64,000 nt of DNA from Candidatus Nomurabacteria bacterium (GTDB lineage: Bacteria; Patescibacteriota; Minisyncoccia; Phycocordibacterales; UBA5272): the NCBI GenBank assembly GCA_037130925.1, contig JBAXSC010000001.1:90896-154895 (forward strand). Reading direction: 5' to 3'. A model generated the notes under the pieces. It searched no databases and was not told where the DNA came from. It saw only the letters and a program-made list of their open reading frames with translations. The position numbers and the translations under genes were made by a program. Shown piece after piece: positions 1-64,000 of this stretch (positions within the stretch are counted from its first letter, which is position 1; the number at the start of each line of letters is the position of its first letter).

Positions 1-73
1 AAAGTCAGCATTTTGCTGGCTTTTTGTTTTTTTATGAAATGACTATCATATTAATTTATGATATAATTTTTTT

Positions 74-667
74 ATGATAAAATATCCTTTTTTAGAGAAA
101 TCCCAAATAATAAAAAAAGAAGCTAAAACAATATTAGATTCTACTAATATTGTAGATTTTCTTAATAAATTTGGTGAAGTTAATCTTATTGGAAGTTATG
201 CGTACGATGTAATGATGTCTAAAGATATAGATTTTCATATTATTGTTAAGGAGTTTGATATGAATATTATTAAGACATCAATAAATTATTTTTTAGATAG
301 CGGTTTGTTCGAATATATCGAATTTCATGATAAACATAATTTTAATGAAGATGCTGCTACTAGATATACTTCTAAAAAAGCTTTAGATAGTTTTTATTTG
401 GGATTGAAAATGACTTTTAATGAAAGTTTATGGCAAATAGGTATTAATTTCATTATAAAGTCACAAGAGTCATCGAATGAAATAATTGAATTAATGAAAA
501 ATTCTTCAGATGAAGAAAAAGAAAAAATTTTAGAATTTAAACATTTATTATTTGAGTCTGATATTAAAGTTTCTAGTTCTTATATATATCTAGCAGTTAT
601 AGAGAAAAAAGCAAAAACAAAAGAAGAATTATTTGAATATTTAAAATCGATTGGTTATTCTGTATAA
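74..667 (+). CDS. nucleotidyltransferase-fold protein (minimal NTase-like)
   Basis: 197-aa ORF. It carries a G-S...D-x-D signature (LIGSYAYDVMMSKDIDFHI) typical of pol-beta-type nucleotidyltransferases. Confidence 0.45.
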   Translation: MIKYPFLEKSQIIKKEAKTILDSTNIVDFLNKFGEVNLIGSYAYDVMMSKDIDFHIIVKEFDMNIIKTSINYFLDSGLFEYIEFHDKHNFNEDAATRYTSKKALDSFYLGLKMTFNESLWQIGINFIIKSQESSNEIIELMKNSSDEEKEKILEFKHLLFESDIKVSSSYIYLAVIEKKAKTKEELFEYLKSIGYSV

Positions 668-686
668 TTTATATATAAATAAAAAA

Positions 687-1205
687 ATGAAATTCTATAA
701 AATAAATTATTTATTAAATAAAATAGAAAGTGTTAATCAGGTTAAATGTAAGAAAATCTTTGAAGATCATAAAGATAGATTTTTGGTTGCGCCAGGATCT
801 TTAGCAAAACATCAAAATTGGAAAGGTGGATACATTGATCATTTAGAAGAAATCATGAGTATGGCTTATAATTTTTATGGTTTTATGTTTAAAGAAAGAA
901 AACCAGACTTTACTTTGTCAGACTCTCTTTTGGTTTTATTTTTACACGATTTAGAAAAGCCATTTAAATACGTTGAGCCAAAAACAAAGTTTACATCAGA
1001 TTTAGAAAAAGAAGAATTTATAAATTCTGTTTTAAAAGAATATAAAATAAAGTTAAATAATAAACAAAAAATAGCTTTAAAATATATACATGGAGAAGGT
1101 GAAGACCATAATTCTAAAAAGAGAATTCAGAATCCATTGGGAGCCTTTTGTCATATGTGTGACAATAATTCTGCCAGAATCTGGTTTTCTTATCCTAATA
1201 AATAA
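687..1205 (+). CDS. HD-domain phosphohydrolase-like protein
   Basis: ORF 651..1205 trimmed to the ATG at 687 (MKFYKINY). It shows an H...HD pattern (YIDHLEE ... LFLHDLEKP) and sits immediately downstream of the NTase gene. Confidence 0.45.
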   Translation: MKFYKINYLLNKIESVNQVKCKKIFEDHKDRFLVAPGSLAKHQNWKGGYIDHLEEIMSMAYNFYGFMFKERKPDFTLSDSLLVLFLHDLEKPFKYVEPKTKFTSDLEKEEFINSVLKEYKIKLNNKQKIALKYIHGEGEDHNSKKRIQNPLGAFCHMCDNNSARIWFSYPNK

Positions 1206-1218
1206 AAACACACAAATT

Positions 1219-1250
1219 AAAAACACTCTGAATTATTCAGAGTGTTTTTA
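1219..1250. terminator. bidirectional intrinsic terminator
   Basis: Perfect hairpin aaaaacactctga-attat-tcagagtgttttt lies between convergent genes. Confidence 0.7.
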
Positions 1251-1259
1251 ATTATATTA

Positions 1260-1634
1260 TTAGAAGCTGGCTAGTAATAGGTAAACACTTAAAATAATGC
1301 AAAGTGTACCAGAAATTAAAATCATATTATGATTTTTCATCATTTTTTCATAAAATTTTGATACATGTCCTGGCATCCAAAGTAAAAATATTCCTTTGAA
1401 TATTGCAACAACAGAAAAGATGTATAAAACCAGAGACAATGTGTCTCTCATTGGATTAATAAAAGGAAAGATTGTTGCCCCTAAAAGTACAGAAAAGAAT
1501 CCTAACGTCCACATTAGTCCTGAATTTTCTGCTATTCTATTTATAGTTATAGAGGTAGATTTCCTATCTAATACTATTGAAAATCCTGTTATTAGAAAAG
1601 TTAAACCGAAGATTTGAGCAAAAATTACTGGCAT
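1260..1634 (-). CDS. small multi-pass membrane protein (paralog A)
   Basis: 124-aa hydrophobic ORF that aligns with the neighbouring 128-aa ORF (FGLTFLITGFSIVLDRK vs FGMTFLFAGISMIFNRK; LLWMPGH vs LLWLPGH). Confidence 0.6.
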   Translation of the reverse strand: MPVIFAQIFGLTFLITGFSIVLDRKSTSITINRIAENSGLMWTLGFFSVLLGATIFPFINPMRDTLSLVLYIFSVVAIFKGIFLLWMPGHVSKFYEKMMKNHNMILISGTLCIILSVYLLLASF

Positions 1635-1749
1635 ATTTTTATTTATTTTAAAAGAGATTATTAATATTTCACTTTTTAATTATATCATTCTTTGATATGT
1701 AAAATAAAATCACCTATATTTCTATAGGTGATTTTATTTATTTAAGTAA

Positions 1750-2136
1750 TTAAAAGTAGAATCCTTTTGCAATTAAATAGAAACTTGCTAATAATGCAAT
1801 TATTCCAGTAATTAAAATAATTGAATTATTTTCAGCTATTTTTTTATAAAGCTTTGTTGAATGTCCTGGTAACCAAAGTAAATAAATACCTTTTAAGAAA
1901 GCAAGAATACCAATTATTGAAAGCATTGCAGATAAGCCACTTCCGTAAAAATTAGAGAAAGCTAAAATAAAAGATCCTGCAAAAATAAACATGAATCCCA
2001 TGTTCCAGATTAATCCAGCGTCTGAAACCATTCTGTCAACTACTAATTTAACTGTTTTTCTATTAAAAATCATTGAAATGCCGGCGAACAAAAATGTCAT
2101 TCCAAAAATTTGAGCCAAGATATTTATTGTTATCAT
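1750..2136 (-). CDS. small multi-pass membrane protein (paralog B)
   Basis: 128-aa ORF, a tandem paralog of 1260..1634, with its own hairpin terminator at about 1700..1740. Confidence 0.6.
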   Translation of the reverse strand: MITINILAQIFGMTFLFAGISMIFNRKTVKLVVDRMVSDAGLIWNMGFMFIFAGSFILAFSNFYGSGLSAMLSIIGILAFLKGIYLLWLPGHSTKLYKKIAENNSIILITGIIALLASFYLIAKGFYF

Positions 2137-2199
2137 ATTTTTTAATTATTAATATTATGTATTTAATTTTTTATACATAAATTATATCACAATTAAAAA

Positions 2200-2580
2200 C
2201 TACTTTTTCTCATTTTCAACTTTTTTGAAAACAATATCCATTTCTTGTCTTGCTTTTTCTCCTTGATCAATTTTTACTTCTACATTTGGTATAACTCTGA
2301 TGTGTAATTTATTTTTTAAATCAGTACGAAGATCAGTACGCATGCGTTTTGCGAATTCTAAAGCCTGATCTTCTTTTGTTTCTGGATAAACAGTAATAAA
2401 AATATTTGCTCTTTTTAGGTCTTTTGAGATATCTGCTTTTGTTACTGTAATAAGTGAAGCACCAGAAGACTCTCTTTGAAAAAAGTCTTGAGCAATTGAT
2501 CTGATTGTTAGGCCAACTTTTATTTGTCTTTCTGTTTGTCCTGAGAAGTCAGGATTTGTATTTTCGTGTGAGGGAAACAT
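2200..2580 (-). CDS. rbfA: ribosome-binding factor A
   Basis: 126-aa ORF with an RbfA-like core (LITVTKADISKDLKRANIFITVYP). It lies directly downstream of infB, as in the canonical operon. Confidence 0.8.
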   Translation of the reverse strand: MFPSHENTNPDFSGQTERQIKVGLTIRSIAQDFFQRESSGASLITVTKADISKDLKRANIFITVYPETKEDQALEFAKRMRTDLRTDLKNKLHIRVIPNVEVKIDQGEKARQEMDIVFKKVENEKK

Positions 2581-2587
2581 ATTACTT

Positions 2588-4135
2588 TTACATTATTTTT
2601 CTTTTTTCTACTTCAAAGGCTTCTATTACGTCTCCAGGGATAATTTCTATTTTACTTTCTATCATTATTCCACATTCGTTTCCTTCTAAGACTTCATTTG
2701 TCTTAATTTTCATACTTTGAAGCTCTATAACTTTTCCAGAGCCAATTTCAAAATCTCTTCTAAATACTTTTACTTTCGCATTTAATTTTATACTTCCTTC
2801 TTGAACTTTTCCTCCAAGGACATGTTTATCTTTTGAAACTGAGAAGATTTTTAAGATTTTTAATTTTCCTAAACTTTTTTCAATTTCTTCATGAGGAAGT
2901 CTTGCTTCAACTTTTTCTTTCCACCATTCTGCTAATTTATAAATAATATCAAAAGTAATTGGTGTTATTCCTAGTCTTTCTCCTTCATCTCTGGCTTTGG
3001 TTTCAATTTTCACATTAAATCCAATTATGAGAACATTTTCATCATGTGCTGTACCTAAAATATCTGTCTCTGTAATATTTCCAATTCCTCCTCCGATAAT
3101 TTTAACTTTAATACCAGTCTCCATATCTGTCTTTTCATTGTGTTCTATTTTTTTGATTTCTCTTTCTACAGCTGTCAAAGTACCAAGTGTGTCAGCTTTT
3201 AAGATTACAGGAATAACAAGCTTTGCATTACGATAAACTTTTGTATCTAAAACTTTATGAACAGAATCGTTTAATCTTTCTGCCTGAATCTTTTCTAATT
3301 CTTTTCTGTCAGAACTTGAGAAAAAAGTCTTATTAACTTTTGGAGCACTGTCGAATCCTGTCACTTTTACGACTTGTCCTGCATGGGCCATAGAAATAGG
3401 CTTGCCAGCAAAATCTTCTACTATACGAATAGGCGAGAGAGATGTATCTGCGAGTATAGCTCCAGATTTTGGCATAATACCGTCTTTTATTATTAAAGTT
3501 GAGGAAATGCCTCTCTTACCATCCAATAGTGACTCTAGAATAAATCCTGTAGCATCTTTTGATGAATCGTATGTGAAGTCTGACATTTCTGCGATAAGTA
3601 AAATAGTCTCAAGTAATTCAGGGATTCCTTTTTTAGTTTTTGAATCTATTTCAACAAAAGAAACATCTCCTCCCATTCCTTCTATATAAACCCCATTTTC
3701 AATTAAAGAATTTTTTGTTCTTTGAATATTTGCATTTGGTTTATCAACTTTACTGATAGCGACAAGATAAGGAACTTTATTTTCAACAATTATTTTGTGA
3801 GCTTCTATAGTTTGTGGCATTACTCCGTCTTCAGCAGAAACGATTAAAATAGCAATATCTGCTATTTTTGCTCCACTTTCACGCATTGATCCAAAAGCCT
3901 CGTGTCCGGGTGTGTCTAAGAAAGTAATTTTCTTAACTTCTTTTTTGTCTTTTAATTCATGAGAAATTTCATAGGCACTCACATGTTGTGTGATTCCGCC
4001 AATTTCTCCATCTACTATATTTGAATTGCGAATAGCGTCTAATAATGAGCTTTTTCCATGATCAACATGACCCATAACTACTACTACAGGCTGTCTTTCT
4101 TTTAAATTTGATTCTTGATTTTTGTCTTGTGACAT
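2588..4135 (-). CDS. infB: translation initiation factor IF-2 (short N-terminus)
   Basis: 515-aa ORF with GTPase G1 [24 protein letters not shown] and the IF-2 C-terminal domains. It lacks the long N-terminal region of the E. coli type. Confidence 0.95.
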
Positions 4136-4263
4136 AGGATATATTTTTAAATAAAAAGAGAATAAAAAACACCAATTCCCACTTTGAATTTATTTTGTAT
4201 AATAATATCATAAAAAACTTGAATAGTCTATATTTATTTAGTATATTTATAAGTAATACAAAT

Positions 4264-5559
4264 ATGTCAAAAGAGAATAAAAAAGAGAAAAGAGTTTATT
4301 TAGATTTTGCCTCACAGACAATGATGAGTAAAAAAGTCATATCTGAAATGAAGAAAGTTCAGAATTTGAATTTTAATCCAAATAATATTTATCAAGAAGG
4401 TCTTGATGCTGAAAATATTTTAAACGAAGCTAGATTGAAAATAGCTAGAACTCTCGGTGTTCGTGAATATGAAATCTATTTTACTGGAAATGGAACTCTT
4501 TCTTGTGCTTTGGCTATTTTTGGAATACTGAATTTTTATAAAGAAAATAATTCTAAAAATAAAGAATATATTTTGCCTCATATTATCACTTCAAATATTG
4601 AGCATGTCGCTGTGCTTGAAAATATAAAATATTTAGAGAAAAAAGGAGAAATAGAAGTGAGTTATCTAGAATGTGATGAATTTGGAATTGTAAATCCAGA
4701 CGATGTTGCAAAAGAATTAAAAGAAAATACTATTTTGATTTCTGTAATGTATGTAAACAACGAAGTTGGATCTATTCAAGATATTAAAAATATTAGTAAG
4801 AAAATAAAAGAGTGGAAGAAAAATAATAATAGAGATGTATTTTCTTATCCGTATTTTTATACTGATGCAGCACAAGCAGGGAATTATCTTTCTCTTTATG
4901 TTGATATGCTCGGTGTAGATTTACTTTCTTTAAACGGATCAAAAATATATGGTCCAAAATCTTCTGGAATTTTATTTAAAAAAGAAAAAGTTCATATTTC
5001 TCCTTTTTATTTTGGTGGAGGACAAGAAAGAAATATTTTTTCTGGTACTGTCGATATAGAAAAAAGTGTCGGTCTCGCTACAGCTTTAGAAGAAGCTCAA
5101 AACAAAATTAAAAATATTAAAATTTTAGAATCTATTTCAAATAAAAGAAATAATTTATTAGAAAATATTTTAAAAGAAATAAAAGAAGCAAAATTGATAG
5201 GGTCTTGGAATGAAAATGAATGGAAGTCTGAAAAATCTGGTATTCCTAGAGATGAAAGAGAGGCAAAGAGAGCACCAGGAAATATTTCTATTCATCTTCC
5301 AGATTTTCCTTCTGATGAAATGGTAATTCGTCTTGATCAAAAAGGGTTTGCTGTCTCTGCTGGATCTGCATGTTCTGCAAAGAGTGATGAATTTTCTCAT
5401 GTGATTTTTAACATTTCAAAAAATAAATTTAAAAAAGAAGAATCAAAAAAGATAGCTCGTGAGACCATTCGTATCTCTATTGATGATAGTGTAGAAGAAA
5501 AAGATTTAGAAAGATTTGTAAAAGTCTTAAAAGAAATTTATTATAAATTCAAAAAATAA
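4264..5559 (+). CDS. cysteine desulfurase (class V aminotransferase, NifS/IscS-like)
   Basis: ORF 4195..5559 trimmed to the ATG at 4264 (MSKENKK). It has a PLP-lysine context SLNGSKIYGPKSSG and a catalytic Cys loop SAGSACSA. Confidence 0.85.
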   Translation: MSKENKKEKRVYLDFASQTMMSKKVISEMKKVQNLNFNPNNIYQEGLDAENILNEARLKIARTLGVREYEIYFTGNGTLSCALAIFGILNFYKENNSKNKEYILPHIITSNIEHVAVLENIKYLEKKGEIEVSYLECDEFGIVNPDDVAKELKENTILISVMYVNNEVGSIQDIKNISKKIKEWKKNNNRDVFSYPYFYTDAAQAGNYLSLYVDMLGVDLLSLNGSKIYGPKSSGILFKKEKVHISPFYFGGGQERNIFSGTVDIEKSVGLATALEEAQNKIKNIKILESISNKRNNLLENILKEIKEAKLIGSWNENEWKSEKSGIPRDEREAKRAPGNISIHLPDFPSDEMVIRLDQKGFAVSAGSACSAKSDEFSHVIFNISKNKFKKEESKKIARETIRISIDDSVEEKDLERFVKVLKEIYYKFKK

Positions 5560-5570
5560 AATAAAGATTA

Positions 5571-5595
5571 AACCACCTCACGAGAGGTGGTTTTT
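5571..5595 (+). terminator. intrinsic terminator
   Basis: aaccacctc-acga-gaggtgg followed by ttttt. Confidence 0.7.
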
Positions 5596-5615
5596 AAACT
5601 CTTTTTAAAGAAGGC

Positions 5616-5945
5616 TTATTTAGTAAGCATATGAAGTGTAAAATTATTATCGTCATTTTTTATTTCTTTTAATAATAATTTTTCTTCTTCAAATCTTTTT
5701 TTAAAAAGTTTAAAATTCACTTTTATAAACCTTTTATCTTCTTTTGTGAGTTTTTCTGAAAAAAAAGTATTGAACCAAAAATTGGAAGATTTAATTTCTT
5801 CTAACGATTCACTTTTGTTAATAAAGAACAAAATTTGTCCTTTAGCTTCTTCTTTAAGTTTTAAAAATATAGCATTAAAAGTATCATCTAACTCTATAAA
5901 TTTATCATTTAAAGCTTTTTCTAGATCCTTAGATACAGTTTTCAT
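5616..5945 (-). CDS. hypothetical protein
   Basis: 109-aa ORF. A TTGACA-type promoter lies on the minus strand upstream (plus-strand tttgtcaag at about 6025). Confidence 0.5.
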   Translation of the reverse strand: MKTVSKDLEKALNDKFIELDDTFNAIFLKLKEEAKGQILFFINKSESLEEIKSSNFWFNTFFSEKLTKEDKRFIKVNFKLFKKRFEEEKLLLKEIKNDDNNFTLHMLTK

Positions 5946-6094
5946 TTTCTAATTTTATTTTTTGTTAAAAATTTTATGAATGTTCAATTTGAACTTTTTA
6001 TATACTATACAATATTAATACATTTGTCAAGTATTAATAAAAATAAAAAGGAAGTATAATTTTGATTATACTTCCTTTATAATTAAAAGAATTT

Positions 6095-6445
6095 TTACTT
6101 TGATTGTTGATATTCTTGTATTGCATCTTCAATTATTTTTTGAATATTTTCAGTATTTATAATTTTATTTTCTTCTAATGAAAACAAAGTTTCAATCCTG
6201 TTTAAGTTTATTCTAAAAAAATGAGCTACATTATTTTTTTCAACATTATTCTCTTTAGCAAATCTTTTTAAAAATTCTTTGAATTTCAAGTCATCATTCT
6301 CCAATTTTTTGTACTTCGGATGATGTCTAGTTACATATCTTGTGAGTAGAAAAACAAATAGAACTATTACTCCACAAGAAATAATTCCGTACCAAAATTC
6401 TCTACTTTCTAGTAAAGTACTAATAATTTTTAAACACTTTTCCAT
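6095..6445 (-). CDS. hypothetical membrane-anchored protein
   Basis: 116-aa ORF with one predicted TM segment (WYGIISCGVIVLFVFLLT). Confidence 0.5.
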   Translation of the reverse strand: MEKCLKIISTLLESREFWYGIISCGVIVLFVFLLTRYVTRHHPKYKKLENDDLKFKEFLKRFAKENNVEKNNVAHFFRINLNRIETLFSLEENKIINTENIQKIIEDAIQEYQQSK

Positions 6446-6579
6446 CTTTATTCTGTTTTAATTTTTAATTAATTTAATGAACATTATTACCTTTTTCAGA
6501 TTAACATAATTTAGTATTTTAGTCAAAAAATTATCCGCCTCATGTGAGGCGGATCAGTTTAAGTTCCTAAGGGAATCTT

Positions 6580-6756
6580 TTAGTTACGTAAATCGGCAGA
6601 TTCTGATTTCTGACTTTTTTCTAATTCTATTTTTTTCTTCCTTTTCTCAGTTTTATGTATTCTATAGCAGCCTATAATAAGGCCTCCTATTAATACTGGA
6701 AATGGAAATCCATTTGCCATTTGAACTAAAAAGTCAGGTAAAGTACTATGATGCAT
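6580..6756 (-). CDS. small (58 aa) single-TM protein, unlisted ORF
   Basis: Hand translation gives MHHSTLPDFLVQMANGFPFPVLIGGLIIGCYRIHKTEKRKKKIELEKSQKSESADLRN. It is flanked by a minus-strand TTGACA promoter (about 6830) and a hairpin terminator atccgcctc-acat-gaggcggat (6533..6556). Confidence 0.4.
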   Translation of the reverse strand: MHHSTLPDFLVQMANGFPFPVLIGGLIIGCYRIHKTEKRKKKIELEKSQKSESADLRN

Positions 6757-6894
6757 TCTATTTATTTTTTGATTTAAAAATATTGTTTATTTGAACAGCT
6801 ATATATAGCATAATATAAATAGATATATTTGTCAAATGTTTAATTATTTGTAATTTTTAAATACTAATTTTGTATGATAAAATAAAGGAAATAT

Positions 6895-7473
6895 ATGTAT
6901 ACACCAAAAAATTATGATCATTTATTAGGACTCGAGGGGTTTTCTGAGGCGGCTTTAAAGCTTCACTTTACTCTTTATGAAGGATATGTTAAAAATATTA
7001 ATAGTATTCTCGCTAAACAGAAAGAAGGAAGACTCGAACTGGGGAGTATTGAAGCAAGCGAAGTGGAAAGAAGAATGGGCTGGGAATACAATGGGATGAA
7101 ATTACACGAAATTTATTTTGGATCTCTTTCTAAAAATAAAAATGAATTAAACAAAGAAAGTGCTCTAGCGAAAAAGATAGATGAGATTTACGGAAGTTTT
7201 GAAAATTGGATTGCAACATTAAAAAGTATTGGAACAATGAGAGGGATAGGATGGGTAGCATTAGTAAAAGGTGAATCAGAAAACGAATTATTCACTTTAT
7301 GGTTTGAAGAGCATAATACTGGATTATTTGCGAATTCAAAAGTAATTCTATGTATGGATATGTTAGAACATGCTTTCTTATTGGATTTTGGAACAAAGAA
7401 AGCTGATTATATTGATGCATTTTTAAAAAATGTTGATTGGAAAGTTTGTGAAGAGAGATTTGAAAATAAATAA
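6895..7473 (+). CDS. Fe/Mn superoxide dismutase
   Basis: 192-aa ORF with SOD motifs (LHFTLYEGYV, WEYNGMKLHEIYF, DMLEHAFLLDF). Confidence 0.85.
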   Translation: MYTPKNYDHLLGLEGFSEAALKLHFTLYEGYVKNINSILAKQKEGRLELGSIEASEVERRMGWEYNGMKLHEIYFGSLSKNKNELNKESALAKKIDEIYGSFENWIATLKSIGTMRGIGWVALVKGESENELFTLWFEEHNTGLFANSKVILCMDMLEHAFLLDFGTKKADYIDAFLKNVDWKVCEERFENK

Positions 7474-7569
7474 TATAAATTTAAAAAATTGTTTTTTAAA
7501 ATGTTTCGCAAAGCGGGGCTTCATTTGAAAAAATAATTTTTTAATTATTAAATAAACAAGATAAAAAAT

Positions 7570-10314
7570 ATGCCACCAGCATTTAACAATTTTACAACTA
7601 AAGCAAAAGAAGTGATAAGGAGGGCACATGAGATAGCGATTGAAAGAAATCAAAATCAAGTCACACCTTTGCATTTATTTGCAGCGATACTCTTACAAGA
7701 AGATAGTATTATAATTCCGATTTTAGAAAAAATGGGAGTGGATTATGTATTGCTTTTGGATGTGGTGATAGAAAATATTGAAGGTCATCCATCAGCTCAG
7801 ACACTTTCATCTTCTTATCAAATGTATTTGACTCCAGAACTCGCTCAAACTTTAGAGAATTCTATAATCATTGCAAAAGAAATGGGTGATGAATTTATTG
7901 GAATAGAAGTTATGTTTTTAGCTTTGCTTGATACTCCAGGAAAAATACAAGAGTCAGTAAATAGATTTAAAATTGATAGAGATGTAATTAAATCTTTGAT
8001 TACAGAATTCCGTAGTCACAATGTACATGATACTCCTGCACCAAAAAAGAATAAATGGCTTGTCAGATTTACTCGTAATCTCACAGAATTAGCAAAGCAA
8101 GATAAACTTGATCCTGTTATTGGTCGTGATGGAGAAATTATGCGTCTTATGCAAATTCTCTCTCGTCGTACAAAAAATAATCCTCTATTAATAGGAGAGG
8201 CTGGTACTGGAAAGACTGCTGTTGTAGAAGGTCTCGCAAATAGAATTGCAAAAAATGATGTACCTGAAAGTCTTAAAGATAAAGAATTACTTTTACTTGA
8301 TTTAGGTATGCTCATTGCTGGTACAAAATTCAGAGGAGAATTTGAAGAGAGATTAAAGCAGATGATGAAAGAGGTAGAAAAAAGTGAAGGGAAAATAATT
8401 TTATTTATTGATGAGATACATACTATTGTCGGAGCTGGTGCAGCGGAAGGGGCAAATGATGTTGCAAATCTTCTCAAGCCTGCTCTTGCTCGTGGAGAGT
8501 TGAAAGTCATCGGTGCAACAACATTAAATGAATATCAAAAGCATATTGAAAAAGATCCTGCTCTTGCGAGAAGATTTCAAACTATATTTGTAGAAGAGCC
8601 ATCAACAGATGATACTCTTGCTATTTTGCGTGGTTTAAAAGAAAAGTATGAACTTTTCCATGGAGTGAGAATTACAGATGCGGCACTTTATGCAGCTACA
8701 AATTTATCTGTGAGATATATCACAAATAGATTTCTTCCTGATAAGGCTATTGATCTTATTGATGAGGCAGCATCAAGTATGAGAATTGCTTTAGAAAATA
8801 AACCTGCAGAGTTAGAAGAAGCACATAGAAAAATTTTAAAACTTCAAATTGAAAAAGAGGCTTTATTAAAAGAATCTTCACTTGATAAAAAAGATTTGAA
8901 CTTAATTAATAAAATAAAAGTAGTAGAAAAAGAAATCTTTAACATAAAAGAAGGAGTAAAAGAATTAGAGATTCGCTGGATAAATGAGAAAAATATTCTA
9001 GATGAAGTCGGAGCATTACGTAAAAAGTTGGACTTCTTGCGTGTTGAGGCTGACATGAAAGAGTCTCTTGGTGATCTTGCTCGTATCGCAGAGATCAGAT
9101 ATTCTGAAATGCCAAAATTAAATACTGAAATAAATTCTAAGATTGAAAAATTAAAGAAAATGCAAAAAGTTCGTAAAGTTTTGCGTGAAGAAATTACAGA
9201 AGAAGATATTGCAGCTGTAGTATCTCGCTGGACTGGTGTACCACTTTCTAGAATGCTCGAAGCAGAACAAGAAAAATTAAAACGCATGGAAGATGTTCTT
9301 TCTCGTCGTGTGATTGGACAAAAAGAGGCAATACAAAAAATCTCTGACGCTGTACGCAGAAGTCGTGTCGGTATTAGTGATCCTGATAGACCTATCGGAT
9401 CATTTATGTTTCTTGGTCCAACAGGAGTCGGTAAAACAGAGTTAACAAAAGCTCTCGCAGAATTTATGTTTAATGATGAAAAGTCTCTAATCAAAGTTGA
9501 TATGAGTGAATACATGGAAAAACATTCTGTTTCAAAATTAATTGGCTCACCACCTGGATATGTTGGTTATGAAGAATCAGGACATTTAACAGAGTCAGTT
9601 CGTCACAGACCATATTCTGTAATCCTTTTTGATGAAGTTGAAAAAGCTCATCCAGAAGTATTTAATGTTTTGCTTCAGGTCCTCGATGAAGGAAGGCTTC
9701 GTGATTCAAAAGGAAGATTTGTAAATTTCAAAAATTCTATCATAGTCATGACTTCAAATATCGGATCTCAATATATTCAAAATATGCAAAAGTTCGGATT
9801 TAATAATTCTGATACTGAAGAGAAAAATTATGAGAATACAAAAGAAAAAGTTATGTCTTCTCTAAAAGATTTCTTTAAGCCAGAATTCTTAAATAGACTT
9901 GATGAAATAGTTGTCTTTGATATTTTGAAAAAAGAAGAAATAAAACAAATTGTCGATCTCGAATTAAATAAAATCTCAACTAGATTAATGGAAAAGAATT
10001 TGAAATTATCTGTTTCAGAAAAAGCTAGAGAATATATTTCAGAATCATCTTTTGATCCTCATTATGGCGCGAGACCAATTAAAAGATTTATCCAAACTCA
10101 TCTTTTAAATGAATTAGCTAAAGTCATGCTCGATGCTGGAGAAGTAAAAGATAGTAAAGGGAATATTCCAGAAAGTATTGTAGAGATAAATTTGAAAGAA
10201 GACAAAGATCAGATTACAAAAGAAATCAAAAAATCTCTTTCTTTAGAAATTAAAAAAGTTAAAAAACAAAAAATAGTTTCTCCAATTCAAATAGAAGAAA
10301 TTAAAAGTAAATAA
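7570..10314 (+). CDS. clpB: ATP-dependent chaperone ClpB
   Basis: 914-aa ORF with a Clp N domain, two AAA+ modules ([18 protein letters not shown]) and a long middle coiled-coil region. Confidence 0.95.
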
Positions 10315-10620
10315 AAAGAAAAAGCCATTGCTTGCGCAACGGCTTTTTTAAAAAACACAAATTTCTTTTCAGAAGGCTTTATCGTGAAGGTCTTCCTTTC
10401 ATATTCGAATAATCACATGTAGAAAGGGGAAAATTAAATTTCCATAAACTACTCAAGTCAAAGGAGGCGAGAGTCTTAGTTTCCCTTCGTCTATCCTACG
10501 TTTACCATATGTCACTAAATTGAAATTTGTGGATAGCTCAATTAATCAGAAAGAGCTAGCTAATCTTAAATGTTGAGATACATGACCCAGGCCACATATT
10601 TGGTCTCTAATTTAAAAACT
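10312..10620 (-). ncRNA. candidate ~300-nt non-coding RNA, class unknown
   Basis: Minus-strand promoter TTGACT (10655..10650), a 17-nt spacer, then TAGTAT (10632..10627). The transcript runs to the bidirectional terminator at 10321..10349. The region is GC-richer than its flanks, has several local hairpins (for example tagctc/gagcta) and no ORF above 13 codons. Confidence 0.35.
10321..10349. terminator. bidirectional intrinsic terminator
   Basis: aaagccattgc-ttgc-gcaacggc hairpin with T-runs on both strands. Confidence 0.7.
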
Positions 10621-10706
10621 GAACTAATACTAGCAAAACATGTATATAAAGTCAACAATTTAGACACTTTAATTTTTGTTTAAAATTTGCTATAATTTCT
10701 TTTAAT

Positions 10707-10780
10707 GTCAGTATAGCTCAGTTGGTTAGAGCATAGCACTCATAAAGCTAAGGTCGGTGGTTCGATCCCACCTACTGACA
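10707..10780 (+). tRNA. tRNA-Met (CAT), elongator type (Ile2-lysidine type not excluded)
   Basis: Cloverleaf read by eye: acceptor gtcagta/tactgac, anticodon loop ctCATaa, T-arm ggtggttcgatcccacc. No CCA is encoded. Confidence 0.85.
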
Positions 10781-10856
10781 CAAAGCTTGACTAATCATTT
10801 TATATATGACATCCTATTAAAGGTAATTTTTTATTTTTAAATACAAAACTCATTAA

Positions 10857-11393
10857 ATGAAAAAGATTGAATTAGTTCTTAAGGACAAAGGGAATGGTAG
10901 ATACTATTTCTCGAACAAGAAAACTGATAGTGAAAATGAAATTTTCACTAATAAACAAGGAGGAGTAGATATAGTAATAAACTTTCTTTCTGAAGAAAGA
11001 ATTACAAAATGTCATGCTGTAGAACTTATAGATGAAATAGTTAGTCTGCAAACTTTGCCGATAACTAAAAAATCTGTAGATAGTCAATTAACTGCTGACA
11101 TTACGAGTCTTACTTTGATTTATGCTGTTAGAACTGGTATTAATAAGTTTTCCGTAACAGAAACAGAAAAAGATTTACCAAAATTTTCTGTTTGTGAATG
11201 TGGTATGCATGGAGAATTTATTGGTACAGATTTTCTTTCTCGTCAGATTACTAATCAGGAAGATTGTTTTGAATACTTAGAAGGACTTTTTTCTTCTGGT
11301 AGGATAAATAAAACTGAGCGTAATAAGCTTACACTGGAAATTGAAACTTCTGGTTTACAGTTAAATGCTCCTGTAGATTCGTCGCTTAATTAA
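10857..11393 (+). CDS. hypothetical protein
   Basis: 178-aa ORF followed by a hairpin terminator at about 11425..11460. Confidence 0.5.
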   Translation: MKKIELVLKDKGNGRYYFSNKKTDSENEIFTNKQGGVDIVINFLSEERITKCHAVELIDEIVSLQTLPITKKSVDSQLTADITSLTLIYAVRTGINKFSVTETEKDLPKFSVCECGMHGEFIGTDFLSRQITNQEDCFEYLEGLFSSGRINKTERNKLTLEIETSGLQLNAPVDSSLN

Positions 11394-11593
11394 TTAGTAG
11401 AACGGGTGGGTTAATAATAAGAGGACTGATTGTCGTAAGATAATCTGGTCCTTTTTTATTTATTTAAAATACTTACTAAATATTCTAGTTCTTGATATAA
11501 TTGATTTAATAATTTAAAGTCAGAGGACACAAAAATTAAGACTAATCATAATTAAAATGCGAGTGAATAAGAAATTATTCGCTCGCATTTTGA

Positions 11594-12280
11594 TTAAATA
11601 CCTAAAATCTTTAAAATTTCATCAAGTACTTCTTCCTTTGATTTTTGAGATTTTTTTATCTCATCAAAACAATTGATTTTTTGCCATCCATACTTTTCTA
11701 TACACCATAAACCAGACTTGTTGCTATTTTCAAGATAAATAGGATCATTTTCTCCTGCGTCCATTTTTACATTCTGGCCCAAGAGTCTTTGATTTTCTTT
11801 ATTTTTCATAGCAATCTCAGTTGGAAGATATAAGAAAAAAGTTATGTCAGGTTTTGGAAGTTGAAATTCTCCATACTCTAAATTTGATAAAAAAGAAATA
11901 AGATCTTCTCTTTCTTTATCGTCAGTAATTTTTCCACCTTGATGGATAAAATTAGAAGCGACATATCTATCAAAAATAAGAAAATCATTTTCAGAAATCA
12001 TTTTATTAATTTCTTCTTTTGATTCAGCTCTGTCCATCACATATAGAAGTGAAGCTAATTTTGGATTACGATTAATAAAATCGTATTCACTAGCTCTTTC
12101 ACTTTTTAATACTTCTCTTAAAAGATTTCCTCCTAGAGTAGAGCTGTAATATCTAGGAAATGAAAGTGTCGCAACTTTCTTATCTAATTTTTTTATTAGA
12201 TATTCTTTTAATAAATCTGTAGTTGTGGCTTTTCCGGCTCCGTCACTACCTTCGATTGAAATGGTTTGATAATTTTTCAT
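11594..12280 (-). CDS. tmk: thymidylate kinase
   Basis: 228-aa ORF with P-loop ISIEGSDGAGKATT and a DRY motif (IFDRYVAS). Confidence 0.85.
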   Translation of the reverse strand: MKNYQTISIEGSDGAGKATTTDLLKEYLIKKLDKKVATLSFPRYYSSTLGGNLLREVLKSERASEYDFINRNPKLASLLYVMDRAESKEEINKMISENDFLIFDRYVASNFIHQGGKITDDKEREDLISFLSNLEYGEFQLPKPDITFFLYLPTEIAMKNKENQRLLGQNVKMDAGENDPIYLENSNKSGLWCIEKYGWQKINCFDEIKKSQKSKEEVLDEILKILGI

Positions 12281-12489
12281 CTTATATATTTTTATAATTA
12301 ATTAAATAACGAAATTCTATCTTAAAAATACAACATAAATTTACATAAATCAACCTTTGCAAAGGTAGTTTAAAAATGGTATTTTAAAACCAGAAATTTA
12401 AATAATTTATTAACGTTCTAAAAAAATAAAACATGGAAGAAAAAACTTTATCAGGAATATAAGGATGGGAATATCCATATTTATCTGCA

Positions 12490-13371
12490 ATGGAAGCCTG
12501 TTTAGAAACAGGAGACAGAAGAGAAACTCGTAATGGAGTGACTCTGGCAAAATTTGTCCGAGAAATGCGTTTTGATTTGAAAAAAGGTTTTCCTTTATTA
12601 ACAACAAAGGAAGTTAATTTCAAATTAATTGTGGCTGAACTACTTTGGTTCCTCGAAGGAGGAAGAAGACCAAACAAATCCCGTAGTGAACTTTACGGCA
12701 GAATGTCTTTTAAAAGACTGGAAGAAATTTATGGTAAACCAATCAAACAAATGTGGGTTGGTGATGCTGAAAATTTTGCAAAGCGAAACATGGCAGAATT
12801 TGATGGTGACTGCGGTAGAATTTATGGTTCACAATGGACTAATTGGAAGTCTCCTGACGGTACAGTAATAAACCAAATAGATGATTTAATTAAAAAATTA
12901 AAATCAGACTATACTGGTCGTTATGCTCGTGTTACTGCTTGGAATCCTGCAGAACTTTACGACATGTCACTGCCTGCATGCCACACAGACTTTCAGTGTT
13001 TTGTAAGGAAAGACAGTGAAGAAAAAAAACATTTGTCACTTCACATGAACCAACGTTCTTGCGACATGTTCCTTGGAGTACCTTTCAACATTGCTAGCTA
13101 TGCTCTACTTACACACATGATTGCGCAAGTCTGTGACATGGAAGTAGATGAACTGCCTATTACTTTGAATGATTATCATGTGTATGAAATTCACACAGAA
13201 GCAGTTAGAGAGCAATTAGGTCGGGCTCCAAGTATCGAGATTCCACAGCTTTGGATTAATCCTGAAGTTAAAGACATTGATAGTTTTACTATGGATGACT
13301 TTAAAATTTTAAATTACAATCCACAAAGCCGGATCAAAGCAGAAGTTTTAACAGAAGTTGTGAAAAAGTAA
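12490..13371 (+). CDS. thyA: thymidylate synthase ThyA (B. subtilis/phage-like subtype)
   Basis: 293-aa ORF with FPLLTTKEV, catalytic LPACHTDFQCF and a C-terminus LWINPEVKDIDSFTMDDFKILNY. The conserved N-terminal helix appears to continue upstream across an in-frame TAA (see findings). Confidence 0.9.
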   Translation: MEACLETGDRRETRNGVTLAKFVREMRFDLKKGFPLLTTKEVNFKLIVAELLWFLEGGRRPNKSRSELYGRMSFKRLEEIYGKPIKQMWVGDAENFAKRNMAEFDGDCGRIYGSQWTNWKSPDGTVINQIDDLIKKLKSDYTGRYARVTAWNPAELYDMSLPACHTDFQCFVRKDSEEKKHLSLHMNQRSCDMFLGVPFNIASYALLTHMIAQVCDMEVDELPITLNDYHVYEIHTEAVREQLGRAPSIEIPQLWINPEVKDIDSFTMDDFKILNYNPQSRIKAEVLTEVVKK

Positions 13372-13504
13372 AATACTTTACATGACTTCTAAAAACGAGT
13401 TTATTGAATAAATAGGCTCGTTTTTTTATTTTACAAATCTATTTATTTTGTATATAATCGCTTTAGTTTAAATAATGTATTTTTTAATTTTAAATATATA
13501 AAAG

Positions 13505-13762
13505 ATGGATACTGAAACACGTCACAAACTTAAACTTAAAGAGTTAAGTTCAGACCCGAAACATGAGAAAGCTTCTGAAGGAAAGTTTAGAGCTTTAGTT
13601 ATTATGGATTCTGTAATTTATCAAATCGAAGATGATAAAAATACCAGAGAAGAAGCTTATGAACTGTGTAGACAGTTGATTGATGAATTTAATTGTATTC
13701 AGATTTTTGATGATAAAGGTGTTGCTCAAATTAAAGATAATGTTCTTATACCAATATTATAA
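13505..13762 (+). CDS. hypothetical protein
   Basis: 85-aa ORF followed by two hairpin terminators. Confidence 0.45.
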   Translation: MDTETRHKLKLKELSSDPKHEKASEGKFRALVIMDSVIYQIEDDKNTREEAYELCRQLIDEFNCIQIFDDKGVAQIKDNVLIPIL

Positions 13763-13867
13763 TTTGATGACAAACTTTATCAAAAAGAGTATTAATTTTT
13801 AATACTCTTTTTATTTTTTATAAAACAAAAACTCTAAATTTGATTTAGAGTTTTTGTTTATTTCTTG

Positions 13868-13938
13868 TTGCGGAACCTAGATTCGAACTAGGGTTTCAAG
13901 GTTATGAGCCTTGCGAGTTACCTTTACTCCATTCCGCG
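13868..13938 (-). tRNA. initiator tRNA-fMet (CAT)
   Basis: The minus-strand reading cgcggaatggagtaaaggtaactcgcaaggCTCATAAccttg...ttccgcaa shows a C1:A72 mismatch. It is strongly similar to E. coli tRNA-fMet at the 5' end and anticodon arm. Confidence 0.85.
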
Positions 13939-14027
13939 ATATTAGTAGATATAATAATAACACTTTGAATTTCTTTTTGCAAACAAATAATAAATATGTT
14001 AAAATACATTTGTTAAAAATAGAAAAT

Positions 14028-14101
14028 GCAGTGGTAGCTCAGCTGGTTAGAGCACCGCCCTGTCACGGCGGGGGTCGTGGGTTCGAGTCCCATTCACTGC
14101 G
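14028..14101 (+). tRNA. tRNA-Asp (GTC)
   Basis: gcagtggtagctcagctggttagagcaccgcCCTGTCACggcgg...cccattcactgc-g, with anticodon GTC and discriminator G. Confidence 0.9.
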
Positions 14102-14111
14102 CAAAAGGTAT

Positions 14112-14723
14112 ATGCCTAACATAATAAAAATAGGTGTTGATATTGATGATATTTTGCTGCCATTTAATGATGGTTTTATAAAGTTGGTTAATAAAAAATT
14201 AAATACAGACTTTAAAATTCATAATTGGTCTTCACGTGTTCTCGAAGACGAAACAAAATATTCAAAAGAAATGATATTTGAATTATTGGATGAATTTTCT
14301 TTTTCTAAAGAAGCAAAAGAAGTTACTCCAATATTTGGAGCTATAGAATCTATTGAAAAAATGAATAATTTAGGATGTGAATTATATGCTATAACAGCCC
14401 GTCCTTTATATCTTGAAAAAGAAACTAAAGAATTAATTAAAAAACATTTTCATAATCATTTTAAAGAAGTTTATCATCTAGGAAGTAGAAAAAAAGGAGA
14501 ATATTTGAAAGTTGATAAAGGTATTTTTTCTAAAGAATTTGGAATAAATATTTTTATTGAAGATTCTTTAAAAAATTCTTTAGATATAGCACAGCATAAT
14601 ATTCCTGTAATTCTTTTAGATAACCCTTGGAATCAGGAAGAAAATTTGCCAGAAAATATTTTTAGAGTAAAAGATTGGAATGAGATTTTACAAAAAATAG
14701 AAGAGCTAAAAAATATTATATAA
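14112..14723 (+). CDS. HAD-superfamily 5'(3')-deoxyribonucleotidase-like protein
   Basis: ORF 13911..14723 trimmed to the ATG at 14112, because the listed N-terminus reads through both tRNA genes. It has the DxDD HAD motif I (IGVDIDDILLPF). Confidence 0.6.
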   Translation: MPNIIKIGVDIDDILLPFNDGFIKLVNKKLNTDFKIHNWSSRVLEDETKYSKEMIFELLDEFSFSKEAKEVTPIFGAIESIEKMNNLGCELYAITARPLYLEKETKELIKKHFHNHFKEVYHLGSRKKGEYLKVDKGIFSKEFGINIFIEDSLKNSLDIAQHNIPVILLDNPWNQEENLPENIFRVKDWNEILQKIEELKNII

Positions 14724-14730
14724 TAGTAAT

Positions 14731-15381
14731 ATGAAAAACAAAGAAATAAAAATTAATAAAAATTCTATCGATAGGAATTTTATTATCTTCATTGGTAAGT
14801 CTGGTTGTGGAAAAGGAACTCAAGCTGAAAAGCTTCTGGAATTTATGGATAAAAATGGTTGTGAAGAAACACAATATATTTCTTCTGGTAAATTAATTCG
14901 CGGATTCATAGATAAATATTTAGCAGGGAATACAAATAAACATACGGGAAAAATAATTCACGATATGGTCACAAAAGGGAATCGCCTCCCAACATCTATT
15001 GCTGTTTGGAATTTTATGAATGCAATAATTAATGACAGTCAAAAAGGTTATAATATAATCCTTGATGGTTCACCAAGAACACTGATGGAGCATGAGGTAC
15101 TTCGTGAGACTATCCAATTTTTTAATTTCAGAAAGCCAATAATTGTATATTTAGATTTACCAGACAGGGATGCTGCAAATAGACTTCTTTCAAGAGGTAG
15201 AAATGATGACAAAGAAAAACAAATCCTTTCAAGATTGGAATGGTACAAAAAAGATGTTTCTCCAATTATCAATAAAGCAAAAAAAGATGAATATTATAAA
15301 TTTATAAAAATAGACGCTAGAAAAGATATTGAGACTCAACATAAAGAAATAATAAAAGAGATTTTTAATATAAACATTTAG
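14731..15381 (+). CDS. adenylate kinase family nucleoside-monophosphate kinase
   Basis: 216-aa ORF with P-loop GKSGCGKGTQAEKL, LDGSPRT and RGRNDD motifs. Confidence 0.75.
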   Translation: MKNKEIKINKNSIDRNFIIFIGKSGCGKGTQAEKLLEFMDKNGCEETQYISSGKLIRGFIDKYLAGNTNKHTGKIIHDMVTKGNRLPTSIAVWNFMNAIINDSQKGYNIILDGSPRTLMEHEVLRETIQFFNFRKPIIVYLDLPDRDAANRLLSRGRNDDKEKQILSRLEWYKKDVSPIINKAKKDEYYKFIKIDARKDIETQHKEIIKEIFNINI

Positions 15382-15389
15382 AGTTATTT

Positions 15390-15701
15390 ATGAAATATAG
15401 ATACATAGTACCAGTAGTCCTTTTATCTTCATTATTTCTCAGAGAAGAAAGAATTTTTTTATTTATTATTTTAATTTTTACATCATTTATGCTACTTTAT
15501 AAAAAAAGAAAAGAATATATTTATTTATATTTTTTTGGATTTTTCATGGGCAGTCTAATAGAGTATATTTTTATTACTTTTGGGGCGTGGACTTATAATT
15601 TACAAGATATATTTTATTTAAATTTTGGATTTTATCTTCCATTTTTATGGGGAATAACAGCTTTATGTTTTATTGAGTTTTATAAAAAAATAACAAATTA
15701 A
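15390..15701 (+). CDS. hypothetical membrane protein
   Basis: 103-aa hydrophobic ORF. Confidence 0.45.
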   Translation: MKYRYIVPVVLLSSLFLREERIFLFIILIFTSFMLLYKKRKEYIYLYFFGFFMGSLIEYIFITFGAWTYNLQDIFYLNFGFYLPFLWGITALCFIEFYKKITN

Positions 15702-15705
15702 AATT

Positions 15706-16431
15706 ATGACAATGATATTACTTGCGATGGCGACATTTCTATCAACTTTGATTGGTGGATATTTTTCTATTAAAAATCAAGACAAACTTCATAAAATAAT
15801 GGCATTTTCTGCTGGAGTTATTTTAGGGGTTGTATTTTTTGATATTTTTCCAGAATTGTTCGGATTAATTTCAAAAAATAATTTTGATTTTACTTCAGTG
15901 ATGATTTCTCTAACTGTCGGATTTTTAGTTTTCCATATTTTAGAAAAATCAATATTAATGCATCATCATCATGAAAGTGAGTACGGTGAGCACAAGCATC
16001 CAAATGTTGGCATTGCATCAGCTCTCGCACTCATTGGTCACTCTTTTATGGATGGAGTAGGGATCGGACTAGGATTTCAAGTTTCTCCTGTTGTCGGATT
16101 CGCTGTTGCTATAGCTGTGATAGCACATGATTTTACAGATGGAATGAATACTGTGGTTTTACTTTTAAATCATAAAAATTCAGATAAAAAAGCAAAGAGA
16201 TTTTTAATTTTAGATGCTCTTGCTCCAGTACTTGGAGTAATATTTACATTATTTTTTGTAATGCCAGAAAATTTCTTAATTCTTTATTTAGGATTTTTTG
16301 CTGGATTTTTACTTTACATTTCTGCGAGTGATATTCTTCCAGAAGCCCATGAAAAAGATTCTTCTTATAAAACTATCTTGGCAACTATTTTAGGATTGTT
16401 ATTTATTTTTATTGTGACTAGATTTGTGTAG
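15706..16431 (+). CDS. ZIP family divalent-metal (zinc) transporter
   Basis: 241-aa ORF with a His-rich loop HHHHESEYGEHKH plus GHSFMDGVGIG and AHDFTDG motifs. Confidence 0.85.
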   Translation: MTMILLAMATFLSTLIGGYFSIKNQDKLHKIMAFSAGVILGVVFFDIFPELFGLISKNNFDFTSVMISLTVGFLVFHILEKSILMHHHHESEYGEHKHPNVGIASALALIGHSFMDGVGIGLGFQVSPVVGFAVAIAVIAHDFTDGMNTVVLLLNHKNSDKKAKRFLILDALAPVLGVIFTLFFVMPENFLILYLGFFAGFLLYISASDILPEAHEKDSSYKTILATILGLLFIFIVTRFV

Positions 16432-16461
16432 TATAATATTCATATCTAATTTATTTTATTT

Positions 16462-16884
16462 ATGCTTGAATTTTTAAAAGAAAAGATAAAAAATAAATTA
16501 CCACATCATGCTATAGTGGTTTTTTCTTCTTTTATTTATATTGTTTGTGCGATGTTTATTGGGAGTAAAGATGTGACAGTTGTGAGTCTTTTATTTTTAG
16601 TTTTTCTTACAAGTATTTTTTATCATTCTTATCCTCATAATGCCTATTATCGTCTTGCTGATTGGATAGCTTCTGTGAGTTTTATTTTATATATTGGAAA
16701 ATTTGTTTTTGATTATGATGGGTCATATCATTTACTTATTTTGACAGCATTTTTAGCATTAGCTTCTTGGATTGTTTCAGAGATTTCTTATATTAAAGAT
16801 TGGAATAAGACATATAATGTTTCTCATACTTTTTGGCATATTGCTTCTAGTGTTATTGTGTTTTTAATCATTGTGTATATTTAA
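16462..16884 (+). CDS. hypothetical membrane protein
   Basis: 140-aa ORF with four predicted TM segments. Confidence 0.45.
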   Translation: MLEFLKEKIKNKLPHHAIVVFSSFIYIVCAMFIGSKDVTVVSLLFLVFLTSIFYHSYPHNAYYRLADWIASVSFILYIGKFVFDYDGSYHLLILTAFLALASWIVSEISYIKDWNKTYNVSHTFWHIASSVIVFLIIVYI

Positions 16885-16927
16885 TAAAAACAAAAACACC
16901 CCGAGAGGTGTTAGTTGTAATTAAAAT

Positions 16928-17284
16928 TTAAAATAATTTTTTTATAAGCTTTCTGTCTATTACGCTTATTATCCAAGAATTTGATTTGCAAAAGTGTATT
17001 GAAGGACTCTTGTCTAGTACCGGTTTTCCTTTTTCGTCTTGAACTTCTATTTCCCAGTCTGCTTCTATAAGCATGTGAATAGTTTTGCTTTGCACTATCT
17101 CTCTTTTAAAAGGGAGATTTTCTACTTTAAATTTACTGGATATTACTCCAGGCTCATTTGTTTTTGATTTAAAATCCGCAAGAATTAACTTTATGTTTTC
17201 ATTAACTTCTTTTTGAATTATTTCTTCTCCTAGAAGCTCTTCTGGACTTTTTAAGTCTGGATAATTAACATTGAAATTAGTCAT
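16928..17284 (-). CDS. hypothetical protein (cassette copy A)
   Basis: 118-aa ORF. It shares near-identical promoter/5' UTR and terminator sequences with the next gene. Confidence 0.5.
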   Translation of the reverse strand: MTNFNVNYPDLKSPEELLGEEIIQKEVNENIKLILADFKSKTNEPGVISSKFKVENLPFKREIVQSKTIHMLIEADWEIEVQDEKGKPVLDKSPSIHFCKSNSWIISVIDRKLIKKLF

Positions 17285-17427
17285 AATTAAATTAATTTAA
17301 TTGTTTTTGAATTTTGTTTGTACGTTTTACTGTCTTTATACTATAAAAATATGAGAATTTTGTCAAATCTGTTTTAATAATAAAAAACACCCCGAGAGGT
17401 GTTAGTTGTAATTTAAATTCTTTAATT

Positions 17428-17772
17428 CTACTTTTCAAAGTGTAAGAATTCCCACACTTTGTAAGATCTGTTGAATAGTGAAATTATGTATTTTTTCTCT
17501 ACACTTTTTTCTTTTACTATCCAGCCAGCATCCTGGAATTCAGACTTAATTTTTTTAAGTCCTTCTTCTGAAGTAGTTAGAATATTCTCTAATTTAATTA
17601 AGAATGATTTTCTGTTTTGATCTTCAGAAAACTCCTCTTCTATTAGATCTTTAATTTTTTTGATATCTTCTTCTAAAAATAGTTCTTTACTTCTATTTAG
17701 AAGAATCTTAGGACTCAGTGGATTTTCATTATTTTCCTCTGTGTCAGGTCCACCTAAAGTGTTCGTTTCCAT
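17428..17772 (-). CDS. hypothetical protein (cassette copy B)
   Basis: 114-aa ORF. Its flanks are duplicated from cassette A while the coding sequence is strongly diverged. Confidence 0.5.
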   Translation of the reverse strand: METNTLGGPDTEENNENPLSPKILLNRSKELFLEEDIKKIKDLIEEEFSEDQNRKSFLIKLENILTTSEEGLKKIKSEFQDAGWIVKEKSVEKKYIISLFNRSYKVWEFLHFEK

Positions 17773-17935
17773 AATTAAATAATTTAATTGTTTTTGAATA
17801 TTTTTTGTACGTTTTTTACTGGCTTTATACTATAAAAAAATATGAATTTTGTCAAATTTAATATTATTGACAGGTATATTTAATTTTTGTAGTATGTAGT
17901 CAGTTTCGTATTTCTAAATAATAAAAATTATAGTA

Positions 17936-18271
17936 ATGGAAAAAGAATTAATTAAAGGTTTTGAAGAAAATAACAAAAACTTCGAAATTTTGGCAGCTAA
18001 GTTTATAGCTGATGTTCATAAAAAGCTAGATTGTTGTTTACAAGAATCTTCTCCATCTATTGGCGGAAGAAAGGTTTTATTCGAAAAAGGTCCTTCTGGT
18101 ATCTTGTATGACAAGTTTGTTTCTTTAGAGGTTTTTGCAAATGGGCAAGTTTCATTTGAATATGTAAGTAGAAATTCCGGGAAAGTTATTTTGTTTTTTT
18201 ATTTACAAAAAGATGATAATGGAAAATTATTAAAAGAAGCAATCAGAAAAGCAAAAAAACATTTAATTTAA
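17936..18271 (+). CDS. hypothetical protein
   Basis: 111-aa ORF with an upstream TTGACA-17-TAGTAT promoter (about 17868..17896) and a downstream terminator aaagccgtat-ttg-atacggcttttttt. Confidence 0.5.
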   Translation: MEKELIKGFEENNKNFEILAAKFIADVHKKLDCCLQESSPSIGGRKVLFEKGPSGILYDKFVSLEVFANGQVSFEYVSRNSGKVILFFYLQKDDNGKLLKEAIRKAKKHLI

Positions 18272-18370
18272 AAACTTAAACTTAAATTTAAATTGACTTT
18301 TTAAAGCCGTATTTGATACGGCTTTTTTTATTTTATTAATTTGATATACTAAAAATATAATTATAAAAAT

Positions 18371-18928
18371 ATGAAATTTATTTTAAAGGTTGATGAAAAT
18401 ATTGAATTAAGGTTGAGATCTTTAGAAGACGTTGAAAGTTCTTTTGCTGTAACTAGAAAAAATATTAATCATTTAAAAACTTTTTTAAATTGGGCTACAG
18501 ACAATTTTAGTATAGAAGATTCAGAAAAATTTATAATTGCTTGTGAAGAAGGGTTTGTGAATGAAAAGAATTTAGATTTGGGTATTTTTTACCAAGGGAA
18601 AATAATAGGAAGTTGTGGATTTCATACTATTAGGAAAAATAATAAAGTGGCGGAGATAGGATATTGGATAGATGAAGATTTTCAAGGTAAAGGAATTATT
18701 TCTAAATGTGTCAAAGCTTTAGTAGTGTATGGTTTTGAAGAGTTAGGTTTAAATAGAATTCAAATATTATGTGCAACTGAAAATAAAGCTAGTGGAGCAG
18801 TTGCTATTAAATGTGGATTCAAACTGGAAGGAACACTTCGTAAAAATGTGATGTCAAATGGAGTAGTATATGACAGTTTTATTTTTAGTATTATTTCTGA
18901 TGAGTATAATAATTCTAAAAATATTTAA
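18371..18928 (+). CDS. GNAT N-acetyltransferase (RimJ/RimL-like)
   Basis: 185-aa ORF with an acetyl-CoA binding region (FQGKGIISKCVKALVVYGFEELGLNRIQILC). Confidence 0.8.
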   Translation: MKFILKVDENIELRLRSLEDVESSFAVTRKNINHLKTFLNWATDNFSIEDSEKFIIACEEGFVNEKNLDLGIFYQGKIIGSCGFHTIRKNNKVAEIGYWIDEDFQGKGIISKCVKALVVYGFEELGLNRIQILCATENKASGAVAIKCGFKLEGTLRKNVMSNGVVYDSFIFSIISDEYNNSKNI

Positions 18929-18977
18929 AATTAACTTTTATTTGCATTCTTTTTTTATTGTGATATTATTTATTTAT

Positions 18978-19163
18978 AGCCTTTGACCCAGAAAACACTG
19001 GTGAGGTGAGAGAAGAAAGTAGATGAAAATCTACAAGTAGAACTCTCCGTAAATCTACGAGAAAAGATATAATGAAGATATAAATAGGGTGGCACCGCGA
19101 CAAAATCGCCCCTAAAAATTTGTTTTTAATTTAAGACAAATTTTTATGGGTGATTTTATTTTA
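18978..19163 (+). promoter_or_regulatory. T-box leader (tRNA-sensing riboswitch) controlling aspS
   Basis: Canonical T-box sequence AGGGTGGCACCGCG at 19086..19099. An antiterminator is possible (GGG-UGGCACC bulge-GCGA...UCGC-CCC). A competing terminator helix forms between cccctaaaaatttgt (19109..19123) and acaaatttttatggg (19136..19150), followed by a T-rich tract. Confidence 0.85.
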
Positions 19164-19258
19164 TAAACTTATTAATTATCGCAAAATATTTTTTAAATTT
19201 GCGCCCCGCTAAAGCGAAAAAATTTAAAAAACACTTTGCTTTTAAAAATTAAAAAAAT

Positions 19259-20674
19259 ATGAGAACTTTAATCAAAGATTTAAAAGAAAAAATTGAGTCA
19301 GAAGTCACAATTATGGCTTGGGTTGATGTGAGACGTGATCAAGGAAAATTAATTTTTCTAGACTTTAGAGATTTTTCTGGAAAAGTACAAGGTGTAGTTT
19401 TACCAAATGTTTCTGAAGAAGTAAAAGCTATCGCAGAAAAACTTCGTCCAGAATGGGTTGTAGAAATATCTGCAAAAGTTAATAAACGCCCAGAAAGAAA
19501 TATTAAAGAAGGTATTTTAAATGGTGATCTAGAATTAGAAGTTTTAAATATTAAAATTTTAAATGAGGCAGAGACTCCAGCTTTTGATATTTCTAGTGAT
19601 GGAAAAGAAATAAATGAAGAAATTCGTCTTGAGAAAAAATATCTCGACATGCGTCGCGCTAGAATTCAAAATAATCTTAGAATCAGAAGTAAAGTTCAAA
19701 ACTTTTTACGTAAAGAATTTTTAGAAAGAGATTTTGTTGAGGTGGAGACTCCTATTTTGACTAATCCAACTCCAGAAGGTGCTCGCAGTTATGTCGTACC
19801 AAGTCGTCTTTGGAAAGGAAATTTTTACGCTTTACCTCAAAGTCCTCAACAATATAAACAACTTCTCATGAGTGGAGGAATGGAAAGATATTTCCAATTT
19901 GCAAAATGTATGCGTGATGAAGATACTCGTGGCGATAGACAGCCAGAGTTTACTCAGCTCGATATTGAAATGAGTTTCGTTTCAGAAGAAGAAATTAGAA
20001 AAATAAATGAAGAAATTTTGATTAAAATGGTTAAAGAATTATTTCCTCATAAAAAGATTCAACAAATTCCATTCCCGACAATTACTTATAAAGAAGCAAT
20101 GGAAAAATACGGAAATGATAGACCGGATTTAAGAGAAGATAAAAATGACCCTGATCTTTTAGCATTTGAATGGGTAGTAGATTTTCCTTTCTTTGCAAAG
20201 ACTGCAGAAAGTGATGATCCAGAAGCAGAAGGTGAATGGACATTCACTCATAATCCATTTTCTCGTCCAAAAGAAGAGTATATGCAAGATTTGCATGATA
20301 AGAAAAATATTGGAGAAATTCAAACTCAACAATACGATATAATCATGAACGGATTTGAGCTTGGTGGTGGATCTGTTAGAAATCATAAAGCGGAAGATTT
20401 GAAAAAAGTTCTAGAAATTTTAGGACATGATGAAGAAAAAATCGAAGCAAATTTCGGACATATGCTCAGAGCGTTTAGAAGTGGAACACCTCCACACGGA
20501 GGAATAGCTTGGGGATTTGATAGATTGATAATGATATTACTTAATGAGCCAAATATTCGTGAAGTTATTGCATTTCCAAAAACAGGTGAAGGAAAAGATC
20601 TACTTATTCAGACACCTGCTCCAACAAGTGAAAAACATTTGAAAGAATTAGGAATAAAAATAGATATTAAATAA
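19259..20674 (+). CDS. aspS: aspartyl-tRNA synthetase (short form lacking the bacterial insertion domain)
   Basis: 471-aa ORF with an OB anticodon-binding N-domain and class II motifs (FRDEDTRGDRQPEFTQLDIEMSF, GGGSVRNH, GIAWGFDRL). Confidence 0.95.
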   Translation: MRTLIKDLKEKIESEVTIMAWVDVRRDQGKLIFLDFRDFSGKVQGVVLPNVSEEVKAIAEKLRPEWVVEISAKVNKRPERNIKEGILNGDLELEVLNIKILNEAETPAFDISSDGKEINEEIRLEKKYLDMRRARIQNNLRIRSKVQNFLRKEFLERDFVEVETPILTNPTPEGARSYVVPSRLWKGNFYALPQSPQQYKQLLMSGGMERYFQFAKCMRDEDTRGDRQPEFTQLDIEMSFVSEEEIRKINEEILIKMVKELFPHKKIQQIPFPTITYKEAMEKYGNDRPDLREDKNDPDLLAFEWVVDFPFFAKTAESDDPEAEGEWTFTHNPFSRPKEEYMQDLHDKKNIGEIQTQQYDIIMNGFELGGGSVRNHKAEDLKKVLEILGHDEEKIEANFGHMLRAFRSGTPPHGGIAWGFDRLIMILLNEPNIREVIAFPKTGEGKDLLIQTPAPTSEKHLKELGIKIDIK

Positions 20675-20690
20675 TATTTTTTTTAAAAAT

Positions 20691-20731
20691 AAAAACCCTA
20701 TTTTCTATAAAAATAGAAAATAGGGTTTTTT
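20691..20731. terminator. bidirectional intrinsic terminator
   Basis: aaaaaccctattttctat-aaa-aatagaaaatagggtttttt. Confidence 0.75.
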
Positions 20732-20738
20732 ATATTAT

Positions 20739-21162
20739 TTATTTTTTTATAAACAATATATAGGTTTCAGCATGATAGAAGTTATCTCTATCATCATTTT
20801 CGAAACTATCTATAGGATTTATTTTTTTATTCCTTTTCTTTGGAATAATCTCAGTACAAATTCCGTCATCCAGACAGTCTCCATTTTTACTTGAGTTAAA
20901 ATCACCTATGTATAGTTTATTTGGTTTTTTCCAGCAGAATAATTTTTTTCCTTCTAGTTTTTTGGCGTAAAAATTTACAACCTGAACTAAATTTACACTA
21001 TCTGCCATTTTCAATTTTTTCTTTTTTGCAAATAATACTAATTGCTTATAAGAAACTGATTTTTGGAAGTGGACTGCCACTAAACCTTTTCCTAATTTTT
21101 TTTTCTGTTTGTGCGAAAATAAACATAGGAAATAAAACTACAACTAAAAACATTTTTTTCAT
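20739..21162 (-). pseudogene. secreted small protein gene interrupted by a frameshift in an A9 tract
   Basis: The ATG at 21162 opens a signal peptide MKKMFLVVVLFPMFIFAQTEKK. The reading frame changes inside the A9 run (21096..21104) into the listed ORF 20739..21080. Removing one A gives a continuous ~136-aa protein. Confidence 0.55.
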
Positions 21163-21377
21163 TTTGTTAATTTTTAAAATTATGAATATTTATTTAGCGA
21201 TTTAAAAGATCGAAATCAATCTCTGAAATCACTAAACAAATAAAGATATTCTTAACAAAAAGATATATATTAAAGAGCTTTTATTTCTTTATACAATATA
21301 GCATATTATAAATATATTGTCAATATGTAAAAAAAAGACATCAAAAAACATGCTATAATCTAAATCCAAATAAATAT

Positions 21378-22796
21378 ATGATTAAAAAATTACCAATAAT
21401 AAAATCAATTTTCATTTTTGCTATACCGATACTTTTTGCAAATCTTATATCTTCTGGATATCAATTAGTAGACGCATTTTGGGTTGGAAGACTTGGCCCA
21501 CTCGCAGTAGCTGGTGTCGCGAATGCTGGGTCTATTATGTTTTTGATGATGTCTATCGGAATAGGATTCTCAATTGCTGGTGGAGCTTTGACTGCACAAT
21601 ATTTTGGAGCTAAAGATCAGAAAATGATAAATAAAACTTCTGCTCAGACAATACTTGCTTCTGTTTTAGCTTCTATAATTTTAAGTTTAATAGCTTTCTT
21701 TTCTTTAAAACCTTTCTTTAGATTGATAGATGTGCCAAGTGATGTATTACCTTATGCTCTTTCTTTTGCAAAAGTTGCATTGATTGGTACTGTATTTAAT
21801 TTTGCTTTTATGATGTTTCAATCAGTAATGAGACCAATAGGTGAAATGAAAACTCCTATTTATATAGGTTTACTTTCTGTAGCTTTAAATTTCTTCTTTG
21901 ATCCATTTTTTATTTTTGGATTTCATTCTATTCCAGCTATGGGTGTATCTGGTGCTGCAATGGCGACAATTGTCACACAAAGTATTGCGGCAGCTATCGG
22001 ATTTTATATTTTATTTAATGGTAAACATGGAATTAAATTACATTTAAAAGATTTTATTCCTGATTTTAGTTTTATAAAAAGAACTTTCTTTTTAGGTTTT
22101 CCAGGATCAATAGAAATGGGCTCAAGATCATTTTCTGCTGTGATATTAATGTTTTTGGTTAATATTTTCGGTGGTACAGCTATTGCAGCATATGGAGTAG
22201 GAGGAAATGTATTCATGCTAACTACAATGATGCCTTGTATGGCATTTTCTATTGCTGTATCAATATTAGTTGGACATAAACTCGGTGCTGGAGATAAAAA
22301 GTCTGCCAGAGAAGTTGCAAATCTTGGAATGATTTTAACTTTTGTAGTTGTAGCTTTCTTTTCAGCTTTCTCATTTGTTTTTGCAAAGAATCTTTTACAA
22401 TTTTTCATTCCAAATGACAGTTCTGTTTTAGAACTCGGAATTTTTTATTTGAGAGTTATTGCTTTAGCTGCCCCTCTTATATCTCTACAATTTTCTGCTT
22501 CTGCAATTTTGAGAGCGTCTGGGAATATGGTGTCCAGTATGATGGTTTCCCTTATTTCTATTTGGGCATTACAAGTACCTATCGCAATTTATCTTTCTAA
22601 GTATGCTGGATATGGAGTAAAGGGTGTATATATATCTGGACTATTCTCATCATTATTAATAGGAATATTTATTATCTTTTATTTAAAATATAAGAAATGG
22701 GAAAATAAAGATTTAATAAAAAGAAATACAGAAAAGATCGAAGAAAATTTAAAGAAAGATATAGAAGAAGAAATGATGATAGGCGTGGCGAGATAA
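21378..22796 (+). CDS. MATE family multidrug/sodium efflux transporter
   Basis: 472-aa ORF with a 12-TM profile and a MatE-like N-terminus (LFANLISSGYQLVDAFWVGRLG). Confidence 0.85.
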   Translation: MIKKLPIIKSIFIFAIPILFANLISSGYQLVDAFWVGRLGPLAVAGVANAGSIMFLMMSIGIGFSIAGGALTAQYFGAKDQKMINKTSAQTILASVLASIILSLIAFFSLKPFFRLIDVPSDVLPYALSFAKVALIGTVFNFAFMMFQSVMRPIGEMKTPIYIGLLSVALNFFFDPFFIFGFHSIPAMGVSGAAMATIVTQSIAAAIGFYILFNGKHGIKLHLKDFIPDFSFIKRTFFLGFPGSIEMGSRSFSAVILMFLVNIFGGTAIAAYGVGGNVFMLTTMMPCMAFSIAVSILVGHKLGAGDKKSAREVANLGMILTFVVVAFFSAFSFVFAKNLLQFFIPNDSSVLELGIFYLRVIALAAPLISLQFSASAILRASGNMVSSMMVSLISIWALQVPIAIYLSKYAGYGVKGVYISGLFSSLLIGIFIIFYLKYKKWENKDLIKRNTEKIEENLKKDIEEEMMIGVAR

Positions 22797-22910
22797 AAAG
22801 TTAGAAGAAAAATAAAAACATAAAAGTTATAAAATATTTTTATGTTTTTTAAATTTTATTAAAAATTCAATCAATTTAGCGTGTTATAATATTAATATAA
22901 AAAACTATTT

Positions 22911-24614
22911 ATGCAAGGTTTCCAAGAGCTGACTCTAATTATTTTAATAGCTAGTGTAGTATCTGTTTTTATTCATTATATTCGCCAACCACTCATTGTG
23001 GGGTATGTGATATCTGGAGTATTGGCTGGTCATTATTTTTTTAATATTATAAGTAATCCTGGTGATTTAGAACTATTTTCTAAAATGGGTATTGTTATCT
23101 TACTATTTACCATTGGTCTTAATTTGAATCCGGGAACATTAAAAGAAGTGGGAAGAGATTCATCTGTAGGGGCATTATTGCAAGTATTTGTTTCTAGTAT
23201 TTTCGGTTTTGTATTGTCTCATTTCATTTTGCATTTTAATGTTTTGACATCTGTATTTGTTGGAGTCGCTTTAGCTTTTTCTTCGACTATAGTTGTAATG
23301 AAGATTCTTTCTGATCAGGGGCATACTGATAAGCTTTTTAGTAAAATATCTGTTGGTATTTTATTGATACAGGATATTTTATCTGCAATCTTGCTTGTGG
23401 TTTTGGCAATGGTAAATGAAAGTAACTATGGCGTCGTCAACGCTCCCAGATCTGCTCTTTTAGCTACCTTTGCAGTAAAAATAATTATACTTTTGATAAT
23501 TTATTTTATTTTAAGAAAATTTGTTTTACAAAAATCTATTTATTTTTTTTCAGCATCTCAAGAAGCTTTATTACTTTTCGGCCTAAGCGCTGGTTTTACA
23601 ATGGCTTATTTATTTTATAAATTTGGATTATCTTTAGAAATCGGAGCTCTTTTTGCTGGAGTAGCTTTGTCTTCATCAACTTTTGCAAAAGAAATTTCAA
23701 GCCGTATGAAGCCTATTCAAGACTTTTTTATTGCTATGTTTTTCGTTTTGCTTGGAGCAAATCTAATAGTGGATAATTTGTCAGGAGTTGTTTCTCAAAT
23801 ATTTTTACTTGTTTTATTTGTTGTAGTATTCAAGTTGGTAGTTGTATTTTTAGTAATGAATTTCTTAGGACATAGAACAAGAACGAGTTTTTATACTGCA
23901 GTGTCTTTGACTCAACTTTCTGAATTTTCATTGATAGCACTTACTTTAATATCAGCTATGGGATTATTAGATAAAAATATTGTTTCTATTATGACTGTTG
24001 TGGCAATGATATCTATAGCCATATCTGCATATATGATGATTTATTTGGATGAAGTTTATGTCTTTTTAAGAAAAATTTTAAAGAAATTAGAAATTAGAAA
24101 AAATAATTTTTCTACATTAAAAACAGAGGCTAAAGATTTAGATTTGGTAATTTTTGGATTCCATAGAATAGGTAAAGAATTGGTTTATGTTTTTAAAAGA
24201 TTGAATTATAAATTCTTGATAATAGATCTTAATCCAGAGTCTGTAAAAGACGGTATAGAAATGGGAGGGGAGGCTATATATGGAGATGCTGAAGATTTTG
24301 GTTTCTTGGAAGAGAATCATATTCTTGAAAGTAATACTATTATTTCTACTATCCCAAGCCTTAAATCAAATTTATTTTTAGTCGAATCTTATAGAAAGAA
24401 AAATAAAGAAGGAAGAATAGTTGTGGTGGCACATGATTTTGGTCAAGCTAAGATACTTTACGCTGCAGGAGCGACCTATGTTTTGATTCCTTATTTGTTT
24501 GGAGCAAGAGAAGCAGCAGAAATGCTTTTGAAAACAAGACATAATCCAGAAATTTTTGAACAAGAAAGAGAGTTGCAATTTAGATCAATGCAAGAAATTT
24601 CAGAAGAGGAATAA
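22911..24614 (+). CDS. monovalent cation:proton antiporter (CPA2, Kef-type) with C-terminal TrkA-N/RCK-like domain
   Basis: 567-aa ORF with a Na_H exchanger-like membrane domain and a Rossmann-like C-terminal domain (LVIFGFHRIGKEL). Confidence 0.8.
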   Translation: MQGFQELTLIILIASVVSVFIHYIRQPLIVGYVISGVLAGHYFFNIISNPGDLELFSKMGIVILLFTIGLNLNPGTLKEVGRDSSVGALLQVFVSSIFGFVLSHFILHFNVLTSVFVGVALAFSSTIVVMKILSDQGHTDKLFSKISVGILLIQDILSAILLVVLAMVNESNYGVVNAPRSALLATFAVKIIILLIIYFILRKFVLQKSIYFFSASQEALLLFGLSAGFTMAYLFYKFGLSLEIGALFAGVALSSSTFAKEISSRMKPIQDFFIAMFFVLLGANLIVDNLSGVVSQIFLLVLFVVVFKLVVVFLVMNFLGHRTRTSFYTAVSLTQLSEFSLIALTLISAMGLLDKNIVSIMTVVAMISIAISAYMMIYLDEVYVFLRKILKKLEIRKNNFSTLKTEAKDLDLVIFGFHRIGKELVYVFKRLNYKFLIIDLNPESVKDGIEMGGEAIYGDAEDFGFLEENHILESNTIISTIPSLKSNLFLVESYRKKNKEGRIVVVAHDFGQAKILYAAGATYVLIPYLFGAREAAEMLLKTRHNPEIFEQERELQFRSMQEISEEE

Positions 24615-24624
24615 AAACTAAATC

Positions 24625-26412
24625 ATGCAAGAAGTTAAAGAACAAAAAAAAATAAAAGAAATATTTAAAGATCAAATAGAAAAAAAGATTGATAATTTGA
24701 TGAATAATAAAATTTCTCCAGAAAATATTTTTAATTTTTATGATGATTTTTTAAATGGACTTATAAATATTTCAGACGAAGTTTTAAATAAATACATAAA
24801 ACAAACTCGTGTACCAAATAAATCAGATAGAGAAAAAGGGTTACAAGAAGATGAAGCTTTTAAATACTTTAGTATTAATTCTATCGGAGAAACTATTGAC
24901 TCAATGTCTGAAATTGTAGAAAAAAGAGAAGAAAGACTGAAAGAGATTATAAATGAAATATCAGAAAGGTCTAGTATTGATAGGAAAATTTTTGTTCCTC
25001 CGACTAAAGAAGATAAATTTTTAGTAATGCCTGGAAAGAGTGAATGGAAAGAAAGTGGTTATGTTTCTAGACTTTTAACTTTGATATATATATTGGAAAA
25101 TGATTTAGATTTAAAACTAAAAGATAATAAAGATATTACTATTAATCAAGGAGTTAATAGTAAGGAGATGATAAGAAAAGAGTCTTATATAAGAGTTTGT
25201 ATTCCAGAATTAAACAGAATAATTTACATATGTAATGAAGAAGGTAATGCTAGTTTTGTATTTGATGAAAAAATAGTAAAAGAAAATAATATTTCTGTAA
25301 TTGATTTAGACGCTTATAGCAAAATTAATTTCAACGATCTTATAGAAAAAAATAAAGATATAGGGATTAAAATAATACAAAGTAAACACTGGAGAGAAAG
25401 AATGCTTACAGCTTTAACAAAAAAAATTTCAGAATTTGAAAAACAAAAATCTGAAATGAAACCAGATTTAGAAGGTAAAGAGAAAGTTCCATTAAAAAAA
25501 GAAGGATGGGAAAGTGCTTTTTCTTTGTTTAAAATTACAAATCTTAAACAAAATTGGATCGAAGATTTTGTAGAAAAATATCGCATTAATCATTCAGAAT
25601 GGTTTGAAATTCAAAGAGTTAGGGGATATGCTGTTGAGCATTATTCACCTGATTTGATTTCTATTATTAAAAAATATCAAGAAGATAATCGTGGTAAGTT
25701 TACTTCAGATTTAAAATTAAAAGGATGGAAAGAACAAACTTTTATTTACAAAAAATTAAAACTTCAATATAGATCATTTAACAGATTGGCAGAAAAATAT
25801 CGTATTGATAATCCTGACTGGTTTGAAACTCCTATCGATTCTAAAATTGAATTATATAGTGAAGATTTTTTAAAAAAGATTACAGAAGATGTTAATGCTC
25901 AAAAGGATTATGTTTTAAAGTTTCCTTTTAATAAGTCTGGATGGAATAGACCTCAATTTTTAGCAGGAAAAACAGGTGAATTTGGTAATACAATTATTGA
26001 TCTAGCTAATAAATTAGGAGCAAATAATCCGGAATGGTTTGAAAAGCAATATTTTTTTAGCGCTAATGATTTAAAACATAAAAATCCATTATTAGGTATT
26101 TTTTATCATCCTGATTTATCTAAAAAAATTGAGGATTATATAAAAGATAAAAATTTAAAGATGGAAAATATACCAGAAACAAAAAATGGCTGGATTAATG
26201 CTTATAATTTGTCAAAAATATTAGAAAAATACAAAGTTAGTGTTGAGAGAATTAAAAAATTTGCTGAAAATTATCGCAGTACTCATTTAGAATGGTTTGA
26301 AGATCAAAAAAAACCTGTTTTAAAGAAAGGGAAAAAAATATATGTAAATTATTCTGAACACTATCATCCTGATTTGGTAAGATTAATAGAAGAACAGTTT
26401 ATTAAAAAATAG
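24625..26412 (+). CDS. hypothetical protein with four ~75-aa tandem repeats (GW...WFE...Y[HS]PDL)
   Basis: 595-aa ORF. Its C-terminal half contains four repeats marked by HSEWFE, NPDWFE, NPEWFE and HLEWFE, each ending in HYSPDL, LYSEDF, FYHPDL or HYHPDL. Confidence 0.6.
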   Translation: MQEVKEQKKIKEIFKDQIEKKIDNLMNNKISPENIFNFYDDFLNGLINISDEVLNKYIKQTRVPNKSDREKGLQEDEAFKYFSINSIGETIDSMSEIVEKREERLKEIINEISERSSIDRKIFVPPTKEDKFLVMPGKSEWKESGYVSRLLTLIYILENDLDLKLKDNKDITINQGVNSKEMIRKESYIRVCIPELNRIIYICNEEGNASFVFDEKIVKENNISVIDLDAYSKINFNDLIEKNKDIGIKIIQSKHWRERMLTALTKKISEFEKQKSEMKPDLEGKEKVPLKKEGWESAFSLFKITNLKQNWIEDFVEKYRINHSEWFEIQRVRGYAVEHYSPDLISIIKKYQEDNRGKFTSDLKLKGWKEQTFIYKKLKLQYRSFNRLAEKYRIDNPDWFETPIDSKIELYSEDFLKKITEDVNAQKDYVLKFPFNKSGWNRPQFLAGKTGEFGNTIIDLANKLGANNPEWFEKQYFFSANDLKHKNPLLGIFYHPDLSKKIEDYIKDKNLKMENIPETKNGWINAYNLSKILEKYKVSVERIKKFAENYRSTHLEWFEDQKKPVLKKGKKIYVNYSEHYHPDLVRLIEEQFIKK

Positions 26413-26452
26413 ATATTAATTTAATGTTATAATTTATTTAGAAAAAATAATT

Positions 26453-28282
26453 ATGTCAGAAATAAATGATCCAAATAAAATTACATATCTTGCAAGTATA
26501 GATCATCGCAACAAGATGATTAAATTTGGCATTAAAGCAAAAGATAGAACAAAGCATACATATATCATTGGTAAATCTGGTATGGGTAAATCTACTTTGC
26601 TTGAAAACATGGTCATACAAGACATTCAAAATGGTGAAGGGGTGGCTTTTATGGATCCACACGGAGGTAGTGCAGAAATGATTTTACATTTTGTGCCAGA
26701 AGAAAGAAAAAAAGATGTGATTTATTTTGCACCTTTTGATACTGAATTTCCGATAGCTTTAAATATTCTAGAAAAAGTAGATATTTCAAAGAGACACCTT
26801 GTAGCAAACGGATTGATGGCTGCTTTTAAAAAGATTTTTGGTGAAGACAAATTCTCAGATAGAATGCAATATATTTTAAATAACATTATTTTGTCTTTGC
26901 TTGAAAATGATAATGAGACATTGCTTGGTATCAATCGTATGCTTTCTGATAAAGAATACAGAAAGAAAATTATAGAAAATGTAAAAGATCCTTCAATTAG
27001 ATCTTTTTGGCTTGAAGAATTTGCAAAAGCTGGAGAAAAATATCAACAAGAAGCTGCGCCTGGAATTCAAAATAAAATTGGACAATTTACTTCTAATCCT
27101 TTAATTAGAAATATTATCGGACAAAAGAGAACGAGTTTTGATATACGTGACATTATGGATAATAAGAAAATTCTAATTATAAATCTTTCAAAAGGAAAGA
27201 TGGGAGAAGGTAATGCAAATCTTATTGGATCACTTTTAATTACTAAAATATATTTAGCGGCTATGGGTCGTGCTGACGTAGATCATTCTGAGTTAAAAAA
27301 TTTACCTCCATTTTATTTTTATGTAGATGAATTTCAAAACTTTGCAAATGAAAGTTTCGCAGATATTTTATCTGAAGCCAGAAAATATCAATTAGCTCTC
27401 ACTGTAGCGCATCAATATACAGAGCAAATGACAGATGAGGTTAGAGCTGCTATTTTTGGTAATGTTGGTACTATGATTACTTTTAGAGTTGGAGCAACAG
27501 ATGCTGAAATATTTGAAAAAGAATTCGCGCCAGTATTTACTGCTGATGATATTGTAAATTTATCAGCATATCAGGTATATTTGCGTCTCATGATCGATAA
27601 TGTCGGCTCTAAGCCTTTTTCTGCTAAATGTCTTCCTCCTATAGAAAAACCTCAAATATCATATGCAGAAGAGATTATAGAGCTTTCAAGACATGCTTAT
27701 GGTAAGTCTAAAGATATCGTAGAGCAAGAAGTTCAAGATTGGTATACTCCTCCTCAAAAAAATGAACCAAAGACTGAAATTGTCCATAATTACGTAGTTT
27801 CTACAACTCCTGTAGAAAGAAAAAATGAAAATAATTATTATGGGTTTCAACAAAATAATAATCAAAATCCTAACAGTTTTCAATCAAAAGGACATGTTAG
27901 GTCACGTCATGATAATTTCAAAAAAGAAAGAGATATAAAAGATGTAAATTTGTCTGAAGTTCGTAAAGAAGTAGAAAAAGTAAAAACAGAAGGAACAGTT
28001 CAAAATACATCTTTGAAAGATGCTTTAGCGAAAGCGATGAATGAAGAAAAGAATCGTAAAGAAATATCTTCTTCTGATAATAAAGTTATTAATACTATTG
28101 CAGTAGAAAAAGTTGAAAATAAAATAGAAAATAATGAAGAGAAAAAGCAGCAAAATTTTATAAAGGAAAATTTTAAATCTGGTTCAGAAATAGATAAAAA
28201 ATTAGAAGAAAAAATAGAGCAAGAGAAGAGAGAGATAAAAGAGATATCAGAGAAAGTGTTAAGAGATCTGGTAGAAGAGTAA
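26453..28282 (+). CDS. P-loop ATPase, TraD/VirD4 (type IV coupling protein)-like DNA-binding family, no TM anchor
   Basis: 609-aa ORF with Walker A IIGKSGMGKSTL and Walker B FYFYVDEFQNFA. It has a low-complexity K/E/N-rich C-terminal tail. Confidence 0.65.
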   Translation: MSEINDPNKITYLASIDHRNKMIKFGIKAKDRTKHTYIIGKSGMGKSTLLENMVIQDIQNGEGVAFMDPHGGSAEMILHFVPEERKKDVIYFAPFDTEFPIALNILEKVDISKRHLVANGLMAAFKKIFGEDKFSDRMQYILNNIILSLLENDNETLLGINRMLSDKEYRKKIIENVKDPSIRSFWLEEFAKAGEKYQQEAAPGIQNKIGQFTSNPLIRNIIGQKRTSFDIRDIMDNKKILIINLSKGKMGEGNANLIGSLLITKIYLAAMGRADVDHSELKNLPPFYFYVDEFQNFANESFADILSEARKYQLALTVAHQYTEQMTDEVRAAIFGNVGTMITFRVGATDAEIFEKEFAPVFTADDIVNLSAYQVYLRLMIDNVGSKPFSAKCLPPIEKPQISYAEEIIELSRHAYGKSKDIVEQEVQDWYTPPQKNEPKTEIVHNYVVSTTPVERKNENNYYGFQQNNNQNPNSFQSKGHVRSRHDNFKKERDIKDVNLSEVRKEVEKVKTEGTVQNTSLKDALAKAMNEEKNRKEISSSDNKVINTIAVEKVENKIENNEEKKQQNFIKENFKSGSEIDKKLEEKIEQEKREIKEISEKVLRDLVEE

Positions 28283-28339
28283 TATTTTATAATCATTTTG
28301 TAAAATGATTATTTTGTGTTATAATTTTAACACAATTTT

Positions 28340-28414
28340 GGCCTCATCGTCTAACGGTTAGGACAGATCCCTTTCACGGATCAAATCGGGGTTCGATTCC
28401 CCGTGAGGTCACCA
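28340..28414 (+). tRNA. tRNA-Glu (TTC), CCA encoded
   Basis: ggcctcatcgtctaacggttaggacagatccCTTTCACggatc...ccccgtgaggtcacca. An upstream TTGTAA-16-TATAAT promoter is present. Confidence 0.9.
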
Positions 28415-28473
28415 AATTTGTTTGTTATGATATAATTTTCTTATTAATTAAGATTATTTATTAATATTTAAAT

Positions 28474-28947
28474 ATGACATCAAAAAACAATAGATTAGAA
28501 AATGGGTTAGAAAATAAAGAAGGTAAAGAAAATGGAAATGAAAAGAATTTAAATATTATTTTAGATAATATTAAAGAAAGCTTGGAAAATTTAGATAAGG
28601 TAAAAGATGAATCTGATAATTTATTTTCTATTGTAGTAGAAGAACTTTCTAAAGATGGGATAGATTTGCCTAATGAAAAAATTAAAGATATCAGATTTTC
28701 AAATATAAATAACGAAGATTTTTTCATAGTTTCTTTTGATAATTCTATAACAATGATGTTTAGTAATACTAGTAAAGATATTTTGACCAAAATAAAAGGT
28801 GAACAATATTTTATTGTAGGAAATGAAGCTGAAGAATACAGAGATAAATATTATAATTATTTATTAAAATTTTTAGAAAAAAGAAAAGAGATACTAAAAA
28901 GTAAATCCCTCTTAGCAAAAACTAGATTAGAGAGACTTGGAATATAG
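28474..28947 (+). CDS. hypothetical protein
   Basis: 157-aa ORF, preferred over the overlapping low-complexity antisense ORF 28461..28790. Confidence 0.45.
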   Translation: MTSKNNRLENGLENKEGKENGNEKNLNIILDNIKESLENLDKVKDESDNLFSIVVEELSKDGIDLPNEKIKDIRFSNINNEDFFIVSFDNSITMMFSNTSKDILTKIKGEQYFIVGNEAEEYRDKYYNYLLKFLEKRKEILKSKSLLAKTRLERLGI

Positions 28948-28952
28948 TTGAA

Positions 28953-29273
28953 TTATAATTTCTTAATATGGTCAGCGATATATACGGCTATACCTCCAGG
29001 AATTATACTGATAATAAAAGATAGTAAAATAGATAATCCGTTTGTTATAGACATACTGCTTGATAGTGCTATATTCATAGTATGACTTATTGCTGGAATT
29101 AAATCTCCTGCAAGATTTAAAATATATCCTATTGCAAATCCTCCAAAAGCTCCGATAAATGTATCTCCCCAAAATCCAAATCTTTTTTTATTATCAAGTA
29201 GACCGACAATATTTCCACCGATTGCCCCATAAATAAAGTAGGGTATTATTGCTGTAATTATTATTAATAACAT
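28953..29273 (-). CDS. GlsB/YeaQ/YmgE-like small membrane protein
   Basis: 106-aa ORF with Gly-rich TM helices (FWGDTFIGAFGGFAIGYILN). Confidence 0.5.
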   Translation of the reverse strand: MLLIIITAIIPYFIYGAIGGNIVGLLDNKKRFGFWGDTFIGAFGGFAIGYILNLAGDLIPAISHTMNIALSSSMSITNGLSILLSFIISIIPGGIAVYIADHIKKL

Positions 29274-29340
29274 AAATATTTTTATATAGTTAAAATTATA
29301 TCATGTAAATAATTTATTTTTCTGTTAAAATATTATAAAC

Positions 29341-29430
29341 GGAAATGTGGCTGAGTTGGTTTAAGGCACCGCACTCGAAACGCGGCGAGGGGATTTATCT
29401 CCTTCGAGAGTTCGAATCTCTCCATTTCCG
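29341..29430 (+). tRNA. tRNA-Ser (CGA), long variable arm
   Basis: 90-nt type II tRNA with acceptor ggaaatg/catttcc, anticodon loop ctCGAaa, an extended variable arm and discriminator G. Confidence 0.8.
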
Positions 29431-29451
29431 CAAAAATGCTATAATCATATT

Positions 29452-30327
29452 ATGAAAAAAATAAATACTTCTAATGTTTCAAAAAGTAATTCAAAAATTA
29501 AAATAGTAATATCTATATTAATAATTTTAATAGCTTCTTTTGCTATTTTTTATACTTACAAAAAACCTATTATAAATATTTTTCCAAAGCATGAAGAAAG
29601 TATTTTAAATGCTTCGTCTTCTATTTCTTTTAATGAGAGTAACGACTTTTATACTATTAATGCTAATTATCCAAATGATCCGATTGATAAAAATGGAGTA
29701 ATTAAAACAACTGTTGAATATTGGATTAATCAAGATAAACAAGATTGGAAAATAGGTGGTGATACATACAATAGTGAAATAGAATTGAGAAAAAAGTATC
29801 CAGATATGTCAAAGCCTGCATATGAATTAGATATTAATTACACAAAAGAAATTTCTGAAAAATTCCAGACAGTGACATATACAATAGAGAAATATGAATT
29901 CACTGGTGGGGCACATGGTAACACTATTATAGCTACATTTACTTTTGATAAAAATGGACAAATAACTACAGATGATCTTTTTGATTTTAAACCAGAACAA
30001 AATAAATCAGATATTGATTTGGTTAAAATTTTAAGTAGTAAATTAGAAAAATCTTTAGGAGAAGATCTTGATAAAGATATGCTCTCACAAGGCTTAGGAT
30101 TGGCTTATTATAAAGCTGACGGATCATTTGATAAGAAAGCTTGCTCTTGCGACGGATTTTTACCAGCTTCTAATTTTCAAAACTTTTCTATTTTAGATGA
30201 GGGAATTAAATTTAAAATGAATCAATATTCTGTAGCTCCATATGTAGATGGTATGCCAGAAGCTATAATTCCTTGGTTAGAATTAAAACCTTTCTTATCT
30301 AAATATTTCTTAAATAAGTTAAAATAA
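29452..30327 (+). CDS. DUF3298/DUF4163-type membrane-anchored protein (RsiV/PdaC C-terminal-like)
   Basis: 291-aa ORF with an N-terminal TM anchor and the characteristic YEFTGGAHGN motif. Confidence 0.6.
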   Translation: MKKINTSNVSKSNSKIKIVISILIILIASFAIFYTYKKPIINIFPKHEESILNASSSISFNESNDFYTINANYPNDPIDKNGVIKTTVEYWINQDKQDWKIGGDTYNSEIELRKKYPDMSKPAYELDINYTKEISEKFQTVTYTIEKYEFTGGAHGNTIIATFTFDKNGQITTDDLFDFKPEQNKSDIDLVKILSSKLEKSLGEDLDKDMLSQGLGLAYYKADGSFDKKACSCDGFLPASNFQNFSILDEGIKFKMNQYSVAPYVDGMPEAIIPWLELKPFLSKYFLNKLK

Positions 30328-32118
30328 TTATTTTAATTGAGCTTCGACTAGATTTCTATATTCTGGAGAAGTTTTAATCAACTCTTCATGTTTTCCTTTT
30401 GCGAGGATTTTTCCATGACTCATCATAAATATCTCGTCTACATCACGCACTGTTGATAGGCGGTGGGCGATTATTATTGTTGTTCTGCCTACTGACGCTT
30501 CATCAATTGCTTCTTTGATAAATTCTTCATTTTCTGCATCGAGAGAAGATGTGGCTTCATCAAAAATCAATATAGAAGGATCTTTTATTAATGCTCTCGC
30601 AATACCGACTCTTTGTCTTTCTCCTCCAGATAATTTTATTCCTCTTTCTCCAATCATTGTCTCAAATCTCTTATCTCCAAGTCTATGATAGAATTGATCT
30701 ATTCTAGCTTTTTTGGCTACTTTTTCTAAAACATTATTTATTTCTTCTTCAGAAATATTTTTTTCATGCTTCGTTCTGATGTGATTTTTATATTTTAATC
30801 TATTTAAATCTTTAACACCAAATAAAATATTATTTTTAATAGTATCATCAAAAAGATCGACTTGTTGTTCTACATATCCGACATGCTCTCTCAAATTATT
30901 TGTACTCATATCTTTTAAATCTACTCCTCCGATTTTTATTTCTCCATTTTTATAATCATAAGCACGAAGTAAAAGTTGGGTGATAGTTGTTTTTCCACTA
31001 CCAGAATATCCGACAAAGGCAACTCTTGTTCCTTCTTTAATTATAAAATTCAAATTTTCTAATACATTCTTTTCTCCTTTTGGGTATTTGAAATCAATAT
31101 TTTTAAATTCAATATCTCCTTGAACGAATTTATTTTTTCCTTCTTCTTCAAATTCTGGCTTCATATCTATAACATCAAGATATTTTTCTAGGTAAATAAA
31201 ATTAGTAGGTATCATTCTTAGTATTTGATTTATACTACCAAGCTGGCCATAAACAGTACTGGTCCATGTAAAGATTGCATATACTATACCAATAGTTATT
31301 TTTCCTTGTGAGAACGAATATATTGCCATACATAGAGATAAATATTTACTTATATCTATTAAAGCTTCTCTTGTAATCCAGAATTTAGAGTTCAATAACC
31401 AAATCCATACATGATATTTAACCATTTCTGCTCTATCTTTTATGTATTTAAGTGTGTAAACATTTTCCATGCTAGAAAGTTTTATTAGTCTTAAATGTTC
31501 AAAAGCTTCCACTCTAACTTTTCTTTGCTGATCCCAGTTATCTATATTTTTTCTCATTAGAGGTCTAAAATATTTTGTAAATTTTATTGTTGCAAATATT
31601 ATGATAAATATAAATACAATACTGTATATACCAATAGTTTTAGAGTAATAGCTTATAGCTATTACAGAAAAAATAAAAGTTAAAACTATTGGTAAAATAG
31701 ACAATAATAATGTTTCTATAATATTTATTAGAGAGTCTTCACCTCTATCAATTATTTGTTGTTTTATTGCAGAGTGATCTTCTGCATATTGAGAAGCATT
31801 TAATTTTAGAATTTTATTTAAAGAATATTCTTGTATATATGTTCTCATTGTACCCATTGAATATTTAATCTCTTGTCTTCCTTCTATAGCATTTGAAACG
31901 TTTCTTATAATCATTAAAATCAAATATGATAGTAAAAAGTATATAAGTAAATTCCAGTTTTTATTTATTGTAGCGTCAATTATTTTAGAAATATTAAGCG
32001 TCAATACTGTAGCTACACCTTGTGTGATTAAGATTAATAAAAGTTGTATATAGAAGTATCTATGAAAAGGTTTTAGCAGTTTCCATAAACGCCAGGTTGT
32101 TTGAAAGTATTTTTTCAT
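30328..32118 (-). CDS. ABC exporter, fused permease/ATPase (MsbA-like)
   Basis: 596-aa ORF with a 6-TM N-domain, Walker A GYSGSGKTT, signature LSGGERQRV and Walker B ILIFDEATS. Confidence 0.9.
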   Translation of the reverse strand: MKKYFQTTWRLWKLLKPFHRYFYIQLLLILITQGVATVLTLNISKIIDATINKNWNLLIYFLLSYLILMIIRNVSNAIEGRQEIKYSMGTMRTYIQEYSLNKILKLNASQYAEDHSAIKQQIIDRGEDSLINIIETLLLSILPIVLTFIFSVIAISYYSKTIGIYSIVFIFIIIFATIKFTKYFRPLMRKNIDNWDQQRKVRVEAFEHLRLIKLSSMENVYTLKYIKDRAEMVKYHVWIWLLNSKFWITREALIDISKYLSLCMAIYSFSQGKITIGIVYAIFTWTSTVYGQLGSINQILRMIPTNFIYLEKYLDVIDMKPEFEEEGKNKFVQGDIEFKNIDFKYPKGEKNVLENLNFIIKEGTRVAFVGYSGSGKTTITQLLLRAYDYKNGEIKIGGVDLKDMSTNNLREHVGYVEQQVDLFDDTIKNNILFGVKDLNRLKYKNHIRTKHEKNISEEEINNVLEKVAKKARIDQFYHRLGDKRFETMIGERGIKLSGGERQRVGIARALIKDPSILIFDEATSSLDAENEEFIKEAIDEASVGRTTIIIAHRLSTVRDVDEIFMMSHGKILAKGKHEELIKTSPEYRNLVEAQLK

Positions 32119-32120
32119 TA

Positions 32121-33071
32121 TTATTTTGTATTTAATGTTTTATAAATATCTTCTAGAGCTTTTACAGCTTCTCCTGAGGCGATATTATTTTGATGATATA
32201 GAATATTTGTACAATCTCCAGCAGCCCAAATTAAATTATCTTTTGAAGCACGACATGTCCAAGGATCTATTTTTATTTTTCCTATTTCGTCTAATTCTAC
32301 GACATTTTTTGCCCAATCTGTAGCAGGGATTTGTCCTATTTCCATAAAAATACCATTCACATCAATTTTAATTTCTTCTCCTTTAGAATTTGTATAAGAT
32401 AAAGCATTTACAAATTTATCTCCAAAAACTTCTTTTGGTGTAGCTCCGATAATTAATTTAAATTTAGGATTTTCTTTTAATTTTTCTACAGTTATAGAAT
32501 CTGCTCTTGGCTGGCTACGAGAAAGTAATGTGACAGATTTACAATATGACAAAAGTTGTGCTGCTGATTCGAATCCAGCATTTCCTCCACCAATTACAAC
32601 TACATCCATATCAGAATATAATGGTCCATCACAAGTCGCACAATAGGTGAGTCCTTTGTGTTCAAATTCTGATGCGCCAGGAACATTCAATTTTCGTCTT
32701 GATGATCCTGTTGTGATAAGTAGAGATTTGCCTGTGATTTTTTCTCCATTTTCAAGAGTGATAACTATTTCATCTTTTATATTTGGAGCTTTTATAATTT
32801 CTGTACTTACTGCATTAAATCCTGTTTTTATTTCTAGAAATTCTCCAGCGTATTCTTCGACATGTTTTTTAAGATTATTTGCTAGATCTGCTCCTGAAAT
32901 ATGAGGAGTGCCGATCCAGTTTTGTATATCTTCACTAACCACTGATTGACCACCCCATTCTTTTAAAATTAGGATAGATTTTAATCTTTTTCTGGCAGCA
33001 TAAATAGCGCTACTGGCTCCAGCAGGTCCTCCACCAACAATTATTAAGTCAAAAATATCACCTTGATTCAT
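32121..33071 (-). CDS. trxB: thioredoxin-disulfide reductase
   Basis: 316-aa ORF with FAD motif IIVGGGPAGASSA, redox centre CATCDG and an NADPH GGGNAG motif. Confidence 0.9.
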   Translation of the reverse strand: MNQGDIFDLIIVGGGPAGASSAIYAARKRLKSILILKEWGGQSVVSEDIQNWIGTPHISGADLANNLKKHVEEYAGEFLEIKTGFNAVSTEIIKAPNIKDEIVITLENGEKITGKSLLITTGSSRRKLNVPGASEFEHKGLTYCATCDGPLYSDMDVVVIGGGNAGFESAAQLLSYCKSVTLLSRSQPRADSITVEKLKENPKFKLIIGATPKEVFGDKFVNALSYTNSKGEEIKIDVNGIFMEIGQIPATDWAKNVVELDEIGKIKIDPWTCRASKDNLIWAAGDCTNILYHQNNIASGEAVKALEDIYKTLNTK

Positions 33072-33149
33072 AAAATTATCTTTTAAAATTATGCTATGAT
33101 TATAACATATGTCATCTTTTATTAAATAATATTAAAATTAAATATATTT

Positions 33150-33764
33150 ATGCCAGAAGGAATGGAAAATCTAAAACAAAAACAAGAAATTGAAAATAAG
33201 AAAGAAGCTGAATATTTAAAGGTTCAGGAATTAAAAAATAATCCTGAAGAAATGAAGAGAGAAGATGAAAAATATTTAGTAAAAAAACCAGAAAAGAAAA
33301 AAGGGCAAACAAAAAGAAATATTGCCGGATTTATTCCTTTTATAGGATCTGGTATGGATATAAAAGAAGCTATTAAAGGTAAAGAGTCTATTACTGGTAA
33401 AAATTTAACAAAAAAAGAGAGAATCGTTAAAGGTATTTTTGGTGTTGGAGGTATAGCTTTAGATGTTGCGACATTTGGTGCTGATAGACTCGTTGTCGGT
33501 GCTGGTGAAAGAGTTGCTGAAGTTGGTGTAGAAAAAGTTGCACAATCTGAAGCTGAAAATACAGCAAAAAAAGAAGCATGTAGCTTGATAGAAAATCAAA
33601 GTAAAAATGCTAATTTGAATAAGAAAAATTTTGATAATAAAAATAAGTCAGTATTTAGTAAATTAAATATTAAAAATTGGATAGAAAAAAAGAAAAGTCT
33701 AAATAAGAATAGGGAAATGTTTAAAAATATATGGCCTGGTGATGATAAAGAAAATAAAAAATAG
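33150..33764 (+). CDS. hypothetical protein with pre-toxin-TG-like (PT-TG) segment
   Basis: 204-aa ORF. FIPFIGSGMDIKEAIKGKESITGKNLTKKERIVKG resembles the PT-TG module of polymorphic toxins. That call is from memory of the family, not a search. Confidence 0.4.
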   Translation: MPEGMENLKQKQEIENKKEAEYLKVQELKNNPEEMKREDEKYLVKKPEKKKGQTKRNIAGFIPFIGSGMDIKEAIKGKESITGKNLTKKERIVKGIFGVGGIALDVATFGADRLVVGAGERVAEVGVEKVAQSEAENTAKKEACSLIENQSKNANLNKKNFDNKNKSVFSKLNIKNWIEKKKSLNKNREMFKNIWPGDDKENKK

Positions 33765-33774
33765 GAATAAAATA

Positions 33775-33802
33775 AAAATCAGAGAAATTTCTCTGATTTT
33801 TA
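33775..33802. terminator. bidirectional intrinsic terminator
   Basis: aaaaatcagagaaa-tt-tctctgattttt. Confidence 0.7.
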
Positions 33803-33804
33803 TT

Positions 33805-35199
33805 TTATTTCTTTTTTCTTAAAAATGGAGGGAGCATGTTCCAGTCCTCATCCTCTTCATCTTCCAAAAAGATATTTTTATTTTCTTTTGGTTTATTTAT
33901 GCTTGTACTTGCTGCTTCTTTTTCTTGTTTTAAAACATTTTTTAAATCTAGTAAATTATCTTCTTCTATTTCGTTATTTATTTCTGTAGGTTTTGTTTTA
34001 ATTTTTTCTTCTTCTTCAGCAATAGGTTTTTTTTCTTTATTGTGAGCTTCCATTATTGAAGTTAAAGTTTCTTTTAAATTGGCATTACTGATTTCTTTTT
34101 CTTCTCTACTTAGTTTTTTTTTATCCTCTATTTTACTAAAGAATTTTCTTTCCTCTTCCATTTCTTCAAATCTTTTTATTTCAGGATTTGGAGTCATGCT
34201 GAATATTGATTCATTGATTGTTTTGTTGTGAGGGCCTTTAAAACTGGAAGGAAATTTAGTTGCTATTACCACTATCTTTATCTCATCTTTCTTTAGAGTC
34301 TCGCTATTTACTATACCGAAGATAATTGTGGCATCTTTATCGACTGATTCTGTGATGATTTTTGCAGCTTCAGAAACTTCAAACATTGAGAGATTGTCAT
34401 TGCCGTATATTGCATAGAGAAGTCCTTTTGCTCCATGAATAGAAACATCAAGAAGAGGTGAAGAGATGGCTGCTTTTGCGGCTTCAATGGCTCTATTTTC
34501 GCCACTACCACTACCAATACCGATAAGAGCAGTACCAGAATCTTTAAGAACTCTTTTAATATCAGCAAAGTCTAGATTAATAGTACCAGCTGTTTTGATA
34601 ATATCGGCAATGCCGTCAACAGCTTGTTTTAGTACTTCATCAACCATTTTGAAAGCGTCTCTGACAGACATATTTTTGTCTATTACAGAAAGTAGGCGGT
34701 CATTTGGTACAACAATAAGAGCGTCAACTTCTTTTTCTAATTCCATTATTCCGGCTTCGGCAATACTTGTTCTTTTTTGTCCTTCAAAAAAGAAAGGCTT
34801 TGTCACAATAGCAACAGTAAGTATTCCTTCTTCTTTTGCTGCTTTAGCAATAACGGGGGCCGCACCAGTTGCTGTTCCTCCTCCCATTCCACAGGCGATG
34901 AAAATTATATCAGCACCTTTTACTACATCTTGGATTTCTTCTTTTGTTTCTTCCGCACTTCTTCTCCCTATTTCAGGATCCATTCCAGCTCCAAGTCCTT
35001 TAGTTAAGTTTTTTCCTAAGTGAATTTTTTTACTTGCAAGACAGTTGTGTAAATCTTGAGTGTCAGTATTCATTGCTATGAAATCTATACCTTTTAAGTT
35101 TGAACTTATCATGTGATTAATAGCTCCTTTTCCAGATCCGCCAACACCGATGACTTTGATTCTAGCAAAACTTTGAATTTCAGGTAATGTTTTTGACAT
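33805..35199 (-). CDS. ftsZ: cell division protein FtsZ
   Basis: ORF 33805..35259 trimmed to the ATG at 35199 (MSKTLPEI). It has tubulin motifs GVGGSGKGAINHM and GMGGGTATGAAPVIA and a long E/K-rich tail. Confidence 0.95.
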   Translation of the reverse strand: MSKTLPEIQSFARIKVIGVGGSGKGAINHMISSNLKGIDFIAMNTDTQDLHNCLASKKIHLGKNLTKGLGAGMDPEIGRRSAEETKEEIQDVVKGADIIFIACGMGGGTATGAAPVIAKAAKEEGILTVAIVTKPFFFEGQKRTSIAEAGIMELEKEVDALIVVPNDRLLSVIDKNMSVRDAFKMVDEVLKQAVDGIADIIKTAGTINLDFADIKRVLKDSGTALIGIGSGSGENRAIEAAKAAISSPLLDVSIHGAKGLLYAIYGNDNLSMFEVSEAAKIITESVDKDATIIFGIVNSETLKKDEIKIVVIATKFPSSFKGPHNKTINESIFSMTPNPEIKRFEEMEEERKFFSKIEDKKKLSREEKEISNANLKETLTSIMEAHNKEKKPIAEEEEKIKTKPTEINNEIEEDNLLDLKNVLKQEKEAASTSINKPKENKNIFLEDEEDEDWNMLPPFLRKKK

Positions 35200-35319
35200 G
35201 TTTTTCGTATAGATTTTATATAATTTCTGAGTTCTTTCTATGTGAAAAAAGTATAACATTCAAGAAAAAAAAATGCAAAGCATTGCATTTTTTTTGGTTT
35301 ATGTCGTAATTATTTAAAA

Positions 35320-36495
35320 CTATGGTAAAAGTTTTTTAAGAAAATCTGATACATTTTTTCCTAATTTTTTAAAAAACTTATTTATTGTATAGTCAGGGGA
35401 TACTGAAGGAGCTAAAAATGTTATACCGTATACTCTTGCATAGCTAGAATCAGAAAGTTGACCTTCAGAAAATTCTTTTATTTCATTATCTGCAAAACGA
35501 ATAGGTAATTTTAAATATTCTTTTAATAAAAATTCTATTTTTCCTAATTTGCTTCCATTTCCTGTTAAAACTATTCCTCCAGGAAGTAATCCTCTTCTAT
35601 TTATTTTATCAAATTCAAGATTTATTTTTTCACAAATGAATTCTATTCTCGCATCTATTATTTCTTCTAATTTTCTTTTTGAGTATGGTATGTCACTTTT
35701 ACCAAGTTTAATTTTATCAGCATCTTCAAGTGATATTTGTAATCCTAATGCTATATCATTTGTAATATCATTACTACCGATTCCAAGTATTGAAGTTAAA
35801 ATAGGATTATCATTTTCATAAACCAAAATACTTGTAGTAGAGTGGCCGATATTTATAAGAGCCGTACCAGCTATTCTTTGTTTTTTGTTTAATAGAGGAA
35901 TCAGTTCCGCAAAAGGTCCCACAACAGTGTCCTCAATAGGAAGATTGATACTACTAAAAATATTTTCTATTTTTTCTATATATAAAACCGGAGCGAATAC
36001 AAATAAAAATTTTCCTTCAAGTCTTTTTCCAAACATTCCTATTGGAAGTCCTTGTATTTCTTGATGATCAAGTTTATATCTTATTGGAATACTGTGTATT
36101 ACTTTTTTATTTTTTATATTTGCAACAGATATTTGAGCTTCTCTGTCGAGTCTTTCTATATCAAGACGTGTTATTTCACTGCTGATGTTTGATCCGACTA
36201 TTGAGGTGTTATTGCTGGCACTATTTATGCCGGCCGCATTTAAAGAAAGCATTATATGGGGTCTTTTTTTTACTATATCTATTTTCAAAGCTGTAATTGC
36301 TTTTGATACGGTATTAGCTAAACCTTTTTCGTCTGTAATATTTCCTTTATATATTCCTTCTGTTGGAATTTCTACTAAATCAACAATTTCTGGAGTAGTA
36401 CTTCTGTTTGAAAAATGATTTACAGCACAGACTCTCGTAGAGTTGCTACCAATATCGATACCGATTATAAGATGAGACTTTTCTCTATTATTCAT
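35320..36495 (-). CDS. ftsA: cell division protein FtsA (actin-like ATPase)
   Basis: 391-aa ORF with phosphate-1 motif IGIDIGSNSTRV. It lies directly upstream of ftsZ. Confidence 0.85.
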   Translation of the reverse strand: MNNREKSHLIIGIDIGSNSTRVCAVNHFSNRSTTPEIVDLVEIPTEGIYKGNITDEKGLANTVSKAITALKIDIVKKRPHIMLSLNAAGINSASNNTSIVGSNISSEITRLDIERLDREAQISVANIKNKKVIHSIPIRYKLDHQEIQGLPIGMFGKRLEGKFLFVFAPVLYIEKIENIFSSINLPIEDTVVGPFAELIPLLNKKQRIAGTALINIGHSTTSILVYENDNPILTSILGIGSNDITNDIALGLQISLEDADKIKLGKSDIPYSKRKLEEIIDARIEFICEKINLEFDKINRRGLLPGGIVLTGNGSKLGKIEFLLKEYLKLPIRFADNEIKEFSEGQLSDSSYARVYGITFLAPSVSPDYTINKFFKKLGKNVSDFLKKLLP

Positions 36496-36499
36496 TCCT

Positions 36500-36901
36500 T
36501 TATTTTAACACAAATTTTTTAGAATATTTCTCTTCTAGCTTTTCCATCTTGTCTCCGTGGTCTAATCCTTTCAGATGAAGACATCCGTGAGCTAATAATA
36601 AAGTAATAAATTCTTTATAAGTCATAGAAAAATTTTTCGCTTCTTTTTTAACAACAGAAAGACAGATGAAAATTTCTCCTTCATTTTTTGATAATGGAAA
36701 AGATAAAATATTTGGAATATAATCTTTTTCTCTGTATTTAATATTTAAATCTTGAGCTATTTTGGGAGTTACGAAATTCACTGACAAAGAATATTTTTCT
36801 TTTAGAATCTCATTTTTGATTTCTTTAATATGCAAAAAAAGAGCTCTTTCAATAAGACCTCCTTTTTTGTTGACTATCAAATTTTTATCTTCTAAAAACA
36901 T
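36500..36901 (-). CDS. ybeY: rRNA maturation endoribonuclease YbeY
   Basis: 133-aa ORF with the zinc motif HGCLHLKGLDH. Confidence 0.85.
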   Translation of the reverse strand: MFLEDKNLIVNKKGGLIERALFLHIKEIKNEILKEKYSLSVNFVTPKIAQDLNIKYREKDYIPNILSFPLSKNEGEIFICLSVVKKEAKNFSMTYKEFITLLLAHGCLHLKGLDHGDKMEKLEEKYSKKFVLK

Positions 36902-36904
36902 TTT

Positions 36905-37150
36905 TTATCTTTTTGATGTTCTTTTAACTAGCTTTCCCATTCTTTTTAGATCTTCAAACTTTGCTCCACTAATTAGTTTTTTAAGTTTTCCTTTTTTGGC
37001 TTTAGATTTTGACTCTTCACGATTGTTGTATCTTTTACTACGTACTTTTGGAAGAATACCACTCTCTTGAACCTTTTTTTGAAATTTATGAAGTAAGACA
37101 AGTGGACTGTCTTTCTCTCTTTTATTTACTTTTATGTTTGTGTTTGCCAT
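36905..37150 (-). CDS. rpsU: 30S ribosomal protein S21
   Basis: 81-aa highly basic ORF with an S21-like core (LLHKFQKKVQESGILPKVRSKRYNNREES). Confidence 0.75.
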   Translation of the reverse strand: MANTNIKVNKREKDSPLVLLHKFQKKVQESGILPKVRSKRYNNREESKSKAKKGKLKKLISGAKFEDLKRMGKLVKRTSKR

Positions 37151-37186
37151 ATGAATTAATATGAATATATTAACATAAAAACTCTT

Positions 37187-38530
37187 TTATTTCAACTTTT
37201 TAAGATGATCAGATAATTTCTCAATTTTTATTATTTCTTGAGAGTGAGTTTTCATGTCACGAACTATCACTGTTCCATCCATTGCTTCTTTTTGGCCAAA
37301 GATAATACAGTATGGACAGCCAACCTTACTGACATTTGCTAATTGTGAAGAAAGAGACTCTTTTGAAATATTTTGATAAACAGGAATTTTATTTTCTCTC
37401 AAAATCTCCATAATCTTTAAAGATTTTAGTTTTGCTTCAAATCCAAGTTGTAAGAAATATATTTTTGGCTTTCTTAAAATTTTTGGATTTAAATCTTTAC
37501 ATTCTTTAAACATCATTATTCTATCTATTCCAATTCCTGCTCCGACAGCTGGAATATCTTTTTTACTTCCGAGTTCACGGCCAAGATAATTATATCTTCC
37601 ACCACCAGTGATTGTGATCTCTGTTTCTTTTCCATTTTCAATTTCTTTACCATTCTCATCTACTTCTTTTTCTATTTTAATTACTTCGAATACAGTATTA
37701 GTATAATAGTCGAGACCTCTCACTAGAGAATTATTTATTCTATAGTCTATATTTGCTTCTTCTAAATATTGAAGGACTTCTTTGAAATGTTGTTTTGAAT
37801 CATTGTTTAGATAATTTAATGATGCGGGAGCGAGTTCTTTATATTTTTGACAGTCTTCATTTTTACAATCTAAAAGTCTTAATGGATTATTTGTAAATCT
37901 TACTTGGCAGTCTCTACACATTTTTGTAATATGCTTTTTATAATAGGAAGTTAATTCTTTTACAAAGACATTTCTATCATTTCTATCTCCCATACTGTTG
38001 ATATCTATAATCAAATCTTCAAAACCATATTCTTTTAGTATAGTCATTAAAGTTTGAATTATAAGAGCATCGGCAATTGATTTTTCTGTTCCTAAAATTT
38101 CAAGATTGAATTGTCTGAATTCACGTAATCTTCCTTTTTGTGGATTATCATGTCTCCAAACTGGTCCATAGCTGTAAAGCATTATAGGTTGAGGCATATT
38201 CATCATCCCATTCTCAATATAGCTACGCATTATACCAGCAGTATATTCTGGTCTCAGTGCTACTTTATCTCCACCTTTAGTTTTGAAGTTGTATATTTCT
38301 TTATCAACAATATCTGTACCTTCTCCGACTCCACGAACAAAGACTTCTTCTTTTTCTAAGGCTGGAGTTTCTATAGGCTTGAATCCGTAATATACAGCGA
38401 TCTCTTGAGCTTTTTCAAACATTCCTTGATATTGATAATATTTATCAGAATAGAGATCATTCATTCCTTTTAAAGACTGTATAGGTTCTTTGTTTTTTAA
38501 AATTTTTGTTGTATTGTCTTTTTTTGCCAT
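37187..38530 (-). CDS. hisS: histidyl-tRNA synthetase
   Basis: 447-aa ORF with class II motifs (LRPEYTAGIMRSY, REFRQFNLEILG, GGGRYN, GIGIDRI). Confidence 0.95.
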   Translation of the reverse strand: MAKKDNTTKILKNKEPIQSLKGMNDLYSDKYYQYQGMFEKAQEIAVYYGFKPIETPALEKEEVFVRGVGEGTDIVDKEIYNFKTKGGDKVALRPEYTAGIMRSYIENGMMNMPQPIMLYSYGPVWRHDNPQKGRLREFRQFNLEILGTEKSIADALIIQTLMTILKEYGFEDLIIDINSMGDRNDRNVFVKELTSYYKKHITKMCRDCQVRFTNNPLRLLDCKNEDCQKYKELAPASLNYLNNDSKQHFKEVLQYLEEANIDYRINNSLVRGLDYYTNTVFEVIKIEKEVDENGKEIENGKETEITITGGGRYNYLGRELGSKKDIPAVGAGIGIDRIMMFKECKDLNPKILRKPKIYFLQLGFEAKLKSLKIMEILRENKIPVYQNISKESLSSQLANVSKVGCPYCIIFGQKEAMDGTVIVRDMKTHSQEIIKIEKLSDHLKKLK

Positions 38531-38547
38531 ATTGTTTGAATCTCTGA

Positions 38548-39333
38548 TTAATTAATTTTAGTAAAATTTATTTTTACTTGACCTGGGTCGGTCTGTATCT
38601 CACTAAAAGGATAAAGTCTGAACACTGCTTTTCCTGCTATATCTTTTTTATAAATAATACCCCAACTTCTCGAATCATAACTCTCAGCACGATTGTCTCC
38701 GAAAGCTAAATATTCATCTTCTCCGAGAGTGATATCCATATTTTTCATCACGTCTGGATATTTGATAAAGCTCTCGTCTAAGACTTCTCCATGAGGATTT
38801 TCTTTATTATAAATAGTTGTGATACCAGTCTGTACAGTGACTCTGTCTCCTGGAACACCGATAAGTCTTTTAATAAAGAATTCGCCATTATATTGATCAT
38901 TTTTAACATGTCTAAATACTATGACGTCACCACATTTTAAATTGTTTATATCGTATCCTAATCTATCTATAAGTAATAATTCTCCAGTTTGAAGAGTTGG
39001 GAGCATTGATCCGCCATCAACAAAGAAAGGCTGTATAACAAAAGCTTGAACACTTTTTATTATTACTAAAATAGTTACTATTAAAAGTAAAAGCTTTCCT
39101 GGAGATTCTTCTTTTTCTAAAACTTTCCAAGAAATTAATTTTCTTTTAACATTTTTAGAAAAGATTGCTAAAAATAGAGAGATTAAGAAAAATAAAATAA
39201 TGATAGAAAGTAATAAACTATAAGGATTACTAATAGAGTCGCTAATAAAATTATTTACAATATCACCAATATTATTTGTCATAATTATTGTCAAAATTAT
39301 AGCATAGCTAGCGACTTTTGAGCAAATTTTCAT
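38548..39333 (-). CDS. lepB: signal peptidase I
   Basis: 261-aa ORF with catalytic Ser box DGGSMLPTL, a Lys box (FIKRLIGVPGD) and GDNRAESYDSRSWG. Confidence 0.9.
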   Translation of the reverse strand: MKICSKVASYAIILTIIMTNNIGDIVNNFISDSISNPYSLLLSIIILFFLISLFLAIFSKNVKRKLISWKVLEKEESPGKLLLLIVTILVIIKSVQAFVIQPFFVDGGSMLPTLQTGELLLIDRLGYDINNLKCGDVIVFRHVKNDQYNGEFFIKRLIGVPGDRVTVQTGITTIYNKENPHGEVLDESFIKYPDVMKNMDITLGEDEYLAFGDNRAESYDSRSWGIIYKKDIAGKAVFRLYPFSEIQTDPGQVKINFTKIN

Positions 39334-39371
39334 ATAGATTTTTGTCGTGATATAATTTAATAAAATATCTT

Positions 39372-39893
39372 ATGAATTTCTTACTTTTTCCGCTTGGAAA
39401 TTTTGGTGCAAAATATGAGGAAACTAGACATAATGCTGGTAGATTTGTATTGTCAGAATTACAAAAGAAAAGTCTTTTGGATGAATTTTCTAATTTAGAG
39501 ATTTATATTCCAAAGTGCTACATGAACGAATCAGGTGAATATTTAAAGGATTATCTTAGAAATAAAAATATCGAAAAAGAAAATATTATAGTCATGTATG
39601 ATGACAAAGATCTAGAAATAGGCGAAGTGAGACTTGTCAGAGATAGGGGAGATGGTGGACATAATGGTCTCAAAAATATAATTGAAAATATAAATACAAA
39701 AGATTTTTATAGAATCAGAATTGGCATTGCTCCAATTGGTACCGGTAAAAATAATCTTGTTCCGCCACACGGAGACATTGTCAGAGAATATGTTTTACAA
39801 AAAATGAGTGATGAAGAAAAAGAAATTCTTTCTTCAAAAGAAATTTTAGAAAAAGTTTCAAATTTTATTTTTAAAATTTTAAATGAAAAATAA
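39372..39893 (+). CDS. pth: peptidyl-tRNA hydrolase
   Basis: 173-aa ORF with GNFGAKYEETRHNAGRFVL and GDGGHNGLKNI motifs. Confidence 0.9.
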   Translation: MNFLLFPLGNFGAKYEETRHNAGRFVLSELQKKSLLDEFSNLEIYIPKCYMNESGEYLKDYLRNKNIEKENIIVMYDDKDLEIGEVRLVRDRGDGGHNGLKNIIENINTKDFYRIRIGIAPIGTGKNNLVPPHGDIVREYVLQKMSDEEKEILSSKEILEKVSNFIFKILNEK

Positions 39894-39922
39894 AAAAGCC
39901 ACAAATTAATATGGCTTTTTTG
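39892..39922. repeat. left direct repeat / terminator hairpin flanking the RT module
   Basis: aaaaaagccAcaaattaatATgGcttttttg. It matches 41638..41668 at 25 of 30 positions and includes a compensatory A-T to G-C change in the stem. Confidence 0.7.
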
Positions 39923-39935
39923 TTTTAAAAATTAA

Positions 39936-41354
39936 TTAAGAACTTATTTTTTCTAAATGTTCAATGAATAAATTCATTGGTTTTAATACCTGTAAAGGTA
40001 TATCTTCATCTTTGTAAATATTTTTTATAAACGAAATATATCCTTTGGCCTGATTGATTATCTTAGCTTTTTTGTCTTCTTCTTTTGTTGCTAAATAAAA
40101 GACTGATCTAATTTTTCTTTGAGTATTTTTGGGTATGGTCGGATTTAATCCAAACCAAGGAGTAAAATGTCTTAATGCTTGTCTTGCTCCTTTTATCCTT
40201 AAATATCTAAGATGTTTTAAATCTTGTCTATTTTTTCTTTTTTTAACAAGTCTTAAGCCTGTAACCATCGGATTTTCGTATTCACATTCATACACATGGA
40301 TTTTTCCCATATTAAATTTCCAAAAAGAAGTAAGTTCTACCTGTTTTATTAATTTTAATAATCTTTTAGTGATTGTAGATTTATTATCTTTAGTATTATA
40401 AACACTAATAGTTATACTATCTACATAAACAGATATTCCGTTATAGCCAGCGTTTACAAAAGATTTTGGAATTTTATTTTCTAAAAATTCTTTTTCAAAT
40501 AGATCTAAAATGTCACCATTAGATAAAATTAAAGCCATTAATATATTTGAAGTATTATAACCTTGCGGCATTATTCCTTCACAAGTAACTATTGTTGATA
40601 ATATCTCAGCCATCTTTTTACAAATAGCATAGACGTCATCATAATGTTCTGGAGACCTGATAAGTTTTCTGAGATAAGGATAATCCTTATTAGGAAAAAG
40701 TAATATTCTTTTTCCTGTAAGGTTTCTAACTCTATAGCCGCTTATCCAGTAATAAATTTTTTTATTTCTCCATTTTTCTTTTGTGTCCATTCTCTTTTTA
40801 AAAGCTTGAACTTCTGTAAAACCTTCTATTATTACCTCTTCTTTAGACCTTTTTTCTTTACGGTTAAAAGGTAGTTTTTGAGACAATTTTTTCTGTTGTA
40901 TTTCATGAAGTATATTTTCATGGTAATAATAGTATTTTCTCCTATGTTCGTTCATTTCAGATAAAAAAATATTAAGTAATATGTCTTCTATCTGTTCTTT
41001 AGTGATACAATGAAAAGCGTCTCTTATGTCTACATCTATAATAAATTTAGGAGCCATAAGAGTGTGAGGCAGTATTCCATCCATTACGGACTTGTTTTTC
41101 ATACCGCCACAACAATGTTTAGAAATAAGGTTCAAATGAAAAATTTTTTTAAAGAAGTTTATATAAATATTTTTTACAACTTCCTTTGTTACTCTTGTGG
41201 GAGCGTGAATAGTTCTAAATCCACCACTTTTTTTAGGTTCTTTTTTAACTCTAAACGTGGGGTTACTATAAGCTTCTTCAATCAACTTATAGTCTAATTT
41301 TGTATAGTGTGCCAATATTTCTATAGCAAGACTATAAATTGATTGTTCGTCCAT
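39936..41354 (-). CDS. retron-like reverse transcriptase with YVDS catalytic motif and a large motif A-B insertion
   Basis: 472-aa ORF. Readable RT motifs are KKSGGFRTIHAP (RT1/2), GMKNKSVMDGILPH (RT3 region), FIIDVDIRDAF (motif A), MPQGYNTSNIL (motif B), ISVYVDSITIS (motif C) and NPMVTGLRL (VTG, a retron hallmark). Its layout is collinear with my memory of Ec86 RT. Confidence 0.8.
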   Translation of the reverse strand: MDEQSIYSLAIEILAHYTKLDYKLIEEAYSNPTFRVKKEPKKSGGFRTIHAPTRVTKEVVKNIYINFFKKIFHLNLISKHCCGGMKNKSVMDGILPHTLMAPKFIIDVDIRDAFHCITKEQIEDILLNIFLSEMNEHRRKYYYYHENILHEIQQKKLSQKLPFNRKEKRSKEEVIIEGFTEVQAFKKRMDTKEKWRNKKIYYWISGYRVRNLTGKRILLFPNKDYPYLRKLIRSPEHYDDVYAICKKMAEILSTIVTCEGIMPQGYNTSNILMALILSNGDILDLFEKEFLENKIPKSFVNAGYNGISVYVDSITISVYNTKDNKSTITKRLLKLIKQVELTSFWKFNMGKIHVYECEYENPMVTGLRLVKKRKNRQDLKHLRYLRIKGARQALRHFTPWFGLNPTIPKNTQRKIRSVFYLATKEEDKKAKIINQAKGYISFIKNIYKDEDIPLQVLKPMNLFIEHLEKISS

Positions 41355-41590
41355 TTTAAATAATTTTATTTGTTAATTAATTCGATTTTGAAAGAGCGAT
41401 TGGCTGGGCCCTGGATTTTTTAAATCCAGGGTTTGATTTTCATTCTATTCGGCACGAATGCCTTTGTTATGTAAGTTCGATGCCTGATAAGGCACCTCTC
41501 TCATTATGTCTTTTGGTCAGCTAGATACTAACTGACACATTAAAACCAGACTATTCAATGAAAAAACATCAATAGAGAACCCCAGTTAAT
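41355..41590 (-). ncRNA. structured non-coding leader co-transcribed with the RT (candidate RT template/msr-msd-like RNA)
   Basis: About 235 nt lie between the predicted TSS and the RT ATG, GC-richer than the flanks. Minus-strand hairpins include ccctggattt-aaa-aaatccaggg (10 bp), ggca-UUCG-tgcc, tgcc-ttatca-ggca and gtcag-(11 nt)-ctgac. There is no credible ORF. Confidence 0.5.
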
Positions 41591-41593
41591 TTA

Positions 41594-41622
41594 ATATTAT
41601 ATCTTTTTGTTAATGTTGTCAA
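41594..41622 (-). promoter_or_regulatory. sigma-70-type promoter for the ncRNA-RT transcript
   Basis: Minus strand TTGACA (41622..41617), a 17-nt spacer, then TAATAT (41599..41594). An overlapping TATAAT lies at 41601..41596. Confidence 0.55.
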
Positions 41623-41637
41623 TTTGATTTTAAAAAT

Positions 41638-41668
41638 AAAAAAGCCGCAAATTAATGCGACTTTTTCT
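41638..41668. repeat. right direct repeat / terminator hairpin flanking the RT module
   Basis: aaaaaagccGcaaattaatGCgActttttct. It is homologous to 39892..39922 and serves as the terminator of the 82-aa gene on the minus strand. Confidence 0.7.
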
Positions 41669-41691
41669 TAATTTTAAATTGTTAATAACTA

Positions 41692-41940
41692 CTAATAGTG
41701 ATCAGCAACTTTTTGTTTACCTTTTTCAGCTAAGGTGAATAATTCATTTTCCAATTCAAGAAATTGATCATTTGTTATTTCTGATATTTTATTTATATCC
41801 CAAATTGGGAATAATACATTTACATGTTCAGATATAAATTTATCTGCTCCTTTCGCTTGAAAAAGTTGGGAAGATCTAAAAAATTCTTTGGGAACTTCTT
41901 CTTTAACTTTGAATTGATCCTCTTGATGACTTCTAGGCAT
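41692..41940 (-). CDS. hypothetical protein
   Basis: 82-aa ORF, separated from the RT module by the terminator repeat. Confidence 0.45.
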   Translation of the reverse strand: MPRSHQEDQFKVKEEVPKEFFRSSQLFQAKGADKFISEHVNVLFPIWDINKISEITNDQFLELENELFTLAEKGKQKVADHY

Positions 41941-42048
41941 TGTTATAAAATTTAATAGTTAAGAATAATATTAGAAAGAACTTTAATATTAATAACAAAA
42001 AAAGCTTGATTGGTCAAGCTTTTTTTGAATATTTCAATATTTTATTGA

Positions 42049-43203
42049 TTATTTTTTAACTGTCAAAGTCATTTTCTCTTCTTTTCCTTCGAATAGGTTG
42101 ATTTCAAATTTATAAACCTTTCCTAATGAAAGCTCTTGTTTCATTTTGTCTTCGTTTTCAAAATCAGAAATGTGTACAAGTCCTGCTACACCTTCTTCAA
42201 TTGATACTAAAGCTCCGTGTTTATTGAATCTGATAACAACTCCATCTACAGAATCTCCTTTCTTGTATTTCTTACTTGCAGTAATCCAAGGATTTTCTTT
42301 TAATTTCTTCATTGATAGAGATATCTTATCATCTTTAATTTCGATAACTTCAACTTTTACTTTATCTCCAACTTTCGCATAATCTTTTGTATTTTCTACT
42401 AGACCCCAATCGATCTCACTTTTGTGAATAAGACCTTCGATCTCATCTTCAATCTTTACGAAGATACCAAAGTCTACAACTCCAGTAACAGTTCCTTCTA
42501 AGATATCGCCAATGTTGTATTTAGAAATGATCTTTGTTAAAGATTTTGTATCTTTTTTATCTTTCTTATCATCTTTTTTAGAATCTTTCTTTGAGTCTTT
42601 AGAGTCTCCAGAAGTTATTGGATCTGTTGATTCACTAAAGATAAGTTTTCCTTCTTTAGGAATAGCAGCAATAATACTTACAGGAATTCTCTTTCCAACT
42701 AATTTTCTTAATTCAGTTAAGATTTGATCTTTACTTCCATCAGTTACTTTAGGATAATTCTCTCCTTTTAATTGTGATGAAGGAAGGAAACCGTTAAGAC
42801 CATTCCAGTCCATGATAAGTCCTCCTTTATTTGCTTCTTTAACAACAAGTGAAAGAACTCTTTTTTCTTTAAGAAGACTTTCTGCTTCACTCCAGATAAG
42901 AGCATGCTTTGCTTCACGTAGAGAGAGATCGATATATCCATCTTTGTTTTCTTTTAAGATGATTTTAGCTGTGATAGTATCACCAATGTTTGTCTTTTTG
43001 ATAAGATCACGAGCGTTGATGTACTCAACACCGTAGATGATACCTGTACCAATTGGCCCAAGATCAACATAAACTGCTGTTGGACTAATAGCAGCAACGA
43101 TACCGTCGATAATGTCATCCTCTTTAATAGGGGTGATATTTCCTAACACCATTTTTACATATTCATCAACTACTACGTTAGTTGTAGGGTTTGTGTTTGT
43201 CAT
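42049..43203 (-). CDS. rpsA: 30S ribosomal protein S1 (four S1 domains, K/D-rich linker)
   Basis: ORF 42049..43227 (TTG start) trimmed to the ATG at 43203 (MTNTNPTT). It has repeated S1 OB-fold motifs (GDIITGTV-like: DIIDGIVAA, GDILEGTVTGV, GDSVDGVVIRF). Confidence 0.85.
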   Translation of the reverse strand: MTNTNPTTNVVVDEYVKMVLGNITPIKEDDIIDGIVAAISPTAVYVDLGPIGTGIIYGVEYINARDLIKKTNIGDTITAKIILKENKDGYIDLSLREAKHALIWSEAESLLKEKRVLSLVVKEANKGGLIMDWNGLNGFLPSSQLKGENYPKVTDGSKDQILTELRKLVGKRIPVSIIAAIPKEGKLIFSESTDPITSGDSKDSKKDSKKDDKKDKKDTKSLTKIISKYNIGDILEGTVTGVVDFGIFVKIEDEIEGLIHKSEIDWGLVENTKDYAKVGDKVKVEVIEIKDDKISLSMKKLKENPWITASKKYKKGDSVDGVVIRFNKHGALVSIEEGVAGLVHISDFENEDKMKQELSLGKVYKFEINLFEGKEEKMTLTVKK

Positions 43204-43554
43204 AATTTTATTATTTATCTGTCTCAAAAATATAAATAGATATTTAAACGATATTCATTATTTATTTTTGGATTAGTCAGATAGAAATAAACTATATCAT
43301 AAAAGGGGATTTTTGCAAAATAAAAAACCATTAACTTTTTGAGGGTTAATGGCCTTTCTTTAACATATTTACTAAATAGTTAAATTTTTTAAAAAAATGC
43401 TGCCAATTAATTCTTCTTTAATTGTTTCTTCATAAGCTTTTAAATTTCGTTAAAAAATAAAGTACCAGAACCTTAATTATTATATAATTTATCTTTTTAT
43501 AATACAAGTAATTTGTATGAAAATATGTTTAAAACTTTTTATAAAATAAAAAGC

Positions 43555-43698
43555 CTCCCGAACTAAAAAGCTTGGGAGGTTTGTCTATGTTGAATTCAGA
43601 TTCGCAGAGGAGTTTACTCTGTCTGAATTTACTACCTAGGAGCATAGACAGCTCTTTTCTGTTAACGCATAAAATGTATTTTTAAAATTAGTTACTCT
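43555..43698 (-). ncRNA. candidate ~145-nt small RNA, class unknown
   Basis: Minus-strand promoter TTGACA (43732..43727), a 16-nt spacer, then TATAAT (43710..43705). The body is a long imperfect hairpin (gtctatg...aattcaga...cagag/ctctg...tctgaatt...catagac). A terminator cctccc-(14 nt)-gggagg plus a T-run lies at 43590..43555. Confidence 0.4.
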
Positions 43699-43819
43699 TA
43701 TTATATTATACACCTATTATATTTTTTGTCAAGTATTTTTGTATAGAAAATAGGGGATTTGTAAATATAAATTAAAATACCCTTATTTTGTAAGGGTATT
43801 TTAATAATAGAAATATTAA

Positions 43820-44923
43820 TTATTCTTCTTCTGGAAGAGTTTCGTCATCTTCTGCTTCATGTTTTTCTGGAGCAAAATCTAATCCGCCATTTTCAAGATT
43901 TTTTCTAATTTGCTTTTCTAATTCTTTTGAAATTTTATGATTTTCTTTCAAGAAATTTCTTGAAGCGTCATATCCACGTCCAAGTTTTTCTTCTCCAAAG
44001 CTGTAGCTTGTTCCTGATTTTGTGACTAATTTAAATTTTTCTCCTAAAGCTAAAAGCTCTCCTTCTTTTGAAATTCCTTCACCATACATAATATCAAATT
44101 CTGTAGTTTTGAATGGTGCGGCAACTTTATTTTTAACAACTTTTACTTTTGTTCTAGCACCTAATACGTCTTCTCCTTTTTTAATTTGAGCAGTTTTTCT
44201 GATATCAAGTCTGACAGATGCATAGAATTTTAATGCTTTTCCTCCTGGTGTGGTCTCTGGATTACCAAACATGACACCAATTTGCATTCTGATCTGATTA
44301 ATAAAGATAATAACAGTCTTTGATTTATGCGCTATCGCTGTGAGCTTTCTTAAAGCTTGTGACATAAGACGAGCTTGTCTTCCAACGTGGGCTTGAGACA
44401 TATCTCCTTCGATTTCTGCTTGAGGGGTAAGTGCTGCAACAGAGTCTATTACTAGTACATCAATTTTTCCACTTCTTACTAATGTTTCGGCAATGTCCAA
44501 AGCTTGCTCTCCATTATCTGGTTGAGAAATTAGAAGCTCATTAATATTTATACCTAATTTTTTAGCATATTCTGGATCCATTGCATGTTCTGCGTCAATG
44601 AAAGCACATGTTCCTCCCATTTTTTGTGCTTCTGCTATCACGTGTAGAGTCAGAGTTGTCTTACCTGAAGACTCTGGTCCAAAGATTTCAATAATTCTTC
44701 CTCTTGGAAGTCCTCCAACACCAAGTGCAAAGTCGAGACCGATTGATCCTGTTGGTACAGAGCCGACATCTACTTTTGGAGTATCGCCAAGCTTCATAAT
44801 TGCACCTTCTCCAAATTTATTTTGGATTTCTTTTAATAGGTCATCAGAGTTTACTTTCTTTCCTTCTTCTCTTGAGCCCATAGTCTTTTTTACTTTTGCT
44901 TTTACAGTTTTTTTGAAAGCCAT
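43820..44923 (-). CDS. recA: recombinase RecA
   Basis: 367-aa ORF with Walker [21 protein letters not shown] and L1/L2 loop motifs. Its own terminator lies at about 43775..43805. Confidence 0.97.
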
Positions 44924-44973
44924 ATTTTTAATATTCCTTTAATTTTTTAATGACTTAATTATAGCATGCTAAG

Positions 44974-45327
44974 CTATTCTTTTCCCACTTCCAGGACTTC
45001 TTCTTTTGTTTTATTGTATTTATCTACTGCTTCTATTATTACTAAAGTATAGGGTGCTTTTGCTATTACTTCTTCTTTAAAGTCTCCATCTTGATTAATG
45101 GTTATATCTTTCCCGTTTATTGAGATATTTTTCACATTTTTAGCATTTCCTTCTACGAAAAAAGTTTCTGCTTTAATAATTTCGCCAGGCTTTGGAGATT
45201 TGATAGATATTATTGGACCATAGGCAAAATTAAATATTCTAGTAATAAAATATATGACTATTATTAAAGATAGAGATATAAAACCCCATAGCTGTGTTCT
45301 TTCTAAGAAAGATCTGCGACTAGTCAT
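44974..45327 (-). CDS. hypothetical membrane-anchored protein
   Basis: 117-aa ORF with an N-terminal TM segment and a beta-rich ectodomain. Confidence 0.45.
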   Translation of the reverse strand: MTSRRSFLERTQLWGFISLSLIIVIYFITRIFNFAYGPIISIKSPKPGEIIKAETFFVEGNAKNVKNISINGKDITINQDGDFKEEVIAKAPYTLVIIEAVDKYNKTKEEVLEVGKE

Positions 45328-45332
45328 AGATA

Positions 45333-47870
45333 TTATTCAGATTTATGATCTTGTTCTAAGTCGTGTATTTCTCTTTCTAATTTTTCTACTTCACTTTCTG
45401 TGTTTTTACCAAAGAGAACTTCACGATGACGACCACTAGTTGCTGGACCAATTATTCCATACATTTCTAAATCATTTATTATACGAGCCGATTTATTGTA
45501 TCCCCAGCGGAACGCTGTTTGTAGGGCACTCGTAGATGCTTTTCCTGTTGAGATAACATAATCACGAGCAGACATATAATCCTCATCATCTGTAGGCTCT
45601 TCTTTTGGGCTACGTCCACCACCATCTTGCATTTCATTGTATCCAGAAGTAGGAGATGAAGATGAAATTTTTATTTTATCTATATTTATATTGTCAGGTA
45701 TAAAGTCATCATATTTATTTTTAATATCTTTTATGACACTTATTATTTCTTCATTTGATACGAAAGGAGCTTGGACACGAGTGATAGATGATCCGTTCAT
45801 ATAGAGCATGTCTCCATTTCCCAATAGATCTTCTGCGCCAGCCTGATCTAGAATCGTACGAGAGTCGATTTGTGATGTAGTTTTAAGAGCGATACGAGAA
45901 GGTATATTAGCTTTGATAGTACCTGTGATAACTTTCACGTCTGGACGTTGAGTAGTGAGTATTAGGTGTATTCCAGCAGCACGAGCTTTTTGTGATAATG
46001 ATGTAATAACAGGAGTTATTTCTTTTGGATAAGTTAGCATGAAGTCATTAAACTCGTCGAAAACAATTACAATAAAGGGCATTTTTGGTGGAAGATCTCT
46101 AACAATATCTCCTTCGTTATATTTTTTCTTTGCTTTTTCTAGAGCAGGCTCAAATATTTTCTTATTATAGTCTGTAATATTTTGTACACCATACTCACCG
46201 AGAACATCATAACGTCTGTCCATTTCTTGTGCTGCCCAATTTAAAGATTTGATAGCTGTCTTTGCATCTTTAATAATAGGAGTATAAAGATGAGGAAGAG
46301 AATTGTATGCTGTGAACTCCACTCTTTTTGGATCAAGAATAATTAATTTAAGATCAGAAGGTGAGTTTTTGTAAAGTAAAGATAAAATGAGATTATGAAG
46401 AGTGACAGATTTTCCTGTACCTGTAGCACCGGCGACAAGTAGGTGTGGCATCTTTGAAAGATCTGAGATGACAGGCTTGCCAATAATATTTTTACCAATA
46501 GCTAAAGAAAGTCTTGGTCCTTCTTGAAATTCTGGGAGCTCAAGCAAGCTGCGAAGTCCGAGCATTGTTTTCTTTTCATTTGGAATTTCAATACCGACGA
46601 AAGGCTTACCAGGAATAGGTGCCTCGATATGCATATTTGTAGCAGAGAGTGCCATTTGTAGATTATCTTTTAATGTGACAATCTTTCGAAGACTAACTCC
46701 TTGAGCAGGCTTTAAAGTGAATTGTGTCACAGATGGTCCAACTGTCACTTCTCCCATTTCAACAGGAATACTAAATTGATCCAAAACTTTTTGAATGACA
46801 TTCATTTTAAATTTAGAATCTCCAGCAGAAGATTTTCCAGAGTCTGTATTTAATAAATTAAGATCAGGTGCAATAAATTTTCCTTCTAAAATTATTGGCT
46901 TCATTTCTTCTTGAATACTTTTTTGTCTTTCTGATTCTGGTTTGAGTTTAGCTTTCATTAATTCTGATTCTTCTATTTGTTCTGAGTGTTCTGTGTTCAC
47001 ATTAATATTTGTAGCCCCTTCTACTTCTGCAGATTTTTCAAATCCTCCCATTAATTCAAAATGTAAATTACTTGCAGGTAATTCTTCTTCAACTTTCATT
47101 TCTTGGATCATTGCTTCAATATTTTTAATCTTCTTTTTTCTTTTTAAGAAAGAAAAAATCTTTGCAAATAATTTTCCAATTTTTATAAACAGCCATTTGA
47201 AAGCTTTGTATAAATTTTTGAAAATAATTTTTAAAACTTTCCATAAACAAGAGAAAAAATTATTAGAAACTTTTACAGGTTTTTCTTCTGTAGATAATTC
47301 ATCTGTTTCTTTTTCTTTGAAAAGCATTTCTCTAGTCTCTTCTTTTTCTTTATCTTTAGATAATTTTATTTCTGGGATTTTCGGTCTATCTTCATAGATG
47401 AAAATAAACGCAATTAGTCCTAAAGCAAAAGATATGATCGCAGGTAAAACATTTCCAAAATTCTTTTGTAAAAATTGAGATAGATACTCTCCTATCAGTC
47501 CGCCAGCAGGTATATGTATTGAAGAAGTGAAAGTGGTGCTAGAAAAAATTATGACAAGTGAAGATAGTATAGAGACTACTCCGTATCCTTTCTTTTTATC
47601 TGTCCATAAATAATATCCAAACATAAAGAATGTGATGAATAGAAGAAATGCACTCCAGCCGAATATTATATATAGATAGTGAAATACAAAATTACCAACT
47701 TCTCCTCCAGATTTAAAGGATGAGATTATTAAAAATATTCCTATTAAAAATAATACTATGGCTAGCATGCTATCTCTTATTGTTTTTTTCTTTCCGTCTC
47801 TTTCTGTAGATTGATGATCATACTTTCGGAAGTCTTTCTCTTTGATTTTGTAGTCTTTATCTTTTGCCAT
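45333..47870 (-). CDS. ftsK: DNA translocase FtsK/SpoIIIE
   Basis: 845-aa ORF with an N-terminal TM domain, motor Walker A VAGATGTGKSV, Walker B IVIVFDEFNDF and a C-terminal gamma (winged-helix) domain. Confidence 0.95.
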   Translation of the reverse strand: MAKDKDYKIKEKDFRKYDHQSTERDGKKKTIRDSMLAIVLFLIGIFLIISSFKSGGEVGNFVFHYLYIIFGWSAFLLFITFFMFGYYLWTDKKKGYGVVSILSSLVIIFSSTTFTSSIHIPAGGLIGEYLSQFLQKNFGNVLPAIISFALGLIAFIFIYEDRPKIPEIKLSKDKEKEETREMLFKEKETDELSTEEKPVKVSNNFFSCLWKVLKIIFKNLYKAFKWLFIKIGKLFAKIFSFLKRKKKIKNIEAMIQEMKVEEELPASNLHFELMGGFEKSAEVEGATNINVNTEHSEQIEESELMKAKLKPESERQKSIQEEMKPIILEGKFIAPDLNLLNTDSGKSSAGDSKFKMNVIQKVLDQFSIPVEMGEVTVGPSVTQFTLKPAQGVSLRKIVTLKDNLQMALSATNMHIEAPIPGKPFVGIEIPNEKKTMLGLRSLLELPEFQEGPRLSLAIGKNIIGKPVISDLSKMPHLLVAGATGTGKSVTLHNLILSLLYKNSPSDLKLIILDPKRVEFTAYNSLPHLYTPIIKDAKTAIKSLNWAAQEMDRRYDVLGEYGVQNITDYNKKIFEPALEKAKKKYNEGDIVRDLPPKMPFIVIVFDEFNDFMLTYPKEITPVITSLSQKARAAGIHLILTTQRPDVKVITGTIKANIPSRIALKTTSQIDSRTILDQAGAEDLLGNGDMLYMNGSSITRVQAPFVSNEEIISVIKDIKNKYDDFIPDNINIDKIKISSSSPTSGYNEMQDGGGRSPKEEPTDDEDYMSARDYVISTGKASTSALQTAFRWGYNKSARIINDLEMYGIIGPATSGRHREVLFGKNTESEVEKLEREIHDLEQDHKSE

Positions 47871-47916
47871 ATAAATAAAATTGTTTTTAATGAGCCCATT
47901 ATATCACGAGAGGATT

Positions 47917-47925
47917 TGTGGATAA
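47917..47925. promoter_or_regulatory. perfect DnaA-box 9-mer (TGTGGATAA = TTATCCACA)
   Basis: Exact match to the E. coli-type consensus in the ftsK / HTH-gene divergent intergenic region. Confidence 0.4.
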
Positions 47926-47950
47926 CTTTTTGATCCTTATAATTCAATCT

Positions 47951-48285
47951 ATAAGAGACATTATGAATTATTTGTCCTTTATAGAAGAGTATATTATAAA
48001 AGACATATTAAATTATAAATAATATTGTAAACGACATACCTATTTATATTATTTTTAATAAAGATGAATTTGGATTATATAAAAGACATTAATATTTTAA
48101 AAACCAGACTTGAATTTAAGTTTTAAAATACATAAAAGACATACATCTTATATCATAAATAAATTATAAAAAATAACAAATTTTCGCATTGTCTAGTCCT
48201 TGCTATTTTGATAAAAAAAGTATAGTATCAATGTAAATGTGAGGCCAAAAATAATTTCTTAAAAATTAATATGGATAAAAGACAA
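47951..48285 (+). repeat. array of six same-orientation 11-mers ATAAAAGACAT (iteron/operator-like)
   Basis: Copies lie at 47951 (ATAAGAGACAT), 47996, 48027 (GTAAACGACAT), 48079, 48132 and 48275 (ATAAAAGACAA, overlapping codons 2-5 of the downstream gene). Confidence 0.6.
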
Positions 48286-49230
48286 TCATCATCTGATCAA
48301 GAAAATTACAATTTATTAATGGCGAAAAAGACAGAGAAAATAGTCACTGCTATTTATCTCGTCTCTCAGTTTCTCTCAAGGGAAGAAAATGTAAAACATG
48401 ATTTAAGAAAAGAAGCGAATCAACTTCTTAAAAATATAAACGCGATCGCGTACACAGACTCAAGTGAAGATGATTCAAAAAATATTTTTGCAATTTACAA
48501 ATTGTCTTTAGATAATGTGACACTTTTGATTTCCTATTTATTTGTAGCTCGTAATGCAAATCTTATTTCAAAAATGAATGCTGATATTGTGATCGAAGGG
48601 CTCCGTGTACTTGAAAATATTTTAATAAAGAAGCAGTTTAATTTTTCTAGAGAAGATATCTTGATACAAGAAGAAGAACTATTTTCAGATTTTAATAATA
48701 ATTTAGATTCTAATAAAAATTCTCTAACATCATTTGATGTCTTAACAGAAAGAAATTTAATTTCTAATACAAATGTAAATGAGAAAAATAAAAATTTAAT
48801 TACAGAAAAAATAGTAGAGAAACTAGAAAAGAGTTCAGATAAGAATATTGAAAATATTTCAGAGGGTATAGTAAATAAAGAAGGAATATTTACAATAAAA
48901 GAGACTGATAAAAGAGAAAAGTTTAAAGAAATTTTAAAAGAACAATCTATAAACGACATAATTAATTCTAAGAGACAAACTCCAGAAATAAAGCTTGAAA
49001 AACAAAAGATTGCTACAAAAACTGTAAATAATTTTAATAGAAAAAATAATAGAAAAGATCAGATTCTTTCTTTGTTTACAAAAGGCGTAGAAGTATCTAT
49101 TAATGATATAGCGAAAAAGGTGGTTGGCTGCTCTACTAAAACATTACAAAGAGAATTGAATAATCTGCTTCAGGAAAATAAGATAAAAAGAATAGGTGAT
49201 AAAAGATGGAGTAAGTATATTCTTGGTTAA
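48271..49230 (+). CDS. hypothetical protein with C-terminal winged-helix DNA-binding domain
   Basis: 319-aa ORF whose C-terminus ILSLFTKGVEVSINDIAKKVVGCSTKTLQRELNNLLQENKIKRIG resembles DeoR/MarR-type wHTH. Confidence 0.5.
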   Translation: MDKRQSSSDQENYNLLMAKKTEKIVTAIYLVSQFLSREENVKHDLRKEANQLLKNINAIAYTDSSEDDSKNIFAIYKLSLDNVTLLISYLFVARNANLISKMNADIVIEGLRVLENILIKKQFNFSREDILIQEEELFSDFNNNLDSNKNSLTSFDVLTERNLISNTNVNEKNKNLITEKIVEKLEKSSDKNIENISEGIVNKEGIFTIKETDKREKFKEILKEQSINDIINSKRQTPEIKLEKQKIATKTVNNFNRKNNRKDQILSLFTKGVEVSINDIAKKVVGCSTKTLQRELNNLLQENKIKRIGDKRWSKYILG

Positions 49231-49650
49231 TTTAAAGCCTTTATTAACAGACTTAACATTCTTAACAGAATACAGTAATTCACTTGCATTGCTTTGATAT
49301 AGGCTTTTATTTGTGGTATATTTGATTTAGACGACCTGTCTCTGGTGAGGGCGTCCTCTGGTATTTGAGGTACATTTATAAGTAATTATAGGTATCACAA
49401 AAAGATCAGATTGGTCATTGGCAATAGAATATAGGCACAGATTAGAAAAAATTATTAAAAATTATTAGTTAATATTAACCCTAATAAGTGTTCGTGTTCA
49501 ATCGCATTTTTTTATTTTTACGAAATGGAAAAATTAAAACAACGGTTGATCTAATCAAAAAGGTTTATAAAATATTTGGCTTGTCGAAGCTATCAAAAGA
49601 TATTTTATTTACTCGATCTCTATAAAGATCAAAAATTATAAAAATTTTTT

Positions 49651-52600
49651 ATGAATTTAAAATTAAAGAAAGTAGCTATTGCTACTATCTCAGCAGGACT
49701 TGTAGCTGGCGCATTCGTTGCTTCAGCTCAAACAGCTGCTACTTCATGCTTCCAATTCACACAGAATTTAAAGCTTGGTAGTACAGGTGCTCAGGTTCTA
49801 CAACTAGAAAAGACTCTCAACAATACAGGCTATACTATTTCTACAACAGGAGTAGGATCAGCAGGTATGGAGACATCATACTTTGGTGCTAAAACCAAAG
49901 CTGCGGTTATTAAATACCAAAAGGCAAATAACATTACTCCTACATCAGGAAATGTATATGCTTTAACAAGAGCTGCTCTTAATGCAAATTGTACTGCAGT
50001 AGGAACATCTACAAATAATGGAACTGGTTCAACAACAGTTTCAGTATCAGGACCTGTAACAGTTGCACTAGCAACAGTTCAACCTAATACAGTTTTAGTA
50101 TCAGGATCAGCAAGAGCAACTCTTGCTAATATCGTTTTCTCAGGAAATGGTACTGTTACTAATGTGAAATTTATGAGATCAGGTATCTCAAATAATAATA
50201 CTCTTACTAACGTGTATCTTTATGATACAGCTACAGGAGCAAGATTATCTGATGCCGTATCTGTGTTAACAGATGGATCTATAAACTTTAGTAATGGCTA
50301 TGGTATCTTTACTGTTACTGGTACAAGAGCCGTATCTGTTGTAGCTGATATCGCATTAGCTAATACTTCAGGACAATCAATTGGTGTATCTTTAGTTGGT
50401 TATACAACTTTAGGAAATCCATCAGCTGTTGTTTCTGGTATTAATGGACCAGCTCTTCCAATTGGATCAGTTACTCTTTCAACAGTTAGTCTTACTGCTC
50501 CTTCATCAGCTGGAGGAACTATCACTGCAGGTTCACCAAATGTAACACTTTGGTCAACTACAGCTACAGTAAGTAGTTCAAATGGTGGAAATGGAGTTTC
50601 ATTCAGTGGTCTTACTCTTAAGACAATTGGATCTGCACCACAAAATGCCTTTGCTAACTACAAATTATATGTTGACGGTGTTCAACAAGGTAATTCTTCT
50701 TCATTAGATACTAATGGAAGAGTTGGATTTGTATTTACTCCAAAACTATTAAGTACAGGTCAACATACAATTGAAGTACACGCTGATAATCTATCAGGTA
50801 CAGGAAGAACAATTCAATTTATGATTGAGGCTGCTGGAGATGTTTCATTTGCAGATAATAATGTTTCTGCATTTATTACTCCATCAATTGTTAATAATAC
50901 TGCATGTTCTGCTGCATGGACACTAGCTTGTGCTCAGACAGCTGTACAGTCAATTGGATCTGGATCACTTTCAATTCAATCAGACCCTTCATTTAATGTC
51001 ACACGTGCTATCGGTGGATCAAGTAATGTAACAATTGCTCAATTTATCGCTAGAGCTTTTGGTGAAGATGAAAAGGTTTATACAATGACAGTTCATCCTG
51101 TATTGTCAAACGCTACAACTTCTGGAAATGGATCAGTTGGAGGACTTAAAAATGTTGCTCTATTCTTAAATGGTGGACAAGTTGGTACAACTCAAAACTG
51201 GGATGGAACAAATGATCTTACATTTAATCTAGGATCACAATTTATCGTACCAGCTGGAACAACTTCTACAGTTGTTGTAAAAGCTGACACATTTAGTAAT
51301 ACTTCAGGTACTGCTTTAACAGGTGGTACTGTAACAGCAAATATTGTTACAGGTGTTGCTTATGGAAATGGTATAAACGGTTCTAATGCTTCTGGAGCTA
51401 CAAGTTCTTATACTGGAACTTCTGTAACTACATTAACAATTGGATCTGCACAAGGAACACTTAGTGTTTCAGGTGCTACTTCAAAGACTGTTTCTCCAAA
51501 TACTAATGACGTAAATCTTGGATCATTCTCATTCCAAACAGGATCATCAGAAGACATTACTTTGAATCAAATCAACGTAGCTTTTGCTGTTAATGGGGAT
51601 ACAAATAATCCAGGTACATTAAATGGATTTAGTAATGTTAGACTTATGAATGGTACAACTCAAGTTGGGGCTCCTTATGGATCTGCACTTGGAACAATGT
51701 CATTCTCAGCTAATAATTTACCAGTAGCAAAAAATTCAGCAATTACACTTAGTGTTATTGCTAACATTAGTAATGTTGCTTCAGGAGCTTCAACAACAGT
51801 TGCAGCTAGTGCTCAATACAGAGGTAACGTAAGTAATGTAACAGCTACATATCCTACATCAGGATATTCAACACCTGTTGTTGCTACAATTAATCAAGCA
51901 AGATTTGCTCAACCACAGCTTTCAGGAAATAATCCACAATCACAATTTATTGTTGGTGGATCTACACCAATCGCTGCAATCTTCTCACTTAAGACTACAA
52001 CAGGAGCTACAACTATCAATGAATTGAAATTCAATGTTGGTTCAAATAGTTCAGTTGTTCAATCACTTACAGTAGGAGGATCTACATTTAATGTAGATGG
52101 TTCAGGAAATGTAGACGCTACAGGATTATCTATTCCTGTAACAACTACAGCTCAAGATTTATCTGTAACAGTAAATACAGTATGTTTCAATGCTGCTGGT
52201 GGAAATTGTAATACAAATTCACTTGGAGCAAGTAATACATTTGCTGTAAAACTTACAGATATTTACTCAAATCAATCAACTGTTACTGCTTACAATTCAG
52301 CAACATCAACTGCTAATACAATGTATGTAGTTTCTTCAAAACCTACTATTGCACTTGGAACTGGCGGATCTTTGATTTACAGTACAAAGCAAGTTATCGG
52401 ACAAGTTACAATTACTCCTGATGCTGCAGGCACAATTTATGTAAATAAATTAGGCTTCAAATCAGTAATTAATGTAGGTGCTGTTGGATCTACTGCTGGT
52501 ACTACAACTTTAGCTAATCTATACGTTACAACAAATTCTGATGGAACATATTCAAACATTGCAACTTCTTCAATTGTTGCAGTTGCTACATCAGGAAATG

Positions 52601-52812
52601 GTTATAGCTTTACTTTTGCTAATCCTTCAGCTATCTCTGCTGCAACAACATATTACTTGTTCGCAGATATTGCTGGATCAGGTTCAGGAGCTTCAGTTTC
52701 AACATCATTAGATGCTTCAAACTTCTCATGGACAGAAGGAATTACAGGTGGAGTTGCTCAAGGAGCTCCTGCATCAGGATTCCCAATTTCTTCTTACTAC
52801 TTACATAACTAA
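49651..52812 (+). CDS. large secreted surface protein: signal peptide + PG_binding_1-like domain + ~950 aa S/T/G/A/V/N-rich beta-type region (S-layer/adhesin candidate)
   Basis: 1053-aa ORF with signal peptide MNLKLKKVAIATISAGLVAGAFVASAQTA and a peptidoglycan-binding-like segment (LKLGSTGAQVLQLEKTLNNTGY...FGAKTKAAVIKYQKANNI). It has almost no charged residues after residue ~110. A candidate promoter TTGATA-17-TATATT at 49294..49322 implies a ~320-nt leader. Confidence 0.75.
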   Translation: MNLKLKKVAIATISAGLVAGAFVASAQTAATSCFQFTQNLKLGSTGAQVLQLEKTLNNTGYTISTTGVGSAGMETSYFGAKTKAAVIKYQKANNITPTSGNVYALTRAALNANCTAVGTSTNNGTGSTTVSVSGPVTVALATVQPNTVLVSGSARATLANIVFSGNGTVTNVKFMRSGISNNNTLTNVYLYDTATGARLSDAVSVLTDGSINFSNGYGIFTVTGTRAVSVVADIALANTSGQSIGVSLVGYTTLGNPSAVVSGINGPALPIGSVTLSTVSLTAPSSAGGTITAGSPNVTLWSTTATVSSSNGGNGVSFSGLTLKTIGSAPQNAFANYKLYVDGVQQGNSSSLDTNGRVGFVFTPKLLSTGQHTIEVHADNLSGTGRTIQFMIEAAGDVSFADNNVSAFITPSIVNNTACSAAWTLACAQTAVQSIGSGSLSIQSDPSFNVTRAIGGSSNVTIAQFIARAFGEDEKVYTMTVHPVLSNATTSGNGSVGGLKNVALFLNGGQVGTTQNWDGTNDLTFNLGSQFIVPAGTTSTVVVKADTFSNTSGTALTGGTVTANIVTGVAYGNGINGSNASGATSSYTGTSVTTLTIGSAQGTLSVSGATSKTVSPNTNDVNLGSFSFQTGSSEDITLNQINVAFAVNGDTNNPGTLNGFSNVRLMNGTTQVGAPYGSALGTMSFSANNLPVAKNSAITLSVIANISNVASGASTTVAASAQYRGNVSNVTATYPTSGYSTPVVATINQARFAQPQLSGNNPQSQFIVGGSTPIAAIFSLKTTTGATTINELKFNVGSNSSVVQSLTVGGSTFNVDGSGNVDATGLSIPVTTTAQDLSVTVNTVCFNAAGGNCNTNSLGASNTFAVKLTDIYSNQSTVTAYNSATSTANTMYVVSSKPTIALGTGGSLIYSTKQVIGQVTITPDAAGTIYVNKLGFKSVINVGAVGSTAGTTTLANLYVTTNSDGTYSNIATSSIVAVATSGNGYSFTFANPSAISAATTYYLFADIAGSGSGASVSTSLDASNFSWTEGITGGVAQGAPASGFPISSYYLHN

Positions 52813-52912
52813 TCTGTCCTATATTCTATAAATAATTATTTGGAATAAAATCTCAATAAATATTTAAAAAATAAATTACGGAAAAATAATGTAAATTTCT
52901 AAAGAAAGAAAT

Positions 52913-52946
52913 AAACAAAACCCTCGAAAGAGGGTTTTGTTTTTTG
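52913..52946 (+). terminator. intrinsic terminator
   Basis: aaacaaaaccctc-gaaa-gagggttttgttttttg. Confidence 0.75.
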
Positions 52947-53005
52947 TCTTAAACAGTGATTAAATGATTGACTGAAATACTGTGATAAAATATAAATATT
53001 AATAT

Positions 53006-53428
53006 ATGACAGAAAATAGTTCATATAAATATTCAGATCTTACTAAAAAAATTATTGGTGCAGCTATAGAAGTACATAAAATTTTCGGGAATGGATTTCA
53101 AGAAGTAATTTATCAGAGATGTCTAGCTATAGAACTTAGTGAAAGAAAAATTATTTTTGAAAGAGAAAAAGAAATGTTGTTAGATTATAAAGGCATAAAT
53201 GTAGGAACAAGAAGAGTCGATTTTTTAGTTGAAAATAAAATAATGCTAGAATTAAAAGCTGTTGAGAAAATAGAAGATGTTCATCTTGCTCAAACTATAA
53301 ATTATTTAGAGGCTTATAATTTAGAGATTGGATTACTTATAAATTTTGGTTCTAAAAGCTTAGAGTTTAGAAGGGTTGTAAATGGAAAATTGTTAGATAA
53401 AAATAAGAAATCACAGTCAGTCAATTAA
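53006..53428 (+). CDS. GxxExxY family protein (PD-(D/E)XK-like)
   Basis: 140-aa ORF with GNGFQEVIYQ (GxxExxY), RVDFLVENKIMLELKA and GLLINFG motifs. Confidence 0.75.
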   Translation: MTENSSYKYSDLTKKIIGAAIEVHKIFGNGFQEVIYQRCLAIELSERKIIFEREKEMLLDYKGINVGTRRVDFLVENKIMLELKAVEKIEDVHLAQTINYLEAYNLEIGLLINFGSKSLEFRRVVNGKLLDKNKKSQSVN

Positions 53429-56156
53429 TCATAAAAATCAGTGTTCAAAAATATTAATAAATATTAAAAACTATTTTAGTTTATTTTTTGCTTAAATATT
53501 GTTATTTTTAACAGAAAAAAGTATTTGATTTTAGCCAGATTTCCCTTATTTTTTGTAGTTTTTTATAAAAATAAATTAATAATAGAGATTTAGACTAAAT
53601 TGCTTGCATTTTTTTTTGGCTTATGATAAGATACTAAAACCTAAATATGTTAAATAATTTAAATATCTAATTGAGCAGCTGATGACAGAAGTGTTCTGTT
53701 ATAGCCGCTCGAAAAGCGGTTTTAATTTTTAAAAATATTTAGTTGTAACTTGTAAATAGAATCCCATAGCATAGTCAATTTAGTGTCCCAAACATTTGGG
53801 GTCTTTTCAGACAATGTATATGGATGTGAAAAAAAGGTAAAAATACTGTAAACAAAAATAAAATATCTCGGAGGCAGCGGTGCCCGAGAGATATGGATGG
53901 TAAATATATTTCCTGATAGGAAATAAGAGCATAAGGTGGATGCCTTGGTTCAAGGAAGCGATGAAAGACGTGATCAGGCTGCGATATGTTTCGGGGAGGT
54001 GCCTAATAACCTTCGATCCGGAAATTTCTGAATGAGGAAACTCTCTCAAAGTAATGTTTGAGAATCTAGGGAGCATATCTCTAGAGGCGTACCTGGGGAA
54101 GTAAAACATTTCAGTACCCAGAGGAAAAGAAAACAAAGTTTATTCCGCAAGTAGCGGCGAGCGAAAACGGAGGAGCCCAAACCTACACTAGCAATAGTGT
54201 GGGGGTTGTAGCATAAAGACGTAGAATTATCTAGAAGAGTTACAAAAGTTGATTATAAATTAAGTTGTTGGAAAGCAACGCCAAAGAAGGTGATAGCCCC
54301 GTAATTGAAATTTTCAACTCTCTTTTGTCTTTACTGCTGAGTAGTTCGAGACACGAATAGCTCGGATGAATCTGCCGGAACTAACCGGTAAGGCTAAATA
54401 TTCCTTGAAACCGATAGTGAACTAGTACCGCGAGGGAAAGGTGAAAAGAACCCCGGGAGGGGAGTGAAATAGAACTGAAACCTTATGTTTACAAAGAGTT
54501 GAAGAGGACTTGATCCTCGACAGCGTGCCTATTGAAGAATGAGCCAACGAGTTGTATTATCGAGCTAGGCTAAGCAGCATAAAGTTGCGGAGCCGCTAGC
54601 GAAAGCGAGTGTTAATAGCGCGAAAAATAAGTTCAATAATACAGACCCGAAGCCGGATGAGCTACCCATGAGCAGGGTGAAGCCTATCGAAAGATAGGTG
54701 GAGGCCCGAACTAATAAGTTGTGCGACTCTTTTGGATGACTTGTGGGTTGGAGTGAAAAGCTAATCGAATTCGGTAATAGCTGGTTCTCGTCGAAATATT
54801 TTTTGGAATAGCGTCAGGTGGTCCCTTTGGGGGTAGAGCACTGGAAGGTCTTGACTAGTGGAAACACGGCAATACCTATCAAACTCCGAATACCAAAGAT
54901 TAATAGCCTGGCAGTCAGACTACGGGGGCGAAGCTCCGTCGGTCTAAAGGGAAACAGCCCAGATCTAAAATTAAGGTCCCTAAGTATATGTTAAGTGTAA
55001 GCGAGGATGTGGAGTTTCATTGACAATGAGGATGTTGGCTTAGAAGCAGCCATCATTGAAAGAAAGCGTAACAGCTCACCCATCGAGAGACTCTGCGCCA
55101 CAGATGATCGGGACTCAAACATATCACCGAAGTTTAGGGATTGTATGCTTTATTGTATACAATCGGTAGACGAGTGTTCCACTCTGCGTTGAAGCGGAAG
55201 GGGTGACCCACCGTGGAGCGTGTGGAAGTACGAATGTTGGCACAAGTAACCGCAATGGGGGTGAGATCCCCCCACGCCGAAAGAATAAGGTTTCCTTCGC
55301 AATGATTGTCAGCGAAGGGTTAGTCGGGCCTAAGCAGATGGCTATGCGCCGAATGCGATGGACATAAGGTTAATATTCCTTAACTTGGTATAAATGTGAT
55401 GGAATGACGCATTGTTGTAATTTACGCCTCTTATCAGATTGAGGTCTTTGTAATGATTGGCTAGAGCATGTAAATCAGTTCTAGAATACTGAGAGTTATG
55501 AAGCGAAGGTACTGGCAACAGTATTGAAGGTAGGTGAGCACGGTGCCAAGAAAAGTTTCTACATCTACTGAATAGTAGATATTGTTTTGTGAATAATGGA
55601 TCTAGATTTATCTGTGATCTATTATTCACAAATTTAACAATACTTTAAATTTATATTAATCCGTACCGCAAACCGACACAGGTATTCAGGTCGAGTAGAC
55701 CAAGGCGAACGAGTGATTTCTCCCTAAGGAACTAGGCAAAAAAGCAGCCGTAAGTTAGCAATAAGGCTTGCCGCCATCACTTTGCATTTAATGTGAAGTG
55801 GTTCCTAGAGAATAAAGTGAGACGTAAATAATGTTAGAGCTAATATTATTTACAAAAAAGTTTTAAGAAATTTTTTTTCTAGGGCACTGTCATTTTGAAA
55901 TCAAAGTGATGGCGGCCGCAGCGAAAGTTTCTCTGGCAACTGTTTATCTAAAACACAGCTCCATGCGAACTCGTAAGAGTATGTATATGGGGTGACACCT
56001 GACCAATGCGGGAAGGTCAAATATCGGTGGTCACATTCTATTTTTGAAATTTATATGAATTAGATTTATTTAAGTCGTATATTTTTTGAGGGTAGAATGT
56101 GGCTGACTGATATAAGCCCCCGTCAATGTCGGCGATAACTATAATCGTCCTAAGGT

Positions 56157-56368
56157 TCTGATTATATTTTTAAAATATGATCAGATATTGGGACGAATTA
56201 TGACTAGTGTTTTAAAAATAGTTTTAAATTCATGCATCATTTTAAAAGCTACCCGCACTTATAGAAATATATTATGCGTAAATGTACTCAATTAGAGACC
56301 AACGGTACACATCTTAATCTTGTAAAAGAAAAGATGAAGATAGAGTCCAACTTTTAAAGGAACAGTTG
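56157..56368 (+). mobile_element. ORF-less group I-like intron in 23S rRNA (after the position equivalent to E. coli U1931)
   Basis: A 212-nt insertion splits CCTAAGGT|AGCGAA. The 5' exon ends in U and the insert ends in G. ttgggacg (56188..56195) can pair with exon cgtcctaa. The core string gatgaagatagagtccaac parallels the second intron. Confidence 0.65.
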
Positions 56369-56940
56369 AGCGAAGTTCCTTGTCTGGTAAGTTCAGACGT
56401 GCACGAATGGTGTAATGACTGGGGAACTGTCTCAGGGAGTAGCTCGGTGAAAATACAGTGGCGGTGAAGATGCCGCCTACCTGCAGATAGACGAAAAGAC
56501 CCCGTGAGCTTTACTCTAGCTTGGTATTGTGTTTATTAATTTATTGCGTAGTATAGTGGTGAGAGGTTTGATGGTGTAGGTCTCGGCTTACATTTACTCG
56601 ACAATGAAATAGCCATCTTTAAATTGGTAAACACTAACCTCGGCGGAAAAAACGACGAGAGACAGTATCTGGTGGGGAGTTTTACTGGGGTGGTACCCTC
56701 CTAAAGAGTAACGGAGGGGTTTATTAAGGTCAGTTAGGCGCGAATGGAAACCGTGCCGATAGTGTAATGGCATAAACTGGCTTGACTGTAAGACGGGCAT
56801 GTCGAGCAGATACGAAAGTAGGACATAGTGAACCGACAATTCGCATTAGATGCGGTTGGAGATTAACGGATAGAAGCTACCACGGGGATAACAGGCTAGT
56901 TCCGCCTAAGAGTTCATATCGACGGCGGAGTTCGGCACCT

Positions 56941-57294
56941 TAACTTATGTTACAAGTTCTAAAGAACAACATACATCGGGGTGCCTAGGGCAGTAATGCA
57001 CTATAAAAAATATTTAGCTATATGCTGGAACTCCTGGCCATAATAGTATCTATGACTCAAACAGTAATCTGAAAAGATAAGCTGAGTAGTTTAAAAACAA
57101 TAGATATGCAGGACGATCAGCAGGGAAGACTTCTAAGTTTATGAATAATAAATATGAAGAACCCTCAGAGACTACACGCTAAACTCCTAATTAATTTAGG
57201 ATGAAGATATAGTCCAATCCTCACAGCAATGTGGGAAGATACGTGTTTCGTCACACGTGCAATAGGAGATTTAAGATAGATCAGAACCAGACAG
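56941..57294 (+). mobile_element. ORF-less group I intron in 23S rRNA (after the position equivalent to E. coli U2500)
   Basis: A 354-nt insertion splits GGCACCT|CGATGTCGG. The internal guide ggggtgcc (56978..56985) pairs with exon ggcacct, giving a U-G wobble at the splice site. The terminal nucleotide is G at 57294. Conserved core strings cagagactacacg and gaagatatagtcc are present. Confidence 0.85.
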
Positions 57295-57327
57295 CGATGT
57301 CGGCTCATCTTATCCTGGGGCTGGAGA

Positions 57328-57360
<33 letters not shown>

Positions 57361-57852
57361 AAGATACGCGAGCTGGGTTCAAACCGTCGTGAGACAGGTT
57401 GGTCTCCTATCTACTGCAGGCGTTTGAATATTGAGGAGATTTGTCTCTAGTACGAGAGGACCGAGATGAACTGACCTCTGGTATATGGGCTCTAGCGCTA
57501 GCTGGACCGCCCAGTAGCCAAGTCGGGAATGGATAAGTTCTGAAAGCATCTAAGAACGAAGCCAACTCCAAGATAAGTATTCGATTGAGGGTCGTAAGAG
57601 ATGATTACGTTGATAGGATCTAAGTGTACGCACAGTAATGTGTTCAGCTGAGGATTACTAATAACCCGATCTTGTCAGGTAATATGTTTATCATGAAAGT
57701 AGTTTTTATTTTTATTTATATTTCACTTCTGAATTCTAGGAATTGGTTCTTGTAATCAATTTTTAGAATTCAGATGTGAAAATTGTATTCTTTTTTCACA
57801 TTTTAGATTCTAATAACAAACAGATTTACTCAAAAAATTTATTTTTTGAGTA

Positions 57853-57970
57853 CTCTGTTCTCCCGATTTAGATGAAGGGTAACACACCATCTCATTTCGA
57901 ACTGGATCGTGAAGACTTCACTCAGCGATGGTAGCTGAATAAGCAAGAGTAGTTTCTCGGGAGAACAGAG
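57853..57970 (+). rRNA. rrf: 5S ribosomal RNA
   Basis: The ends pair (ctctgttctcccg / cgggagaacagag). The internal ccatctcatttcgaactggatcgtgaagac and cagcgatggtagc...agagtag match 5S loop B/C and helix IV/V patterns. Confidence 0.9.
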
Positions 57971-58114
57971 TACTTAAATTTATTTTCGTGCTCGAAAACA
58001 AAAAGACTTTGATTTATCAAGGTCTTTTTGTTTATCTAATAATATTTGACATATTTCAATATAAATGATAGATTCATAAAGGTATCTTGATTTTTAAATC
58101 TAAAATTCATTATC

Positions 58115-58420
58115 ATGAAAGGAGAAATTGGTTTTTATGCTGGCATACTACCTCTCCTTCAAATAGTGAGAGATAGAGATGAGAATAAAATAAAAGAAGA
58201 AGAATTTAAAAAGCATAAAGGATGTGCTATTAAAAAAAAGTACACAAAAAAAGAAGCTAAAACCTTAATAAATTATACAAGGAAGCAAGGTAGAGAAATT
58301 CGTATGTATGAATGTAAACCGTGCCAAGGATGGCATGTTACACATACAGGAATTAAAATAAAATTCTTTAAAAGACGTAGAAAATATTATAAAAAACTAC
58401 GTAAAAAAGTTTGGTGGTAA
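58115..58420 (+). CDS. hypothetical basic protein with CxxC...WH motif
   Basis: 101-aa ORF with YECKPCQGWHVTH and an Arg/Lys-rich tail. A TTGACA-17-TAGATT promoter lies upstream. Confidence 0.45.
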   Translation: MKGEIGFYAGILPLLQIVRDRDENKIKEEEFKKHKGCAIKKKYTKKEAKTLINYTRKQGREIRMYECKPCQGWHVTHTGIKIKFFKRRRKYYKKLRKKVWW

Positions 58421-58452
58421 AAAGGTCTATTTTTAATAGACCTTTTTGTTTT

Positions 58453-59418
58453 TTATATTAATTCTTTAATTCCTTTTTCTAATATTTTTTTAGGTTCCCA
58501 ATCTATAAATTTTTTAATTTTAGAATTGTCTCCAATTGATTTTTTAGGCTCTTTTCTGGCTTTTTCGTAGATTATTTTTATCTCTTTATTTTTCTTTATT
58601 TTTAAAACCATTTCAGCGATATTTTTTATTTTGGTTTCTTTATTGGTAGAAATATTAAATACTTCGAATATATTATTTTCATCTTGCGATTTAATCTTTT
58701 TCATTATTAATTCTATTGCATTAGCTACATCTTCGACATGAATAAAATCTCTAGTCTGATTTCCGTCACCAAAGATAGTTATATTTTCGTTATTTTGAAT
58801 TTGTTTTATAAATCTACCAATAACAGGGGCGTAATTTCCAGTATTGTGTTGCATATTTCCCCAAACATTTGAGAATCTTAATCCTACAATATTCATACTG
58901 TATAATTCAGAATACATTTTTCCTATTAATTCATCTATGTATTTAGATAAGCCATAAGGGCTTTCAGGATGGGTTTTCTTGCTTTCATTAGTCTTTCCAT
59001 TCATAGAGCCATAAACTGCTGCAGATGAGGCAAATATTACATTATGCACGCTATTTATTCTTGCAGCTTCAAATATATTAATAGTTCCAGATATGTTAGT
59101 AGAAAAACATTCTTTAGGTTCGTTTATACTATTTGTGGCAGATATAAAAGCTGCTAAATGTATGACAGTTTTAGCTTCTTTAAAAATATCTTTTATAGAA
59201 TCAAAATCTCTTATATCTTTTTTATGTATAATGATATTTTCTTGATCTTTAAATATTTTTTTAAATTCTTTATAAGTTTCTTGATTTGTAAATTCATTTT
59301 TAAACCAATCTATTATATGTATTTCTAATTGTTTATTTTTAGAAAGTTTTTTAATCAAATTTTTTCCTATAAAACCAGCACCTCCAGCTATAATAATTTT
59401 TTCTTTTTTATTTTGCAT
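58453..59418 (-). CDS. NAD-dependent epimerase/dehydratase (UDP-glucose 4-epimerase-like SDR)
   Basis: 321-aa ORF with Rossmann motif IIAGGAGFIGKNL and catalytic YxxxK (PYGLSKY). Confidence 0.85.
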   Translation of the reverse strand: MQNKKEKIIIAGGAGFIGKNLIKKLSKNKQLEIHIIDWFKNEFTNQETYKEFKKIFKDQENIIIHKKDIRDFDSIKDIFKEAKTVIHLAAFISATNSINEPKECFSTNISGTINIFEAARINSVHNVIFASSAAVYGSMNGKTNESKKTHPESPYGLSKYIDELIGKMYSELYSMNIVGLRFSNVWGNMQHNTGNYAPVIGRFIKQIQNNENITIFGDGNQTRDFIHVEDVANAIELIMKKIKSQDENNIFEVFNISTNKETKIKNIAEMVLKIKKNKEIKIIYEKARKEPKKSIGDNSKIKKFIDWEPKKILEKGIKELI

Positions 59419-59439
59419 ATTTTAATTATATATGTTATA

Positions 59440-59590
59440 GTTTTACTTGTAAACCAAAGAAGTAAGCGGGCTATAAAAACCCTTAAAATATAAAGCTTAC
59501 GGAGGTCGAACTAAAATAGTTTACCGGAAATTCTCAATACAATTCTTTGGTTTGGGAATTTTTGTTTATCAAAATAATAAATGACAAAAT
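59440..59590 (+). promoter_or_regulatory. structured 5' leader of rplJ-rplL (probable L10 autoregulatory leader)
   Basis: A long-range stem aaccaaagaa (about 59451) / ttctttggtt (about 59546) encloses gtaagc...gcttac and ggg...ccc hairpins. The position matches known L10 leaders. Confidence 0.45.
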
Positions 59591-60076
59591 ATGGCATTAA
59601 GTAAAAATAAAAAATCTGAATTGATAGAAAAATATTCTAATATTCTAGATAACGCTAAAACTTTTGTTTACGTGAAGTTCAAAGGTCTCAATGTTAAAGA
59701 TACAGAGATTCTAAGAAAAAAACTTTTTGCAGAAAATATTTCTTACAGTGTGGTAAAGAAAACTCTTTGGAACAGAGCTCTTAACGATAAAAATATTTCT
59801 GGTGATAAACCTGAAATAGAAGTCGAAATGGCTGTTATTGCTGGATCTGATCTACTTGCACCAGCAAGAATAGCAAATGATTTTGCTAAAGAACACAAAG
59901 GGGTATTCTCTATTATGGGAGGAATTTTTGATGGAGTTTTCAAAGATGAGAAATCAATGATGGAAATTGCGACAATTCCTTCAAGAGAAGTTCTTCTTTC
60001 ACAAATTGCATTCTTACTTAAATCTCCAATGCAAAGATTGGCGATTGGCGTAAACGAAGTTGCAAAAAAGAAATAA
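59591..60076 (+). CDS. rplJ: 50S ribosomal protein L10
   Basis: 161-aa ORF with an L10-like sequence, upstream of L7/L12. Confidence 0.9.
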   Translation: MALSKNKKSELIEKYSNILDNAKTFVYVKFKGLNVKDTEILRKKLFAENISYSVVKKTLWNRALNDKNISGDKPEIEVEMAVIAGSDLLAPARIANDFAKEHKGVFSIMGGIFDGVFKDEKSMMEIATIPSREVLLSQIAFLLKSPMQRLAIGVNEVAKKK

Positions 60077-60126
60077 TATTTCTAAAACTAGAAAAATTAT
60101 CAATAATTAATAATTAAAATAAAACT

Positions 60127-60492
60127 ATGGAAAAATACGCAGACCTATTAAATAAAATCGAAGCAATGTCAGTACTTGAACTAAATGAATTAGTTAAAGC
60201 TATTGAAGAAAAATTTGGTGTTTCAGCAGCAGCAGTTGCTGCAGCTCCAGCAGGAGGTGCAGCAGCAGAAGCTGAAGAGAAAACATCTTTCACTGTTCGT
60301 CTTGAGGCAGCAGGAGAAGGAAAAATTGCAGTTATGAAGGTTGTTAAAGAAGCTCTTGCTCTTGGACTTAAAGAAGCAAAAGATCTTGTTGATGGCGCTC
60401 CTATCGATCTAAAGAAAGATATGAAGAAAGAAGAAGCTGAAGCTCTTAAAAAAGCTTTAGAAGAATCAGGTGCTACAATCAAATTAGTGTAA
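60127..60492 (+). CDS. rplL: 50S ribosomal protein L7/L12
   Basis: 121-aa ORF with an Ala-rich hinge ([18 protein letters not shown]) and a conserved C-terminal domain ([27 protein letters not shown]). Confidence 0.95.
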
Positions 60493-60610
60493 TAATTTAT
60501 ATCTAATTCAAAAACACGTCTTTAGGGGCGTGTTTTTGCTTTATATAGATCTTTTCTTTTAAAATTGGATATGGTAGTATTTCATATATAAGCTTTATCA
60601 ATTTAATTAT

Positions 60611-61198
60611 ATGGACTCACTTACAAAAATCTTTCAGGCAGGAAATGGAGAAATAAGATTAAAAATTCTTAGACTTTTTTTAGCATATCCAAAAGAATAT
60701 TTTTCATCTAGCGATATAGAAGAGAGAACAAAAATTAAAAAAGATAAAATTAAAAAAGAAATAACTTTTCTTTCTGGAACTAGTTTTTTAGATAGATTTG
60801 TAGATAGTAAAGGGAATAGTACTTTTAGACTTAATGATAGTTTTGAATACAAATCTACTTTGTATGATTTAGTTTTTGATTTCCAAAATGTAAATAAAAA
60901 ATTAATTGTGGATAAACTAAAAAAAATAGGAAGAATTAAACTTTTATATTTTACAGGAGTCTTTGTTGATGATCGTGATGCTGAAATAGATATTATAATC
61001 GTTGCTGATAATATGAAGCAAAAAGAAATCAATCGTGCTACAGCTGATCTTAATTACGCTTTTGCAAATAAACTTCGTTTGTTGATTATGGATATAGAAG
61101 AATTTGATTATAGATATAAAATGTTTGATAGATTTTTAAGATTAGTACTCGAAGGAAAAAAGATTGTAATAGTAGATAAACTTGCAGGAGAATTTTAA
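60611..61198 (+). CDS. hypothetical protein (N-terminal winged-helix-like, C-terminal NTase-like segment)
   Basis: 195-aa ORF with IRLKILRLFLAYPKEYFSSSDIEERT and LLYFTGVFVDDRDAEIDIIIVAD. Confidence 0.4.
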   Translation: MDSLTKIFQAGNGEIRLKILRLFLAYPKEYFSSSDIEERTKIKKDKIKKEITFLSGTSFLDRFVDSKGNSTFRLNDSFEYKSTLYDLVFDFQNVNKKLIVDKLKKIGRIKLLYFTGVFVDDRDAEIDIIIVADNMKQKEINRATADLNYAFANKLRLLIMDIEEFDYRYKMFDRFLRLVLEGKKIVIVDKLAGEF

Positions 61199-61302
61199 TC
61201 ATGTTTTGTGGATAACATATATAAAACATTTTTTATAGTGTTATAATTTATTTATATAAAAGTTTGTTTATTAAAAATTAATTTTAAATTATAAATAAAA
61301 AT

Positions 61303-61980
61303 ATGTTAGGACAATATATCGATGTTTTAGGTCAACAGCTGATCGATGTTTCCGCTAAAGTAGTTTACTTTTTGCCTAGTTTCATTATTGGAGTAATAAC
61401 TTTATTGGTTGGTTGGTTATTTGGTTTAGTGTTAGGAAGGGCAACTTCTCATGTTTTTGAATTATTAAAAATAGATCATTTCTTTTCAAAATTAGGATTT
61501 GGACATATTTCTAAAAAAACTGGTCATGATATTTCTTTGGGTAATTTTTTTGGAGCTTTAGTAAAATGGACAATAATTGCTGCTTTTACTCTTGCTGCAT
61601 CTAATTTCTTTGGTCTTTATTATGTATCTTCATTTTTGGTAAGCATTCTTAATTATTTACCTTCTGTATTTATTGCTGGATTTATACTTATAATTTCAGT
61701 TATATTTGGAGGTTTTGCTGAAAAGGTTATAGACGGATCTGTGAGAGCTGCTGGTTTTCATGCTTCTTTTGCTGGAACATTAGCCAGATACGCTATAATT
61801 TTTACAGGAATTTTAGCAGCACTTAATCAGTTAGATATAATGGTAATATTTACTAATACTCTATTTATAGGTATTATAGGAGCATTAGCATTAGCGTTTG
61901 GACTTGCATTTGGTTTAGGAGGAAAAGATGCTGCTGCTAGAGCTATAGATAGAATTGAAAGAGATTTTACAAAAAAATAA
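61303..61980 (+). CDS. membrane protein with conserved-TM-helix repeats (MscS N-terminal-like)
   Basis: 225-aa ORF with repeated hydrophobic helices. Confidence 0.45.
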   Translation: MLGQYIDVLGQQLIDVSAKVVYFLPSFIIGVITLLVGWLFGLVLGRATSHVFELLKIDHFFSKLGFGHISKKTGHDISLGNFFGALVKWTIIAAFTLAASNFFGLYYVSSFLVSILNYLPSVFIAGFILIISVIFGGFAEKVIDGSVRAAGFHASFAGTLARYAIIFTGILAALNQLDIMVIFTNTLFIGIIGALALAFGLAFGLGGKDAAARAIDRIERDFTKK

Positions 61981-62087
61981 ATCATTATAATATATAAGTT
62001 TGAAATTAATTTTTAAATACTACTAAATTTTAGATTTAGTAGTATTTTTTTATATTATAGAAAATATGGTAAAATTATTAAAAACAT

Positions 62088-62897
62088 ATGAATTTATCTT
62101 GGCGTCAAAAAAGAAAAAATATTTTTATTTTACTAATTTTAGTTTTAGTTTTATCTTATTCATCTTTTAAAATATATCCATATTTTAATGTTGCACCAAC
62201 TTGTTCAGATGGAAAACAAAATGGTGATGAATTAGGTGTGGATTGTGGCGGATCGTGTCAGCTAGTTTGTCCAACTCAGGTTGTGGCTTTTAATGTTAGA
62301 TCTGTTTTAGCTGTAAAATCAGATAAGAATTTATATGATTTAGTGGCTATGATAGAAAATAAAAACTCTGATAAAGATACAATTGATGGAAATATTGATT
62401 ATGTATTTAGTGTTTATGATAAAGCTGGTTCTATTATAAAAACTATTTCCGGTTCTACAACTATTCCTATAGGTCAAACCTTTCCTCTTATAGTACAAAA
62501 TGTATCAATTGATTTTGGTAATTCTGGTAATGATTTAAGTTATGTTTCTTTGAAAATATTAGATGATAAATCTTGGCAGAAAAAAGACAATTATTCTGTA
62601 TTTGCAAATAATTTTTTTAAGACAGTTGATACTAATTTTGATCAAAATAAAAACAATATCTCACAATTAACTGTGACTCTTCAAAATTTAACCACAGCTG
62701 ATTTTAAGTATGTGCCAGTTAGAGTCGTAATATATGATCAGAAAAATAATCTCATAGGTTTAAATGAGACGATTATGAATGAATCTAAACCAAAAAGTAG
62801 TCAGAATTTAATTTTTACCTGGAGAAATCCTTTACCGGTTTCTAATCCAAAAATAAATGTTTACTCTATAGTTACGCCTCATACTCTTATAAAATAG
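62088..62897 (+). CDS. hypothetical membrane-anchored protein with Cys-rich motif
   Basis: 269-aa ORF with an N-terminal TM segment followed by CSDGKQNGDELGVDCGGSCQLVC. Confidence 0.45.
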   Translation: MNLSWRQKRKNIFILLILVLVLSYSSFKIYPYFNVAPTCSDGKQNGDELGVDCGGSCQLVCPTQVVAFNVRSVLAVKSDKNLYDLVAMIENKNSDKDTIDGNIDYVFSVYDKAGSIIKTISGSTTIPIGQTFPLIVQNVSIDFGNSGNDLSYVSLKILDDKSWQKKDNYSVFANNFFKTVDTNFDQNKNNISQLTVTLQNLTTADFKYVPVRVVIYDQKNNLIGLNETIMNESKPKSSQNLIFTWRNPLPVSNPKINVYSIVTPHTLIK

Positions 62898-62907
62898 ACA
62901 AATTGAA

Positions 62908-64000
62908 ATGTTGGAAATAAATAATTTAAAAAATAGTTTTATCGATATCTTTAAAAAAATAGATTGGACTATTTTTGCATCTATTTTAACTTTAATGATT
63001 TTTGGTTTAGTTACTATGTCTAATTTTAGTGATGGAAATTCTGTTTTTTGGAAACAGATTATTATTATAATAATTGCTTCTACACTTTTTGTATCATTGT
63101 CCTTTTTTGATTACAGATTCTTAAAAAGTTCTTATCTTATTGTTTTTCTGTACATGATTTTAGTTGCTTTTCTTTTCTTTCTTTTTGTTTTTGGTCATAT
63201 TGCAAAAGGAGGAGCAAGATGGTTTAATTTAGGTTCTTTCTTTTTTGGTCCAAGTGAGCCAATGAAATTGATTTTGATAATATTGTTGGCAAAATTTTTT
63301 TCAAAAAGACATGTTGCTATTGCAAATATTAAAAATATTTTAATATCATTAGTTTATCTATCTATTCCGGCTTTACTTGTTATGCTTCAGCCTGATCTAA
63401 GTACAGCAATTATTCTTTGTTCTATTTGGCTAGGAATGGTTTTGGTTTCTGGTTTATCAAAAAAACATCTTTCTATTTTTTTGTTAATTGGTATTACTTT
63501 TGCTTTGGTGGCTTGGAATTTTTATTTACATGATTATCAGAAAAATAGAATTCTTACTTTTGTTAATCCTGGATACGATCTTCATGGTACAGGTTGGAAT
63601 GCGTATCAATCTATAGTTGCTGCTGGATCAGGAGGGGTTTTAGGTAAAGGTGTTGGTTATGGTTCTCAGTCTAGATTAGGGTTTCTTCCAGAACATGAGA
63701 CAGACTTTATTTTTGCTTCATTTTTAGAAGAGTGGGGAATGATTGGCGGAATAATAGTTTTTATATTGTTTGGTATAATAATATTTAATTTATATCAGAA
63801 AAGCACTAAAGCAAATTCTAACTTTGAGACTTTATTTATTGTAGGGGTCTCAATTTGGTTTATAGTGCAGCTTTCTATGAATATGGGTATGAATATAGGT
63901 CTTGTGCCTGTGACAGGTGTTCCTCTGCCTTTTATGAGTCATGGAGGGTCTCATTTGATAGTTGAATGTGTAGCACTTGCTATGTGTGTTGGTATGAGTA
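62908..64000 (+). CDS. SEDS family peptidoglycan glycosyltransferase FtsW/RodA (3' end beyond window)
   Basis: Not in the ORF track because it has no stop in the window. Hand translation from the ATG at 62908 gives RWFNLGSFFFGPSEPMKL, PDLSTAIIL, GWNAYQSIVAAGSGG, LPEHETDFIFA and PVTGVPLPFMSHGGS. Confidence 0.9.
   Translation, partial: MLEINNLKNSFIDIFKKIDWTIFASILTLMIFGLVTMSNFSDGNSVFWKQIIIIIIASTLFVSLSFFDYRFLKSSYLIVFLYMILVAFLFFLFVFGHIAKGGARWFNLGSFFFGPSEPMKLILIILLAKFFSKRHVAIANIKNILISLVYLSIPALLVMLQPDLSTAIILCSIWLGMVLVSGLSKKHLSIFLLIGITFALVAWNFYLHDYQKNRILTFVNPGYDLHGTGWNAYQSIVAAGSGGVLGKGVGYGSQSRLGFLPEHETDFIFASFLEEWGMIGGIIVFILFGIIIFNLYQKSTKANSNFETLFIVGVSIWFIVQLSMNMGMNIGLVPVTGVPLPFMSHGGSHLIVECVALAMCVGMS

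Follow-up and report, generated by a model that had tools for sequence, protein, structure and literature searches.

The locus lies on the minus strand of a 64,000-nt stretch of a Candidatus Nomurabacteria genome (the window, from whose first letter all coordinates are counted) and forms a cassette of ~1.71 kb. A sequence-only reading of this DNA had described the order terminator, promoter, non-coding RNA (ncRNA), reverse transcriptase (RT) and terminator, and each of these elements was found in its place on that strand. A terminator-like hairpin recovered by a terminator scan (41667-41638) is followed by a sigma-70-like promoter (TTGACA-17-TAATAT, 41594..41622) that agrees with the consensus at 10 of 12 positions, by ~235 nt of structured, non-coding sequence (41590-41355), by an open reading frame (ORF) encoding an RT of 472 aa (39936..41354, from ORF calling) and by a second hairpin detected in the same type of scan (39921-39892). 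The last part of the non-coding stretch is an A/U-rich leader that runs from the ncRNA to the RT start codon (41355..41403) and contains a semi-conserved CUCUUUCAAAA motif. Downstream lies pth, on the plus strand (39372-39893; Pfam Pept_tRNA_hydro, E = 8.5e-39), and the upstream flank is an 82-aa ORF for which profile searches returned no family match. Because a comparable promoter ends 8-12 nt ahead of the terminal helix of the ncRNA (P1, described below) in most homologous loci, we infer that transcription starts 1-5 nt before P1, near its a1-like strand. In the interval from the ncRNA to the RT gene the terminator scan detected nothing; the two are probably co-transcribed.

The RT (P0001) is identical to a database entry described as a hypothetical protein (WCO35_00755, Candidatus Nomurabacteria). 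Both by HMM matches and by fold, it sits with the retron RTs and not with the UG/Abi RTs. Retron RT models take all of the top 25 places in PADLOC (E ~1e-17), with no DRT or Abi model among them, and the best score of 60.8 bits is spread evenly over types III-A, II-A and VI. The best NCBIfam match, retron_St85_RT, reaches 53 bits against a cut-off of 235; the RT scores far under the cut-off of all curated retron family models and fits none of the 13 described types. The sequence-only reading had left room for the RT to cluster inside a characterised family, and on examination it falls in none. In the PDB, a phmmer search with the single RT sequence gave no match and a search with the family profile matched retron RTs only. 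Foldseek comparison is led by the RTs of retrons Ec78/Eco7, Eco2, Ec86 and Ec83, and its top 13 matches are all retron RTs (E = 7e-8 to 3e-5), followed by group II RTs (5e-5) and, further away, by structures of DRT9, UG15, DRT4 and AbiA (4e-3 to 6e-2) and of a DGR RT (3e-2). The Pfam match, to RVT_1, is generic.

All of the RT motifs claimed from the sequence are present, namely KKSGGFRTIHAP, D109, QG264-265 and VTG364-366. The V364-T365-G366 triplet belongs to RT7/region Y (40257..40265), and its G366 is invariant. Retron RTs carry between RT2 and RT3 a region X, NAxxH, in which the His is the most conserved residue (PMC7736814); here its counterpart is H97 (41064..41066), which stands in DGILPH in this protein and in DNVxxH in most homologues, and S89-x7-H97 is invariant across the family in a motif of the N(A/V)xxH type. 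The residues of catalysis and dNTP binding (D109, D112, Y310, D312, QG264-265 and K351) are likewise invariant. Motif C reads Y310-V-D312-S313 (40416..40427) instead of YxDD, a departure that had been overlooked in the first reading. The large internal insertion reported there is real: the stretch from motif A to motif B measures 155 aa and accommodates a fingers insertion of ~110 aa (aa ~125-240; 40635..40982) that consists mostly of long helices and varies in length among homologues. Residues 28-374 align to just 208 positions of a retron RT profile. The C-terminal part, of ~100 aa, is helical, and profile searches recognised no extra domain, including no integrase or endonuclease domain.

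The family is small and uncatalogued so far, with homologues only from CPR bacteria, and the cassette has no match in the curated families of PADLOC, NCBIfam, Pfam or Rfam. CPR genomes and metagenomes supplied a comparison set of 16 distinct loci homologous to this one. The same ncRNA is found upstream of the RT in all 16, 25-60 nt before its start. As had been suggested from the absence of a co-transcribed effector gene at this locus, no conserved neighbour gene or effector lies beside the RT in any of the 16 loci. The neighbours represent at least seven unrelated housekeeping contexts, which on the 5' and 3' sides, respectively, include recA-S1-x and pth, parB-relA and topA, dnaG-rpoD-GT and tsf-rpsB, alaS and SWIB, DHFR and argS, and a 610-aa gene and ybeY-ftsA-ftsZ; a more distant relative, P0017, has gltX-metK on its 3' side. 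Since no neighbour is conserved and the contexts are always housekeeping ones, the cassette is an orphan retron-like RT-ncRNA unit. The 82-aa ORF was considered as an effector and rejected: it has its own terminator, lies outside the direct repeats described below, matches no family and, in other clades, does not neighbour the RT. In four relatives at ~70% identity the cassette occupies the same site, a pattern suggestive of vertical descent. Neither the RT family nor the ncRNA motif pattern is present in the IMG/VR viral contigs, and a phage-borne origin is thus not indicated.

The sequence-only reading had proposed that the region upstream of the RT be checked for covariation among homologues, and both conservation and covariation proved to be strong. 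The minimum free energy (MFE) of 41590-41355 is -61.9 kcal/mol, as against -43.1 +/- 4.0 for shuffled sequences (z = -4.7), and none of 200 shuffles folds as stably. A covariance model derived from the homologues (R1) matches 41589-41380 with 134 bits (E ~1e-29) and scores 110-182 bits across the 16 distinct loci. Paired cells make up 93.8% in the ncRNA model compared with 25-45% in slid controls, and compensatory changes occur in 30 of the 41 modelled pairs; the observed values are reached by 0 of 500 shuffles. A permissive Rfam scan of 39000-43000 returned nothing on the ncRNA at E <= 1, and weak terminator-like matches at 41624-41715. With its five hairpins and 30 covarying pairs, the ncRNA represents a new and well-supported RNA family, suited to RNA family libraries.

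The ncRNA core of ~182 nt (41404..41585), as defined by the covariance model and covariation, consists of a terminal helix, P1, enclosing in order SL1, SL2, SL3, SL4, a near-invariant unpaired block (UAGAAUGAAAU) and SL5, which lies against the a2-like strand. The first reading had found no convincing a1/a2 inverted repeats; however, folding and comparison of homologues show that CUGGG (41585-41581), the a1-like 5' strand of P1, pairs with CCCAG (41408-41404), its a2-like 3' strand, and that the pairing covaries. P1 is a 5-7 bp helix in all 16 sequences and is built from differing base pairs (among them CCGGUU/GACCGG, CUGGUU/AACCAG, CCGAUU/AAUCGG and CCUGAGU/ACUCGGG), being shorter than the a1/a2 of many retrons. 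Together with the retron-like layout of the RNA, these a1/a2 strands place the cassette closer to the retrons than had been thought. SL1 and SL2 are conserved in sequence. SL1 (CUAUUGAUG...CAUUGAAUAG, 41551..41575), with 10 pairs that are 98% paired and four of which show compensatory change, is a candidate RT-recognition (msr-like) element. SL2 (41509..41550) is bipartite; the eight pairs of its inner stem, which is closed by a triloop (GUCAGUUAG-UAU-CUAGCUGAC, 41536-41516), are 99% paired, five with compensatory change, and direct reading of the sequences shows that its outer stem of 3-6 bp covaries (UCU/AGA, UUC/GAA, UCG/CGA, UUCC/GGAA, UUAU/AUAA). SL3 (41479..41496) is a variable hairpin with a conserved loop motif, UUAUC; it lies outside the covariance model, and a hairpin at its position appears in every per-sequence MFE fold.

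A conserved AAGGC(A) at 41460-41465 precedes SL4 (AUUCG-UGC-CGAAU, 41447..41459), whose comparative register contains six pairs, all with compensatory changes. The single-sequence MFE fold picks another local pairing at SL4, and it also merges SL1 with SL2; it was replaced by the comparative structure. The block that follows, J4/5 (41432..41446), is unpaired in the consensus structure and contains a near-invariant AGAAUGAA, in which G146, G150, A151 and A152 are invariant and A147, A148 and T149 reach 90% conservation or more. On paper J4/5 (GAAUGAAA) could pair with the 3' strand of SL1 (UUUCAUU); this pairing was considered and rejected, J4/5 being static where SL1 covaries (L001, L019 and L021). 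SL5 (41409..41431), a perfect 10-bp hairpin adjoining a2 in an msd-like position, is 95% paired over 11 model pairs, all of which show compensatory changes; it is variable in sequence, measures 10-14 bp across the family and is short beside many msd stems. The G residues of the a1 strand are conserved (CCGG, CUGGG) but base-paired, and in L007 the CCGG ends in A instead of G, with a compensating U in a2. Immediately after the P1 helix most sequences have U or C; L004 has A, and G is confined to the window and L008. The sequences show no G that is both conserved and unpaired where a1 ends on its 3' side, and so lend no support to canonical 2'-OH priming from a branching G.

The cassette thus shares with retrons the invariant His of region X and the VTG triplet in its RT, an ncRNA directly upstream on the same strand, and a terminal helix around a set of conserved 5' hairpins and, at a2, a stable hairpin of variable sequence. 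The absence of an effector in cis is shared with orphan retrons, of which the Retron-Eco5 (Ec107) branch (PMC7736814) and Retron-Bth1 (PMC12548924) are on record. With a little better than even confidence, the locus is best explained as a compact autonomous retron-like cassette that, in the manner of retrons, reverse-transcribes part of its own leader into a short cDNA. According to this model, the ncRNA and RT would be carried on one transcript starting a few nucleotides before a1, and the RT would bind SL1/SL2 of its own leader. Reverse transcription would start beside the a1/a2 helix and copy SL5 towards the conserved single-stranded block, and the product would be a hairpin cDNA of ~40-60 nt held in an RT-RNA-cDNA particle. 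With no effector gene in cis, this particle would be expected to work with a factor encoded elsewhere, or to act through the RT, the RNA or the cDNA itself.

Several features set the cassette apart from retrons, and some of them weigh against this explanation. The second catalytic Asp of YxDD, unconserved in the family, is Ser in the window and Asn or Gly in most relatives. The ncRNA contains five hairpins where retrons have two to four, and its sequence blocks are far better conserved than the RT protein, persisting across RTs of ~31-40% identity, which is atypical of retrons. No conserved branching G is evident, SL5 is short, and the RT scores below every curated retron model, with ~110 extra aa between motifs A and B and a helical C-terminal part of ~100 aa. 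The cassette is also restricted to CPR bacteria and has a long direct repeat of host sequence on each side. The family offers a clear-cut natural example of a retron-clade RT with a strongly conserved ncRNA and no partner gene; its carriers have very small genomes, in which useless DNA is unlikely to persist. If active, so compact an RT-ncRNA unit (1.7 kb) might be used for DNA production in vivo.

The two terminators of the locus are copies of one direct repeat, a relationship missed in the first reading. DR-L (41632..41666) comprises the terminator hairpin and T-run of the 82-aa ORF and is identical at 31 of 35 nt (blastn E = 7e-9) to DR-R (39886..39920), which repeat and terminator scans define as a bidirectional terminator overlapping the last 8 nt of pth. 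An exact 18-mer of the repeat occurs at these two places only within the 64-kb window, and the promoter sits between the repeats, 9 nt from DR-L. In six loci, which represent three independent sites, direct repeats of 23-58 bp lie on both sides of the cassette and consist of the host terminator and the 3' end of the flanking gene (E = 7e-9 to 2e-20). The inserts measure 1648-1758 bp, and their ends keep a constant distance from the promoter and from the RT stop codon. Repeats of host sequence at three independent sites mark the unit as an inserted cassette, and it appears to have reached its present sites by insertion at the DNA level with duplication of 23-58 bp of the target.

These footprints allow a more far-reaching, tentative proposal, which we regard as unlikely in its full form: the cassette may be a minimal, mobile, retron-like element that only CPR bacteria carry, a 1.7-kb promoter-ncRNA-RT unit that inserts into terminator regions or gene 3' ends, duplicates 23-58 bp there and needs no protein effector, its RT-RNA(-cDNA) particle being itself the functional product, perhaps without the second Asp of YxDD and with priming from other than a branching G. 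Current descriptions present retrons as defence systems of three parts, an RT, an ncRNA and an effector, whose origin and mobility are unclear. If true, this proposal would make the cassette the first member of the retron clade for which the sequence testifies to insertion events of the element itself, and would give it an effector-free action. The insertion footprints could reveal how such cassettes spread.

A rather improbable alternative is that the cassette is a selfish mobile element, with the RT and ncRNA serving its spread and the long direct repeats representing target-site duplications. In support of this model, host sequence makes up the repeats at three unrelated sites, the inserts differ little in size and have fixed ends, and differing clades carry the cassette in differing housekeeping contexts. 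Target-primed reverse transcription, moreover, gives repeats of variable length, as seen here. However, the promoter lies inside the repeats, so that an RNA made from its own start site could not regenerate it, and an RT of the retron type reverse-transcribes no more of its RNA than the msd part (PMC7736814). There is also one cassette copy per locus, with no other in the window, the RT lacks an integrase or endonuclease domain, and the site kept by the four ~70%-identity relatives points to vertical descent.

An alternative of the same low probability is a DRT-style single-gene system, in which part of the ncRNA would template a long or repetitive effector cDNA, concatemeric as in DRT2 or homopolymeric as in DRT9; the near-invariant single-stranded UAGAAUGAAAU block would be one candidate template. 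The sequence-only reading had drawn a comparison with single-gene defence RTs. That comparison holds insofar as the RT and ncRNA are the only components at all loci, and the cassette indeed shares with DRT2/UG2 and DRT9/UG28, of UG/Abi class 2, a single RT gene with a structured ncRNA upstream and no other protein. The almost invariant unpaired block between structured parts, and an ncRNA conserved above the protein, would also suit such a system. It is an analogy only, the RT being retron-like by sequence and fold: DRT9, UG15, DRT4 and AbiA structures lie at 4e-3 to 6e-2 compared with 7e-8 for the closest retron RT, and the leading PADLOC models include no DRT. Unlike the DRT2 and DRT9 RNAs, that of the cassette is closed by an a1/a2-type helix, as in retrons, and compensatory changes account for the variation in its hairpins, which thus give no sign that a cDNA product is under coding constraint. 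Among the class 2 groups, UG38 has been reported from CPR genomes (PMC9226505) and is similarly a rare RT family without added domain, confined to metagenomic genomes of the Parcubacteria type; the cassette RT is set apart from it, by description, in having retron motifs and retron RTs as best matches.

It is also conceivable, if distinctly doubtful, that the polymerase activity of the RT has been lost or strongly reduced and that the protein acts by binding RNA, in a regulatory or structural RNP that makes no cDNA. In retroviral RTs the second Asp of YxDD is required for activity. Position 313 of motif C is Ser, Asn or Gly in 13 of the 17 family members examined (YVDS, YVDN or YVDG) and Asp in the other four (P0010, P0015, P0016 and P0017), with at least three independent replacements within the family, and the stable synteny among the ~70%-identity relatives would fit a protein of this kind. 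Against it, all the other catalytic and dNTP-binding residues listed above are invariant, some active viral polymerases have GDN or ADN in motif C, and the members that keep YVDD carry the same ncRNA where the locus is readable (L007, L015 and L022). This natural YxDD series (D, N, S, G) offers a test of the need for the second Asp in retron RTs.

A DGR, or the remnant of a group II intron, the commonest RT types in CPR genomes (DGRs make up ~80% of CPR RTs; PMC8632793), is so improbable that it can be set aside, the generic RVT_1 match being outweighed by the lack of a template/variable repeat pair near the RT (the only long repeat is the flanking 35-nt one) and the distant DGR structure match (E = 3e-2) and, for group II introns, by the lack of any Rfam intron match at E <= 1 and a group_II_RT_mat score of 25 bits against a cut-off of 300. 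The cassette has no intron RNA domains, its RT is not a maturase, and group II introns, unlike the cassette, do not duplicate tens of bp of their target. Class C (IIC) introns insert beside intrinsic terminators, and the cassette resembles them in insertion position only, lying likewise at terminators and gene 3' ends.

On the minus strand of the window, the cassette runs from a terminator-like hairpin (41667-41638) through a promoter, TTGACA-17-TAATAT (41622-41594), and an ORF-free stretch of ~235 nt to a reverse transcriptase (RT) ORF of 472 aa (41354-39936) and a second terminator (39921-39892). Its neighbours are pth, on the plus strand (39372-39893) and convergent with the RT, and, upstream, an 82-aa minus-strand ORF (41692-41940). 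The non-coding stretch folds at -61.9 kcal/mol, compared with -43.1 +/- 4.0 kcal/mol for shuffled sequence (z = -4.7). The sequence-only reading had described this same order of elements, and its account of the locus is correct, as the elements, the folding excess and the neighbours all check out. A Candidatus Nomurabacteria MAG (321-kb contig) encodes a hypothetical protein with exactly the sequence of this RT. The 82-aa ORF, which has no family match in Pfam or NCBIfam, keeps its place, flanked by the S1-domain gene and the cassette, in three syntenic relatives (73-88 aa) and sits outside the direct repeats that flank the cassette. Weak Rfam matches to STnc40, STnc320 and Leu_leader (41624-41715) fall under the gathering scores and were rejected, the terminator hairpin and T-run alone explaining them.

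A search of 5.8 billion proteins returned only 15 clusters of the RT family, and an exhaustive profile search gave ~8 core representatives at the 50% identity level and 66 relatives at E < 1e-30, beyond which lie ordinary retron RTs. Where the organism is given, the carriers are Nomurabacteria or Saccharibacteria; neither the RT family nor its ncRNA motif was found in IMG/VR. Sixteen distinct homologous loci were retrieved, in all of which 260-350 nt of non-coding DNA precedes the RT. The RT is always located amid housekeeping genes, the identities of which vary by clade. In the window it lies, as in three relatives of ~70% identity, between recA-S1-small ORF and pth-lepB-hisS; elsewhere the flanking genes are parB-relA and topA, dnaG-rpoD-glycosyltransferase and tsf-rpsB, alaS and SWIB, DHFR and argS, or a 610-aa gene and ybeY-ftsA-ftsZ. 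A more distant relative (P0017) brings in a seventh setting, with gltX-metK on its 3' side and its upstream region truncated by the end of the contig.

The upstream regions can be aligned although RT identities are only ~31-40%, and RNAalifold, a structure specified by hand and a covariance model agree on how the ncRNA folds. Each locus holds a single covariance-model copy (110-182 bits), that of the window lying at 41589-41380 on the minus strand (134 bits). Covariation analysis of this region, a check proposed in the sequence-only reading, found changes on both sides in 30 of 41 pairs, canonical pairs in 93.8% of cells as against 25-45% with partners slid by 1-3 columns, and no shuffle out of 500 reaching any observed pairing measure, all on an alignment fitted to the covariance model and thus biased toward the structure. 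The same helices are independently seen in single-sequence MFE folds and in the initial MAFFT alignment.

The ncRNA is closed by a terminal helix, P1, formed in the window by CUGGG (41585-41581) and CCCAG (41408-41404). Convincing a1/a2 repeats had earlier been looked for without success; P1 is that pair, with 5-7 bp in 16/16 sequences and covariation between loci (CCGGUU/GACCGG, CUGGUU/AACCAG, CCGAUU/AAUCGG, CCUGAGU/ACUCGGG). In most loci sigma-70-like promoters end 8-12 nt upstream of P1, so that the transcript should start at a1, as in retrons. Within P1, and likewise on the minus strand, follow the sequence-conserved hairpin SL1 (41575-41551), the bipartite SL2 (41550-41509) with its conserved apex GUUAG-UNU-CUAGC, the variable SL3 (41496-41479), a conserved AAGGC(A) (41465-41460) just before the variable SL4 (41459-41447), the near-invariant single strand J4/5 (41446-41432; AGAAUGAA) and SL5 (41431-41409), a perfect hairpin abutting the 3' strand of P1. 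J4/5, GAAUGAAA (41432-41446), is complementary to UUUCAUU in the SL1 3' strand (41555-41563), so that an alternative pairing or a switch between the two is conceivable; SL1 covaries in three loci (L001, L019 and L021), where the J4/5 block shows no matching change. Directly after a2, most homologues carry a U-run (e.g. GACCGGUUUUUU) and then a semi-conserved GUUCUUUAAAA, both noted in L003, L014, L015, L019, L021 and L022, whilst the window retains only the CUCUUUCAAAA motif (41390-41397). This arrangement could act as an attenuator freeing the ncRNA from the RT mRNA.

Retron ncRNAs join inverted repeats to conserved hairpins on the 5' side and, beside a2, a stable hairpin of variable sequence (PMC7736814). 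The family shares all three, in P1, its 5' hairpins and the hairpin adjoining a2, but differs in having no evident conserved unpaired G at the a1 end, in having more hairpins than usual and in the unusually strong conservation of its sequence blocks. From homology and layout, the best-supported reading of the cassette is a retron-like RNP. A single transcript would hold both ncRNA and RT ORF, the RT would bind SL1 and SL2, and cDNA synthesis would begin next to the a1/a2 helix, with SL5 copied toward J4/5.

The RT scores 28.9 bits against Pfam RVT_1, slightly below the cut-off of 29.6. In PADLOC, every one of its 25 best matches is a retron RT model (III-A, II-A, VI, XI, XIII and others), none above 61 bits, and the top NCBIfam match, retron_St85_RT, reaches 53 bits where the cut-off is 235. 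In the PDB, the family profile matches retron RTs only (Ec67, Ec86, Kva2, Ec83 and Ec78). Foldseek, queried with an AlphaFold2 model (mean pLDDT 73), places retron RTs in the 13 best matches (E = 7e-8 to 3e-5), followed by group II RTs. Retron RTs are defined by the region X motif and a VTG triplet (PMC7736814); in the family, region X ends in an invariant H97 and the triplet is present, with G366 invariant. The RT is therefore retron-type, as had been claimed, yet a member of no catalogued type. A less likely rival reading is a DRT-like system, in which the ncRNA would template an effector cDNA. No candidate effector is conserved beside the RT among the 16 loci, in keeping with the earlier observation, and no extra domain is recognisable in the RT; DRT9, UG15, DRT4, AbiA and DGR RTs are weaker Foldseek matches by several orders of magnitude. 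Effector-less retrons are on record, namely the Retron-Eco5 branch (PMC7736814) and Retron-Bth1 (PMC12548924), hence the absence of an effector alone is not new. DGR and group II intron readings were rejected on Rfam, repeat, Foldseek and NCBIfam searches.

A second, also less likely rival to the retron-like RNP is an RT without remaining polymerase activity. Motif C reads YVDS (40416-40427, minus strand; residues 310-313), a YxDD with an altered second Asp. Across the family this position is D, N, G or S, more distant relatives having Y[AV]DD in nearly all cases, and a neighbour-joining tree shows that it was replaced independently three times or more. As D109, D112, Y310, D312, QG264-265 and K351 never change, this variation suggests a relaxed requirement at position 313 in an active site that is probably still functional. 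The large internal insertion noted earlier is real, comprising ~110 extra residues between motifs A and B, variable in length across the family and modelled mostly as long helices at low to medium confidence. In one homologue (P0014; L021, 298-1827) the called start extends into the ncRNA and the N-terminus cannot be aligned with other members; the true start is therefore further downstream, and the 5' end of the database entry is wrongly annotated. New with respect to the searched libraries and literature are the family itself, CPR-only and scoring under the threshold of all models, its ncRNA, for which Rfam has no entry, the pairing of a relaxed YxDD with a large insertion in the fingers, and the insertion footprints.

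These footprints are direct repeats. In the window, a 35-nt sequence occurs twice, at 41666-41632 and 39920-39886 (31/35 identical), and its two copies are the two 'terminators'; the exact 18-mer is found at no other place in the 64 kb. The syntenic relatives make this clearer, the repeat being 58 nt long in L012 (91% identity; 4668-4725 / 6415-6472), 40 nt in L008 (95%; 4689-4728 / 6460-6498) and degenerate in L009. In L012 and L008 it covers the terminator with its T-run and also the last ~8 pth codons in reverse complement, and a relic of the pth end thus lies upstream of the promoter. At an unrelated site, L006, a 58-nt repeat (91%; 1402-1458 / 3107-3164) begins in the upstream terminator T-run and takes in the last ~10 codons of the convergent downstream gene. 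At another, L019, the upstream 610-aa gene ends in 23 nt that recur exactly past the RT terminator (2821-2843 / 4602-4624). Host sequence is thus repeated over 23-58 bp at three independent genomic sites, enclosing 1648-1758 bp whose ends lie 0-10 nt ahead of the -35 box and 17-50 nt past the RT stop codon. Given these fixed ends, promoter, ncRNA and RT look like one separate unit, inserted with duplication of its target. The remaining, less likely rival is a mobile cassette that is purely selfish, but simple retrotransposition from its own transcript fails as an explanation because the promoter lies within the unit. Neither an integrase nor a transposase is encoded in the cassette; one idea is excision to a circle through repeat recombination and re-insertion at a homologous site, another a trans-acting factor. 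Repeats are absent from ten loci, where they either decayed or never formed. The right-hand copy in L019, TACGTCAACGAAACCGATTGGTTGAATTA (4597-4625), differs at three positions from that locus's own gene end and matches, at all 29 nt, the gene end of the L001 orthologue (~5685-5713), which suggests transfer by recombination through the repeat or a retained ancestral state.

Follow-up and report, generated by a model that had tools for sequence, protein, structure and literature searches.

Retron reverse transcriptases (RTs) carry a VTG triplet in RT7 (region Y), which has been defined as a retron signature (PMC7736814), and about 75% of retrons have an accessory effector gene or a fused effector domain (PMC8632793). 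According to the accessible parts of PMC3394715, the strands of motifs A and C hold a non-catalytic ion site between them, which is also seen in an HIV RT structure and has as ligands the second motif C Asp and a residue no more than three positions ahead of the motif A Asp. Substitutions of the second Asp lower or abolish activity with Mg2+ (PMC3394715 and PMC4634563, accessible in part), and such mutants of the poliovirus RNA-dependent RNA polymerase (RdRp) and of HIV RT regained activity with Mn2+ (same parts of PMC3394715). As far as the available text of these two papers goes, Asn at the second-Asp position is natural in birnaviruses and Mononegavirales (PMC4634563), whose polymerases stay active with it (PMC4634563, PMC3394715). 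Here, we report a conserved RT family, together with a wider retron-like clade, 40 of whose 146 representatives lack the second Asp, and a specific partner position for that residue in motif A. In a literature search at the level of titles and abstracts, outside subscription-only papers and supplements, neither a second-Asp variant nor the family of our protein was found described, and among the literature matches listed there was no paper on YVDN, YADN, YIDN, YVDS, or YVDG in prokaryotic RTs.

Results

The window, meaning the whole 64,000-nt stretch analyzed (Candidatus Nomurabacteria bacterium, assembly GCA_037130925.1, contig JBAXSC010000001.1, positions 90,896 to 154,895), carries an open reading frame (ORF) of 472 aa for a retron-like RT, P0001 (39936..41354, minus strand; ORF list). 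All other features located below are on the minus strand as well, except the direct repeat, for which no strand is given. Codons TAT GTA GAT AGT (40427..40416) are in frame with this ORF, within GISVYVDSITISV, and encode Y310-V311-D312-S313 (40416..40427; codons and family alignment), bearing out the YVDS reading of an earlier note on this DNA. Its assignment to motif C, also made in that note, was confirmed with a profile of the family, which aligned the YVDS stretch with motif C of retron Ec67 RT, S-R-Y-A-D-D-I-T-I-S (PDB), and motif C does not lie elsewhere in the protein.

Motif A (F104..C116, FIIDVDIRDAFHC; 41007..41045; family alignment) contains the catalytic D109 (codon 41028..41030) and, two residues before it, the coupled acidic residue D107 (codon 41034..41036), which is the first D of the FIIDVD quoted in the earlier note. 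Motif B (MPQGYNTSNILMAL, aa 262 to 275; 40530..40571) has invariant Q264, G265, T268, and S269, and V364-T365-G366 forms the retron-type VTG triplet of RT7 (40257..40265; motif match). The motif A Asp of FIIDVDIRD and the rest of the palm had been called intact, and both statements stood: D109 and D312 were Asp in every sequence of the family and its relatives that covers these columns, while K41 and R47 (fingers), Q264-G265-x-x-T268-S269, Y310, and K325 were invariant or nearly so across the family, whose alignment has 41 invariant columns. D107 and D109 lie on one modeled beta strand (104 to 109; AF2).

An insertion of ~100 aa separates motifs A and B (aa 119 to 220; 40695..41000; AF2 model and alignment gap), and the gap against retron RTs in alignments falls at this segment. 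It was modeled, with low confidence, as a long helical hairpin (H119-158 and H171-189; AF2), with pLDDT below 50 at aa 161 to 168 and 188 to 213. In P0009, a decoy YVDD lies inside the insertion.

YVDS was present in four full-length orthologs (69 to 74% identity to P0001) and one fragment; named orthologs, from JGI, Logan/ENA, and NCBI sources, are P0002, P0003, and P0004 (full length, 68 to 71% identity) and the fragment P0005 (74%). Logan contigs from three runs gave no match over 40416..40427, only short pieces, 80 to 90% alike, at other places. The comparison of orthologs that had been proposed for the Ser found YVDS in every close ortholog and S, N, G, or D at position 313 in the wider family. 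In the nearest sister sequences, the codon at 313 is AAC (Asn), a one-step intermediate between the Asp and Ser codons. AGT is two changes from GAT, from which the earlier note had judged a simple error unlikely; orthologs that share YVDS agree with that judgment. As judged from these sequences, the second Asp of YxDD is truly lost in P0001 and its close orthologs and is not an assembly error.

P0001 scored 28.9 bits against Pfam RVT_1, below the gathering threshold of 29.6; the large insertion splits the match. It matched the NCBIfam retron St85 RT with an E value of 3e-14, NF038233 with 53 bits (cutoff, 235), and the PADLOC retron RT models with 60.8 bits at best; no DRT model was among the best 25 of 29 PADLOC matches. 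Retron RTs were the only matches in a PDB profile search (E values, 3e-10 to 2e-4) and filled the top 15 Foldseek ranks. Two other assignments were rejected, namely, a group II intron RT/maturase (TIGR04416, 25.2 bits; cutoff, 300) and a defense-associated RT (UG/Abi, DRT), as the folds of DRT9 (25th), DRT2 (49th), AbiK, and UG15 all ranked below retron RTs. Of the 17 family proteins, 10 have the strict VTG and 15 have x-T-G, with G366 invariant. H97 of region X, which lies between RT2 and RT3, is nearly invariant; it aligned with the His of Ec86, and the NAxxH site reads G-I-L-P-H in P0001 and N-V-x-x-H in other members.

Positions 107 and 313 change together. Across the family members with both motifs present (n = 18), D or E was found at 107 in 13/13 sequences with S, N, or G at 313, and K107 in 5/5 YVDD (D313) members. 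The second motif C Asp was missing in 40 of the 146 relatives, the other 106 having YxDD; D/E107 occurred in 16/40 non-Asp and 0/106 YxDD sequences, and K/R107 in 2/40 and 66/106, respectively. P0009 is E107/N313, and so are all three further relatives from a second E/N group (3/3). Among ~470 columns, column 107 shared the most mutual information with the D/non-D state at 313 (0.605 of 0.847 bits; runner-up, 0.481 bits), and in a 42-row subclade it accounted for 0.974 of 0.974 bits (next column, 0.692). In a neighboring clade of 21 rows, Q107 predominates beside N, G, or S313, with no acid at either position, so that an acidic 107 is not a general requirement after loss of D313.

Trees were built with columns 107 and 313 masked. 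On the 141-row tree, the acid at 107 took 5 changes and non-D313 took 7; on the family tree, which was read by eye, there were 3 changes per trait, with paired changes on the same branch. Since outgroups and basal members are K107/D313, the K/D pair is taken as ancestral. Codons permit single-base steps at both 107 (AAA/AAG to GAA to GAT) and 313 (GAT/GAC to AAC to AGT [or GGG]). P0016 (K/D) was placed inside the D107 clade of the family tree, with two long branches, which is either a reversal or a tree artifact. A sign test on independent pairs was underpowered (3 well-supported pairs; median p, 0.25 to 0.5), and the coupling, which involves few independent events, rests on the counts, the mutual-information rank, and the tree placement, not on that test.

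A wider protein search with the family profile returned the same 15 proteins, and a profile of the neighboring clade matched at least 6 proteins, 3 of them new. None of the 73 viral-contig stretches with a pattern match encodes a relative. One marginal match, in the relative G006 (E value, 4.9e-4), fell in a 451-aa ORF that resembles a secreted solute-binding protein, not an RT (judged by eye), and was counted as a non-match.

A conserved structured noncoding RNA (ncRNA) of ~200 nt lies directly upstream of the RT (41391..41588; fold z, covariation, and model R1). Its single-sequence fold had a z score of -4.7, and the alignment fold contained 39 pairs, 17 with compensatory changes, including a short covarying closing stem (4 to 6 bp), beside a variable 3' hairpin; a conserved unpaired branching G beside the stem was not found in the ncRNA alignment. 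Model R1 scored 116 bits at the window locus and 156 to 184 bits at 4 other loci, and its search found a single copy in the window's genome. At locus L006 it detected no ncRNA at an E value of ≤1, despite a 537-nt gap upstream of the RT. An Rfam search gave no family, only subthreshold matches on terminator-like hairpins. Of the members preceded by this ncRNA, one is YVDD (L005) and four are non-Asp; since one ncRNA precedes both kinds of RT, they appear to use the same RNA.

Sequence prediction gives the RT gene a promoter and a terminator of its own. A sigma-70-like promoter (TTGACA-17 nt-TAATAT; 41594..41622), identified by consensus match only (10/12 matches), precedes the ncRNA, and a terminator-like hairpin follows the RT (39892..39921). 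The terminator-like hairpin of the upstream 82-aa ORF (41638..41667) forms the cassette border, and the cassette is flanked by an 81-nt direct repeat representing a duplicated terminator (copy 1, 39864..39944; copy 2, 41610..41690), the copies of which are 70% identical and 1746 nt apart. The 1.75-kb RT-ncRNA cassette is missing from same-genus genomes. The 6 loci have different neighbor genes, which are housekeeping-like (MreB-, AlaRS-, and ScpA/B-like; ORF starts read by eye); no conserved effector gene was evident in the 6 loci, and the only extra segment in the RT is the helical insertion at aa 119 to 220.

Discussion

For the sequence, conservation, coupling, ncRNA, and cassette borders observed here, the explanation that we prefer, and to which we give about half of our belief, is that P0001 and its ncRNA form an active stand-alone retron-like element in which the third carboxylate, that of the non-catalytic ion site, is now supplied by motif A in place of motif C. 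The RT would act together with the ~200-nt structured RNA, which would be transcribed from just ahead of its gene. In this view, the ancestor was K107/D313; the lineage would have exchanged the second Asp in motif C stepwise (D to N to S), and Lys107 would have turned into Glu and then Asp on the same branches. D109 and D312 would carry out two-metal catalysis, and D107 would supply an auxiliary carboxylate from the opposite strand, probably shifting metal preference or rate. Literature and strand geometry, on which the proposed proximity of D107 and S313 rests, suggest that positions 107 and 313 lie opposite each other, between the strands of motifs A and C, and would form the third-ion site there beside metal A. 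Because the two positions would face each other at this site and change together, the pair appears to have been rewired and not destroyed, and the RT as a whole looks rewired, not dead. P0001 would still polymerize, with D107 as a putative metal ligand, and the cassette may have a role in phage defense or another accessory function. The earlier note had left three options: assembly error fell to the orthologs, and altered catalysis appears preferable to an inactivated or exapted fold. That the active-site carboxylate of RTs has been relocated in nature recurrently, from the second D of motif C to motif A -2 and out of an ancestral Lys-Asp pair, is possible, and we propose it tentatively, with more doubt than belief.

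A neutral polarity swap is a rather unlikely explanation. It holds that in this clade the second motif C Asp plays no part as a catalytic ligand and has pairing with K/R107, below the active site, as its sole role; K-D, E-N, D-S, and Q-N would be interchangeable packing in an ordinary two-carboxylate polymerase, and D107 would bind no metal. The presence of K/R107 in 66/106 YxDD relatives speaks for it, since a basic residue there would neutralize D313, which then fits poorly as a free metal ligand; the Asn at motif A -2 in solved retron RTs and the neighboring clade, mostly Q107 with N, G, or S313 and acid at neither position, point the same way. However, where D313 was lost in the window's family and the E/N group, residue 107 is D or E in 16/16 sequences and not an arbitrary polar residue, and the further E/N relatives are acidic there too (3/3). 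G313, moreover, is unable to pair with D107, yet D107 is retained in 3/3 G313 sequences.

We also consider it unlikely that P0001 is an exapted, catalytically dead RT fold that makes no DNA and only binds the ncRNA as a scaffold or sensor. Every other catalytic and dNTP-binding position is invariant or nearly so across 30 to 74% identity, a constraint that would be unexpected after loss of catalysis; one ncRNA is common to YVDD and non-Asp members, and the acidic replacement at 107 recurs. Against these observations stand the missing residue of the canonical Asp triad, the Pfam score slightly below threshold, the lack of any known effector gene or DNA product for the cassette, and the loss or lowering of activity by second-Asp substitutions in other polymerases, as described in the accessible parts of the papers cited above. 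That YVDS is a sequencing or assembly error or part of a decaying pseudogene is hardly credible, with an ORF unbroken over 472 aa, two base changes required, the same YVDS in four orthologous assemblies and one fragment, and 41 invariant columns in the family.

If the tentative reading, a recurrent natural relocation of the carboxylate to motif A, is true, YxDD would not be a universal requirement for RT activity, and the third-ion site would have two alternative solutions, K/D and D(E)/N(S,G), available as ready-made natural double mutants for probing its function in RNA-templated polymerases. Both annotation pipelines and mutational controls (e.g., YADD to YAAA) rely on YxDD to define an active RT operationally, and motif-based "dead RT" calls would misclassify P0001-type proteins. 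The third-ion site of RNA-templated polymerases, which is little studied, would gain natural coupled variants, and a compact 1.75-kb RT-ncRNA cassette without an effector gene, from genome-reduced uncultured bacteria, would be an addition to the retron-like catalogue.

Compared with known systems, P0001 had its best profile and fold matches among retron RTs (Ec86/Eco1, Ec67/Eco2, Ec78/Eco7, Ec83, and Eco8). Its family has in common with retrons the VTG in RT7 and the region X His, and the window cassette has in common with them a same-strand upstream structured ncRNA whose closing stem covaries and whose 3' hairpin is variable. Unlike retron RTs, P0001 has YVDS in place of YADD in motif C, Asp in place of the Asn of solved retron RTs at motif A -2, and the ~100-aa insertion between motifs A and B; it scores far below curated retron cutoffs and, unlike most retrons, its cassette is without an evident effector gene. 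DRT2 and DRT9 are alike in architecture (a single RT gene after its own structured ncRNA, without a separate effector) but differ from P0001 in RT clade.

The GDN polymerases of Mononegavirales and the ADN polymerases of birnaviruses are RNA-templated palm-domain enzymes in which the second motif C Asp is likewise missing; these are, however, viral RNA polymerases and not RTs, and the accessible parts of the sources describe no compensating acid at motif A -2. The third-ion site of RdRps and HIV RT is formed by the two positions found to covary here; its motif A ligand is in most cases a backbone carbonyl, or else the catalytic Asp (PMC3394715, in the parts available), whereas in the P0001 family a motif A side chain alternates between Lys and an acid (Asp/Glu) in step with motif C.

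Results

On the minus strand, positions 40427..40416 read TAT GTA GAT AGT, in frame with an open reading frame (ORF; 39936..41354, minus strand) encoding a protein of 472 amino acids (P0001, whose residue numbers are used throughout); translation gives Y310 V311 D312 S313 inside GISVYVDSITISV. Judged by its sequence matches, the protein is a reverse transcriptase (RT) in every library, yet a divergent one: Pfam RVT_1 scored 28.9 bits, slightly below the 29.6 cut-off, NCBIfam retron St85 RT matched at E 3e-14 (53 bits; cut-off, 235), and several PADLOC retron RT models matched at E 1e-16 to 1e-17 (top, 60.8 bits). A PDB search with the family profile returned retron RTs only (Ec67, Ec86, Kva2, Ec83, and Ec78; E 3e-10 to 2e-4). 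The profile aligned the family's S-v-Y-v-D-n-i-t-l-S with S-R-Y-A-D-D-I-T-I-S of Ec67, which puts motif C where the earlier note had read YVDS instead of YxDD; codons and alignment together confirm that reading. In the ESM Atlas, the clusters nearest to P0001 by language-model features were RVT_1 proteins of about 400 amino acids, whose few taxon-labelled members were mostly Uroviricota (tailed phages), which is no more than a lead that this RT clade may have relatives on phages.

The RT family is small, since a word-indexed search of 5.8 billion proteins returned 15 proteins, and an exhaustive representative search gave 163 matches at E ≤1e-3, with only 8 at E ≤1e-30. All four of the closest relatives (P0002 to P0004, 68 to 71% identity, and the fragment P0005, 74%) carry YVDS; they come from separate sources (JGI, Logan/ENA, and NCBI), which rules out an error or a single-genome oddity and upholds the earlier judgment that an assembly error was unlikely. 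In the comparison of orthologs, proposed earlier as a check on the serine, residue 313 is S in the window protein and P0002 to P0005; elsewhere in the family it is N (P0006 to P0009, P0014, and the protein of locus L003), G (P0011 to P0013), or D (P0010, P0015, P0016, P0017, and the protein of locus L006). Y310 and D312 are invariant throughout the family; 313 is the variable position. All sequences covering the column keep D109, the catalytic Asp of motif A, and the fingers residues K41 and R47, motif A D112-A-F114, motif B Q264-G265-x-x-T268-S269, motif D K325, and W345/N348/K351 are invariant or nearly so, in agreement with the earlier description of the motif A Asp and the remaining palm as intact.

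Within motif A (F104-I-I-D107-V-D109), residue 107, two positions before the catalytic Asp, tracks residue 313 exactly in the family. Among the 18 members with both motifs, D or E stands at 107 in 13/13 having S, N, or G at 313, and K in 5/5 having D313 (residue pairs are written 107/313 below). Proteins from both protein searches (n = 159) were placed in a wider alignment, from which 13 rows gapped at a catalytic column were removed (mostly fragments; P0043 was misaligned); both catalytic columns were D in 146/146 retained rows. Position 313 was D in 106 of these, N in 27, G in 7, S in 5, and E in 1. D or E occupied 107 in 0/106 YxDD rows and 16/40 non-Asp rows, and K or R in 66/106 and 2/40, respectively. 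A later search gave a second E/N group at least three further relatives, all E/N. One member, P0009 (locus L001), has a decoy G-Y-V-D-D-F within the insertion that precedes its true motif C (A-I-Y-V-D-N-I) and would be misscored as YVDD by a simple motif scan.

Ranked by mutual information with the state of 313 (D or non-D), column 107 came first of about 470 columns (0.605 of a possible 0.847 bits for the whole set; runner-up, 0.481). With charge classes only, the value was 0.359 (runner-up, 0.159), and in a 42-row subclade that takes in the window's family along with its sister clade it reached 0.974 of 0.974 bits (runner-up, 0.692).

Trees were built with columns 107 and 313 removed or masked. 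FastTree (141 rows) gave seven changes for non-D313 and five for acidic 107. In IQ-TREE (18 family rows, 7 outgroups), K/D was found in the outgroups, the basal pair of P0017 and the L006 protein, P0010, and P0015; the E/N trio formed a single clade, and an 11-row clade (support, 95/97) was D107/non-Asp throughout but for a nested long-branch K/D member, P0016. Each trait changed three times there, and by our reading of the tree the paired changes share branches. A sign test on independent pairs (median p, 0.25 to 0.5) was underpowered, with three well-supported pairs, so the statistical argument draws on the counts, on the rank of column 107 in mutual information, and on the direction of change, which is consistent. 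At 107 the codons permit a single-base path from K (AAA/AAG) by way of E (GAA) to D (GAT); at 313 they permit one from D (GAT/GAC) by way of N (AAC) to either S (AGT) or G (GGG), and IQ-TREE places Asn members as closest sisters to the Ser group.

An AlphaFold2 model of P0001 from a 15-sequence alignment (mean pLDDT, 79.4; pTM, 0.75) has the expected beta hairpin (strands 307-310 and 313-318, turn V311-D312) and the motif A strand at 104-109; residues 105, 107, and 109 alternate along that strand, and 313 starts the adjoining one. Foldseek against the PDB ranked Eco7 first (9kjx_A; E 5e-9), then Ec78, Ec86, and Eco2, with group II intron RTs, DRT9, DGR, AbiK, and DRT2 below the retron RTs. An insertion of about 100 amino acids between motifs A and B (residues 119-220, window 40695-41000) is predicted, at low confidence, as a long helical hairpin; it lies at the RT3a/fingers insertion site of other RTs and varies in length within the family.

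The RT is the sole protein gene of a compact 1.75-kb unit on the minus strand. In order, the terminator-like hairpin of an upstream 82-amino-acid ORF (41667..41638) is followed by a near-consensus predicted promoter (41622..41594), a G+C-richer structured RNA between promoter and RT, the RT gene, and a second terminator-like hairpin (39921..39892). The window RNA folds with a z of −4.7, better than 200/200 shuffles, and four other family loci (L001, L002, L003, and L005) have the same RNA ahead of their RT. The five-sequence alignment has 39 predicted pairs (92.7% of cells paired), with compensatory changes in 17, matched by 0/500 shuffles and set against at most 4 such pairs in slid controls. 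Supported helices include a terminal stem formed by the two ends of the RNA and a 3′ hairpin of kept structure and variable sequence; the sequence itself is conserved in two hairpins and in a single-stranded block, UAGAAUGAAAU. A covariance model scored 116 bits in the window, where the copy is the only one in the 0.70-Mb genome, and 156 to 184 bits at the four other loci; it found no copy at L006, and an Rfam search gave no matching family. Because the same RNA precedes the gene of one YVDD member (L005) as well as those of four non-Asp members, the two kinds of RT arguably share the same job. Neighbouring genes differ at each locus and read as housekeeping genes from their ORF starts, so no conserved effector gene is apparent among them.

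Among 61 genomes searched (the window's own, 14 congeners, 22 further members of the family, and 24 of the order), the RT was present only in the window's genome; one other match was judged spurious on reading its sequence. Pattern scans found three loci among 185,579 species genomes, three in a metagenome collection, and no family locus in viral contigs. Two same-genus genomes (G002 and G004) retain the order hisS, lepB, pth, rpsA (names from ORF reading), with another small ORF, and without the RT, in the pth-rpsA gap. This slot is variable within the genus: compared with loci L010 and L011, window 39894-42048 carries the RT cassette and the 82-amino-acid ORF, G002 a 163-amino-acid ORF, and G004 a 119-amino-acid ORF. 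An 81-nt direct repeat (39864-39944 and 41610-41690; spacing, 1746 nt; identity, 70%) flanks the RNA-RT cassette on both sides. Each copy holds a terminator-like hairpin, making the repeat a duplicated terminator, and it resembles the lone terminator at the empty G002 site; its form suggests that a target or terminator was duplicated on insertion. At L006, a terminator-like direct repeat of 35 nt (1141-1175 and 3033-3067; 74% identity, spacing 1892 nt) likewise flanks the RT cassette; the other four loci gave no flanking repeat at the same settings. The cassette is thus an acquired accessory element, given same-genus genomes without the RT at pth-rpsA and the flanking repeats. Elsewhere in the window, a 23S rRNA match (53913-57680) covers 3768 nt against the 2925 positions of its model and contains a group I intron (56967-57236; 86.7 bits), a length that leaves room for another insertion.

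Discussion

The YVDS finding is real and extends beyond one odd residue. The proximity of 107 and 313 is taken from published structures. According to PMC3394715, viral RNA-dependent RNA polymerases (RdRps) and, in one structure, HIV RT have a third, non-catalytic ion site, which sits between the strands of motifs A and C, 4 to 6 Å from metal A; its ligands are the residue at the second-Asp position of motif C and one lying no more than three positions before the motif A Asp. Second-Asp substitutions, according to PMC3394715 and PMC4634563, lower activity or alter the metal requirement, are rescued by Mn2+ in poliovirus RdRp and HIV RT, and have a natural counterpart in the Asn of birnaviruses and Mononegavirales. 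In K107/D313 members, the Lys amine would pair with the Asp; the window's lineage would instead draw its carboxylate from motif A.

The neighbouring clade of 21 rows (support, 97) mostly combines Q at 107 with N, G, or S at 313, neither position being acidic, which shows that an acidic 107 is not obligatory and keeps open a purely structural role for the pair. Its members, among them P0045, P0046, P0057, P0059, P0073, P0087, P0090 to P0092, P0100, P0106, P0113, P0123, P0124, P0126, and P0143, are shorter retron-like RTs (about 300 to 500 amino acids) with YxD(N/G/S). We read YVDS as the mark of a conserved, recurrent rewiring of the RT active-site periphery, with polymerase activity and a metal role for D107 both putative. 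Among the titles and abstracts listed by literature searches, which covered material other than subscription journals and supplements, none describes a prokaryotic RT family with YxD(N/S/G) or a coupling of motif A with motif C.

Like retrons, the element has an RT of retron type with the VTG triplet and region X His (retron RT features as defined in PMC7736814), and a contiguous structured noncoding RNA with a terminal stem and a variable hairpin. Its match to retrons is incomplete or equivocal in several features: the RT falls under curated score cut-offs and has no clear NAxxH motif, the RNA gave no identified branching G, the cassette is without an effector gene, and msDNA production is putative. 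The insertion of about 100 amino acids that separates motif A from motif B is a further difference from retrons. The cassette is therefore filed as retron-like, not as a retron type. By analogy with retrons and single-gene RT-RNA systems, we infer a possible role in phage defence. PMC8632793 gives an additional component in about 75% of retrons and DGR RTs as about 80% of candidate-phyla-radiation RTs; by those figures, an effector-less retron-like element in the candidate phyla radiation is a minority case. The window element is a new retron-like RT-RNA element.
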